This document shows positions 1 through 64,000 of a stretch of DNA of 64,000 bases, piece after piece; position 1 is the stretch's first letter, and the number at the start of each line of letters is the position of its first letter. The notes below the pieces were generated by a model that worked only from the letters and a program-made list of their open reading frames with translations, ran no database searches and was not told the DNA's origin. This stretch comes from Adineta vaga (lineage: Eukaryota; Animalia; Rotifera): positions 5,022,001 to 5,086,000 of the forward strand of contig CP075496.1 in assembly GCA_021613535.1 (NCBI GenBank). Reading direction: 5' to 3'. The position numbers and the translations under genes are program-made.

Positions 1-410
1 GTGCAAAAGGTAAATGACGATTTTTTACAATTAATTCCACAAGTTCTTGTTTTTCTGTACATGTGTGATTGGCAATATTTTTCGCTTGTAAATAGGATCT
101 TAAATGTTTCACTTTCAATGCTAATAGTTGTTCATCTGATGTTGAATCACTTGATATTAATTGACATATGAGACATATCCGATGTGGATGATTATAATGA
201 CGTTCACGTGGCGCACAATTTGTACAATAATATTGACGGCAGACTGCACAACTTTTCTAGAAAAAACAACGGATTTATTTTCGTAATAAGAATATAAAAG
301 ATGGAAAAGTATCAATTTACTTTTCGTTTTACTATCGTATATGTTGTATGACAATGATCACATTGATCATTGGAAGTTGTTGAATAGGATGATGTTGACG
401 AAGATGGCAT
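1..410 (-). CDS. RNF34: RNF34/RFFL (CARP)-like E3 ligase, 5' part; gene continues past the window start
   Basis: Manual translation (not in the ORF track). Exon 410-321 gives MPSS...CDHCHTTYTIVKRK. Exon 256-1 gives KSCAVCRQYYCTNC...RICLIC...LLALKVKHLRSYLQAKNIANHTCTEKQELVELI. This is a FYVE-like finger followed by the LKVKxLR/CxEKxELV segment typical of RNF34/RFFL. Confidence 0.8.
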
Positions 411-835
411 TATGTTTGATGAAGTTAAATAAGAAACAAAAATGCCGGATATGAATTTGAAAAAAACGAACTATGAATTGACGAATTTATCTTATCTGAA
501 TATGAATTTCTTTGAAGATTATTGAACAAGTCGATTATTCATAAAAGATTCTTTTTCTATATCGGTCAATCAATCAATCTGACATGTTGTTGTTGCTCCT
601 TTTTTTCTAACCAATCGATAAACATTCATATGATTAATTTCGAAGAATATTCTTGAAATTATTTTCAATGAAAAAAGAATTGAAACTTTTGTTATTGAAA
701 AATTATGATTTTATATTTAGGAAAACAAAATAATTGCAGCGACATCTATCATTTGTGTAGGTGAAGAAAGTAAATAAGTCGAGTTTTTAATCATTCAGAA
801 ATATAATCGTTTCGGCATTGATTTAGGAATTTCAA

Positions 836-1464
836 ATGGCAGCACGTGTTAAAGCTAAACAACCAGCGAAAAAGCGTCAACAACGCGCTACTTCGAATAT
901 ATTTGCGATGTTTGATCAATCGCAAATTCAGGAATTTAAAGAAGCTTTTAATATTATTGATCATGATCGCGTTCGTTTCGAAAATCTTTTTTTCTTTATT
1001 GTTTGTTTACTTATCAGCATCTTTTTTAGGATGGTTTTATTAGTGGCGATGATTTAAGAGATATGTTTGCTTCATTAGGTAAAGTCGTTCCCGATGCTGA
1101 AATCGAAGCTATGGTTCGTGAAGCACCAGGAGATATCAATTTTACAAGTAAATTTTATTTTATTTTTTTTCATGAATATATGATATTTGATCGTTGATTT
1201 CTAGTGTTTTTAACTATGTTCGGTGAAAAATTAACAGGTTCCGATCCGGAAGATGTTATTCGTAATGCTTTTCTAGCTTTGGATGAAGAACGTACCGGAA
1301 AGATTAGTGAAGATCGTCTACGTGAATTATTAATGACTATGGGTGATCGTTATACAGACGAAGAAGTTGATGCACTTTTTAAAGATGCTCCAATTAAAAA
1401 TGGAGAATTTGATTATCAAGAATTTGTTAAAATTCTTAAATATGGACGTAAAGATCAAGATTAG
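836..1464 (+). CDS. sqh: Myosin regulatory light chain (non-muscle/smooth type, sqh/MYL9/MYL12-like), 3 exons
   Basis: [30 protein letters not shown]|[17 protein letters not shown]...[24 protein letters not shown]-hands and the TS phosphorylation site are present. Introns about 971-1030 and 1148-1204. Confidence 0.95.
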
Positions 1465-1645
1465 AAAAAAGAAACAAAATTATTTCCTTCTAATGAACAG
1501 ATATATTTTATTTTTCTCCTAAATTATAATTCCTATTTGCTTTTTTATTATTATATTTGGCTGAATTTAATCAATCAATCAATCAATAGCATTCCATTTT
1601 AATGCAATGTATTTTTTTGTGATTTTTAGATCAGTAGAAAAAAAA

Positions 1646-4600
1646 ATGAGTGAAGCAGATTTTGATCAAGGTAATGATCTGAAACATGTTTTACTTTCTT
1701 TCATTGATATTGTTCATTTAGATTTTGGGTTCAATGAGGAAAACAAAGGAAAGAAAAATGTAAAATCAACAAAAAAGAATAAATCAGGTGGATTTCAAAC
1801 ATTCGGTAAGTTATTGAAAGAATAAAAACATACATTTAAAAGATGTTATTGATAAAGATTAATACTAAAGAAAAGCTATTAAACTAAGTGTTTATTTTGA
1901 CATTTAAAGATCAACAAAACAATTCTGATAGTTTTCTGTATCATAGGAGAAATATTTGATTAATAAATAAAACAGAATAAACTATAAGCAAATTGTGTTG
2001 GTTATTTTTCAGGATTATCAGCACCGATATTCAAAGCGATTATGAAACGTGGTTATAAAGTTCCAACACCAATTCAACGTAAAGTAAGCTATGGGAATAT
2101 ATGTTGAATTCATATGGTTAATTTTTAAATAATTATATAGACAATTCCTGTGATTCTAAAAAATAAGGATGTAGTTGCTATGGCACGAACTGGAAGTGGT
2201 AAAACAGCTGCATTTCTTATTCCAATGTTTGAAAAATTGAAAGGTCATGATCCAAATTCTGGTCCACGTGCATTAATTCTTTCACCAACTCGTGAATTAG
2301 CTTTACAAACACTGAAATTTACTCAACAAGTAAAGAAAAAGCATTCTTGTCTAATCGAACACTTATAAAAGCGTAATTTTTTAGCTTGGAAAACTAACTG
2401 ATCTCATTCCAACAGCTATTCTTGGTGGTGAACGGTAAATAAATATGTTTCAACTAAGCTTTATCTTCTCTCTCATCTATCATTTAGAATCGAAGAACAA
2501 TTTAGTAATTTACATGCTCATCCCGATATGTATGTCGCTATATTTTTCATTTTATTTTTAAAAACTAAATTTCCTTTAGAATCATCGCTACACCGGGTCG
2601 TTTCATGCATTTATGTATTGAAATGGATTTGAAATTAAATGATGTGAAATATGTTGTATTTGATGAAGCAGATCGGTAAATGAATTTTTTTTCTCTTCCT
2701 ATTAAGATATTTATATCTTTATATGAAATTTAGTTTGTTTGAAATGGGTTTTCAAGAACAATTAAATGATATAATCAAACGTTTACCATCTCAACGTCAA
2801 ACATTATTATTTTCTGCAACATTATCAAAAATTCTTGCTGAATTTGCTAAAGCTGGTCTCTATGAACCGGAATTGATTCGTCTTGATATTGAAATGAAAT
2901 TGAATGAAAATTTAAAATTACTTTTCTTTCATTTACGACATGATGATAAAACGGCTTTACTTCTTTATCTTCTTCGTACAATTATTCCTGTTGATCAACA
3001 GATTGTTGTCTTTGTTGGTACACGTCATCATTGTGAATATCTCAAAGAATTACTTGAACAACAACAACAACAGGATCTCTTTTCAGCTGTTACGATTTAT
3101 TCCACACTTGATCATTCAACACGAAAAATAAATTTATCAAGATATCAATCTGGTAAAGCAAGAGTTTTAATTGTTACAGATATTGCAGCGAGAGGCATTG
3201 ATATTCCATCGTTGGATAATGTAATTAATTATCATTTTCCAGGAACATCGAAATTATTTCTTCATCGTGTTGGACGTGTTGCACGTGCTGGACGAACGGG
3301 TACTGCCTATTCATTGATTTCGACAGATGAACTATCATATTTATTCGATGTTCAAGAATTTATTGGTAAATCAATTAATTATACGAAATCAAATGAAGAT
3401 ACTGATGATTATCATTTATTATTTGGTAATGTTCCACAAACAATCATTGATGAAGAATCTGAAACCATTCGAAAAATATCCGAAACAAATGTTGATTTAC
3501 TAAATTTATTTCAAGTTCAACAAAATGCATATCAACATTATATTCGATCACGACCAGCCTCAACTTATGCATCTGTTAAACAAATGAAACAATATCATAA
3601 TCAAATTACTAATATGGGTATGCATCCAATATTTAGAAATAGTTATACAGCTGATGATTTCACACCAAATGCATTGATTCAACAATTAAGATCGTTCCGA
3701 GCAAAAAGTGTGAGTATTGAAAAAAGATAAATAGGAAAAGATTTCTTCATTAGGTTTTCGTTATATAGACCATTTTTGAAGTAAATCCATCTTCAAGTAA
3801 TTCAGCATGTGCAATGATGAAACGTAAACGAGCTCATGATGAAAAATCGATTCTTAAACATGAGAAAAAAGATCAATCAATTCAAGACGGCAGTGGTGAT
3901 GATGATCGAGGGAAAACACTTGAAGTAAGTTTATCATCGAAATGAATTCAAACACATTGAATATCTTCTAGGTAGATAATATGACAATAACTATTCGAAA
4001 TAATGATGAAACTGGTGATGATGAGACGGAATTAGTACGAAAAAAGAAGAAAAAGAATCGACGTGAAGTTGATAAAGAATTCTTTATTCCATATCAACCA
4101 CCTGATTTTAAACGAGAACGAGGGTATAATTGACTTATGAGATAATTTATGGAAAATGATTGATTTGATTTTTCTAGATTAGAAATTCAATCGTTTGAAC
4201 ATCAAACCAATGATGCAGTCATGGATTTAGCGAATGATGATGGTACACAAATAAAAGGTCCAACTATACAAAAGACTAAATGGTTCTTAAATTTATCAAT
4301 TCATATCAACTTCTTTTTACATAAATATTTCCTATTTTAGGGATCGAAAGAAGAAGAAATTTGTTACTGTTGGTCAAACAGATGCAAAAACTAAAAAGAT
4401 AAAAACAGAAAGTGGTCAATGGATTCAAGCATCGTACAAAACAGATGTGTATGTTTAACTGTCTTCACTATTCATATGATATTATAAACATAAATTTTCA
4501 ATTGATTTGCTTTTAGTTACAAGAAATGGTTGAATAAATCCAAAATAATGGATAAAGAATTACCCGATAGTCGTCGAAAGAAATCTGAAGATCATGTTCA

Positions 4601-4974
4601 TGCCGATGAAATATCCAGTGCACAACATAAACCACGTATGTTACGACATATGTTTATTCTTTTTTTTCTCTAAATTGTTTAATGATTTAGAACAATTTCA
4701 ACAACGTGTTAAACAATTAATGAATCGACAAAAGACACAATTGAAAGAGAAAGGTCAACGTATGCCTAGTCATTCGGAATTGAAAAAACCGGAGCAAATT
4801 GTTAAGAAACGTGTTGAGAAACGTCAAAGACTTTCACTTCAACGTGCTCGTCAAGCACGTAAAGGTGGTCGAACGAATTATCGAAATAAACGTCATAGTA
4901 ATAAATCCAAACATGCTCGACATCCAACATCTTCAAATACAAATCAATCATCAAAAAGAACGAATAAAAGATAA
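1646..4974 (+). CDS. DDX54: DEAD-box RNA helicase DDX54/Dbp10, multi-exon
   Basis: [37 protein letters not shown]|[21 protein letters not shown] and the C-terminal [24 protein letters not shown] motifs. Confidence 0.95.
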
Positions 4975-5216
4975 ATCTTCTTGTTTTTTGTTTTTCTGTT
5001 TTGTTATAAAAGAAAAAATCATACACGAAATATCACTTCAAGACTCCATCTATCAAAAAAATGACTTCCTATTGGCCATTGAGTAAATAGTCGCATTTTA
5101 CATTTTACAGATAGATAGAGAAGTGAAGAAATTAGATCGATTGATATCAACGAACTTGTTCTAGATAAAAATCTTTTTTTCTTCGTTTTAGATTGATTTT
5201 ATACCAGAGTTTCAAA

Positions 5217-7360
5217 ATGACAAGTGAAAATCAAGTTGAAAATATTCCGACAATTGAAATAACAGAAACTAATCATAAACCTGATGATGAGCAAGAACCA
5301 ACAGTATTAACCAACAATCCAGTTGAAGAATCAGTTGTTCAAAAAACAGAAGCCGACGAAGGAGAAGAAGTTCACAAACCGAAACGTGGTGGAAGAAAAA
5401 AACGAGAGATAACAGCTGTATCGGATGTCAAAGCAGAGCATTTAAACAATGAACAAGAAACTGATACTCAACCGCTTTTTGAACAACCAGTTATACTCGA
5501 AGGAAAACGTTCACGTAAACCAACATCACGTCTTGAATTATCGGACTTAGAAACGCCAAAAAAAGAATTTTCAATTCCTCAGGTAAATTGCTTCAAAATT
5601 AAAGCTGAGAATTTCAATAATAAATGTATGCAGACTTTTAATCATCTTTATCATGTTGAATATCACGTTAGACATCTGAACTTCGGTACTTTCCTATTTC
5701 GAATAGATATTCTTGTAACTATATCATTCTTTTTTCGTAACAATTAGTTAATTACACAAGTACTCCTAGTATCACGTCTGCATTGACTTTGATTATTAAT
5801 TATTCTTTCTTTTTCTTTCAGGGGCGTGGGAAACCATTAGGAGAAATTGCATATAGTATGTGAATAGTCTCATTTTTGTTGTTGTTATAAAATCATCTTA
5901 TTTAACATTAATATTATTTAGTTAATCATCAACTAACTTATGCATCAACTGACGCTTTGTCTCACATACGTAATGTATGTTTTGGTCGACGAGGGGTAAA
6001 TACAAATAACTGAAGTATTCACAAAGAACTCCTATATTCGTTTTTTGCTATTCAGAGTAAGACAAATATTCAACAAACTCTTCGAGAATTCAATGGATTT
6101 GAATTTGACAAAGATAGTGACGAATATCAACGACATTTAAATAATATAAACAAGTAAATTTAATGATTTGTTCAAATTAGAATGATTTATTTGAATTTGT
6201 GTTGGCTTCTTTAGGTTGAAAAAAGATCAATTACAATCGATGTCAGAAATACTTGGTTTACCTACAGCTGGTTCTCATAATGAAAATGCCGAACGAATTT
6301 TAGTCTTTTTAATGAATCCAATTGACGAAGGAAAACCAATTCCAGAAAGAAAAACGTCCATGCGAGTAGCAAAAACTTCTCGTATTTATTCAAAAGAATC
6401 AATTCATTCAGATGAAGATGAAAATGACGTAAATAGTACTAATGAACACTAATGATTGATCTATTGATTGCTTTTTAGAATGGTGATGGTGATGATGATG
6501 ATGATGATGATGCTGATGTTCTTTTTAATGAAGACGATGAAGAAGGAAATGAATCTGACGATGATTACATTGGAAGTGATGAAGAGAGTGGTATGATTAC
6601 AAAAGATGATCCTGATGATTTTGCATATCAACCAGGAAAGAAAACTCCAAAGAAAAGAACATCACTTAAACGATCACGAAGTGGAAGTTCACAAAAACGC
6701 AAACGAGGTTAGTTTAATGTCAACACTTACGCTTTGAAATTCTAAATCCGTATCTCGAGAAATCGGAAACATCTGCTCTACAATTATTTTACGTGTAAAA
6801 AATAGGGTAATTCTATACTGAGGCCGAAAGAATAGGAACTTTTGATCATGTCAACGAATCGGGATAGTATTCTAAGTTGTAGAGTAAATTCAAGTGAATT
6901 TCTAGCTATTGAATAATTTGACTGTTACACATGTTCTTTAATCCCTTTGTTTCTTTTTCTAGCTTCTCCGAGAACAACAAAACGTGGTCGTAAAAGAACT
7001 AAAGTAACACCTGTTTCCAAAGTTGAGAATGAAGATTTGGTTAGCGCTGTTGCTGCTGCTGATGATGATGATCAACCAATGCAAACGAATGACGAAGAAA
7101 CTGTCAAAACAAAAGAAGAAAATTCCTCTATTGAACCTCAAGTTTGTTACATAAAAACATTATCTTTCATCAAAAACCTTTCACTTTGTAGAATAATGAT
7201 GTAATTCTCAATCAATCCGAACAAAATGACTCATCAACAACAACAACAACAACAACAACAAATGATCCTACGTTAGATATAAATGTACGCAACTCATCTT
7301 TCTCTTCTCGTTCATTTTATTCTATTTTCTTCTCTTCAGGTAATTTCAACGACAAGTTAA
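5217..7360 (+). CDS. DEK: DEK-like chromatin protein
   Basis: ILEGKRSRKPTSRL...SIPQ|GRGKPLGEI...CFGRRG...LREFNGFEF, then a SAP-like segment (LQSMSEILGL...RILVFLMNP) and an acidic tract. Last exon VISTTS* ends at 7360. Confidence 0.8.
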
Positions 7361-7883
7361 ACAAGCACATATTGTATGTTAATGTATTACACGTTAACTT
7401 CTTCCTAATACATTTGTTTCTTGTGTGATATGTTCTCAGTTGTTCCGACTAACCTTTATATATGTATATATGTCTATGTACTATTTTCTAGTAGTGATTG
7501 TGTTTTTGTGTTGAAAACAAACGATATAACTATGCGTGAAGATATCATTTGTTTCTATTTAGTATATTAGTTTGCTTGTTTCATTGTTTTTTGTGTTTTA
7601 GTACGGATTTTCTGATCCGAAAAACAAGAGATATTCTTCTTGATTCAGTCTACTATTATTTTTTTCTTTGAACATATATGTTGATTCTAAGCATAGCCAA
7701 GCACATGTAAACTGTTGATTGTTTCCTTTCTGTATGTCATTTCTAACAGTATTCTTGTGAATGTCTGTTTTTTTTTGAAAGAAGAAAACAATATATATAG
7801 GTACAAGAAAGACTTAGTTTTTATGTTGAAAAATTTTGTCATTTGTTTTCTCTTTTTGTATTTTCGATGATAAAGTAAGAAGA

Positions 7884-9377
7884 ATGGTCGAAGAAAGAGT
7901 GAAGTTATGTGATGATTATGTATTTCAATGTTCGATTTGTTGTAATGATATTAATGATCAAAAGAATGTTTATCAAATTGAATTATGCCATTGTCAATTT
8001 TGTAAAGAGGTATTCCAATTTTAATTATTTAATCTATTCATTTAATTATTTCTTGTTTCTAGTGTGTTCGTCAGTATTGTTCCAGTCAAATAAATACCGC
8101 GTAAGATGATAAAATTGTATTCTTAAGAATAGAATCCTTATTTGTATGTTTGTTTTTGTGTTTAGATCAGTACCAATTAGATGTCCGAACAGTGAGTGTG
8201 ATAAACAGTTTACATTAAATGAGGTATGAAATTTCAAACAAACATTTATTTGAAAAAAATTAAGAATAATTCTATTATTAGCTCCATGCTATTCTAACCG
8301 ATGCACAATATCAATTGTATACTAAATTCTTACTTGATCATGGTATTTTACTATTTGATCTTCTCTCGAAAAGATTCATTCATATTTTTTCTGTTCACCA
8401 AATTTATTTAGAAGTAACGAATGATCCTCAGCGTCTTTTTTGTCCACATGTTGATTGTGGTCATATATTATCCATAATCGATGAAAGAAAAGTCAATAAA
8501 GAACATCCAATGACTTGTACAAAAGTAAATTGAAAAATTCATTTTCTTGTAGAAAATTTTTGAATCGATTACTTTTACATAGTGTCAAACAACATTTTGT
8601 ATGAAATGTCGTTGTCGATGGCATCCAGATGAACATTGTTCTGATTTACTGTAATGATTTGAATAGTTAAAAAGAACATGTATGTGTAGATTTCATTTTT
8701 TTAGTACACCATATGAAATGGAACCTGATTCTAATATAAAACGTTGTCCACGATGTCGTTTTCCATTAGAATGGATAGCTGGTTGTGCACAGATCATGTG
8801 CGTCAATTGTAAACATATTTTCTGTTGGTACTGTTTAAAATCTCTTGATGTAATTATTGAAAATATATTCGTTCTCTTTGGTGAAATATAGCAATTTTCT
8901 TTGTTTAGAATGATTTCTTCTTATTACACTTCGAACGTGGGCCTTGTCGAAATCGGTGAGAGAACATTTCTATATTCTTTTCATAAATATTCTTATTTTT
9001 CGATTTCTAGACTTGGGCATTCACGTGCATCATTATTTCTTCATCGTTTAACAATTGTTGGTATTTTTATTGGTTTAACTCTTTTATTTCTTATCACTAT
9101 ACCATTCCTAATCTTAGCTGCACCTTGTTTATTATGTTGTCGTTATAAACAAATTAAAAATCGCCTGAAAAATCTAACGAAATTCGGACAACGTTTTCAA
9201 CAACAGCAGTATACTCCTACAACGCATCCTTCACCATCGTCTTCATTAAATCAATTGAATAGTTCATCATTAATTGACATCGAACAAGAATTAAATAAAA
9301 CTGTTCATAATCCATTATTATCATCTTCATCAACAATCAATCTCAATAAATCCAAAACTGAACTTGCATCCGTTTAA
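7884..9377 (+). CDS. RNF144: RBR (RING-IBR-RING) E3 ubiquitin ligase, RNF144-like, with C-terminal transmembrane segment
   Basis: CSICC..CHCQFC, LFCPHVDC, FCMKCRCRWH, IKRCPRC...GCAQIMCVNCKHIFCWYCL, HF..GPC.NRLGHSRAS, then a hydrophobic helix and AAPCLLCC. Confidence 0.9.
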
Positions 9378-9619
9378 TGTATAGCGATGATCCTTTTTTT
9401 ATATTCCTTCGTCTTTTTTTACATGTTCTCTGTCGATTGTGAATTCTTTTCTAAACAGTAACTATTCATTCTCGTCTTTGTTGTAAAGCAAAAAGTATTC
9501 AACTTTCTTTTTTGTATTAAATTAAAATAAAATGTCCGCAGATAGATGTTATCTATTGAAATTAAGAGACAAACAAAAATCGACGAAAAGAAAGTATAAA
9601 AAAATTTGAAAAGAAACTA

Positions 9620-9937
9620 TTAACTTTGTAATTGACGGACAAAATTTACATATTCTTGTTGAGCAGCTTCTTGACTTTTGCCTTTATTATTATTCCAAGC
9701 TTCCCATTTAGCTTTACCTTTAATATCAAGCATACCAGGTTTACCACTATTATTATCACCAGTAGTTGCTTCTAAAAAAGCATTCATCACAAGAAACGTT
9801 CGAATAGATGAAACATTGTTTTTGTTTTTTCACTTACGTTTGTAAAGACCATAAAGTTTTAATAATTGGTCATCTGATGGTTTTTTGCTAAGATTTTTTA
9901 CATCAGCAGCAGCTTGATTGAATTCAGCTTGTGACAT
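9620..9937 (-). CDS. DBI: Acyl-CoA-binding protein (ACBP/DBI), 2 exons
   Basis: Manual translation: MSQAEFNQAAADVKNLSKKPSDDQLLKLYGLYK|.ATTGDNNSGKPGMLDIKGKAKWEAWNNNKGKSQEAAQQEYVNFVRQLQS*. Intron about 9772-9837. Confidence 0.95.
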
Positions 9938-9996
9938 TTTTGATAATATGAAATAATGAAGAGGAATTATACATGAAATACAAAACGAAAAGCAAA

Positions 9997-10004
9997 TTTA
10001 TATA
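9997..10004 (-). promoter_or_regulatory. Probable TATA box of the ACBP gene
   Basis: GGCTATATAAA on the minus strand about 60 nt upstream of the ACBP ATG, with no splice acceptor between it and the ATG. Confidence 0.45.
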
Positions 10005-10455
10005 GCCACAAGAAGTAACATGAGATAAGATATCTGCTAACAGCAACTAAACAAACCAACTTATTGTCTTATCATCGTCGATTCTTTTGTTGCTATGACT
10101 TTAGAGGTAAGTAATCGACGTTAACAACTGTGTAATAAGAACGAACGATGTCGTCTGATATACGTTTATCAAAGTGAAGAAAGAAGAAGTGGCTTTCTTA
10201 TGAAAATATTTACTTAAATCAGATGATATTAGAATTACAAGTTCATCGAAGGACGTACTTATTTGGTTTTTATCAAAAATAATGAATTACAGAGAAAACA
10301 AAAGGAACTTTATTTGTATTCAGATAATAAACAAAACGATATTCACTGATATAGTGATTAAAGAAAGACATCACCGAGTACATTAAATGAAATCAAAACC
10401 TTATTTAAACATGAAAAAAAAAGATCTTAGAAGAATATATATATATATATGTTAA

Positions 10456-13400
10456 TTAATAGTCTGTCTTAAGCATTTGTCGTAGTTGATTTTTCACATT
10501 TTCATGTTGGATACACTAAAGAAAAAAACCGAATTCTCAGAAAATTTTATTTTCGTATGAAAACGAAGTGAATAGAATTTTTACTCATTTACTTACTATA
10601 TCTTCATTAGCAGCCATCTAGAATAAAAGAAAAAAACAAGCACGTAAAGCAAGAAGTTCGAACAAGAGTAAAGGGAAGATGAGCAAAGCAGAGACGAATC
10701 TATAGGAAACTTACGATAGAACATTTATTTATAGTAATAATAATAATCATGATTACACTATAGTTTGATGATATGTTTTCAAATATTAGTTTGTTAATAC
10801 ACACAAATATAACTTACTCGAAGATGCATATATAATCGACGACGACGTGATCGTGAAGTAGTTTCATCACGTAATAAATCACCTGTTGCTTCAGGAGGTT
10901 CAATATCAAGTTCGCGATATCCAAATTTTAGTACATGCCGTGGTAGTGGTCTAAAAGTATTTTCATGAAGAACAACAACGTTTCTTAAAATAAGAATACA
11001 CTCACAATCGAACACCTTGAACCGATGGTAGAATTTTCTTTTTATGCTCATCTCGATGTTGTTGGTGTAACGCTAGTAGATGATTTGGTGCTGTATAATC
11101 AAAAAAACTTGATGAATGTTCATCATCAAATGATGGTACCAATAGTTTTTGATGACTGGATTTAACAGATACATTTTCTGATGTTGATGTTTCCTCCTAA
11201 ATATGTAATGATAGATATTTGAGAACAATCACAATTTATATTAATTACTTGTTTAGCACCAATAATTGATGCAATTTGTTGCATCACAGGATCATTCCAT
11301 ATGACTGAAATCAATTCTGGTGGTACACGTGAACGAAGAAGTGGTTTAAATTTTGGATATGTTCGACCAATTTGTTGTATACAATGATGAGGATCTGATG
11401 TACCTTGAGATTTTAGTACTAGAAAAGACATATGAAATCGATAGACGTGTGCAAATCTGCGACTAGTAGAATATTTACATTCTTCAAGAACCATTGCATG
11501 AGTTACTTTACGATGTTCAGATGTATCTGTTATTGTCGGAGGTGGATGAGAGCTATTAGTAGGATCATGTCGAGATCTTCTATGTTCACGATCTGTTTTG
11601 AGTAAACTAGATAGGGCATCTTCCATATCGTTTACTTTTCGAAGATTAATACCTAAAAATATATTGTCTCATGTTAAAATTACTTCATCTAATTCATAGG
11701 AATTAAAACTGATCATAAAATTCAGTAGATATAACTACTAACCTTCTCTTAATGCTCTTGTTTGTGCATCGGATCTTATTCTTGCAATTTCAGATGCTGA
11801 TCGTCTGCGTGTATGAATAGATGGTAATTTAAGTGACGTCGAAGAACTTGTTTGTTGTGGATCTGTCAATGAATGAAGTTGTACTTGTGAAATTGTTAGT
11901 GGATTGTCAAAATTATCTAATGAAGTTGCATTCGATGAAAATGGTCCTGGAATTAATCTTTCATGTTTTCTATGAAGTTGTATACCACGAATCATAAGTG
12001 ATGACAATAACTGAACAAATTCCACCTCATGAAGATGACGTTTATTACGATTATAATCCGATAGATGCATAGTATTCGCTGTTGTTGTTGGAGGTGGTGG
12101 TGGTGGTTGATTACGAAAATTTCTATCAAGAGTAATATGTAATTGATCACCAAATATATCACCAAGTGTTATTTTATGAGGAACTAATACAGGACGTTTT
12201 GGTATCATACGATAATAACCATCACGACGTTTATGATCATCAATAATTGATTGAATAGGATCTGTTGTTTGCTCTGTATTGATTGGTAAATGAGAGTTGT
12301 TTTCTTCATCATTGTCTAAAAAAATGGAAGATAGTAAAACAAAGACGATGAAAGAAATACGTTACTAACTATTTTGTTTGCCATACGAATCCCACATATC
12401 TGTATTATTTGGTAAAAGTAAAAATCTAGCATAGAAACAATCGAATAGAAATAACAGAAATACTATTAAATTATGCATACCGTCTATCGGGTGATGAATC
12501 TGAACCGATGGTTTTAATTGGAATTCGATTATGTTGATCAGTTGAGCCAACTGATTGTTTTCGTGAACGAGACGAACGTACAGGTTGTGATAGATCTCTT
12601 CGACCACGTGGTACGTGTTGGGATGGTTTAGTTTTATCATGGATTTCAACACGAATTCCCGGTTCTATCGAAGGTTTTATTTTTGGTAATACGTTCAGCT
12701 GAGTATGTGAATCGTCATATGTATCTGGTGATGGAGAACGAGAACGAACGAATGTTATAATATCATCTATTTCAGTGATTTGCTCATTGTTCGGTGGTGG
12801 ATATTTAGAATCATCAATAAACACATTTGATCGTTCTTGCTCATCTTCATCTGTTGGAATATTTTTGTCTTGATCTTGATGCTCTTCTTCGTCCTCCTTA
12901 ACTTTTTCTTTTTCTTCTTCTTCTTGTTTTTCATCCACTGGTGTAAGTAGTTGTTCATCCTTTGTTGTCGATTTGGTTTCAATAGCTGTTGCATATCGTC
13001 GATTCTTTTCTTCCAAATAATTCTTTAGAGTAAAACCTTCTTCTGGTAATGTCTAGTAAATGAATCATTCATTACAGTCAAAAGAAAAAGAATTCTTCGG
13101 AAAATTCACCTGTAAATATGGAATATCATCAGCACAATCTTTTAAAACAGTATCCGATGTAATACCAGTTAATTTTTTTAATGTATCACAACATTCAGTA
13201 CGAACGAGAACCTATAAGATCAAAATCGATATCTATACACGAATAAAAATAAAACATACTCGAGAATCATTTACAAATGATTGAAGTAGTGCAATATCAA
13301 TCGCTTTTGTTTCTTGACCAAGTTCGCCTAATACCGACGCTGCTCGTAACCGATAATCAGCATCGACATGCGATAGAAGTGATATAATACCATCAGCTAC

Positions 13401-16400
13401 ACGAGTCAATTGTTCTTTCGAATAACCAATCACACTAAACGATCATCGATGTATTCAATTAAAATCTCATAACAATAGTTATTTACCGATGTAATTGAAC
13501 GAGATAGGTTGTTAATGTTTTGAACATTGTCTTACTAGCATTTGGTAATTTACTAAGAATTGCATCAGTAATTGAATCGAGCGTAATTGGAAGATCAGTA
13601 CGAGGAAACCAACGTTCTTCAGAGATCTTCTTTAATAAAGGATGAATATCATTTTCAGTTGTTGCTTCTTCTTCTTCTTCAGTAACTGAATCAATCGTAG
13701 GTTTTTTCTGTTTATTCTTTATTCTTTCAATAATAGTTTTCAAAGAAAATGTATCTTCATCTGCATTCTACAAAAGATACGAAGAACAGTTCTAAAACAT
13801 AGTTCTAATCGAAAAAGAACTTACGTGAACAATAAACATATTCTCAAAAACTAGATCAATATCTTCGGAATTATTTATGTCAGTAATAAATTTAATTGCA
13901 TTAACAGTTTCCTGTCGAAGTTGACTTTCCTAGAAAATTAAGGTTTTAGAAAAGAAAAACACTTTTATCGATCTCTTAACGTACTGATTCATGTTTCAAT
14001 GCAAACTCTAATAATCGAATGATTATATTTTTTCTTTCAATCATAAATTGAGCAATTGTACGAACTGTATAAACATCTAATGGATCATTTTCACTTTGAA
14101 TAAGATGATCCATTAAAATATCCAGTATTTGATCGACAAGTGCTGGTTCAATGCCATATGATCTAAATAGATTTTCAAATAAATGATCACAAAATATAGA
14201 ATTTTGCTACATACTTGAAGATTTCTACTGCATAATTACAAGCTGATTCATAAGAATTCTTTTGTTTTGCTTTCAATATATCCAGTAGATATAATAACAT
14301 TGACCGAGGATTATTATTAATATTACTATCAATTGGTTTCCACCATGATTCCTTTTTTAATCGTTTAAATACATCTGCGACAGATTCCTAAAGAAATATG
14401 AATATTTATTATACGATATATCTCATCGTTGAAAGTTTGCTATACATTCGATCGAGAAGTTGATGTGTCCGATATTGGTTTTAATTCTAAATATATAAAA
14501 AGATGAAATAAAGGTTTTTCTTGTATGGTAAATAATTGCTTCGTGGTTTTTGTGTTGGTGTTGACTTTGATGTCGTTCCAGCCACGACTACATCTGGATC
14601 ACCTAATTCTACCCATTCATCATCATCATTTTGCCAATTAACAGTTTTATTAGTTTTATTCTAAACAAAATAAGAAATTTCAATCAAGATACTTAATTTC
14701 ATTGAAAAAATTCAAGTTAGATGTGCAAACGAACAAAACAAACATTCTACAGTGTATGTTTTCTATTATAACGAACCTCTAAATTATCAAGTATATCCTA
14801 AAATAAAAGAGCAAAGATTAATATTCTTCTTTATATGCTTACAATTTTATTTAACAATTGAAAAATCGATGAATCAAAATTGTCTAAAACAGCATATCGT
14901 TTTCTTCGTTCATCTAATTCTGTTGTCGCTGTCTCTGGTGTTGCCGGTGGAATCTATTGATTATCGTGATCATTTTTTGTTATTGTTGTAAAACAGATTT
15001 CAAACTCGAAAAAAAAATTTTCTATGCCTAATTTTATTCTATACATACTAATCTTAAACGAAATATTTTCATATCAACAGGTTCAATATCTTTCATTTGA
15101 AACATTGAACGAATCGTAGAATTTGGAATGTAACCTAATAGAATAGGGATGAAAGATAAGAAAAATGAAGGTGAATGCCTTACCATCAGGTGCAATTGGA
15201 TATACTTTCTTTTGTTCTAATAGTTTTGTTCGTTCAGCTTGCGCTTTTTCATGTTCGAGTTGTTCGAAAAAACCCAACACATCTGTTTCTTCCATATCAG
15301 TTGGAGCTGAACAAGAAGAAATTTAACATAGAAAATGATTAACAATTAAATGATAAACCTTGTGGAGCATTATGTGTATCAAGTTGAACGGTAGGAGCTA
15401 TATCTGGTAAAGTTCTAAATAGAAAAATTGACATTTCTGTAGAAAAAGAAAACGTTTTCTTGTACCTCTTGCTACTCGTTTGTTTCTTTTTTGATTGTCG
15501 TATGTAGGGAGGAGAAGGAGTTTTTGGATGTATCATTTCTTTTTCTATCTCAGCTAATTTCATTTTCAATGAATCAAGGGAGGGGCCAAGAGTGTAAAGT
15601 TGAATATATTTTTCTGTTATTTGAAAAAGAAATATTTTCGTTGTTTTTTCTCGTTTGTTTTTAAATGTCTCATTGAAAACTCTACGTGCAAATTTGTCAA
15701 GTAGATGCAATTCAAATAAACGTGTGAAATAGATCTCATTGTTTGTTATCGAAGAAACGATCGAAGAAGAAGAAGTAGAATGTGAAATTTAAAATTCTTC
15801 GAGAGGTAAATAAAAACGAGAGAAAGTACAAAAACATAAAGAAAAATTCATTTACAATTGACTAGAAAAAAATGACAACATACGGATATAATTAAATTGA
15901 CATCATATGTCAAATTAAGTTTTCATTTCCTTCTTTTTTTTGCTATGACAGAATTTTTATCGAGAAAGAACTTTCATTTTTAGAATAGGAATCTTTCTAT
16001 TTACAATAAGTAACAATTTAGAAACATACGGATCAAATTTTTTATTGAACTGAACCGGTAATTCAATTGGATCATCCTAAAAGACAAAAATATCATAAAT
16101 ATATCAAATAATTCCTTCTCACCATCATTTCGTTTTTCTGTAATGTTTAATTAAAAAGTTACTTAAAAAAGAAGAATTTTATTCGTTGTTCTTATCTATT
16201 CTCTCGTTTTCTTCTATTCAATTTGGCATCATAAAGTAAACTGTTCGACAGACAATAAAGAAATAGTCTTTTGTTCTTTTTCTTTCTTATTTCAAATCGA
16301 TATTTCATTTTCATTAATGAATGATAACAATCTTCACGAAGAAGAACAAATAATTGTTTTCTCTACACACAACTTACTTTAATGGTTTTTTTCGTTAAAT

Positions 16401-19400
16401 CAAATAGAATATTTTCAGGTGCAAAATCACTAATCATTAAAAAACTAAAAAAAACAACAACAACAAAACATTTAATGATCTAATTAATAAGTTTGTCTTA
16501 CTATAATCTTCTATTTGCTATTAATAAAATATCTCCTCGATCATTAAGATTTGCAATTGACATTAGAGGAATATCACATTTTAATTTTCTTATAGCTTCA
16601 TTATTTCTTGTCCATAACTAAAAGGCAAAACATTCGATCATTGAAATTTTCTTCAAAAGATTCTCACCATAATTTCATTAGTATTATTCAATGTGGTAAA
16701 TAAACCTATTGTTTCACAACCAGTCAATGCTTTAATTGGTGAATGTTCATGTAGAATATCTTTAGGTGAAATTTCATCTAGACCATTGATTGTTATTGCA
16801 TACATTCGAATGTAACCACGATAAGCACATGCAATAGCTATACGATATTCAGCCATAGCAGCACCGATACATGGAGCATCAAGATGAATCTATATTTGGT
16901 AAGAATGAGTTTTAAAAGTCTTAGGTTTTGTTTTTATATAAATTTACTGCAATGCCTAATTCACGTAGAAATATTTCATGACCACTGATTGATAGACGAT
17001 AAAATTTCGCAATAAAATCATTTCCTATTGCTAATAAATATCTTGCACCTCCTAGTTCAATGACAAACAAAAACAAATCGTTCGATATTCAAGAAATATA
17101 AATCACTTCGAGTTGTATATGTTTCATAAGCTTGAAAGATTTCTAATGTATCAACCGTTGCTGTATCTTTCAAAATTTGATAATTACTATGTAATGCTTC
17201 TGGTGTGTCGGATAATAATGCATATTTAAGTCCATGATCACCAGGAACAAGATACAACTAGAATGAAACAATCTGTCAGTGGATTGTAAACAAACATCTT
17301 TTTTCAGGTACTTTTCCATTAGTTGTTCCAACAAAGACAACACCGAATGCTCGTCGTTTTTTTGTATGTTCAGGAAGAAGTGAAAACTAGATTCGAAAGA
17401 TTATATATATACATATTCATTCTATGTTCAACATACATACCCACATAACACAACAAAGTTTAGTAAAAAAACAATCATTATTTACTTCAAATATATTCAA
17501 TAGATAACATGGTTGACTTGAGCAATTGTAACTACATACTTCAATATAAATTATATAATATTTTTAGTTCAGAAAAAAAGAACAAATCATCTTTAAGTTT
17601 TTACTTGTTTTATTCGTTGATATGTAAAGAATTTCTCCAGCTGAATCATAGACAAAATCATTCACAACGATTCTCTAAATAAAGAAAAAAATTGATAAAC
17701 TATTTGATACATTAAACATTTCTTTACACTAGGAGATAATGGAATAATATTAATAATCTGTGATGAACGTGGATTATAAACTGTAAAAAGATTTTGTGTA
17801 CTTCGTGTAACAATACGCGATGGAATACTTCCAACTGGAAATGTTACATGTAAATGCTCAATCGGTTGCAATGCACCAGAGAATGATCGAATTGGCTGGA
17901 AAACAAAATCGAATAAAATTCTCAATTAAAATAAAACGAATCCAATACATACTAAAGTATAAGTCAATAATTGTAAATCATTTTTAAATTTCACAAGTAA
18001 ATCTTCTCCACGTACGAACATAATTCGTTCGATTGATTCCATAAAATGATGTTCACCAAGCTATAAAATCAAACATCTTCTTTTGCAATAAACAATTTCT
18101 ATCGTTAGTTTACTTTCACTAATGATTCAAGTGAATAAAAACAAATACTTCCATCATCAGCACCTGTTACAATAACTCCATCAGTGGTAATCAATAAACC
18201 TAAGAATACTATCTTGATCGTTAACTATTCAATCGAAAGATCCTTTACCAATCATTGCCGTTCGATGAACTTGTAATTGATATCGGACAGGTATTGATTC
18301 ACTTCCAATTTCAAAAATCTTTCGAAACAAAAAGAAGAGATTCTTCGAATATGTATCTATGATTAATTACTTTCATGATACCATCAGCAAATCCCATAAT
18401 GATTGAATATCCATAAATATTTGCACTGATAACAAAGAAAATATATTGATTTTTCATTTCTTTTTCGAAAAAATTTACCATGTAACTGGTGCACCATGAG
18501 CAGAAAGAACACTGACTGACTCTCGATTTAACTAAACAAACACAAAACGAATATCAATGCATTGTCTCAAATACGAAACAAAATAATCTTCAATACGAAC
18601 TAATGTGTCAAATATTAAACATCCTTTATGTGCAACAATAAATAATTTATGACTAATTGGATCAAGTTTCATATCAATGATATTCTGTTGTCGATTAATA
18701 AATACAGATTTTAATTTATCACCCAGTCGTAAATCATAGCCACCCTAAACGAAAACGAATCTAGTCGAAATCTTCATAAAATAGAAGAGAAAAATAAGAA
18801 TATTACTGATTCTCGAATAAGATACCAACGAACAAAAAGACCATTATCACCTCCGACATAGATGACATCACGTGAACGTGTTGTTCGATCATAAATCAAT
18901 CTATAATTTGATCGTTGGAAAAACAAATGATTTGATTTTTATTGATTTTTACCTTCGAGCTGTACCAGGACAACCAATTGATGTTAAATATTTCAAAATA
19001 CCATTTTTATTCGATAGTAAATAAATTCGATTATTTGAGTAACCAACAATAAGCTAGAAGAACATATATTATCTTCCTTAAACTTCTATGTTGATAATAC
19101 ATACTTCAAGTTTAGAAATATATTTTAATAATTGAAATGATGGAAATTGAAAATCGTATCTAAAGAAAATCTGAAGATCAATATGAAAATTAAATCAACT
19201 TTTCATTTACTTCAAACATCGTCGAATGACACCAGTAGTTAACGATGTAAAATACACGAAAACTGCTGAACGTGGATCTTTTGGATCGTCATAAAATAAA
19301 GAAGTAATAATAACATCCTCTACATTTCTTGAATTATCATCATCATCATCATTTGAACGATAATATGTAAATGCTTGAAGATGAGTATCAAAATGAAATT

Positions 19401-19609
19401 TTGTTAATGACTATATTTTATATACAGAATGAGGGAGAATAATTCAATACCTAAAGACATACTCGACTTGAAAACAATGGAAATTGAGGAATTCGTGAAG
19501 TTAATGGAGATCGTGAAGATTCTTCCGAAGTTTTATATGTATATTGTAATTGATTTATAATTCGTGTTTTTGCTGCTGACCAGGAAAGTAATTTTGGTTG
19601 ATGTAACAT
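10456..19609 (-). CDS. Very large multi-exon WD40 + HEAT-repeat protein (WDR87/WDR97-like)
   Basis: The N-terminal exons have WD-type strands (IVGYSNNRI, IYVGGDN, IMGFADG, VTGADDGSICF, IMLWTR). A PIAPDG|YIPNS motif follows, then HEAT-like helices (DADYRLRAASVLGELG, VRTECCDTLKKLTG) and a long low-complexity C-terminus. The family name is from recollection of motifs and is not certain. Confidence 0.6.
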
Positions 19610-20330
19610 AATTGAAATGAATCCGTTGCTTTGACAATACAAAATATGTTTGTAACGTTCGGGAGTCGAATCAAACTAGAAGAAATCTGCAAGTTTATAT
19701 ATGTGTACTCAAGATAAGAATAGCTTTTAGTTTGACATTAAGATTTCGTTCTCTCTCTCTCTCTTCCTCATTATTGACAAACTGTTCGCTAATATAAAAA
19801 ATGAAGGTCGTCATAGTAAGAAAATAAAAAACATATACAGCAAATTGATAGGATACTTTGCTTTCTTTTAACTGTAGTTATCATAAATCCTTTATATTTC
19901 AGGGTTAAGGAACTTATCAAAAGAATTTGAATGACACTTCGGATAAAAGTGTTTGTTTTGATTGTCAATACATCGATCAAATTTGGGTGAAAAATGAAGG
20001 AGAAGAACTTGTACTTTTTGAAAACTTGACCACAGATCTATCATTTTGATATGTATAAACATGCGTTACTCAGCGACATCTGTCGGGATTATTGATCGGT
20101 AAATTTATCAAATCGTATGTTCACTCTCATTTTATTTAACAGCTTTGACAGATAAAACTAGAAAACAGAAGATTCGTCTTTCTTTTGCGAAAGACAATCG
20201 TTAAAATAAACAATTTGCTAAATTAGTTGCAACGTTTTCTTATTTACGTTTCGTTTTGTTTTTATTTTACTGATAAGAACTTTTCATTGACTTATCTCTC
20301 GTTTCATTTTCTCATTTTTTTAGGTATACA

Positions 20331-23300
20331 AATGAGTGATTTTCTAGCAGCAAATAATCCCTGTGGTCAAAATCTTCTTCAACTTGTTGCAACTGGCAAT
20401 GCGATCATTGCTGAACTTCTTCGTCTAGCAGATTTTGTTCCACCAGTATTTAAAATTGCAAATATTCGTGAAGCTGGAAAATATGCAGATATTATCTACG
20501 ATTTTTCATATTTTTCCAAACAAGAATATTACGATGATTTGATTAATGGTCGAGCAGTAAGAATGCAAATGTTTGTTTCGAGTTCATGAATGTATTTGAT
20601 TGTTATAGGATCTTCAAGATCTTGATGATGAATTTCGAGAAAATAATTTAACATTATTAACACGATTTTACCAAGCATTTGAAAGTGTACATAAATATGG
20701 AATTGAATTCAATCGGTAACAAATAATTAATAAATCGAAAAATTCTATTCGATTTTATTTAAATAGATATATTGAAGATTTAACAAATGGAACGTATTTA
20801 CAGCAAACAGTAGAGAATGTTATTGGAAATGAAGCTGGAAAACAGTTAATGGTAAACAAATAATGAGATAACATGTGTATTTCAAAAATCAAAATCATTT
20901 CATGTATTTCTCTTCTAGGCTGAAGCTGTATATTTGTTTGGTGTAATGTTAATCATTTTGGATTTAAAATATGATGCTGCTGCTCGTGAACGTATGATTG
21001 TTTCGTACTTTCGTTACAGGTAAAAGTGTTTTACTCACCTTCTCTTATTAATAATTATGAATGAATATTTTAGTGGTAAACGCAATTCATTGGATAGTAA
21101 CATTGATGAAGTTGGAAAATTATTAGCACGTAATGATGGTTTTTCTCTGCAACCGTACAAACGTCCATCAGGCTATCCAGAAAACTATTTCAGGTAAAGA
21201 AAAAGTTCATTTTCATTGAGTTATACAACAATTTAAAACTCGGTTCTTTTTTGTCAACAGACGGATTGGTTTTCGTGAAGATGTTATCGGTATGATTATT
21301 GGTCGTTTACGTTCCGATGATATTTACAATCAAAAGAAAGCTTACACAGAACTCGAACATCAAACAGCAGCATATGCAACACAAGCATCAATGTTATATG
21401 TATTATTATATTTTTATCCGGATGTTTTACATAATAAACCAGCAGTAATGCGTGAAATTGTCGATAAACATTTTGCTGATAATTGGGTTATTAATTTATA
21501 CATGGGTTTAACAGTGAATCTAATCGATGCATGGGAACCTTATAAAGCAGCAAAAGCAGCATTAAATAATACACTTGATATACAAGCAGTTAAAAGTCGA
21601 GTAAGTTTGTATTTTTAGGCCAATTGATAAATAATATATGATTGTCTTAAGTGTCAAATGATTCATGAAAAAATTGCTAAATTAAATAAACAAGTTGAAC
21701 AATATTTAATCGAAGGTGTTTTGATCGAAGAATATGTTTTAAAAAATATCTCGAATTTATTGAAATTCATGAAAGAATGTAATATATGTTTACGATGGAT
21801 TATATTACATACTAGTGAATTACCAATTGGTGCTGAAAACAATAAACGATGTAAACAAATGTTACAACTTGTCATCACAGAATCCCAATATAGTCCATCG
21901 GCAGTATTTAAATTACTGTTAAATACAGCACAATTTGAATTTAATTTAAAAGAAGTTTGTTTCATTGATCATATCATTTAATTTATAACCTGGTTTTTTT
22001 TCTTCTTATCAATAGATTGTTAGTTTATTACTAGCAGAAAAATTCGATCGATGGACAGCAAATCGTAAAGAAGCTGTTGAACGTCTTATTGAATTAGCTG
22101 ATGTCTTTTCTGGTACAATGCCATTGACACGTGTAGAAAAGAATGGTACAAATTAAAAATTGATTACTTTTTCCTTAATATTAATTTCGTTTTGTTTTTA
22201 TTTTTTATTGAATGAATAGATAATCTTCAAGCATGGTTTCGTACAATGGCGAAACGTATTGAATCGTTAGATTTTGATGACTGGACAAGTGCTGGACGTC
22301 AAACAAATCAAATTATGACTGCATTAGATGAAGTTCAACAATTTCATGAACTCGATACGAATATGCAAGTGAAACAATTTCTCAATGATAATAAACGTTT
22401 ATTGAGTACAATGATTTTATTAAATAATGTTCAAGAATCTACAATAAGTATTATGGATATTGTTGCTGATTTGTCCTATGCATGGATTATTATTGATAGG
22501 TAACAAATCAAAGAGACATACGAGCTTTTCATTATAATGAAAAAAGAATGATTTGTATTCTTATTTAGTTTTACTGGTGTGATGCAAGAAGGAATTAAAC
22601 GTAGTCCATCCTTGGTAACAAAGCTACGTGCAACATTTTTAAAAGTAGGATTTTTATCGAAATTGTTTTTTTGGAAAAATTCTTTCAATTTTAGCTTTCA
22701 TCAGCTCTTGATCTACCATTAGTACGAATCAATCAAGTCGGTAGTAATGATCTAATGATTGTCAGTCATTATTATTCTGGTGAACTCGTTGCTTATGTTC
22801 GTAAAGTTTTACAAGTAAGTTACCAAGAAAATTTTCCGTCTTATTTTTTTCTTCATTTCTTTCAAATCCTATCATAGATTATTCCCGAAACAATGTTTAC
22901 AATGTTAGCTAGTATTGTTCAATTACAAACGAATACCTTACGTGAATTACCATTACGGGCTGAAAAAGATAAATTAAGAGACTATGCACAACTTGATGAA
23001 CGTTATCAAGTAGCAAAATTAACTCATGACATTTCGATATTTACCGAAAGTATGTTAATGATGAAGACAACTTTAGTGGGAATTATTAAAGTAAACGAAA
23101 AAGGATTTGATTGAATTGTTGATGGTAATTGTGTCTATTTTTAGCTTGATCCAAAACGTGTACTTGAAGATGGTATTCGAAAAGAATTAGTTAAACAAGT
23201 AGCAACTGCTTTACATAATGGTTTGACGTTTAATCCTCGTGCTAAAGTTTGTTTAATGATTGAATTTGATGAGAAGGACAAAGTTGATATATTACGTTCT

Positions 23301-24967
23301 AGAATAGTGAATTGATCCCGAAATTAGATGCACTTGGAAATCAAATGGATGGTTTTCGTCGTTCATTTGAATATGTTCAAGATTATGTTGGAGTATATGG
23401 ATTAAAAATTTGGCAAGAAGAAGTATCAAGAATAATAAATTATAATGTCGAACAAGAATCGAATAGTTTTCTCAAACAAAAAGTAATTGAATAACCACAA
23501 ACACACTGATTTCATTCTTTTGTTTCGTATTAGATTTATGATTTTCAATCCGCATTTCAATCTCGTCATATACCGATTCCATGTATTCCACCATTAGGAG
23601 ATGGTTCAAATAATTTCATGGGTCGACTTGTTCGAGAAATTCTTCGAGTTACTGATCCACGTTTAACATTCTATGGTGAACAACGTAATACATGGTATGA
23701 TCTACGAACAAAACAAACAGTTGTTGATATATTACTTTTTCGAAAATTACATCGATCTGTTGGTTCATTTGGTTTGAGTGGACTTGATCGTTTATTATCA
23801 TTTATGATTGTTAAAGAATTACAATTATTAACAGCAGATATTCAAAACATTTTTGTACGCAAAGATTCAAGTGATATGTTAGATTCATTTATGAGACAAT
23901 TAACACCGATTGATAGTATTGTCGGTAAGTGGAAATAAAATGTGACGAAACGATTGAATAGAGAGAGAATCTTGTGTTTGTTTTAGCTCAACCCAGTAGA
24001 GTTTATTCAAATTCTGTTGCGAAAGGAGCAAGTACATGGACAATATTGAGTGGTTTTCTAATGAAAGTTGGACAAATGCAATTATTACGTCAACAAATAG
24101 CTCATGAATTAACAGCGTCAGCAAAATATGATTCAAAATATCTTTTTTATGCATTAAAAACTTTCAATGAGTAAGTTATTTTAGAATAAAGATACTTGTT
24201 TCCAACTTAATAATCTATTGCAAAGAGATAAAAATGAAACTTTTGTTTAATTTCGTTCATTGAAAAAATCGGCTTCTTTTTCTCTTTCAGTACACTTCTA
24301 CAAGATGTTCAACAAATTTATACGAATACAAATAGTCAACAAAATGAATATCCTGAAGCTTTAAATGAATTATTATATGAATTAGGTCCTCTATTAGAAT
24401 CCGTTGGTATGAATGATGTTCTTCAACGTGTTTATGTTTCTGCTCAAAATCATTTCTTATTAATTCCATTACTTGTTCTCTATACAATTAGTCAAGTACC
24501 ACGTATTGTTACATTAAAATATCTTAGAAATCAAATGCAAACATCCGGTAGTAGTTCATCAAGTAGTGGCAAACGTGATATGGATTGTTCAGCCTTTGTT
24601 ATTGGAATTTATACATTAACTAAACAATATCATTCAGATTTAATTGATGATTATTTAACATGTCTTTGTCAATTTATTAAATCACATGTTGAACAAGCTG
24701 GCAGGTAAAGATATATTTTTTGGATATTGTCGAGAAAAAAAACTGATCAATATTGATGATATTTTAGTCAAAAATTAACTGAATTTCCAATTGAAGCAGT
24801 TAATATGCTAGATTTTCTGACCATGTTTATTCATTATGGTGATTTACCAATAAAAGTAAGATATTTTATTTTCGAAAGTAAACCCTTTTTTTTATTGAAT
24901 ATTACGTTCATAGGTACTCGAACAACGTCTACCCGCTTATATATGTGATGAATTTCGTACGATTTAA
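20331..24967 (+). CDS. WASHC5: WASH complex subunit 5 (strumpellin)
   Basis: [33 protein letters not shown]; [12 protein letters not shown]; [15 protein letters not shown]; [19 protein letters not shown]; [16 protein letters not shown]. Apparently full length. Confidence 0.97.
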
Positions 24968-25111
24968 ATCTTTTTCTTTAGTCAAATCAATTTCTTGTGT
25001 GTACGTGTGTGTATTTTTATATATTTGATTAAGCAGAACACAAATATAATCTAACGAAATCAAAAGAAACAAAAACTAATGTTGATGAAAAATGTCTCGA
25101 TATATTTTCTG

Positions 25112-25772
25112 TTAACCAACAAGTGAATCTTCATGAAGTGATCGACGACATTTGACATTACCCAAATAACTTCCACTATTAATAAATGATGACGATGGAG
25201 AATCGATTGAATTATCTATTGAAGGTTTTGTTTCATTCGATGAATTATTTCCAAAATGAAAAAGACGAACTAATGAAGACCACCATGATTTTGCTATTGG
25301 ATTTGTTTCATCCATTTTATGATTCTCATCAGATATTGATGGATTCGTTTCAATAGGATCTTCATGAGTTACTTCTTCGATATCTATTGGAGTTATCGTT
25401 TGAGATTCTTCGATTTCTTCTGATTGAACGATGTCTTGTGTAACTAACTAAAAACAATGTGTAAAATAAAGATTCAATGAAAGAGTTTCAAGATATATTC
25501 AAACCGGTTGTTGACTATTACTATCAGAATTACTACTATTTGAATGCATAGATGATTGTTCTTCAATCTAGAATTAATATCAATAAGATTTGATAGAATG
25601 AGAATAGAATTCGATATACATCATCATTGCTTGCACTTGGAGTAACTGAATTCTTAGTTTTCTTCTCTTTTTTCGATGTTCTAGAAGAGAAACATGACAT
25701 TTATTTCATAAAAATAATCAATATAACAAACCTGTCATTATTTGACATTCGACTTTTTCGTTTTTCACCCAT
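25112..25772 (-). CDS. Hypothetical Ser/Glu-rich protein, about 4 exons
   Basis: MGEKRKSRMSNNDR|TSKKEKKTKNSVTPSAS...|...AKSWWSSLVRLFHFG...HEDSLVG*. The exons are joined by canonical short introns. No domain recognised. Confidence 0.6.
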
Positions 25773-27173
25773 GTTTTTCTTTCTTTAACCGAATAAGTTT
25801 AATCGTTGACTGATGCGTACGTATGTCTACGTCTTTCGTTTGCGATATCTGAAATGAACAAGCTATGAGGTCATTATTTTATCCGTCCATTTATTCGGTC
25901 AGGCTAAAGTCAACACTTTTCTTTTCTTTCTCGCTATTTTTTCTTCTGCTGTCGTTTCCAATCGATCGGATATTCTATCTTAATACGAGCAGATAGACTC
26001 GTCTCATTATACACGTATGAAAAGATAGAGGACAGAAAAGTCAATAGCTAAAGCAAGAAATTCAATTAGTATTACGTACATTCATTTGGCGCCATATCAA
26101 GCTTCAACTTCAGTAATAGCACAGCTGTGTTTGGTGATTGAACAACAATGGAAAAAGGTTGCATCATGGGAGCTTGAGATGAACTGATGATTGGCACAAT
26201 GTTGAAAGCTGTTTTGATGTGTTAGAACAATCAATTCATGTGCTATCTTGACACTAATGTAGTAGAAATACAACAACTTTATTATAGTCGATATGATGTT
26301 TCACTTTAAATACAATGTGTATCAGTAGGTAACAACATATGATAAATTACGAACAACTATTAGTGATCTTGTAACTATTGATAGTTTATTTATCTTGTTT
26401 TACTACTACTACTACTACTACGATTTATGTCAAGGTTATAACATATGACATTAAATAAACAAGAAATTACTTGGAGAGTAACGAATACGTTTTGTGCATT
26501 GTTCTTTTTTTATTTGAATATTTTGATATTAAGAATAGAAATCAAACAAAATGAAAAGTTTAATAACGATTAGTTAAGAATGGAAATACCAAATGTTTAT
26601 AGCGATAAGTATGTTGACATAAGTATTCATCGAACTGAAGAAGTAACATCGCAGAACACTCATCAGAGAAATTTTCATCTCAACTCATTTCTTCATGGTT
26701 AACTAATAAGAATATCTATTATGTGACCCATTTGATCAAAGTTCTAACACATTTTTTCTATAGGTCGAATATAATAACATTGACTACTCTGTGAAATGAT
26801 GTTGCAGTAAACACATCCTACGACAAAAAGAGATTCAATCTTATGACGCTACTTCATTCTGTGATAGCATAAACTAGAAAAGACTCAAGTCGGATGAACG
26901 AATGTGATAGATCAATGTATCAAAACTTTCAAACTTCACTACTTTTTGGAAGTAATATCGTCTTCTATTTCAGTTGTTTTTCATCCAATTATTGATGTAC
27001 TGTATTATATCGATTTTCGAGCCTTTGTAGTCATATGTCTTTGATCAAACATCTATGATATTTCAGAGAAATTCAAGATATGAAAATAATATTCGAAGTT
27101 TTCGCAAAAGCGGGAAAAGAAAAATGTAGTTCTCAATTCTTCCTAAATATATCTTTTTTACTTTTTATCATCA

Positions 27174-28418
27174 ATGGCCGAAAATAAATGTAAATCATTA
27201 GATAATTTATTACCTACAGCCACAAATCATCTCTTCCAAACAAAATTTCCCATGCATTTTGAAACGTATCGTAATGAACTTCATCGTGAGTCTCTGTCTA
27301 TGCAATATCTTCATATCAAAAGTAAATTTTTTCCAATTTGAAGGCGAATTAGCCATGCATTGGCCATTTCGAGTTGATATACCTAATTCTACAAATCTAG
27401 CACCTACAATTTCGAAATCGACTGCACAATCAAGTCTTCGTGATGGTACTAAATCAAATATGACACCGAGCGAAAAAGATTCGATAAATCGAACTATATC
27501 ATATTCTCGATCGACGAACTTAGTATCCACAAATTTGAATGGTAAACAAGTCGAAATGAAAAATCCTACTAAATCAATGACAAGTGAAGAATCTGTTGAT
27601 GGACGTGATCAACATGATGAATGGAACTTCAAAGCACAGCAAGGAGTAATTACTTATCAGTTACCTGATAATCTACCTGATGGAATTGCTTTACATAATA
27701 AATTACAAAAATTAATGAAAACAAATACGATCTATTTAAATGATCGACGATTTTGGTCGATTTTAGAGAATCGATTCAAAATTTTAAGAAAAGTATTTTC
27801 CATACACTCCATTGATAATTCCTAATCATTGTGTGAGGTTTTCAGCAAAATTTTCAAGAGAGTATGCAACGTTTACGTCAATCACAACAAGATTATGAAC
27901 AAGAACTGATTTCTAAAGGTATAATGCCATCAACAACCGAACAAGCAATTCAACAATATGCTGAACAACAACGACATGTGCAAATAACAACAAATAAAAT
28001 TAATATTGAACCTACTCATCAAGTAAGATAAGGATTATGTTCATTATTTGAAGAGATTTCTTCTCAGAAAAAATGTTCGATTGATTATCATCGACCAAGT
28101 AAATCATTTGGAGAACTTGAAGCTTTCGAAAGTGATAATGTTCATCCACGTTTTCATGAAATCTTTACCGATTATCAATTTCAAACGAAATCAGGAAAAG
28201 CATTAGGAGAAAGATATGAAAATAATTTGCATAAATCTCAAATTCGCGTGAAAACAATTTTGCCCAAACTCAATCAACGAGATTTTATTCGACAAGATTT
28301 AGACGCTATAAAGGTATATCAAATAGTCAACAAAGAATCGTTCTTTTTCTTTTTAATTTAGACCAGTGAAGGTCTTTATACTTATTCCAATCATCTGACT
28401 AAACAACTATCGAAATAA
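27174..28418 (+). CDS. Hypothetical protein, about 5 exons
   Basis: MAENKCKSLDN...FETYRNELH|RELAMHWPFRVDIP...RFWSILENRFKILRK|...ELEAFESDNVHPRFHEIFTDYQF...KQLSK*. Consistent GT-AG junctions; family not recognised. Confidence 0.65.
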
Positions 28419-29976
28419 ATGAAACTAGAACAAATTCTAAACTTCTTCATATATAGTTTTATTGAAAAAGAAATCTCTGTCAAGAAAGCACAACCGTATA
28501 TGGTTGTTGACATATGTTATACAGTATAAAAATATAAAGGAAATACATTTACGGGAACGTTTTTTTTTCTTTTCCTAATATTTCCTTCTACCGTAGTACG
28601 AAAGCCTTAGGCAGTTTAGCATAATAGTTCTATGTTGATAGAATACATATAGAATTGATAAGATCGTTAAAACTACTTAATAAGACAGAACAATTCATTC
28701 TATAGAAATATCCAGCAATGTTCGATTACGATCAAATATCACATTATTCCTAAGCTTGTCGATCTTTCATAATTGCAATCGATACAATTAAGAACAAAAG
28801 AAATCAAAGAACATGTTTGATAGAAGATTTCATTAATTGATTGTAAATCTGTATGACAAAGTTCATGTTCTCTCATTTTGTCTTTCATACACGTGTACAA
28901 ACTGATATATAGGTAGATCAATATATTGATCTTTCTAATGAACAGAAAAAAGCAACAAATCAAAATATCACATCTTTCACACATCAAAGTGGACAATAGT
29001 ATATCTAATCAAGGTAAGCATGTGCGTGTTAACTTTTCAACAATAACATGCAATTGTTTTACTATGTTGTCTCTTCTTTCGAACATCGCACATATTGAGT
29101 ATGTCACACACACATGTGGTCATGTCAGTCAAGTGGCATCGAAGACAAAAAGAGAAGTGAGCCGCAGTAGTAGCGGCATAGCAATGATTGTTGTTCATGT
29201 CTTCAATCAAACACCTCATCAAATGATGAGTGATACAGTAGCTTTATTGTTATCAAAAGTGGAACGACGTTCAAATATTGTTTAAGTGAACAACGCATGT
29301 CAAACAACATCTTCATCTCTCTCTCTCTTGTTAGCCTCTTATATAGACAAGTGGTTCAATATCGTTTACTATTCTTTATCATTCAAATAAAATATCTATC
29401 TTTGAAAATTAGTCGACAGATGTACAAAAGAATATCACCTTGTTGATTATTGTTTCTTTGAGTTTCTTTCTCTTTTTACAATACATTTGTCATGTATTTT
29501 GGATTTGCTACGCTTGTCTTGATTTGAAAGAACAACGACTCAATTTGCATTTTCAAGCTATAGAAATGATCTATCATGTATTTCTGTATAACAAAGGACG
29601 CGTGCTGGTGGGATGTCATTAGTGATGCGGATGTATTTCACACTCGGTCTATGCATTCATTGTGAGTGTGTGTGTTTTTTGCTCGTCTAGTTCATTAGAC
29701 AACTTTTACTTTTAATCAAAAGCTGCCACTCTTGCACATTGCTTCTATAGAAGAGAGGAAGAAATAAGCCTTCTCGCATATTTCTCGCTCTCTTTTGTCA
29801 GAAGAAGAAAAAAAGGAAACGATAGAATGACATTTGTGCAAGACTAGAATAAATGATGATAAAATCCGTTTTTCTCCTCCTCTCTCTCTCTTTATCCAAT
29901 AAAATATTCTCGATGGCAAAATGAAAGACAGAGAGAAATCAATAGTGCATGACAAGATCTCATTTGAACATTCTTT

Positions 29977-30013
29977 AGAGAGAGAGAGAGAGGGAAAGCG
30001 AGAGCGAGAGAGA
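29977..30013. repeat. (GA)n microsatellite in the prospero upstream region
   Basis: gagagagagagagagggaaagcgagagcgagagaga; further CT/GA tracts nearby. Confidence 0.7.
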
Positions 30014-31693
30014 AAGGAAAAGAAATGAAATTATGTTGACATGTGTTTGATCACTTGAACGCATTCTCGCACTAAAGGTAAAGAACAAGAGAGTAATATA
30101 CCTAGAGATCAATATCGAAGATTATTTTCTTTGAGATAAAACATAACTCGTTGGCATCTGCTCACACGAAAGGAGAGTATTAACTTTTATTCCCTCCTTT
30201 TCCCTCTCTCCTTCCTTATTGACGAATGATTTCATCACCGTTGAGACGCACATGCGTACATTTAATATAATCAAATAAGTATTGATACGATAGAATATAT
30301 CAAATTGTCTGTAAATGACAACGACACAAGGGCGGAGTAACAACAGGAACTCGCACCAACTTGAATAGATACATATATGGATATTTTTGAAGAAAAAAAA
30401 GTGTGACACAGCTGAACAAGACGATTATTATATTCGGATTATTCTCATTTGTTTTCACTACGTGAAGAGAAAACAATAATTAATCGATGCTCATTATTCA
30501 CGCTTGATTTCATCTATCCATAAAGATAGAAATAGCGTACAAAAAGAGAGTTTTTTTCCTTTGTTTCCAAGCTATTTCTTTATTAATGATTTAATCAAAT
30601 CCTTTTCATTAGGAAAAAACCCATCTGGGTTGGTTACTTTCCTCAAGGCGAATACATTTTTTTGCTCCTGTAATTGACTCAAGACAACTCATTTCAGGAC
30701 ACAAAAGAAAGAGAGAAAATGAGAAAAAAAACTTTCTCGTTTCCTTTATTATTATTATTGCTAAGCTAAAGGAAACGAAGTTGTCACAAAACACAACAAA
30801 AGATAAATGTTGGAGAGATTTACTCACTTGCCATATCTTCTCACCTAGTTGGCGATGTTCAAATATGTCTATCATCTATTTTTATACGTCTTTTTTTATC
30901 GAGCATATCAATGACATTCAAAATAGAGCTTCTGTTGTTTAAATATGTCAAATGGCGTCATATTCGAGTTTTTTTTTGTTGATTTCAAACACATACGCAT
31001 TCGTCAATATCATTAACTATAAATTCTTATCTGAACGAAGAAAAGATGTTAGAAAAACATCATAACAATTGTCTAGCCTTGAGGCCATACCATTTATTTC
31101 GATCATCATTTCTCCATCGATATCTCCTAAGCATGCGCAGATGCTTCGATTAAATAAAAAACGTCAGCAGGTGATGCACGTTTGCACACTGATTTCTCAT
31201 TCGTCTTAAACGTCAAACATTTTCTTTCTTTGTTCATCGTTCTCCCGTTTCCTATTAGTTGTAATGTTCTTTTACTCTTGACAAAAGACATTGGTGGAAA
31301 TATCTTTTCTCTCTCTTTCTTTTTCTCTTAAGATTAGCAGATAGAATGCCCTACGAATGGTTGATTTTCTTTTTCTATTTCTTTCCGAATCTGATCCTAC
31401 GCACATATTCAACATAGGCAAAAAAAGAAGAAGAAGAAGAAGAAACAGACGAATCATTAGAACGAGCAAAGAATAAATTTACTGCTAAATGGTGAGTGTC
31501 TCGGAAGAGATGTGTGAATGTCAAAAACACTGAGAAACGGCACGTAGAGATGTTACTTTTAACTTAAGCAAAGTTCACTAAGATAAGAGACCGTCGAAAT
31601 TGACTTTTCTTTATTTATCTAACGAACAATAAAAAACTCATTCTTCTTTACCTCTTTTTTTTATTATATTATGATGATTAATCAGTTCACTCA

Positions 31694-33627
31694 ATGAAAA
31701 ACATGAATCCATCAACAAATTTTTCATCTTATCTACTTCCATCAGTTTTTAATCCACGATATCATCAACATTTAAATCATCTAAATGATATGGCTTTTAC
31801 ACATACAAAGATGTTACAAGAAATTATTGAAAAACGTTCTGTCGAATCATCATCACCACCACCGCCATCATCATCTTCATCAAATTCACCTATGGCTGCA
31901 ACATCGAATGATTCAATTCAACAACAAAAAACTTCACATTCATATTTTGATGACAATCAACATGAAGAACAACGACAAGGAAAAGAATTTTTAGTTAAAC
32001 GATCTAAAATAAATGATGACGATGACGAAGATGATGATAATCATCTTAGTAAGCGTTCAAGAAAACAATCGAAACCACAGCAATTAGTGACAGAAAAAAG
32101 TCAAAGTGATGATGATGATGAACAATTATCATCGGAAGAAGAAATCGGCGAAGTCAATAGTGATCAAGAAAAACAAGTATTTCCTATTGATTTGTTGTGT
32201 CTTTCGAATATGTCTTTTCTCTTTCGTTTAGAATACATTTTCAAATCATCAATCACCAATCATTCCATTTTCGCCACAAAATGTACCATTTCTAAGTTAT
32301 ATTCAAGATTTAGCACGAACAAATAATATAACATCGCCGACAGCTATGACTCAATTTCTTGAAAATCTACAAAAAGAACTCTTCTCTGCTGTACATAATG
32401 CAACTATTGATACGAAACGAATTCCACCACCACCACCACCAATTCCAGTATCATCCTTACCTCCGATGTTTTCTCAAACAGTTCACCATCATCATCATCC
32501 GTATTTTTCGCAAATTCTTTTCAATAATTCCTTTATTAATCATTATCCACCTCCGCCTCCTCCTCCACCACCGTCTTTGATGCGATTCGGTAACCCATCT
32601 ACCGATCGGCCATTTCCTTTTCATTTAGCAACACCAAAAAAACGTCGTACTAAAGTAATTATTATACTTATTTTTCTTTTCCATTCTCGTTCTCATCTTT
32701 TAAGGTTACTGATACACGTCTATCGCCACGTATAGGATCAAAAATTATTCCTCTAGATGATTTAATCGACGATGATAAAAGTTCATCCAATCATTCCTAT
32801 GAATCTGCAACATCAAATCATCGACGACAAGCTTCAACAATTGAATTCAATACCTATCAAATAAGTATTCTTTAAATGACCTTTTCTAGTAAGAATAAAT
32901 CGAGTGTAAATATCAATGAGACTAACTATCTTCTATCGAGTGAGTAATACGAACCTATGTCCAATCGAAAAACATGTCTCATTAACTTAATAACTAAACA
33001 TCTGCATTTTCTTTTCGATTTTTCTAAGCGACAATATTAACATCACTTCATTTACGTAAAGCAAAATTAATGTTTTTCTATACACGATATCCAAGTTCAT
33101 CCGTTTTAAAAGTTTATTTTGCCGACGTTCGTTTTAATAAACTCATCACAGCACAATTAGTCAAATGGTTTTCAAATTTTCGGTAAGAAACTGTCTTATC
33201 TTTTTGTTTTGTTTGTCTAAAATTAGTTTTGATTATCTTTTCAGAGAATTTTTTTATATTCAAATTGAAAAATATGCACGACAATATTTAGCTGAAGGTG
33301 TACGAAAAGTTGAAGATTTAATAATCACAACTGATTCAGACTTATATCGTGTACTTAATCTTCATTATAATCGTTCGAATCAAATCGATGTATGTATATA
33401 AATTTGATCGAAGAGAAAAAGAAAACTAAGTCATTTTTTTCTTTGATTAGGTTCCAACAAGTTTTTGTGATGTTGTACAATCAACATTGAGAGAATTTTT
33501 TCTTGCAATTCAACAACAAAAAGATTTGGAACCATCATGGAAGAAAAGTATCTATAAAATTATTCAACGTTTAGATGATCAAATACCCGATTTTTTTAAA
33601 GATCAACATTGGGTTCATTCGATTTGA
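31694..33627 (+). CDS. pros: Prospero/PROX homeodomain transcription factor
   Basis: PKKRRTK|VTDTRLSPR; [28 protein letters not shown]...[12 protein letters not shown]|[13 protein letters not shown]; [13 protein letters not shown]; TLREFF...[24 protein letters not shown]. This is a homeo-prospero domain. Confidence 0.97.
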
Positions 33628-35186
33628 ACAGTAGTTTTTTTTCATGTATTATCGCATTGTCTTCTTTTTCTTTTGTTCTTCAATTATTTGTGTTCAAAAA
33701 ATAAATCTATCTATATATCTAGAGAATATTTACTTTTCGTTCTTCTATTTCTGATGATATCGAATTATGGATAGACGTGTTTGTAAATTTCGGCACGTGG
33801 ATAAAAGTCAGTTACTTGATATGGAAGAAAATGAGATGAAACGGATTGAGAAAGAAACAACGGAAAAAAAGTATCGCTTTGATCTTTTGTGGAAGAAAGA
33901 AGAAAAGAAAGAGAACGGAAAGGATCATCGATTATTAAGAAAATGTAATTTTGAAGATGTGTTTTCTGTTTTATTCATTTATATTAAATTTCGTCAAAAA
34001 GACAAGCGAGACAATAGATCGTAAGATCATAGGAATATAATCATTGACATTTACAATTAAATGATCGATGATACCGAAGCTTAACAGCTATAACTATAGA
34101 TATAGTGAAGTATTCTTTGCTGATGATAAGCACTTAATTGAAAGGAAAATTGTATGTAAACTTTTAATATTCTATTAAGGCCAGATAATAAATCGAGATA
34201 TGTAGAGCAAGAGATGATAATTGCATCGTTTTCTAATTCTTCATAATTGACAAAGTGTATTCATTCGGTAAGGAAGTAAATATATAAATTCCAGCTAACA
34301 TTTCAAATGCAGTTTACGAATACAAATTTCTATCTACGGTCTGATAGTATTAAACCATAGGTGATATCCAAAGATGTTTCGTTGTGCTTCAAATAACAAT
34401 TATGAAATTGACATTATGAATTCTTAATCGAACTATTGTTTAATATGATATTCAACTGAGTCTGCCTCTCCATATGCTAAGCATTATTTTTTTTATATTA
34501 TAATGCGCTATATATTTTAATGATAAACAAAGCTATGGGAGATGAAGTTTTTGTAAAACTATTCTTGAAAAAAGTCTACGTAAATAACAATGGGATATTT
34601 TAACTCTCATTTGGTTCATTTTCTCATAACAGTAGATGAAATATGACAGGAGAGAAAGCATGATTTCTCTCTTTGCACTCTTCTGCAAGGATATTTAGAT
34701 AACACATATTATTTTGATAGTTTGTATATCAATCGTATGATTCAATATTTCAAGTAAGTTTATTCAATAATAATAAACAAAAAATATCTATTAAAATTTC
34801 TATTCAGAAAATTAACGCGAAGACAGTGTTTTGCTTGTTTTCTCGTACTGCTTATTGTTTTCACAATAACTATTGTAGTAGTTGTCATCAAACTCAGACT
34901 TCGATCAAACAATGGTAAAGTCAAAATAAAAAGACATAACACTACTTTCTTTTGTATAATTGAGTCATACTCTATTATATAGCACCGCATTACATCATAC
35001 TTGAGAACGGATTTGAAAAAGTGTTTTTTTTAGAAATAACGCAAAATTTAAATCTTCTTAAATGGGTTTCTAAACATGAACTAACTTAGGATAAACTTTT
35101 CTATCATGCGGTGCACTCTTCGAAAAATATCTTTCACACGAACACACAATATTAGAGCATGTTTTTTAATTGTTCTATATTTTTAG

Positions 35187-36406
35187 ACATTATCAGTACT
35201 ACTACTAATACTGCTATTACTACTATAAGCAGCAATATCAAATATACAACTTTAAGTGGTAAGTATGACATTCTATGCTTTTTAGTATTCCTCAGAAAGT
35301 ACTGTAAGATAAATTTTGATAAATAATGTTTTATGATATTTATAGGCTATGAAACAGAAACAACACATGAAACTTCATCGTATTATTGGACAGAAGAAGC
35401 ATTACTAAGACGAGGAAGATCTTCGTTTTGTGCTGCACGTCTTGCAAACGGAAAGATTCTTGTTGCTGGTGGAAGGATCAATTCATCTGTTGTTTCATCG
35501 TCAGGAGAATTATATACATCGTATGAGGGATGGCTCGCAACACCGCTGATGAAAAACTTTCGATATTCCTATACTTTAACTGCTTTTGCGAATAGTACCA
35601 AACTATTAGCAGCTGGCTCGGCATATTCATCTGCTCTGCGAACAGCTGAAGTTTACGATAGTGCAACTAATTCATGGACATCAACAGCATCAAATATGTC
35701 ATACGGACGATATTCACATTCTGCTACACGTCTAAAAAATGATGAAATCATGATAATCGGAGGAAAATCCAGTGCAACCATCATTTACTCTACAGTTGAA
35801 ATCTATACACCATCATCAAATTCATTCACTGATATCAACAGTATGAATATGCCGCGCCATATATTTACAAGTACTTTACTCAATGATGGATCAACAGTAC
35901 TTGTTACAGGTGGTAATTACAGCAATAATGCAACAACATCAACAGCAGAATTGTACATTTCTGGTTCATGGGTATTTACGAACAATAACATGGCTCATCC
36001 TCGTGTATTTCATTCTGCTGTTCTTCTTAATGATGGAAATGTATTGATTGCTGGTGGTGGAAATGGAATCTCATTGTCATATTCAACGGCTGAAATCTTC
36101 AGTCCAACTACACGTACTTTTGCACCTGTTGTATCGATGAAATATAATCGAGCATTATTTACTCTTACATTATTACCATCAGGTAAGGTATTAGCAACTG
36201 GTGGTGTAGACTTGGCAACAAATACATATCCATTAGTGTGTGAATTGTATGATCCAGTGACTCACTCATGGTCGGATACATTGATGTTGAATGAAGGACG
36301 AACTTATCATGAAACGATTCTACTAAATGATACATCAGTGTTGACAATCAGTGGTTACAATGGTGAAAGCACCAGAATGCGCAGTTGTGAAAGATATAAA
36401 TTATGA
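35187..36406 (+). CDS. Kelch/galactose-oxidase-type beta-propeller protein, bacterial-like repeats; 5' end unresolved
   Basis: About six repeats of R..(H/F)...L.(N/D)G.VL(V/I).GG....AE.Y.P....W in one uninterrupted exon (35346-36406). An upstream Thr-rich exon 35187-35258 joins in phase (AGT G|GC TAT). Confidence 0.8.
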
Positions 36407-36905
36407 AAAAACTACTATATGAACTATTATTGAGGGTTTTATTCTCTTATTCAATAATCTTATGCTTTATTTTCATGTTTGCTTTGCTTCTACTTTCTCA
36501 ATCATACTGCTTATAGTGAAATATATTTAAGTTCAATATATTGAAGATAAATGTTTTATTCGAAGCAATTTTTAGAAATTTATTTATTAAATATAGATAT
36601 AAGCATATATCACCAACAATACAACGGTAAGAGAAGAAAAATCAACTCATTAGCCAAGCATATAAGCGGAATGTTAATTTTGAAAAAAAAAGAAGAGAAA
36701 AAACTAAAATTTCATTCGTCAATATCATTCATTGTTATCTAAAAGCAGACTGTTCAAAAGTGCACCTGACATGCAAAGAGAAAAGAATTACAGAAAAAGA
36801 GAAAATCACCATTATCTGATATTCGATGTAAACAGATCAGAAATAAGACATTCAAAACTCGAGATAGTGAAAGAGAAAGAGAGAAGAAGAGACAGATCAA
36901 AGTCT

Positions 36906-39900
36906 TTATTCGTTATTTGGTAGTAATAGTGAAACATTTTTATTCGAACCTTTACGAAATTCCACCTTATCAACACCACCTAGAATAATATTAATTACAT
37001 GTTTATGTTTATCGATTTGTGCTGAAACATATCGTTGAACATCAACTGTAAAGTTTGCTCTAGAAAAACAAAACTAAAATATACTAGAGATCAAACAACA
37101 ACAACATACGATTTGCGTTTGATTTTAGCAAGATGACCAACAAATTCACCGACACGATCCGTTTTTGTATGCATATAAAAGACTAGATCATTATTGGATA
37201 TTAAATGAACAACAATCAACTGTTCTTTGCCTGATGTAATACTTAAACCGACAATATCATTAACTGAAATACCAGTTTTCTTAATATGAAAACTCTTTTT
37301 TGGATCCAATTTATAGAGATATTTATCCGTGAGAACAATAGCACGTTCATCCATTTTAATATGACTATTCAACTAAAGAAATATTTAACATTTAATCATC
37401 GATTTCAATAACATTCATTGGTAAGAAACTATACTTTTATTGCCAATGTTGAGAACAAGACATGATTGAAAGCATCTTTACCACGAAGTTCACTGATTGA
37501 TTTTCGATATTCAAGAGAATGTGCATTTTCTTCTGGCTAAATAAATGTGTATAGATATTATCAACATAATCTTGTTTAATACTCTAAATCGAAGACGAAC
37601 TTACGAGATGTAGATAATCTCCTTTCCATTCTTGTCGTATACTTGATTCAAGAAATGATGGTCGTTGTTGAAGATAATCTCCTGCAAGTAATTTTAATTC
37701 AAATATTGCTCGTTGGTCAGCTGGTATTCGTTGTATAATTTTATATGCACGCCATCTTAGAAAAAAGAAAAGTTCAATAAATAATTATAACTAAAAATTA
37801 ATCTCTATGCTTTTATTTACCGTTGATACATTTGTTTGAGAAGATTATTCATCGGAATAAAACCTGGTTTTGGCGCAGGCCATCGAATATTTTTACCAAG
37901 ATCATGAGTATTTGCAACATTTCTGAAAAAAATATAAATTAAAACATTAACAAAAAAGATTTGATTATCTACTGGAATAGTTCGTTGAGTTTAGTGATAT
38001 AACTTCGTGCACGATATTTTCGATATGCATTTTGTATTTTAATTGCTGATATTTCACGACGAAATAAACGACATTGATGCCATGAACGCGTATACTATAA
38101 AACAAAATCATCATTTCTATTTCATATTTATTCATTTTCATCAAATTACTTTTTGAAGAATAGTAACAATAAATTGCAAACCTTCAGTTCGTTTTTTTTC
38201 CAATTGAAATAATGATATTCTATCAAAAACAAAACAATATAGAATAGAAAATTCCTATCTCTTTTTCAAAACATACGGTTGTTTGATAAATAGTTTTGTT
38301 GTACCATACGCAACATCATTATTTAGATTAAGTTCTTGACAAATATATGCAGCATTTTCTTTCGTAGGTGCTCCACGAGGATATAATCTCGATCGAACAG
38401 CATCGATAATTTTATATCTAAAATATGATAAATTATTTTAAAAATTTTTCAACGATTTTATAATTCTACCTTTGAACAAATCGATCGTATGGTGCTCGAT
38501 GACAAAAACCTAAATTACATTTTATATTTATAATATTAACATAAAAATAAGATCTATTTACCTGCTCGACGTACACGAACATTCTCTAATAAACCAAGAT
38601 AAGCAATTTGATGTTCTACTCGTCTTTGATCAAATAAATTTGCAGATTTCTCATCATTTGGTTTGATACAACGTACATAAAATGGTTGCTAAACATACAT
38701 AGATCAATGAATGTAAATATATTGAAGAAATATTACTTTCGATGAAAGAAGAGTCGATAGACTAATCATTGAATTTCGAAAAATAGTTCCTGCCGTTAAT
38801 GGTCGTCGTGTAACTGACGTAATGCTTTTTTCACCTTCAGGCCACATGGATGAAATAATCGAATTATGACTATGATATAACAAACGCTTGAAATCATCGA
38901 ATAAAGTATCACGATTTTTATCGAGAAAACCATCGACAGAATAAATAACATCACCTACACAAAAATCATAGATCGTTTTCTCAAAGATCAAATCATAAGT
39001 TGAAAATTACCTGCATAATGTCGAATAAGAAATAATTTATTATTATTGATATTTTTCCATGTTTTATCTCCAGGTGCAAGCTAAGAAATCAAATAGTTAA
39101 GATAAAATTAGAAAAAATAAGTATTCTTACTGCCCAACTCGAATAATGTTTATGATTTTTCAATGCTTTATTGATTGAATCGAGAAACATTTCATCAGTT
39201 ATTGTTCCTACAGTTTGACAAGCTTCATCCAGATGTGCTAAAATGCCTGTTCGTGATTGTTCAATTAGATCACAAATGATTTTATTATTGAAATAATCAA
39301 CCTAATTACATTAAAACTATATCAATTCATATGAAAGAAATAATAAGATAACATACATGTTGCCAAGTAATATTTTCTCGTTCATATTCTTCTTGTTCTT
39401 GTTTAAGAACAAGTTCAATAAATAATTGTTGTAATTTTTCATTACAATAATTAATACACATTTGTTCAAAGCTAAATATTCAAATCGAAAAAAAGAAAAT
39501 GATACTTTCTTTCGAAAGAATGAAATTATACCTATTATTTTCAAAGATTTCAAAACCATATATATCCAAAACACCAATTACAAGTGAACTTTGAATAGTA
39601 TGATGTGCTGAATCATTTGCTTCTTTTGATAGAGTTTTATTGATATATTTAATTAACCATTCGAATAAACGTTCGTACAAAGCCTAAATAATCACGAAAA
39701 ACAAACAAATATAAGTATTGTACATATTTGACTAAAATTTAAAATCATGCAAAAAAAAACAGAACACTTGACATGAATAAGTAAATACGTCAAAACAGAG
39801 CATGCGTATATTTCTTGTTTTCGTCTAGAATTTCTTACCAAAATAGTAGAAAAATTGCCTATTGTTTAAGATAGAAAACGGACTTGTTCTCCGATAGAAA

Positions 39901-41251
39901 ATCGCTTACTTTACTCAATGCATCTGCCCATGATGAGCACGTGTGATATTTTGTCGTGCTTGTATAACTTCATTTCGTGCTGCAACAACACGTGAAGTTA
40001 ATGCTGAAGAAATCTTTTCTTCTTCACATGATAATAATTTTGATATCCATGTTAATTGATCATTATTATCATTTGATCGCGTAATAGAACAATGTTCACC
40101 ATCGACATCCGTAAATTTTAAATTACCCTGAATGAAAAGAGAAGACATTTGATTGATTAGGATGAAGCAAAATGATTTACAAGATGAAGAATTGCTGCGA
40201 CTATTTTCCATACTGTTGAGATTTCATCTGGAGTAAAACCAACAACTTTAAAAGCTTGTTTCAGTTGTTGATAATCACGTTTATCATCAATTTTTGCAAC
40301 TCGACAGCAATTTCCTTGATTAATATAATGATAATCTTCCGCTCGAATATTTAAACCATACTCTTGTAAATTACTTTCTCCAAATAATAAATGATAAAAA
40401 GAATGAAAATTTCGTTCACCTAATTGTTGTTTCACAACACGAGATTTTTCCAAAAGATAATGTTGAATTTTTCCACCAATTGGATCAAATTTATAATCAA
40501 AATGTAGATCCATATATTTACCAAATCGACTACTATTATCATTTCGATTGGTTCGACTGTTACCAAATGCTTCGAGAATAACATTCGTTTGAATAAGAAT
40601 ATTACTAATTCTAAACGGACGAATAGTGAGCAATGAATATGAATGAAATGTTTATATTACCGTTGAATTTCGGTTTGATTAGATACATTTGTTACTGCTG
40701 CAATATAGCGAAGAATGATTTTCGAAGCTTCAGTTTTACCAGAACCAGATTCACCTAAGAAAACAATTGTAAACTATTCATTTATTCTACGATATTCAGT
40801 GAGAAGCCAACCTGAGATAACAATACAACTGTTCAATGAACGTTGTTTTAAAGTGCGATAGGCCGCTTCAGCAAGAGCAAAAATATGCGCAGGTCGTTCA
40901 AACATTTCACGTCCTTTGTAACTTTTGATATATTCAGGTCCATAGATAGGTAAATCACGATACGGATTGACACTAACCAATACCTAGATGATTTCAAAAT
41001 AATCAATGTATAGTTTTCGTATAGAAAACTATCGAAACTTACTTCACCAATGTAAGTATAAATTCGACCTTTTTCAAATCTAAATCAATGAGAAAAGGAT
41101 GAAAGCGTTTATTGTTGTGCAAGAGAGAATGACAAACAACATACCGTATTTTAAGATTTCGAATAAATGCATCCATTGTAATTTCGGATAGTAGAACAAA
41201 ATCACCAACACCCATATCGGGTCCTTCATTCTCAATCGAACCTGCTGCCAT
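36906..41251 (-). CDS. MYO1D: Unconventional myosin class I, Myo1D/G (Myo31DF)-like; one apparent frameshift near 39925
   Basis: [68 protein letters not shown] motifs and a TH1 tail. Confidence 0.93.
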
Positions 41252-41388
41252 CTGAAAGAATAAGAAAAGAGTATATGAATAAATCTTTATACATTTATGA
41301 TTGTTATTCAAAAATGATTCATCCTTTGAGACAGGAAAGAAAGAGAGAAAGAAAATGATTTATCACTCTATGTTGACTCATTTTTCAT

Positions 41389-41766
41389 TTATCCTCGAGA
41401 ATTTTTAATAAGATTAGTAAATATTTCTTGTTGTTTTCGTAGCTCTTCTCGATAATATTTTTGCCATTGAGAATTCACATGTTTCCAATGTTGTATATTA
41501 TGTTCACGTAATGTAGTAAAATTATTTTGGTCAATAATACAATCATCATGTTCTTGTTTAAGATTATTTACAAATTCATTTAAACGAGAATTATCTTCAT
41601 TAGGAATATTTTCTATTTGAATATATTGAGAGTGATCATCCATTTGTCGACTAACAGATGCATATTGTCGAATAATTGAATACAATTGTTTTCCATTTGC
41701 TGTAAAACCGTTTAATGAAATCGTTTCTTGTGTTCGTTGAAATGGAAAACGACGATTTTTTGTCAT
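41389..41766 (-). CDS. Small intronless hypothetical protein (125 aa), predicted helical C-terminus
   Basis: Open frame from MTKNRRFPF to ...LREHNIQHWKHVNSQWQKYYREELRKQQEIFTNLIKNSRG*, preceded by an acceptor (tttttctag|aaaagATG). Confidence 0.7.
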   Translation of the reverse strand: MTKNRRFPFQRTQETISLNGFTANGKQLYSIIRQYASVSRQMDDHSQYIQIENIPNEDNSRLNEFVNNLKQEHDDCIIDQNNFTTLREHNIQHWKHVNSQWQKYYREELRKQQEIFTNLIKNSRG

Positions 41767-41921
41767 CTTTTCTAGAAAAAAATGATTAACAAAATACATA
41801 TATATTGCACTTGAATATGTTAAAACAATTCATTTCAATAACAAAATTAATCTGTGAAAAAAATATAGATAAATCATCATATCACAATAAAAAATATTCA
41901 CGAATATAGAAAAATATAAAA

Positions 41922-44900
41922 TTACACAGTAAGAATTGATTTACTAAAAATTTGTTCAAGTTTTTCTTGAACTTCACCTAAATATGGTCGTTGAGATGGT
42001 TGAGAATCCCAACATTTCGTCATAATTTCCCAGCAATCATCTGTAAACATACTTAAACGTTCCGGACGAACACCTTGTTTGACTTTCGACCAAAGAACAT
42101 CTTTCGATGAACACACATCAAAATTATTCGGTAATTTTATACCATTTGAACATATATACCAAAATAAAATACCAAAGGCATAAATATCTACTGTATGATC
42201 ATATTTAGATGTAAATAATTCCGGTGCCATATGAATGGGTGTGCCAACAAGCGAACCACTCATCATAACCTCGGGTTTACAAAAACCGAGGTCAGTTATA
42301 CGTGCATGATTGTCTGCATCCAACTAATATAGAATAAACGATAAATCTTGAGAGACAAGGTAGTTCGATAGACTAAAAGCTCATTCGTAATACTTTCAAG
42401 GAGAATTTTCTTTTTCTTTAACGATAACGAATATACTCGGTATATCTTTGAGATATTAGCACTTCTCATTTCTAACAAGCAGACACTTACCAGCACATTC
42501 TTTAGCTTGATATCTCGATGAACTAATCCTAAACCATGCAAGTAACGTAAACCTTCGATAACATCCAATGCGATACGAATTCTACACAAATCAATTTCTT
42601 TTTCATTGAATGAACAAATTGAAAATCAAATACCTGATTTGAAATGGAAGTTTGTTCTTTAATGCTATATGTAAATCTTTAGCGAGTCGTTCCATTACAA
42701 GTAATACTGGGGTTTGATCACGATAGGTATAATCAATCACAGATCCAATTAACTTCACAACTCGTGGATGTTCAGGAATTCGTCTAGAGAGAAAAAGAAA
42801 CAGACGAATTCTCGATCAAACAATCTATTCAATGAAAAAAACGTTACCTCAAATAATGAAATTCCAAGGCTAAATCATTCCAATGTCGATCATCTGGTGG
42901 CATGACAGATTTTAATACACAAGAACGTTGATTAGCCCAACTTTCGCATTCATAAACTACTCCATATTGTCCACGACCAACTTCTCGACCTTGTTTAGGT
43001 AGATCATATTGAATAAGATCTTTCAATGATGTACTTTCTAATAGATGTCGAGCAATTCTAGGTGTAAAATCTTTTCGTACACGTTGTTGTTTATCTTCTG
43101 TCCATTTCAAACGATCCGAATGTCGATGTTCTAGTTGTTTAAGTAATGTTTCAAAATTATTATGTGACATACGTATACGATCATTCAATTGCGTACAAAC
43201 ACTTTTCGCCAATCTGAAGAGAAGAAAAAAAGAAATCAATGTAAAGAAATTTCTCTATGTGAAAAAAGTTACTTGGCTTCATTCAGATTTTGTAACATAT
43301 TCATGGCTACAGAACGTTTAAATTCCGGATCAATACGTGGACAATTACTCCAACTAAATGTTCGAAAGAGCTTAAGAGAGAATACAATTACATAAAATAA
43401 TAAAAGAAGTAATTGCAAATAAATTACTTCTTTCATTCGATCGATCAATAGTTTAAATAGATTGGAATTCGTTGGTAGAGAGAGTTCACTTGATACGCCG
43501 ATTGAAGTATCTTCAAAATAAACACGAAAAAATTTAACAGGATATTTTTGAATGCAAATCATACTTCTTGTAAAGCTTTGCTTGCTGATGATTGCGTTTC
43601 ATCATCATCCTTGCTAAATTCCAGATTTTGAATACAACGTGTTAATGTTCCAACGTAATCTTGATGTAAAATACTAACTGAACATGAAAGTTTATCGGCT
43701 ATTGCACGATTTAATCGATCAAGAGCAAAATCTTGAATAACACTTGTACATTTTTTTAAATCACGGGCGGTTTTAACGGTTAATTCATCGGTCAATTCAA
43801 TTCCTAAATAAAATCAATAACATAAATTGTGTGTGCGTAATTCGAATTAGGAGATGTATATGTCTCTACATCGTGTACGAAGAAATTCTCGAAATACGAT
43901 ACTTCTCTCTACTTTTGATATCTTTACATACATACACCTGTCAGAACAGAGGAGAAGAAGCAATCAAGTGCATCAATGATGGCTCAACAGAAGAAAAGAA
44001 AAAGATAGTAACCTATCATGAATCGAATCTTCATATAATTACGAATAGAACAGAAAGATAAAGAGAGTGAAATAATGACGTCATATTGTATTACGATTGA
44101 ACTGTACATACCTGATATTTCTAACGAACAAGCTTGATCAACTAATGATTCTTGAATATCATTAACTGCTTGTAAAATTAATTTTTGTATTTCAGCTTGT
44201 CGAGAATTTGTTAGAGCAACTAATGAATCATACAATTCTCGTTCTTTCTCATGTGCATAACTTATTCGTTTTGGTGTAATAAGAATATCTCTAAAGAAAA
44301 CATAACAATCGAAATATAATTTATAGAAAATATGTCTTTGACATTTACCTTGCCATATCAAATGCACTATCATTGAAAAAATCAAGACAAAGTTCATGTG
44401 ATCGTTGTATAATACTCACTGAACGAAGAGAGATTTTCTTTTTTGAAATAATTTCAAAAGTTCTTTACCTGCTCGAATTGTTAATCGATCCACATGTTTT
44501 CGAATATAATTTAAAAACGAAGTAAAATTGCTTAATCCATTATCAATCATATCACTTTCGAATCGAGATAATGCAGTTTCACTTGGTTCACTTGGCTGAT
44601 AACAATGATCTGTTGTCAATATCGATACAAAACCCAGATCACATAATTGTCTGATCGAAAAAAGTTTTCTTTTAGTTGAAAAATATAACAAAATAAATAA
44701 CTACCGAAAAATGTGCACACAGGGTGTTTCACCGACCATTGAAATTGATTCATTTGTTCTACAATTGAAATAGAGTTTCAGAAGAGAAAAGAAAGCTATG
44801 TTGAGATTGTTACAAATCTTTCTGATCCATTCGAATGAATAAAAACGGTTGATTTGGTGCCAATTTATGAAATAATTGTAATTCTTCAATATCATGATCT

Positions 44901-46121
44901 AATAATTTCCCTTGATCAATGATATAAATAAAAATAGGAACAATATTTTCTGTCATTTGCGAATATATTTGTGCAACATTCATCTTTTGATTTGTTGGTG
45001 TAATTAGAATTTGTAAGTTATTACCAAGTAAATCCAAAGGTTTTCGTATTTCTAAAGAAGCCGTTTCATCTTGATCATTATCATCTACATGAGAACTGGC
45101 TTCTTTCTCATCAGTTGCAACAATTGATTCACGAGGAACAGTTAACCATGAAACGGATCGTTGAACACCATTCGTATCAAGAAGTTCAAATGAACCAGAT
45201 ATATTCAAAGTAGTACCTGTAGTTTGATGATGCTAAAAAAAAGAAGAAGAAAATAGCATGTCATGTTTCTTTTTCTGCACTTTCATAGCTCATTGAACAG
45301 TCCTATATAAGATTTATGAACTTATATAAAAGAAAAGATCATGTAATTTAGAGAGTCAGATAGGTTGAGATATGTACAGATGACTAACGATGTCATTATC
45401 CGATTAGTTAGTATGAAGAAAGAGACTAAGAGATTATAAATCATCGACACAAAATGGTGATCATGTTACTAGTGTGCAATGTCTAAATACGTTCGTCTTC
45501 ATTTTATATCGTTAAATGATTTTAACTCATGCGTAGATTTTTAGATTTCTTCATCTTAGAATAATCCGCGCGTGTGAGAAACTTTTTCTTATCACAAGAT
45601 AGAAAGGTCTATATAACTCAACAAATAATTGACCTCACATGTTCTTATTCAGTTCAATAAATTGATTATTCAACTACAATTTTACCTTGATACGAATCAT
45701 GCGTACAACATCATTTTGTTCGATAATAGGTGATTCTGGTAGTAATGGTTCGTTCAAAAATTCATTGACAAAACGAGCTTTTCCATTATAACTTTGCGAA
45801 CAAATGATCAATGCTAGTGTTTTAGAAGATAAAGAATTAATGTATTCACGATCGAACGTCGAAATCTTAATCTCAGAAAATTTGTCTAGAAGTCAAAAGG
45901 AATAAAAAAATAAAATGAAGTTGGAAAACAAAATTTGATATACCAGATGTAAGAATACTTTTATCATCGATTTCACGATAGGCTTTATCAGTGTCTTCCA
46001 ATAATCGTGTGATGTATGAGCAATGTTTTTTATATCGTTTAATAATTTTGGCGAAGTCTTGAGTAAATATAGATGAACTACTATTATGTTGCGTCACTGT
46101 TGTTGCAAATCTATCTGTCAT
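41922..46121 (-). CDS. DSTYK: Dual serine/threonine and tyrosine kinase (DSTYK/RIPK5)
   Basis: [18 protein letters not shown]; GRGQYGVV; [21 protein letters not shown]; [10 protein letters not shown]; [27 protein letters not shown]. Confidence 0.96.
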
Positions 46122-46131
46122 TGTTTTATCT

Positions 46132-46139
46132 GAAAGAAA

Positions 46140-46171
<32 letters not shown>

Positions 46172-46172
46172 A
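46132..46172. repeat. (GAAA)n/(TTTC)n tract forming the polypyrimidine tract upstream of the DSTYK acceptor
   Basis: gaaagaaaaagaaagaaagaaagaaagaaagaaagaaagaa directly adjoins the minus-strand tttcag|ataaaacaATG. Confidence 0.75.
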
Positions 46173-46337
46173 AAACAACAAACAGAGAATGTACGATCGA
46201 ATAAATTTCTACTCAATCAGAGACCAAAATAGAGAAGTTTGAGTAGAATATCAAACACAACATACAGAGATAATATATTTGTATATATACAAATGAAAAT
46301 TTCTTTCTTATTTTGTTTTCTCTCTCACACTTTTTCT

Positions 46338-48159
46338 CTAAGATTCTGGTGTATGTTCAGGAGACATTTGCATATTATTATCATCCGGTTTTGTTATAGA
46401 CGATGAATCATTATTAAGACTTTCAAGTCGTTTTTGTACATCTTTGAGCAAATCAAACTAAAATCAAAAGATTTGATGATGAAATTTTTTTGTTCATTAC
46501 AAAGAAAAGTCAACGACAATAACTTACAATACGACCAACTTTTTCTGTTTGATATGAAGGTAAATTTTCAAAAGGTAAATGATCACAAATGCCTTGTTGA
46601 AATTGATCTCGAGTAGGTAATTGTTGTGGTATATTTAATTTTGGTGTACTACTATTAAACATCCATAATGGTGTACCAGACACTTGCCCAAGACTTTTTT
46701 GTTCATAATTTGTAGCTGCTGCTGCTGCTGCTGCTGTTGCTGTTGTCGAATGTCCTTGATCAGTTGATATTGTTGGTGAAATTGAGTTATTTGTTGAAGA
46801 TGTTTTCATTTGTTTTGGAGTATTTAATTCTTCAATCGGTGTTGGTTTATATGTTTCCAAAGTTGATTTTCGTTTGAGTGAAGGTTTCTTTAGAAGATAC
46901 ATTTCTTCGATAAGATTTTCTTTACTTTGTTGTTTATCAAATGTTGGTAAATTTGAAGATGTGTATGCTTCATCAATGAAACCATCTGGTAATGGAACAT
47001 TAAAACCTGCATAAGAAACAACTTTATCGAAATCATATTCATAACTCTCTTCATTATTTAAATCAGCTTGAGTTTGCATATTATCTTCTAATAATGCGCC
47101 TGGAAAAACATTGTCTTGACCAGTTGGATCGATTGGTTCCGATTTTTTTGTTTCAATAATTTCGCCTTAATGAAAAAAAATAAAGACATTCAAATAAAAT
47201 GATTTCTTTTTCATGCAATACCTTCTTCATTGTCATGAAATACTTGTAAACCAGATTTTTTCACGCGTGCTTCACGTAACCATCCAGGTGGATATCCACA
47301 TCGACGCATATTATAAATATACATTGGAATTTGATTATCACGTAATCCTAATGCTTGTCGTAGTTCATAACCAATCATACCAGGTTGAAAACGTCGAAAA
47401 CGTTCGTCAATAATAACTTGATCATGTAAACTTGATTGATATGAATCTTCATGATAACGACTTGCTGGTTCGTTACTATTTCCATATCCACCACCATTCA
47501 TTTGTGATAGATCATTATAACCACAAGCTTCAGCCATTTGCTCTTGATATTGTTCTCGACTACGACGAATACGTTCACTATCTAATTTCATTGGACAACC
47601 ATGAACACCATGATCTGATGCACCACAATTAAAACATGATGGTTTAGGTCGACGTGCTCGTTGTAACGAAGCATGTTGTTCACTATCAGGTAAAGCAATT
47701 CGATAGACTTGTTCATAATCTGGTATGAACCAACCTTGTTGTATAGCACCAACATTAAATGAAGATAATTCATCACCATTTCTATCAACAAAATAATTGT
47801 CATAATATTCGAGTGGAGCTAATTTTGATACTAATTCTGTTTGTGCTTCAGGTGGAAGATTTGATCGTTGAAGACGCATTTCATCAATAAATTGACGAAA
47901 ACTTCGTTCCAATTGTATCTAAACAAAAAAGAATTAAGATTTATTTTTATCACAAGAAATCCAAAGTCTTTCTTTCCCTCTCTCTCTCTCTGTCAAGATA
48001 ACATGTTTTGTGATGACGTCGATGACAAGATCATAGATCACCTACTTTTTTATCATAATCATGTTTGTCCAATTTAATTGAGCACGTAAATAATGGTGGA
48101 TTATCTGTTGTCGTTCGATTATTGTTGAATATAGAAGGAATATCACCATCGTCGTTCAT
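46338..48159 (-). CDS. ZCCHC8: NEXT complex zinc-knuckle protein ZCCHC8
   Basis: WFIPDYEQV; CFNCGASDHGVHGC; SRYH; RFQPGMIGYELRQALGL..QIPMYIYNMRRCGYPPGWL (PSP domain); SYAGFNVP; DHLPFENLP. Confidence 0.93.
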
Positions 48160-48349
48160 GATTAGTTGTTTTTTAATATCTTCAAAGATAAAATGCTAGA
48201 ATATTTATTAATGTCACTAAAAACTACAAAGAAGAAGAGTAAATACAATCAAACTCTAGTACAACATTTATATGACATAAAATATACGATAAAAAGTTTT
48301 GAAAAATGAGATAAATTTCTGTTTCATTCTGAAATATTTGACGTAAATT

Positions 48350-48962
48350 TCATTGCTTTCGTGGTTGATTAAGAAAACGTTGATCATCATGTTTTGAATG
48401 ACTATGAAAATCATGTTTAGGATGTACACCAGGCTTGTCATGAATATGTTTTACAGATTCTGTTGGAAAAGCCTTTTGAACCTATATTTTCAAAAGAAAA
48501 ATAAAAGTAAGATATTCTGATGACTATTCAAATGAGTTACATACAGGAACAAAAGTTCCAGAGACCATCTGACCAGCAACACGATTTGATAATGCTCTAG
48601 AAATAGATGAATTAGAAATATTTAAAATTAAAAGTTATGTTTGTAGAAACCGTGATTCTTGTGTATCATCTACATCTTCACGACTGTAATTTCCAGTTGA
48701 TCTTTCTTTACTACCATCACTTGTATTATCTCCTGTTATTTCTTCACTAGTCATGCTTTTGTCCTTATCATCACCCTGTGATGTTTGTCGAGGACGCCCT
48801 GCACCAACACGCATGCCACCAACTCTTACTATGAAAAGAAAAAACAAGATTGTTGTCTTCTTATTAAAATTATATTAATAAAATGATTTTACAAGCAGGA
48901 GCATGGCCAGCTTTGAGTTCAGATGAACTAGACGTATCTGTTGATGATGTATAATCCGACAT
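48350..48962 (-). CDS. DAP: Death-associated protein 1 (DAP1/DAPL1), 4 exons
   Basis: SELKAGHAPA|.RVGGMRV at the N-terminus and FPTESVKHIHDKP...RFLNQPRKQ* at the C-terminus. Confidence 0.88.
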
Positions 48963-50811
48963 GTACAATATATTCGACAATGAGTAAAGAATAAAAACAA
49001 TGGAATTGAATAATCTGAAAATATATATATTCATAGATTATTGAAAAAAAATATTTATTTGTATAAATTCTATGCATTAGAAGATATCATATTTAAAAAA
49101 GCAATCTATTAAAATGACAGCCTTGTCTTCTTCTTCCTCCATCGACAATTGTGTTTAGTTAACTTTCATTCGTGCTTATTATTGACCAATACCATTACTT
49201 GTTTGTTTGGGGATTAATTTATACTTTATATTATTGATATTTGAACTAACTGTCATTCGATTAAAAGAAATAATCTATCTATACTGTTGTTTTTTCCTAA
49301 TTCGTGTGAAATCTCAACAAATTCTTCTCTTATTGATAATGACAAGACTTTTTTCAAGAAAAAGATAACAATAGTTGATGATGATGATGCTGCTCAATTT
49401 AACATCTAGATTGAGATGTCCTTGTGTTAAATGTTAAAAATGCGATGTCATTCAATCATTTTTATGTATATTTACAAAATACTAAATCGTCCGGTTTCTT
49501 CCACGATGGTCGCCTTGATGGGTAAAGCATACATTCCAATCAATTGAGATCGATTGTTCTACAATACTTTTATTCAATCAAACCAAACTTCGTATTATGT
49601 AGACACATGATCGAAAACTAACGAACATTGAGGGAGTGTTTCATAATGAACAAAGATACTTTCAATAAGTATAATTTTATTGAGGTTTTCTGAAAATTAG
49701 GAGTTGTTCAATATGTAACATTCTATCAAAAATTTATTTACGTAGTTGGTATGATACTTCTCTTTTTATCAAACGTATTAATATTTATTTTGGTAATCGT
49801 ATTGTTTCACGGCTGCACTGAAGGATCATTTGAATTGGCATACCTATCAAAAGCTCTAATGAATTTAGCTTTCAGTAAAATAGTTGATATAACATGTTAG
49901 AACGAATAGAGAATATTTCAGTAGAAGTGAGATTAAAATGAAAACAGAGTTACGAAATACTATCCTGTACCCTTTTCAAAACAAAGCCTTTGCTGATAAG
50001 ACTGGATACTAGCTGTCTTCACTTGGATGAAGTTTCGAGGGCATAAATCTTTCTTTTGCTTCATAGATAATGTATACGTCGATACTTAAAATTTAAGAAG
50101 AATTGCAATGAAAAAGTCTTATCAGAACGAAAAAACATACAATCTTTCGTTTATACTTAGTCATACAGATTTCAATCAAAAGAACTAGTATTTAACATCT
50201 TTCACTGCGAGGTTCACAAGTATAATAGCAGACCAACATAGTGTAATGTTATTTTGTTTCTTTTAGTAAACAAAAACAGTAAAATTTTATTGTACTATCA
50301 AATAATTAAAATGCTTGTTGTAGATTCTACTTCTTTCTACATTTTATTTCTCCACTCAAGTTGATGTACAGCTAAAAGTCACCAACGTAATAATCTTGAT
50401 CAACTCCTAGCAATATAAAATCAAATCGCTTCGAACTTTAATTGATAGTGTACTGTATTCGTTAAAAATTTGAACTGAATTCTATCAACAATGTGCGTTG
50501 AAAGCATATCATAATACTTTTGTATTGTCGTCTCGATTTTGTCGAGATCTTATGTAGTTGGAGGTATGTTCGATATAGTCGATCGTTATTATATTTATGT
50601 ACATCATTCTTGTGAATTCGTTTACTCTTTACAGAAAAAGAAAAAGAAAAATGGTCGAATTAATACAACAATCATACAATGTATAAAAAAAAATGGACGA
50701 TATACTCAGATCTGATGAGAGATAATGGACACTTATGAGAATAAATATGACAAACACATAGAAAGAAATAACAACATCTACACGATCTGTACAGTGAGCT
50801 AAGATTTTTCT

Positions 50812-51784
50812 TTAGAAATTTTCTCCTTGCAAAAGTCCATCGATCATCGTCAACTGTTGTTGTGACCAGAAATGATTTTGTTGAATATTCCAATCATTCG
50901 TTTCAGATTTTAAATGATTACAATTATTCATTGTTTCTACCTGAGTATTCGTATTCATGGAGATTCCATTCGAATAATTATTTGTCGATAAAACATGTGT
51001 ATTGTCTATATTTAATGTTTTCATATTTTGAGTTAATTCATCATCGGAGACCATACATGAACCTGATTCTTCTCCATCACTATATGCTTGATGTAAATCA
51101 CCATCATTATCATTTTTATATAATGGACACCATGTACCTTCATCACCAAAGCAAACGGCTACTTCACCTGGATCTAAACATAAATTATGCATAAATTAAG
51201 TGAATATTTTAACCTTTTGTTCTACGAAATGTAATGATTATTGAAAAAATGTTTTGTGTGTCGTTTGATTTCTATATGAAAGCAACGACAGAATAGATCT
51301 AATTCATCTCTGATCGACTAGAAATTTGATTCCACTCATCTGAAATTTGATCCATATAGAAAATGTTTTAAATCATTACAATATGTTTCTATCTCGACTC
51401 ATTGAAAGATAAAAACTGAATCTTACCAATCCACATAGTGAACATAACTGGTAAATATCGATGAAGTGGTAGACGAGAACGTTCAGCGATTGATTTTAGA
51501 ACTGGATCTTTCCAATGCTTTGTTTGTAAACATCGGTATGCACTTCCACGATGTGGGGTTGCTGAAAGATTTAAAAAAAAGACCAGTTCAATCGTTTTTC
51601 TTTACATAAACTTTTTTTTTGAATCTTTACCTGGAAACCAATGTCCAATAAAACGTTTCAATAAAACATCATGAAAAGTACGTTTAAAAACATTGATTTG
51701 GTCGGGTGACAACTCTACATGTGGTTTAATTAATCGCAATAAATAACTACAAGCAATGGCGAGTTCTTTTCGTGGATGTGTCAT
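50812..51784 (-). CDS. BTG: BTG/Tob family antiproliferative protein, 3 exons
   Basis: KELAIACSYLLRLI...LLKRFIGHWFP|ATPHRGSAYRCL...LPVMFTMWI|DPGEVAVCFG (boxes A and B). Confidence 0.9.
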
Positions 51785-52921
51785 TATTTTAATAATGACA
51801 GATAAGAAAAAAAAATCAATCTAAAATAATAATCAATGAACTTATCAAAACGAAATCTTCTAGTCAAAATGTGAACTATTACATAGATCGATAATCATCT
51901 TAACATATCTCGTCATTTTTTTTTCTTGTCATATAAATGACAGACAATGAACGAACAGGTGAACAGATGGCGACTTGTGTACACATAGACAAAGGACAAG
52001 AGAAGAAAAAAAGTATGTATACGAAATACTAGACAATAGAAATCGATTTCATTCGTAGTTTGATCTATATTTAAAGACGAAATGAAGAGATTTCATAAAG
52101 ATAATACATCTTATTTCACCGTAAACCTGTTGATTATGTCAATATTTTTTTTATCAATATGAACTAATGAAAAAAATAAAGAAGAGAAAAAAAAGAGACG
52201 AATCCAGTCGTATTAGTTAGTATAAAAAGACGATCAATTAGTAATCATTTCTTTAAAAATATTGAATATGGTATATTTATGAAATCTTGTACGAATACGA
52301 TACGAGGAGAAGATATAAAATAAGTGGCTATATGGCTAAATCTGAATCTATCGATCTATCTGAAAGATGAACAGAGACTGTTTCGATGACTCATTCATAA
52401 TCATCTGATGCGGATTTGATGAGTTAAATGAATGAAACCAAGCAAGTAAATCTTAATGTAAAATGACAGTATAGTTTTATTTTAGAAATAGTTTTAGGAG
52501 AAAAACGAATATATGATTTCAATGAATAGATGTCACTAATATCAATCAAACTAATTACATATAATGAGGAAAAAGTGAAGGAATCTGTTCGTCAATAATG
52601 GTGGGTATTACATGAAAATGTATGTGTGAATATGGCGAGAGTTATATATATGTAATATCTTCGCATTTAGTAAATGAAATTCTATTTTTTCGTTATTGAT
52701 CTTCATTGACAAATTTCATTTTTGTTTGTAGATTTGGGCAACAATAAGAGTGTCCTCGTTCAAAATCATTATCTCTGCGGAAGCTCATGTCGTTTGGTAA
52801 AATCTTATTTGATCATCCGACGAGCAACGGCTAGCTCGCTATTAAAATCATTTTTATTGTCTTTTATCAACTTTTTTCATAAGATTCTTTGAAAAATTTT
52901 CATTCAAATATTCTTTCTACA

Positions 52922-54545
52922 ATGAGTAAAGTATCGAAAGATTTGGATTTATCATCAGTTATTACCCAGGTATCAAAAGAAGATGATACCAATCGATCAG
53001 TGCCATTAGCTGGTACACTTATTACAAGTGGAACATCACCAGTAACGAAAAGTATGTTCAGAAAACAAGAAATAAAGATCGTTTATTTTCTATTTCAATT
53101 ATTTAAAGCTCGTTCAAGTCGAAAACGTCGTCTCATGTCTATTTTACTCTGTTGTTTGAGCGTATCGAATCATAATCGACCTAAAACAACTATCTATTCA
53201 CCAAAAAATGAAACATCAACTAATCAAGAAGTAAGTTATCAAACGTTTTCGATCAAAAACGTTTCCTATTTCGTTATTTTAATCATACATTGTTCATCTT
53301 CTTATAGTTAATTGCATTGAATACAGAGATAAATATACAGTTTGAGGTATTTCAATTGATAGAACTAATCTTACTAATCAAAAATCTGTTTTTTTTTCTT
53401 CTTTCGAATGAATATTCATTTAATTTATTCACTATCATTTAGGGAGCTGAAAAATTCCTTTTGCCAACATTACGCAGCAATGAACGAGTTAAAATCTGTT
53501 TAGTTATCGATCTTGATGAAACTCTTGTTCATTCATCATTTAAACCCGTACCAAATGCTGATTTTATTGTTCCAGTTGAAATCGATGGACAAGTGCATCA
53601 AGTATGTTTAGTTTTCAACAATAGTTAATCAAAAACGAAACGGAAAAATGTTATATTTAGCATTAGACGACAAAAGAAAAAGAAAAAAGAACCGGAGGCG
53701 TTATTGATGTCATCTCGGGAGAATATCATTGCCGATATTTTCGTTCGATAACGATAGAAAATATATCGATTAGTTAATTATTCATGAATTTTCATTCATA
53801 ATAGAATTGAGTAAATCTGTTTACAGTAATATTTATATACTTTCTTTTTCACCGTAATTATTATTTCATGAGTATAGCTTTTGGTATTTTGATGGAAAAT
53901 AATGTTTTTTTAAAAAGTATATCCAGGTATTGATGTTCCTTCTGTTTTTTTTTATCAAGGTCTATGTCACTAAACGACCACATGTCGATGAATTTCTACG
54001 TCGTGTTGGTGAATTATTCGAATGTATTCTATTTACTGCTAGTCTAGCAAAAGTAATAAAATGAAACTGATTTGAATTCCTTTTTTTTCTATCAATTCAT
54101 GGATATTTTTAGTATGCAGATCCAGTCTCTGATTTACTTGATCCTAATCAAATATTTCATTCAAGACTTTTTCGAGAATCTTGTACTTATTACAATGGTA
54201 ATTATCATTCTTAATAATTTAAATTCATTTAAATACTTTATTTTTATTTCGTAGGAAATTATATCAAAGATCTTAGTCGATTAGGTCGCGATATTCGTAA
54301 AGTTATCATTATTGATAATTCACCAGTATCATACATATTTCATCAAGATAATGCCGTATGTAATTGATTCATCATATTCATTTTGTAAGTTTCGTTTTAA
54401 TTGACAGGTACCTGTTACAAGTTGGTTTGATGATATGCATGATACGGAATTATTAACATTGATTCCTATTTTCGAACGTTTGGCATTAGTTGATGATATT
54501 ATCCCAGCTTTACAAGATATTCATCATCGACGAGCCGTTGTCTAA
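52922..54545 (+). CDS. CTDSP: Small CTD phosphatase (CTDSP/SCP family)
   Basis: MSILLCC; [33 protein letters not shown]|[13 protein letters not shown]; FTASLAK|YADPV; [13 protein letters not shown]; IIDNSP; [10 protein letters not shown]. Includes a 39-nt in-frame exon at about 53308-53346. Confidence 0.95.
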
Positions 54546-55474
54546 CAAAATGAAAGATGTCAGACATTTCTTTTCTTAGTTTCTTTCTTTCTTTCTTTTA
54601 CTTTGTTCATCAGTAACATAGCTTTGCACCTCTCTTTTTTCCTCTCTCTTTTCAATTCGATTTGTTTGCTTTTTTCCTACAGTGCCGTTAGTCTTTCTTT
54701 TCTTTTCGTTTTTGTCTTGATTTTAACGCATATAATCATAGTAAGCAGGTTTATTTTCCTCCTACCTTTCTTTATTTTTCCAACTAAGCAGAGAAAACAT
54801 CCTAATCTATGCAAAAACATACAATCGTATTCCTTTTTTTTCTGATCAGTTGTTTCTATTTTATTTGTAAAAGAAAAGGCAAAGATGATGAAAAAGACAA
54901 TGGCCTGTTCTATGTATGTAAATAATTTCTTGCTTGTTGTGTATATAAAACAAAACTTTTCTTTCCTTACCCTTATTGAACTTTGATGTGAATGTGTGTA
55001 TCACTTTTGTTCTAAATTTGTTAAAAGAAAACATTTCAAGAGGAGATCGAACAGTCGTAGACATATACAACCAAAAAACACTTCTAATCTCCTCATTTTT
55101 TTCAAAAGAACAGTGTTGTTTCCAACAGATCTTTTTTTCTCTCTATATATTTCATTTATGGTGCTAATTCACTAAAATACATTGTTTCTATTTTTTGACT
55201 GTTGGTTACTGCACAATTTTGTTGTTGTTACTTCTCTTCTTTTCTTTTTTTCCTTTTCTTTATGGTTCATTGCACGTCTATGTGTGGTTCCTTTATTTGA
55301 TTTCTTTTTTTTCTGTCTCTTTCACTTTCTTATAAATCTTGTGGCATTTGTCAATTCATTTATTTCTTCATATGATCTTTTGTTGTTCCCGATTTGGAAA
55401 AAAGAAAAAAAGAAACCTAAGTTATAATAAATAGTCTAACAAACAGGAAAATAAATTACGAAATTTGATTTTAG

Positions 55475-56682
55475 ATGGCATCAAAGTCAGTAGATACAAA
55501 AGCAACTCTTCGTCAATTGATGAAACAAGAGAAACAAAAACGAATCGATTCTCCTTTTGCAAAGTATAATATTCAAAGCATTTCATCGCAGTTTTTGATC
55601 TTGTCTCTCTTAGATATACAAATACCGGTCAACTATGTTGTGCGTTATGTAATCAACAATTAACCAGTGAAACGTTTTGGAAGGCACATGTGAATGGACG
55701 AGAACATAAACAAGTTTGTTTTCAATTGAAGGTTTTCATTATTTTTTCTTTGTCTAATTAGAAACTTCTGGAGTTAAAATCAAATATCCAACAATCCAAT
55801 GCAGATTCCGTCTTTGCCAAACCATTACCACCATCTCCGATAACTAATCAAGTACAACGTGGTGTTAAACGTTCACACGAAGTGGGTATGTGTATTCAAT
55901 TGATATTTTATATACAAATCAATGATTAATTTTTGTATTTTTAGCAACTGCTAATGATCATGTCATCGTTGGTAAACCATCAGCTCCTGTTTCTTCATCA
56001 ATATCTGCTCAACATTCCGCTTTACCAGCTGGTATGATCACAAGAAATTTAGTTTTTTTTTCATTTCTGTTCTGTTTCCTAGATTTTTTCGATTCTGGTT
56101 CATCAAAATCACAAATAGATACTATCAAATCTTCTGCATCAATAACAACAACGGTGAATTCTATTCCCGCAGTTCAACAATCATCTGCTCTACCAGAAGG
56201 ATTCTTCGATGATCCAAAATTGGATGCACGAGTGCGAAAAGTCGAATATGTCGATAAAATGGAAGTTCAATGGGATGCATTTACTCGTGAGATGAAACAA
56301 GAAACGACTGTATGTTTTTAATAAATATCCTTCTACTTATCAAATGATAATTTCATATCATTATATTTAGGTATCCGAAAAATTAGAAGCAGAAGATGAT
56401 ATTGAACGAGATGTTGAACGAGAAATAAAAGAAACCGATGAATTAATGTATGTATGAAAATCTTTTTTGATTTGACTTAGAATATTTTCAATCGATTTCT
56501 TTAGTACACGGTGGCAACGAATCGAAGAAATGCATGATATAAAAGATAATCGATTTAAAACAATTAAGAAAGGTGAAAAACAGAAGAAAAAACAAATCGA
56601 TGACGATAATAACACTCAAGATGATGAAGAATTAGAAAAGGAATTAGAAAATATGTACAATTGGCGACAAAAACGTTCCTGA
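55475..56682 (+). CDS. ZNF830: Zinc finger protein 830 (CCDC16/OMCG1)
   Basis: LRQLMKQEKQKRIDSPFAK|YTNTGQLCCALC...FWKAHVNGREHKQ; LPAD.FD; LPEGFFDDPKLDARVR; C-terminal NWRQK. Confidence 0.92.
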
Positions 56683-57510
56683 ACTATTATTTCTTTGTAC
56701 ATAGGATTGAAAGACACGAAACAAAATTATTGTTTGTTTTTTGGTTATAAAGATATTATGTTTATTATTACTTTGGTATAAAAATTCAATAAAAACTTTC
56801 TGTGTGACACGCTCGGTGCAAATGAATTTCTATCTCTAAAATATAGCCTTAAGGAAATTATAGACGAACACATATATTTATATATAAAGTCCTCGTCAAC
56901 GAAAAGATAATCTCCCTCGATATAATCGATAGAATTATCTGTTAGCGGAAAACTATTTTATCAGTCATACATTAGTAAATTACTGATGTAGATTATTTTC
57001 TTTTTCTCCTTCGATAATAATCGTTCGTTGAATATGATTTGGGACCTAGATCATGAATGTCATACATGTCTTATATAATTACTTTTTTTGTTTTTCTTAA
57101 TCTCCATTTGATCGAGGGTAACTATCAATCATTTACGGATCGACAATTGACATTGCTCATGAGAAATTCAAATGAAATTCAATCCAATTAGAAAAGATCT
57201 TTGATTGATGATTGAAAGATAAAAAATCATTTATTTCTATACTTGCAAATTTTCTATTCGATATCTTAAAAAAAAACTATATTAATAACTGTCATTTCAA
57301 CTTACTAAAGAAAACGATTGATTTGACATTGTTAACAATTACAATGAATTAAATGCACGAGATATGACAATAAAAGAAAAACAATTTCTCTTGATTTTTT
57401 TCTGCTTCCGACAAACCCTCAAGTCTTTTCTATTAAATATATATATATATATTTCTTTAAGTACCGTTCATTTCTTTTTTATTCATCTTTCAGTCGAGAA
57501 AAATTCAACT

Positions 57511-58167
57511 ATGCCATTCACAGTCAAAGATGCTCTTCATTATAAACGTAATGATCGACAAATACGTGAAATTCACGAAAAAGAATATTCAAATTATGTC
57601 AAAACTCTTCGTCAGCAACAAATATTTCATCAACCAACATTCTCACAACTTTCATCAAATCATTCACAGGAAATTGAACGTTCTCGAACACGATATGTAC
57701 TAGCGAAACAAACTCAATATGATCGTATTAAACGTGAAAATGATTTACTTTTAAATCGTTTATATAAAGCAAGTGAACAAGCACTTGTTGATGATAAAAA
57801 TCACACTTATCAACGAAATTTGGATGCATTTAATTCCAAACGTTCTCAACAACGTTTTCACGATTATAAACGTATTTATAATGACAATCAATTATTATTA
57901 CATCGTATTAGTAATATTCACGGACGTTTAGCGAATAAAGAACAATGTGAACATGATTGGAGAAAACATGTGAATGTTATGAAAAAATCGTGTAATTATC
58001 CAGAAAATATCGATCGATTCGTCACAAAAATGAATAAAGTTGAACAAAAACAAATATGTTTTTATGAAAAAATGCGAAGTGCACAATGGAATAAACGGCA
58101 TTATATTATCGAACCATCAACACAGTTAACTGTTAAACCATTAGCTTTATTACTAAATGAATTTTAG
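57511..58167 (+). CDS. CFAP97-domain (hemingway/KIAA1430)-like ciliary protein, intronless
   Basis: Two RI.REN.LLL.RL-type repeats (YDRIKRENDLLLNRL; KRIYNDNQLLLHRISN) followed by CEHDWRKH. Confidence 0.65.
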   Translation: MPFTVKDALHYKRNDRQIREIHEKEYSNYVKTLRQQQIFHQPTFSQLSSNHSQEIERSRTRYVLAKQTQYDRIKRENDLLLNRLYKASEQALVDDKNHTYQRNLDAFNSKRSQQRFHDYKRIYNDNQLLLHRISNIHGRLANKEQCEHDWRKHVNVMKKSCNYPENIDRFVTKMNKVEQKQICFYEKMRSAQWNKRHYIIEPSTQLTVKPLALLLNEF

Positions 58168-58442
58168 TTTTCTTTCATTTCTTGTAAAGCATTCTAATAA
58201 AAAAAGAACATTTTTCAATGTCAACTATTTTAGAATAATAACTAAGATATTCAGATATAATTTATATGAAAGATTCGTCTATAAACATTGAAATCAATAT
58301 CGTATTTCAACAATAAAAATTTATTAAACAAGCTCAAATTCTTCATATAGAAATAAAAGAAGACTGACATTAAGTGAATATATATGTAGAAATTTATCTT
58401 AAATCAAGTTCAAAAAATTCATTTAGAACATATTTTAATCAT

Positions 58443-60673
58443 TTATGCATGCGTCACTTTCGTCGAATGACGATGAACAGAATTTCTGCGAGAAATATTT
58501 AACGATGCAAGTGTAGAATGTTTCGAGTGATTTGTTGATTTTGACGTTGTTGTCGTTGTTGAATGTTTTGTGACAGATGATTGGCGAGATTTAATACCTG
58601 ATGGTACATCAATAACTGTTTCCGTAGTTGCAGCTGTTTGTAAAACTGTTAGTGGTGGTATAGCTGATTTACGGTAAGTGGTACTATGATGAATGTTATA
58701 TAAATCAATCAGTTTATCAACATCTTGTTGCCATGCATGGTGTTGTTGTTGTTGTTGTTTGAGAAGATGACTACGTTTTGAACGTATGCTTTCATCCGTT
58801 TTTGTAGTTGATTGTTGATCGAAAATTTTCGGTTGATGTTGTTCAGAACAGAATAGTTCTTCCGGTCGAAGACCAAATAATTCTTCTGGTTTATTATAAC
58901 GACTTGTTGGTCCTGTTGCTTCCCGAATTGGACATGATAGATCATTCGATTTTGAAGCTGAACGATGTGTTACTGAAGAAATTGGTCGATGAGCATTGTG
59001 GTGCGGTTGAGAATATATTATTGATTCAGTTGCAACTGTTCCATGCATTTGTTTTGTGTTTGTTGACGATGAATCGAATCGATCATTAGGTAAGACTTTC
59101 TGTTTTAATGATGCTGATTGAATGCGTGTTCGTTTTATTTTATCGTAATTCAATGGAGAAGGCATAGGATTTATATGTATTGTTGTTTTTGGACGTTGAA
59201 GTTTCACATTCATTAGACTAGGATTAGGATTTTCTGTGTGAGCTATAGGAGAAATGTTTGAGTTTGATTTAATGGTACTAACATCATCAATAGATAACTG
59301 CGTTTTACTGGATGTTTTCTGTATGAATGATGTAGTTTGATCTTTTGAATTAGAAAATCGTCGTTGATTTAATAATTGTAATCGAGAACTTATACGACCG
59401 GATGTCTGACGATTATGATTACTATTATAGTTCATTTGAGAGTTTTGTGTTCTTGATAAAATATGTGAGTCATTAACTAATACTTGTGTGCTGCAATAAC
59501 GAGTACCATTAACTGTTGTTGATTTAGTTCGATCAACATTGTTAATTGTTGTTGTTGTTGTTGTCGATGATTGTGGTGCTTCTTGTTTTTGATGTTTCGA
59601 ATATTGACTTTGTCTGTCTTGCTTACATAGACTAGCTAAACGAGTTGAATAACTACTATCACTATCGTTGAAAATTATTTTAAGTAAACCAAATGGAAGT
59701 GTTGAAGAAAGATGATTAGCTGGATTGGATGAAATTTTCTTTTTCTTGTGTAATTTTGTTGCTGTTGTTATACCTTGATTATCAACAATTGTTGAAGGAT
59801 TTTCATAAATTGATAAAGGACGTGGAACAACAAAAAATTCATCACTATCACGATGTGTTATTTGATTTGCACATTCGATATGTCCATATTTGAGAGCAAG
59901 AACAGCTGCTGAACAACCTGTATACAAAGTACTTATCTTAGCAAACACGAAAGAAAAGGAAAAAATATTCAATCTACCCTCTCGATTTATGTATCGATCA
60001 AGACGAATACCAATTCTTTCTGCGGATTTCATAAGTAATTCAGCTATGTCACAATTACCTGGACATATAAAATTTAAATAAACTTTTTTCTTTTACCATA
60101 AAATCAATAAATTCATTTACCCGTAATAGCAACATAATGTAGACAAGTATTTCCTTCACAATCTTGTGCTTCAATATTAAAATCTAAACCAGACAAGTAT
60201 AATTGAACAAGTTCAAAACGTTGTACAGCACAGGCATGATGCATTCTAAGAAAAATAAATAAGATTAAGACGAGTTAGGAATGTAAACAATATATAAATT
60301 CATACGCATTTCGTCTGGCATGATCTTCTAGAGCTATTTTAGCTCCTTTTTCTAATAAATTTTGTGCTAAGGATGAACTCCATCGATCGTTTTCAATATA
60401 AGCACATAGAATTAATGGTGTACGAAGTTGACTATCCCGTTCATTTGGATCGTAATGAAGTTCTAAGAGATATCTTACCGAACGAAAATATCCATGTTGA
60501 ATCGCGAATGGCACATTATAATGTTTGGGTAATGATGCGGATGAAACTATTGAAGTCGAATTCGTTGGATGGCTATATTCTGTACCAGTATCATAGATAG
60601 TTGTTGAAGATAAAGGCATTGTTGCTGGTGGCAATCGAGATGAAAGCAACATTGAAAGATTCTGTATGACCAT
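58443..60673 (-). CDS. Ankyrin-repeat protein (ANKRD34/63-like layout) with long disordered Ser/Thr-rich tail
   Basis: AIQHGYFRSVRYLLE..DPNERDSQLRTPLILC; LLEKGA...DHARRNA|.HHAC; QDCEGNTCLHY; AAVLALKYGHIECA. Confidence 0.8.
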
Positions 60674-62585
60674 TCAGATGATGTAAAACATTTGAAAAGC
60701 TTCGTTTGAGAAAGAAAAATAATAGTTATGATAAGATTGAAGAAGTCGATTGTATCTATGCTAATAAAAATAAAGAAGTTGAACTGTATTAGTTCATCTA
60801 TTAATGATTGTTGAATCGATAGGGTTGAAATGAAATGGCAACAAATGTCTCTCGTTCTTTACTCTCATTATTTTTCTTTCGGTCGTTGTGATTTTTGTAA
60901 AAGAAAAATAAATTAAATATACACGCTAAAGAAAAAAGCAAGCACGATTATCATGAAGAAGAAAATGTGAGTAATTTGATCACAACGTTTTTGTATTTGT
61001 CTTAGATGGACACAAAACAAACGTTTTCCCTCTTTTTTATTTCTCTCTCTCTCTCTCTCTTCAATGTTTCATGTAAAATTTTGTACAGAGTACACTACAT
61101 TTTGAAATCAGTTCATTTCATCGAATTACTCTCTGTCGGTTTTCTCTTTTATTCGACTTCAATTTGTTTGTCACATATGATGCTTCACTCTTCTTTAGGC
61201 AATAGAAATTTGACTTTTTCCTTTCTCTTTGCTTTCGAATTTTTCATATTGAATACAATTAATCACATCTCAGGTAGATTTTCATCATTGACGAAATATC
61301 GTAGTTAAGAGACACAAGTGGAATGTTTTGCAAGAAACGATTTATAGTTAAGTTCAGGATAAATAAAAATTTATCCTTGAGAAATAAAATTATTGAAAGA
61401 ATTTCAAGTGAAGCTAAAAGCAAAAAAATATGCATTTGATTTCTTTTCTATTTCAGTTAATATGTCAACAAAATAATTAACTTTTACTATTAACACAATC
61501 GTTTATCAAAAACAAGTGAGCAGGAAATGAAAATAGTAGAAAGTCAATTATTAACGGAAATTACAGAGAATATTAAAAGTTCTTTTTTTCATGATCTTTC
61601 TACAAATCGATAATAAACAAGAAAGGTTTCTCTCGATGAATTTCAATGGAATTACGTTACGGAAAGATTATTTGATGTACATCATTTGAATAGTTATTAT
61701 TGTAAAATGTTCTCGTTTGACATCAATTTCTATTCGTTGTCAAGATTGTATAAAGTGAACTTGTATATAGAAGTATAAATTTCAATCAAGGATATTTATT
61801 TTGCATATGTAATACTGCAAACCATCATAGAATAAATCAAACAAACCTTCGAAACTAGGTTTCTATAACTTAATATACACAAAGAAATGTTGTAAAACAT
61901 ATTTTGACAAAACTTGAATGATGTGTCAATTCTTTGCATTGTAGATATGATTAGAATTGAATTGTTATCATGATTTGACAAAGATTGATTGATTTTTTTT
62001 AGACTTATGGAATGAATATTAACATTTTTCGTCCTTACAAATACACATCGGACCCGAATTAGTGTCTATATTTCTTCTTTTTGAATACTTTTCAGCTAAC
62101 AAATTTTTCTCATAAATATGCAGGTTTTACATTTTTTCTTTGTAAATTTGAGTTGTCTTCTAATCAAGAGAATGAATGAGTAAATATTTTATCTTTTCTA
62201 AAAGAAAAATTGATCGTTGAGATCTACTTATTTCAGCAAAGAATAAAATCGATGAAGTCTTTTTTTAATTCAAATAATAATCGAAAAAAAAGCCAACTTT
62301 CTGTCTCTTTGATGTTCCAATACTTGTTTATTTTGATGACTAGATAGACGACAAAATAATTAAAAACAACCAATCAAACAAATAAAGTCTACTAAACATT
62401 ACACACAACATCCATAATACTAGCAGAAAACCTTGTAGAAAAAAAAAAGAAGAAACTGATTGATCTCACTGTTAAAGAGTCATCATTAAGGTAAAAGAAA
62501 ACGAACGAATGAAAACCTGAGAAAAACGAAATGAAAAAAAAAGAAAAGAAAATATAACATAAAATATGCAATTCTTGTATCCTAT

Positions 62586-63963
62586 TTAAATTTTCTTCAG
62601 TTGTGCGAAAAATGCGGATGGGCCACTAGGAGTTTGTTTAAATAGATTAGCATGACATACAGCACATCGACTAACATGTTGTCGTTGTGCACCTGATTTC
62701 AAGGTTAATAATTTAGGCTTTTCGAAACCACTATACTCATCCAGTGTTGCTAGATAAAATGTCATCATATTAGGATAATAGTTGCATTGTGAATGATCTT
62801 TGCAATGAAAATAAGGTCGATCATGATATTTTTCTAGACATGAACCAGGTGATTGTAAACTTTGTTGATCACCTCGACCACCATCAGCTGATGTAAATAC
62901 AAAACTATATCCAGTCCATAAGAGATCATAACCTTCTGGACATGTTGGAACACGTTGTGATTGACTATGGATGGCAAATACAGGTGTTGGAGATTCACAA
63001 ACGACACAACGACTTAGATGATTAGGTAAATCACGTGGTTCAAATGGTGCCATACTTGATGACATTGGTTCATTGGTTGATAACCAATATGAATAATCAT
63101 TACGTGCTGCATAATGACATGAATTGCCGATATCACAAAATAAGAATGGCATTGCACTGAAACGACGTAAACAACTACCCGAACCACCTATTTTCGATAA
63201 AAATCAATTAAGCGATCTATTTTAGAAATCGTTTTCATGCAAAAAAAGAATATTTCTTACCAAGATCTTGATGGGCAGCATACGTATCACCTTGCATACC
63301 CATAAATGAATAACCATCTTGCATTTTTGTTGTTGAATATGGACATTGTGGTGTTGTTTTATCTTGACTATGTCTATAAATATAGATATAATAGATTGAC
63401 TTTTTCTTTCTGTCTTTCATGTATAAAATCATACCGTGCAAAAACGAATGAACCCTCTCCTGTGTCTCCTGGTGGACCTTGTGAGCCAGCAATACCTATG
63501 TAAGAGAAATCAAGATATGTATTAAGGATGCTTTTGTATTTGCATAAGAATGAATTACCTGGTGAACCTGGTGGACCATGTAAACCAGATCTAAAAATAT
63601 TAAAATTAACTAGAGTAAAAGAGATTACATTTGTAACTTACGCTCCAGGAAAACCAACATCACCGATTGAACCACGCGCTCCCAATGAACCTGGATTGCC
63701 TATTGAGAAGAAAACATAATCATTAATTTATTTGGAACTTGTTTATATCTTTTTTCTTGCAAACTAATAATTTACCTGGGCGTCCTGGGGAGCCAACTTG
63801 ACCTGGATATCCTTTTGCTCCAGGAAAGCCTGCTTGACCTGGTATTCCAGAACTACCTAGAGTATTGAAGAAGAAGGAATGGATGAAAATCTATTTCTCT
63901 TGATCCTATTTACTCACCTGGTAATCCTTGATTACCACGTTCTCCTTTAGAACCCGGTTGTAC
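62586..63963 (-). CDS. COL4A1: Collagen type IV alpha chain (alpha1-like), 3' part: last Gly-X-Y exons and NC1 domain; gene continues past the window end
   Basis: Gly-X-Y exons, then FAR|HSQ, HQDLG|GSGSCLRRFSAMPFLFC, RNDYSYWLSTNEPMSSSMAP, SRCVVCE, SPGSCLE, TLKSG..HVSRCAVC. NDYSYWLST.EPM matches the alpha1-type pattern. Confidence 0.93.
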
Positions 63964-64000
63964 TATAGTCTATATATATATGAATCAAGTATATTTTAAT

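Follow-up and report, generated by a model that had tools for sequence, protein, structure and literature searches.

A conserved head-to-tail cluster of five genes in bdelloid rotifers is a candidate spliced-leader-resolved operon

Five functionally unrelated genes lie head to tail on the minus strand of a 64,000-nt stretch of Adineta vaga DNA (hereafter, the window) in the order DAP1, a ZCCHC8-like gene, a DSTYK-like kinase gene, a 125-aa open reading frame (ORF), and a class I myosin gene. All four stop-to-ATG gaps that separate them finish with a pyrimidine tract and an AG. One operon of the nematode type is probable because the gaps are short, the acceptors are conserved, and the layout is kept across bdelloid genera. 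On balance, we lean toward the five genes forming, at least in part, a conserved operon resolved by spliced-leader (SL) trans-splicing.

Layout of the five-gene cluster

The genes of the cluster, in the direction of transcription, are as follows.

48350..48962, minus strand: DAP1 (death-associated protein 1), four exons; ATG 48962, stop TGA 48352-48350
46338..48159, minus strand: ZCCHC8-like gene, with a CCHC zinc knuckle and a PSP domain; ATG 48159, stop TAG 46340-46338
41922..46121, minus strand: DSTYK-like kinase gene, with a C-terminal kinase domain; ATG 46121, stop TAA 41924-41922
41389..41766, minus strand: small single-exon gene of 125 aa, a probable divergent LIN37 (MuvB/DREAM subunit); ATG 41766, stop TAA 41391-41389
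36906..41251, minus strand: class I myosin gene, with head and TH1 tail; ATG 41251, stop TAA 36908-36906

The stop-to-ATG distances measure 190 nt (gap 1, DAP1 to the ZCCHC8-like gene), 216 nt (gap 2, to the kinase), 155 nt (gap 3, to the small ORF), and 137 nt (gap 4, to the myosin). An initial annotation of this DNA had described five co-directional genes with short gaps, and a re-reading of the stops and ATGs returned the same lengths. A convergent gap has room for two 3' ends and contains no promoter; the four in the window are about 242, 275, 403, and 499 nt long, all longer than each gap of the cluster, and divergent gaps extend over about 650–1900 nt. In published data, the median distance between genes is 0.8 kb for A. 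vaga and 1.4–2.7 kb for Rotaria (PMC5916493). With four gaps far below the 0.8 kb median and lengths conserved across genera, the layout exceeds what chance would be expected to produce.

An Rfam search of positions 36000–52500 found no ncRNA family. Two AG-ATG sites flagged by an automatic codon-usage map of the window, at 8910 and 60244, proved to be ordinary cis introns.

Identity of the encoded proteins

For DAP1, the ZCCHC8-like gene, the kinase, and the myosin, domain searches were run exon by exon. The last DAP1 exon alone gives a weak match to the Pfam DAP family, and its orthologues in A. steineri and R. sordida carry a PF15228 entry. The ZCCHC8-like translation contains a C-x2-C-x4-H-x4-C knuckle followed by a PSP domain (58.4 bits, E 5.6e-16); CFNCGASDHGVHGCP was read in this gene, which is single-copy in the haploid assembly, with one genomic match only. 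The last exons of the kinase match Pkinase and PK_Tyr_Ser-Thr, the name DSTYK itself being putative. Its orthologues in A. steineri and R. sordida are 898–904 aa long and carry a C-terminal kinase domain, and one N-terminal exon displays weak GTPase/dynamin-like features (score below 0.9). The myosin belongs to class I, with a Myosin_head match (8.3e-55) in the window and Myosin_TH1 listed for the orthologues; an AATAAA (36910-36905) overlaps its stop codon. At the level of domains, the PSP/CCHC-bearing ZCCHC8-like gene, the kinase, and the class I myosin are borne out, and DAP1 through its orthologues.

The small ORF is evidently a real gene conserved in bdelloids: it has 18 homologues at 50–61% identity, with 32 invariant columns in the alignment, and at the sequence level these come from bdelloids only. 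It is present in one genomic copy, with dN/dS of 0.29–1.0. An Atlas feature search returned LIN37 clusters (score 0.93, 198/256 features in common), and PF15306 (LIN37) matches at 15.3 bits, under the Pfam gathering threshold of 27 bits. The same family scores sub-threshold in all 12 of the 12 aligned members, with a best E of 5.4e-5. Because of the Atlas score and the sub-threshold PF15306 matches, we call the protein LIN37-like, a probable relative that falls short of established membership in the LIN37 family.

Conservation across bdelloids

A. steineri (gaps of 212, 205, 152, and 150 nt) and R. sordida (215, 223, 161, and 134 nt) both have these five genes, arranged in the same order. From A. 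vaga to R. sordida, the spans of the ZCCHC8-like, kinase, and myosin genes increase from 1822, 4200, and 4346 nt to about 2360, 5970, and 5760 nt with about equal coding length, so the Rotaria introns have roughly doubled; the gaps changed by -2 to +13%. The gaps flanking the cluster range from about 1 kb to over 3 kb, and between species the cluster holds its order and spacing better than does the neighbouring non-coding DNA. The comparison with relatives suggested in the initial annotation fits its proposal, with all five genes kept in both species and no gap changed by more than 13% in Rotaria.

About ten bdelloid lineages keep the kinase, the LIN37-like gene, and the myosin together, with 136–161 nt in gap 3 (eight lineages) and 70–150 nt in gap 4 (ten lineages). 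Gap 4 is just 70 nt in lineage L022, which would leave no room for a separate promoter. Conserved gene order alone is weak evidence because microsynteny extends past the cluster, a Kelch-like neighbour also being kept in several lineages. The ohnologous copy in A. vaga has lost the ZCCHC8-like and LIN37-like genes and retains DAP1, the kinase, and the myosin in order, with gaps of about 550 and 470 nt left by the deletions.

Spliced-leader RNA genes

SL trans-splicing in bdelloids was described by Pouchkina-Stantcheva and Tunnacliffe in 2005, as cited in PMC1925144 and PMC3795323, and trans-splicing has been reported for more than 50% of bdelloid mRNAs. A search of the genome (100.8 Mb, 6 contigs) with the SL exon of 22–23 nt from PMC3795323, extended by a GT donor, revealed at least 58 SL RNA genes, against 0 matches for a control pattern. 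One typical SL RNA gene was read, and the genome holds a single SL family with minor exon variants. The matches and the literature reports together confirm the use of SL trans-splicing in bdelloids that the initial annotation had invoked. The SL was absent from the 11 homologue-bearing contigs searched, all of which are genomic, since they retain introns. Metagenome contigs were also scanned for the 3' end of the SL fused to the conserved start of the myosin; the five matches all fall inside unrelated coding sequence and are due to chance.

Acceptors and gap contents

The DAP1 acceptor and the four gaps contain the following elements.

49015..49030, minus strand: pyrimidine-rich acceptor atatatattttcAG followed across the boundary by ATTATTCAA, 53 nt before the DAP1 ATG; candidate trans-splice site
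48160..48349, minus strand: gap 1, with a conserved TTTATGTCATATAAA block, the DAP1 AATAAA (48209-48204), and AGs ending at 48196 and 48180
46122..46337, minus strand: gap 2, with, in downstream order, an AATAAG/AATAAA site, GU-rich TTTCATTTGTATATA..TGTATGTTGT, GAGTAGA..AATTCGATYGT, (TTTC)n, and a cAG ending at 46130
41767..41921, minus strand: gap 3, with conserved TATGATT, T7ACA, and AGTGCAATATATA, and the acceptor TTGTTAA..TTTTAG ending at 41772 (six-lineage alignment)
41252..41388, minus strand: gap 4, with TGAGTCA (41380-41374), GATAAATCATT (AATAAATCATT in relatives), a CT-rich run, and TCAAGGATGAATCATT (nine-lineage alignment)

At the DAP1 acceptor, all four copies compared (those of A. 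vaga, the ohnologue, A. steineri, and R. sordida) keep the AG and the ATT(A/G)TTCAAC that follows it. Gaps 2, 3, and 4 each show an invariant AG ahead of the ATG, and gap 1 also has one conserved AG. In gap 2, the tract consists of (TTTC)8.8 (TRF) plus the cAG, and both the GU-rich block and GAGTAGA..AATTCGATYGT are conserved. The gap 3 acceptor tttttctAG ends 5 nt before the ATG, and the gap 4 acceptor tctttcAG ends at 41252, directly abutting the myosin ATG. Gap 4 further holds ATAAATG and branch-point-like TTTAC/TTCAT, with TCAAGGATGAATCATT present as ATGAATCAT at 41322-41314.

All four acceptors of the initial annotation lie where it had placed them, but the one it chose in gap 1 is probably not the conserved one. 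The tattctAG ending at 48196 is kept in A. steineri and absent in Rotaria; the AG common to all three species is that of ctttgaAG (48181-48180). The DAP1 AATAAA is only about 23 nt ahead of the conserved acceptor. In the ohnologue, which lacks the ZCCHC8-like gene, the AATAAA block after DAP1 is kept and the TTTATGTCAT block of gap 1 is absent.

The gap alignments contain no conserved cis donor. A GTATAA near 41292, initially put forward as a possible cis donor, was discarded: it is 41 nt from the acceptor and occurs in only four of nine lineages. Pairing of the two gap 4 TGAnTCA motifs in an RNA hairpin was considered and rejected, as species with TGAGTCA have no compensating change in the partner motif.

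Promoter-like block and alternative arrangements

One further element lies ahead of the first gene.

49105..49208, minus strand: promoter-like block upstream of DAP1, aligned across A. vaga, its ohnologue, A. steineri, and R. sordida

Here, an inverted CCAAT box (ATTGG, 49190-49186) precedes GCTGTCATTTTA (49121-49110, initiator-like TCATTT) by about 73 nt. The block is 81% identical to the ohnologue (blastn), and the exact GCTGTCATTTTA motif occurs once in the window. Such a conserved CCAAT-plus-initiator-like block is found upstream of DAP1 only, among the five genes, and we interpret it as a putative promoter. Elements of the CCAAT or TATA type are missing from the inner gaps at any conserved distance expected of a promoter.

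The initial annotation had proposed one polycistronic unit driven from upstream of DAP1. The SL genes, the spacing, the acceptors, and the DAP1-only promoter-like block agree with this proposal, but conserved blocks in every gap qualify it. Each downstream gene is preceded by its own conserved 70–100 nt block, with TGTCAT-type motifs ahead of the ZCCHC8-like gene and the kinase, and two conserved TGAnTCA (bZIP-site-like) motifs ahead of the myosin. TCAT-type initiator-like motifs are found 66–98 nt ahead of four of the five acceptors, that of DAP1 in a clear promoter context. Since the ohnologue retains the blocks of the kinase and the myosin despite deletion of the gene upstream, the conserved gap blocks could be internal promoters, belonging either to a hybrid operon or to fully independent units.

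Five packed but independent units are the foremost competitor, which we consider possible though distinctly less probable than an operon. Each gene would have its own small promoter and a start 65–100 nt upstream of its acceptor, overlapping the previous 3' UTR, and a short outron would be trans-spliced; the overlap of 3'-end signals with promoter elements would keep the spacing conserved. Gene-specific conserved blocks in every gap, the initiator-like motifs, and the blocks retained in the ohnologue after upstream gene loss are all consistent with such units, as are the two TGAnTCA motifs before the myosin, which show no compensatory change pointing to an RNA stem. However, the gaps are shorter than the space that two facing 3' ends take up elsewhere in the window, one lineage has a gap 4 of 70 nt, promoter elements of CCAAT or TATA type are missing from the inner gaps at a conserved distance, and none of the TCAT, TGAnTCA, GCTGTCATTTTA, and ATGANTCAT motifs is enriched in the window. 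Precedent also argues against this arrangement: in other animal phyla with SL trans-splicing, gene clusters whose gaps stay below about 250 nt have proved to be operons.

A partial or hybrid operon, in which only the kinase, the LIN37-like gene, and the myosin are co-transcribed and DAP1 and/or the ZCCHC8-like gene are separate, or in which internal promoters supplement the operon, appears unlikely. Gaps 3 and 4 are indeed the shortest and are documented in about ten lineages, the DAP1 AATAAA lies just 23 nt before the conserved gap 1 acceptor, and the absence of TTTATGTCAT from the ohnologue without the ZCCHC8-like gene fits a ZCCHC8-specific start element; in the three measurable species, however, the lengths of gaps 1 and 2 are no less conserved than those of gaps 3 and 4.

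Chance packing of a compact genome (about 300 genes per Mb in A. vaga; PMC5916493), with no functional meaning to the layout, is already unlikely because of the cross-genus conservation and becomes very hard to credit with four successive gaps all far under the median intergenic distance, gaps within 13% in Rotaria despite doubled introns in the same genes, a Rotaria downstream flank of more than 4 kb without a called gene next to gaps that stay short, and conserved sequence blocks inside the gaps.

Discussion

In the operon that we favour, transcription would start at the CCAAT-plus-initiator-like block, about 100–190 nt upstream of the DAP1 acceptor, and RNA polymerization would continue through all five genes. 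The 5' end of each mRNA would be the 22–23 nt bdelloid SL, trans-spliced onto the conserved AG before the ATG, with receiving AGs ending at 49015, 48180 (or 48196), 46130, 41772, and 41252. Cleavage and polyadenylation within the 137–216 nt gaps would generate the upstream 3' ends, and internal promoters may contribute, as in nematode hybrid operons. We infer joint transcription, SL use of the acceptors, and the poly(A) site positions from features read directly in the DNA, namely the cluster layout, its cross-genus conservation, the SL RNA genes, and the conserved acceptors.

SL-resolved operons are known in nematodes, tunicates, flatworms, chaetognaths, and some protists. The cluster resembles C. 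elegans-type nematode operons (SL2 or SL1) in its unrelated co-directional genes, in an intercistronic spacing of about 100–200 nt, and in the succession of an upstream poly(A) signal, a U/CU-rich stretch, and a strong acceptor near the next ATG. It differs from them in having one SL family, and to our knowledge bdelloids have no operon-specific SL. The distance of about 23 nt between the poly(A) signal and acceptor of gap 1 is nearer to SL1-type or tunicate operons. As in tunicates (Ciona, Oikopleura) and chaetognaths, one SL class would serve both monocistronic and operonic genes across very short gaps, although the bdelloid stop-to-ATG gaps exceed the near-zero spacing of Oikopleura. Tunicate and chaetognath operons are backed by transcripts, whereas co-transcription of the bdelloid cluster, also in comparison with nematodes, is a prediction from the DNA. 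In chaetognaths, operons have been defined by a distance of less than 250 bp between genes, at least one of which bears the SL (PMC12460157).

The 23-nt SL exon present in at least 58 genomic copies is the same as that of the reported bdelloid trans-splicing; the 2005 work, as far as it is cited in later papers, reports no rotifer operons or polycistronic RNAs, unlike the arrangement proposed here. The 2021 SLIDR/SLOPPR paper (PMC7986045) likewise gives no operons or polycistronic RNAs for rotifers and notes that no such operon had been described before, and our literature search, including the period after 2021, found no report of a rotifer operon.

We see an even chance that the cluster is an ancient operon, older than the Adinetidae/Philodinidae split, and one case of a genome-wide bdelloid operon system with a single SL class, tolerance of inner-cistron loss, and possibly gene-specific intercistronic elements. 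If true, a conserved bdelloid operon would bring an independent animal lineage into the debate on the joint origin of trans-splicing and operons, and would have consequences for bdelloid gene annotation and promoter mapping. Because one of the ohnologous copies has shed two inner genes, it would also offer a defined locus for studying the fate of an operon after genome duplication.

Organization of the gene cluster

The window covers 5,022,001–5,086,000 of contig 4. Reading positions 52500 to 36400 on the minus strand and tabulating every stop-free stretch revealed five consecutive minus-strand genes in an AT-rich window (G+C ~30%) with short introns. The open frames are:

48962–48350, minus strand: DAP1 (ATG 48962, stop TGA 48352–48350)
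48159–46338, minus strand: ZCCHC8-like gene (ATG 48159, stop TAG 46340–46338)
46121–41922, minus strand: kinase gene, ~900 aa (ATG 46121, stop TAA 41924–41922)
41766–41389, minus strand: single-exon ORF, 125 aa (ATG 41766, stop TAA 41391–41389)
41251–36906, minus strand: class I myosin gene (ATG 41251, stop TAA 36908–36906)

The stop-to-ATG spaces, numbered gaps 1–4 from DAP1 to the myosin gene, measure 190, 216, 155, and 137 nt, matching the values from which the initial annotation had proposed a five-gene operon. All four pyrimidine-AG sites (acceptors) lie where it placed them before the downstream ATGs, and its observation of the cluster layout is sound.

Pfam searches of single exons, not joined into spliced models, matched PSP (5.6e-16), myosin head (8.3e-55), and kinase domains, and DAP weakly; annotated orthologues bear DAP, PSP, Pkinase, and Myosin_head plus TH1. 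The name DSTYK was given to the kinase by the initial annotation; the Pfam support obtained here is for kinase domains, and we refer to the gene as DSTYK-like. Two kinase introns on the minus strand, 45233–45676 (~445 nt) and 43814–44106 (~290 nt), are unusually long against the ~55 nt typical of this genome, and the counterpart of the first reaches ~1050 nt in the related contig L035. An Atlas search of the N-terminal region outside the kinase part of the protein (44813–45232, minus strand) returned weak dynamin/GTPase-like features (score 0.88, below the lead level of 0.9). At the other end of the cluster, an AATAAA (36905–36910, minus strand) overlaps the myosin stop codon, and more AATAAA occur ~320 nt downstream (near 36580–36590), close to the end of a convergent Kelch-like gene (stop 36406).

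The 125-aa ORF (41389–41766, minus strand) is a genuine gene. Eighteen homologues match it at 50–61% identity, those carrying a species name being from A. steineri, R. sordida, and Rotaria sp. Silwood1, and an alignment of 12 contains 32 invariant columns and zero frame breaks. Pairwise dN/dS ranges from 0.29 to 1.0, so the ORF is fast-evolving yet remains open. An Atlas feature search indicated LIN37 (score 0.93), and all 12 aligned members match Pfam LIN37 sub-threshold (best 5.4e-5). The product is probably a divergent, bdelloid-conserved LIN37, a MuvB/DREAM complex subunit, and is called LIN37-like because its Pfam matches are sub-threshold.

Conserved order and spacing

The initial annotation had called for a comparison with related genomes, and the five genes recur in identical order and orientation in A. 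steineri and R. sordida.

Stop-to-ATG gaps (nt) between consecutive cluster genes
A. vaga (the window): gap 1, 190; gap 2, 216; gap 3, 155; gap 4, 137
A. steineri: gap 1, 212; gap 2, 205; gap 3, 152; gap 4, 150
R. sordida (three assemblies): gap 1, 211–215; gap 2, 222–223; gap 3, 160–161; gap 4, 133–134

Seven more bdelloid contigs, found in metagenomes and among Logan assemblies, likewise link the kinase, LIN37-like, and myosin genes; gap 3 spans 136–161 nt and gap 4 70–150 nt over the lineages. Gene spans served as an internal control for gap constraint: the ZCCHC8-like, kinase, and myosin genes cover 1822, 4200, and 4346 nt in A. vaga versus ~2360, 5970, and 5760 nt in R. sordida. Protein lengths are near-equal, so that intronic DNA is roughly doubled in R. 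sordida relative to A. vaga, whereas the gaps differ by only −2 to +13%. Flank distances differ widely between copies and species. The distance from BTG to DAP1, ~1850 nt in the window, falls to 986 nt in A. steineri and reaches ~3300 nt in the ohnologue (the second cluster copy, on contig 1 of A. vaga); in R. sordida, more than 4 kb downstream of the myosin gene holds no called gene. Because the Kelch-like downstream neighbor is likewise kept in several lineages, gene order alone is weak evidence; the specific signal is the constrained spacing, and the cluster layout is under selection.

Elsewhere in the window, four convergent pairs lie ~242, 275, 403, and 499 nt apart and divergent pairs roughly 650–1900 nt apart, all approximate distances with gene ends taken from open frames. 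Every cluster gap therefore falls short of the distances that, between convergent genes of the window, accommodate two 3′ ends without a promoter. The median intergenic distance is 0.8 kb in A. vaga and 1.4–2.7 kb in two Rotaria species (Nowell et al. 2018, PMC5916493).

Sequence anatomy of the gaps and the DAP1 upstream region

The ATG-adjacent AG is invariant in every lineage in gap 2 (TTTCAG/ATA), gap 3 (TTGTTAA..TTTTAG/), and gap 4 (TYTTKCAG/ATG). For gap 1, the AG that the initial annotation assigned at 48196 is present in the window but missing in Rotaria; the AG common to all three species ends at 48180 (TTTGAAG/AT). Only 23 nt separate this acceptor from a conserved DAP1 AATAAA (48209–48204), which is also found 3′ of DAP1 in the ohnologue. 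Gap 2 runs from an AATAAA/AATAAG soon after the stop through a conserved GU-rich block and a second conserved block to the pyrimidine tract, a perfect (TTTC)8.8 repeat before the kinase; the GU-rich block after AATAAA/AATAAG is the pattern expected of a candidate poly(A) site. Gap 4 holds AATAAATCATT (GATAAATCATT in the window), a CT-rich run, and a TCAAGGATGAATCATT..ATAAATG block, with a branch-point-like TTTAC/TTCAT ~22–28 nt before the AG.

Gap 4 also contains two TGAnTCA motifs (41314–41322 and 41374–41380, minus strand; ATGAGTCA and ATGAATCAT) that resemble bZIP/AP-1 sites. Most bdelloid lineages retain them; compensatory changes are absent, as is enrichment within the window.

The GTATAA at 41292, raised by the initial annotation as a possible cis donor, was rejected: it sits 41 nt from the acceptor, and of 9 lineages just 4 have GT there. 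The lineage alignments of the gaps showed no conserved cis donor.

Upstream of DAP1, comparison of four genome copies (A. vaga, its ohnologue, A. steineri, and R. sordida) identified a conserved block in which an inverted CCAAT box (ATTGG, 49190–49186) precedes GCTGTCATTTTA (49121–49110) by ~73 nt, and a DAP1 acceptor, TTTTCAG/ATTATTCAA, ending at 49015. This block looks like a normal promoter followed by a ~100-nt outron. The inner gaps show no CCAAT element with similar, conserved spacing.

Spliced leader genes

The rotifer spliced leader (SL) exon (PMC3795323, Table 1) ends in ..ACTTACCAAGAG. In the 100.8-Mb haploid assembly of six contigs, on which genome-wide counts were taken, this exon followed by a GT donor has 58 matches versus 0 for the reversed control, and the single copy inspected is a typical SL RNA gene. 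In the part of PMC1925144 that cites a 2005 paper, more than 50% of bdelloid mRNAs are stated to bear the SL. SL RNA genes are often paired head-to-head ~157 nt apart, as at ~2.551 Mb on contig 1 (L008:1347–1523). Exon variants TTACAAC, TTAAAAC, and ACAAATT occur, and pairs often combine one canonical and one variant copy.

The ohnologue and the operon model

At ~7,727,000–7,742,000 of contig 1 (L004, L005), the ohnologue keeps BTG, DAP1, kinase, and myosin in unchanged order and orientation, the DAP1–kinase–myosin part lying at ~7.731–7.741 Mb. Their exons are apparently intact, and no detectable remnant of the ZCCHC8-like and LIN37-like genes is left. Having been lost there, these two genes are single-copy, and each occurs once in the haploid assembly. 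The remaining gaps measure ~550 nt from the DAP1 stop to the kinase ATG and ~470 nt for the other. Both retain blocks that belong to the downstream genes, TTTTTCAT..GAGTA..AAATTTATTGATTGT before the kinase and TCAAGGAT..ATAAAT before the myosin gene, evidence that cuts both ways. If a three-gene operon survives here, the blocks may be its intercistronic processing elements; gene-specific promoters for the kinase and myosin genes would persist likewise. It is less likely, though still of some weight, that the genes are wholly independent units whose promoters lie within the 3′ ends of the genes before them.

No RNA-derived contigs for the locus were found in an SL search of homologous contigs or an SL–myosin junction scan of metagenome contigs. 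Matches of 22 nt to SL plus myosin start (JGI contigs Ga0194133 and others, L028–L032) arise by chance and are not trans-spliced RNA: they sit within coding sequence (..HPTYQEMAAHHNAIV..), and all five samples carry it from a single unrelated organism.

The SLIDR/SLOPPR paper (2021, PMC7986045) states that operons or polycistronic mRNAs were not reported in rotifers, and we found no later literature report of one; a 2025 chaetognath paper (PMC12460157) mentions rotifers in describing how patchily trans-splicing and operons are distributed, but shows no rotifer operon. On the genomic evidence presented here, we lean slightly toward the A. vaga cluster being, at least in part, a spliced-leader operon.
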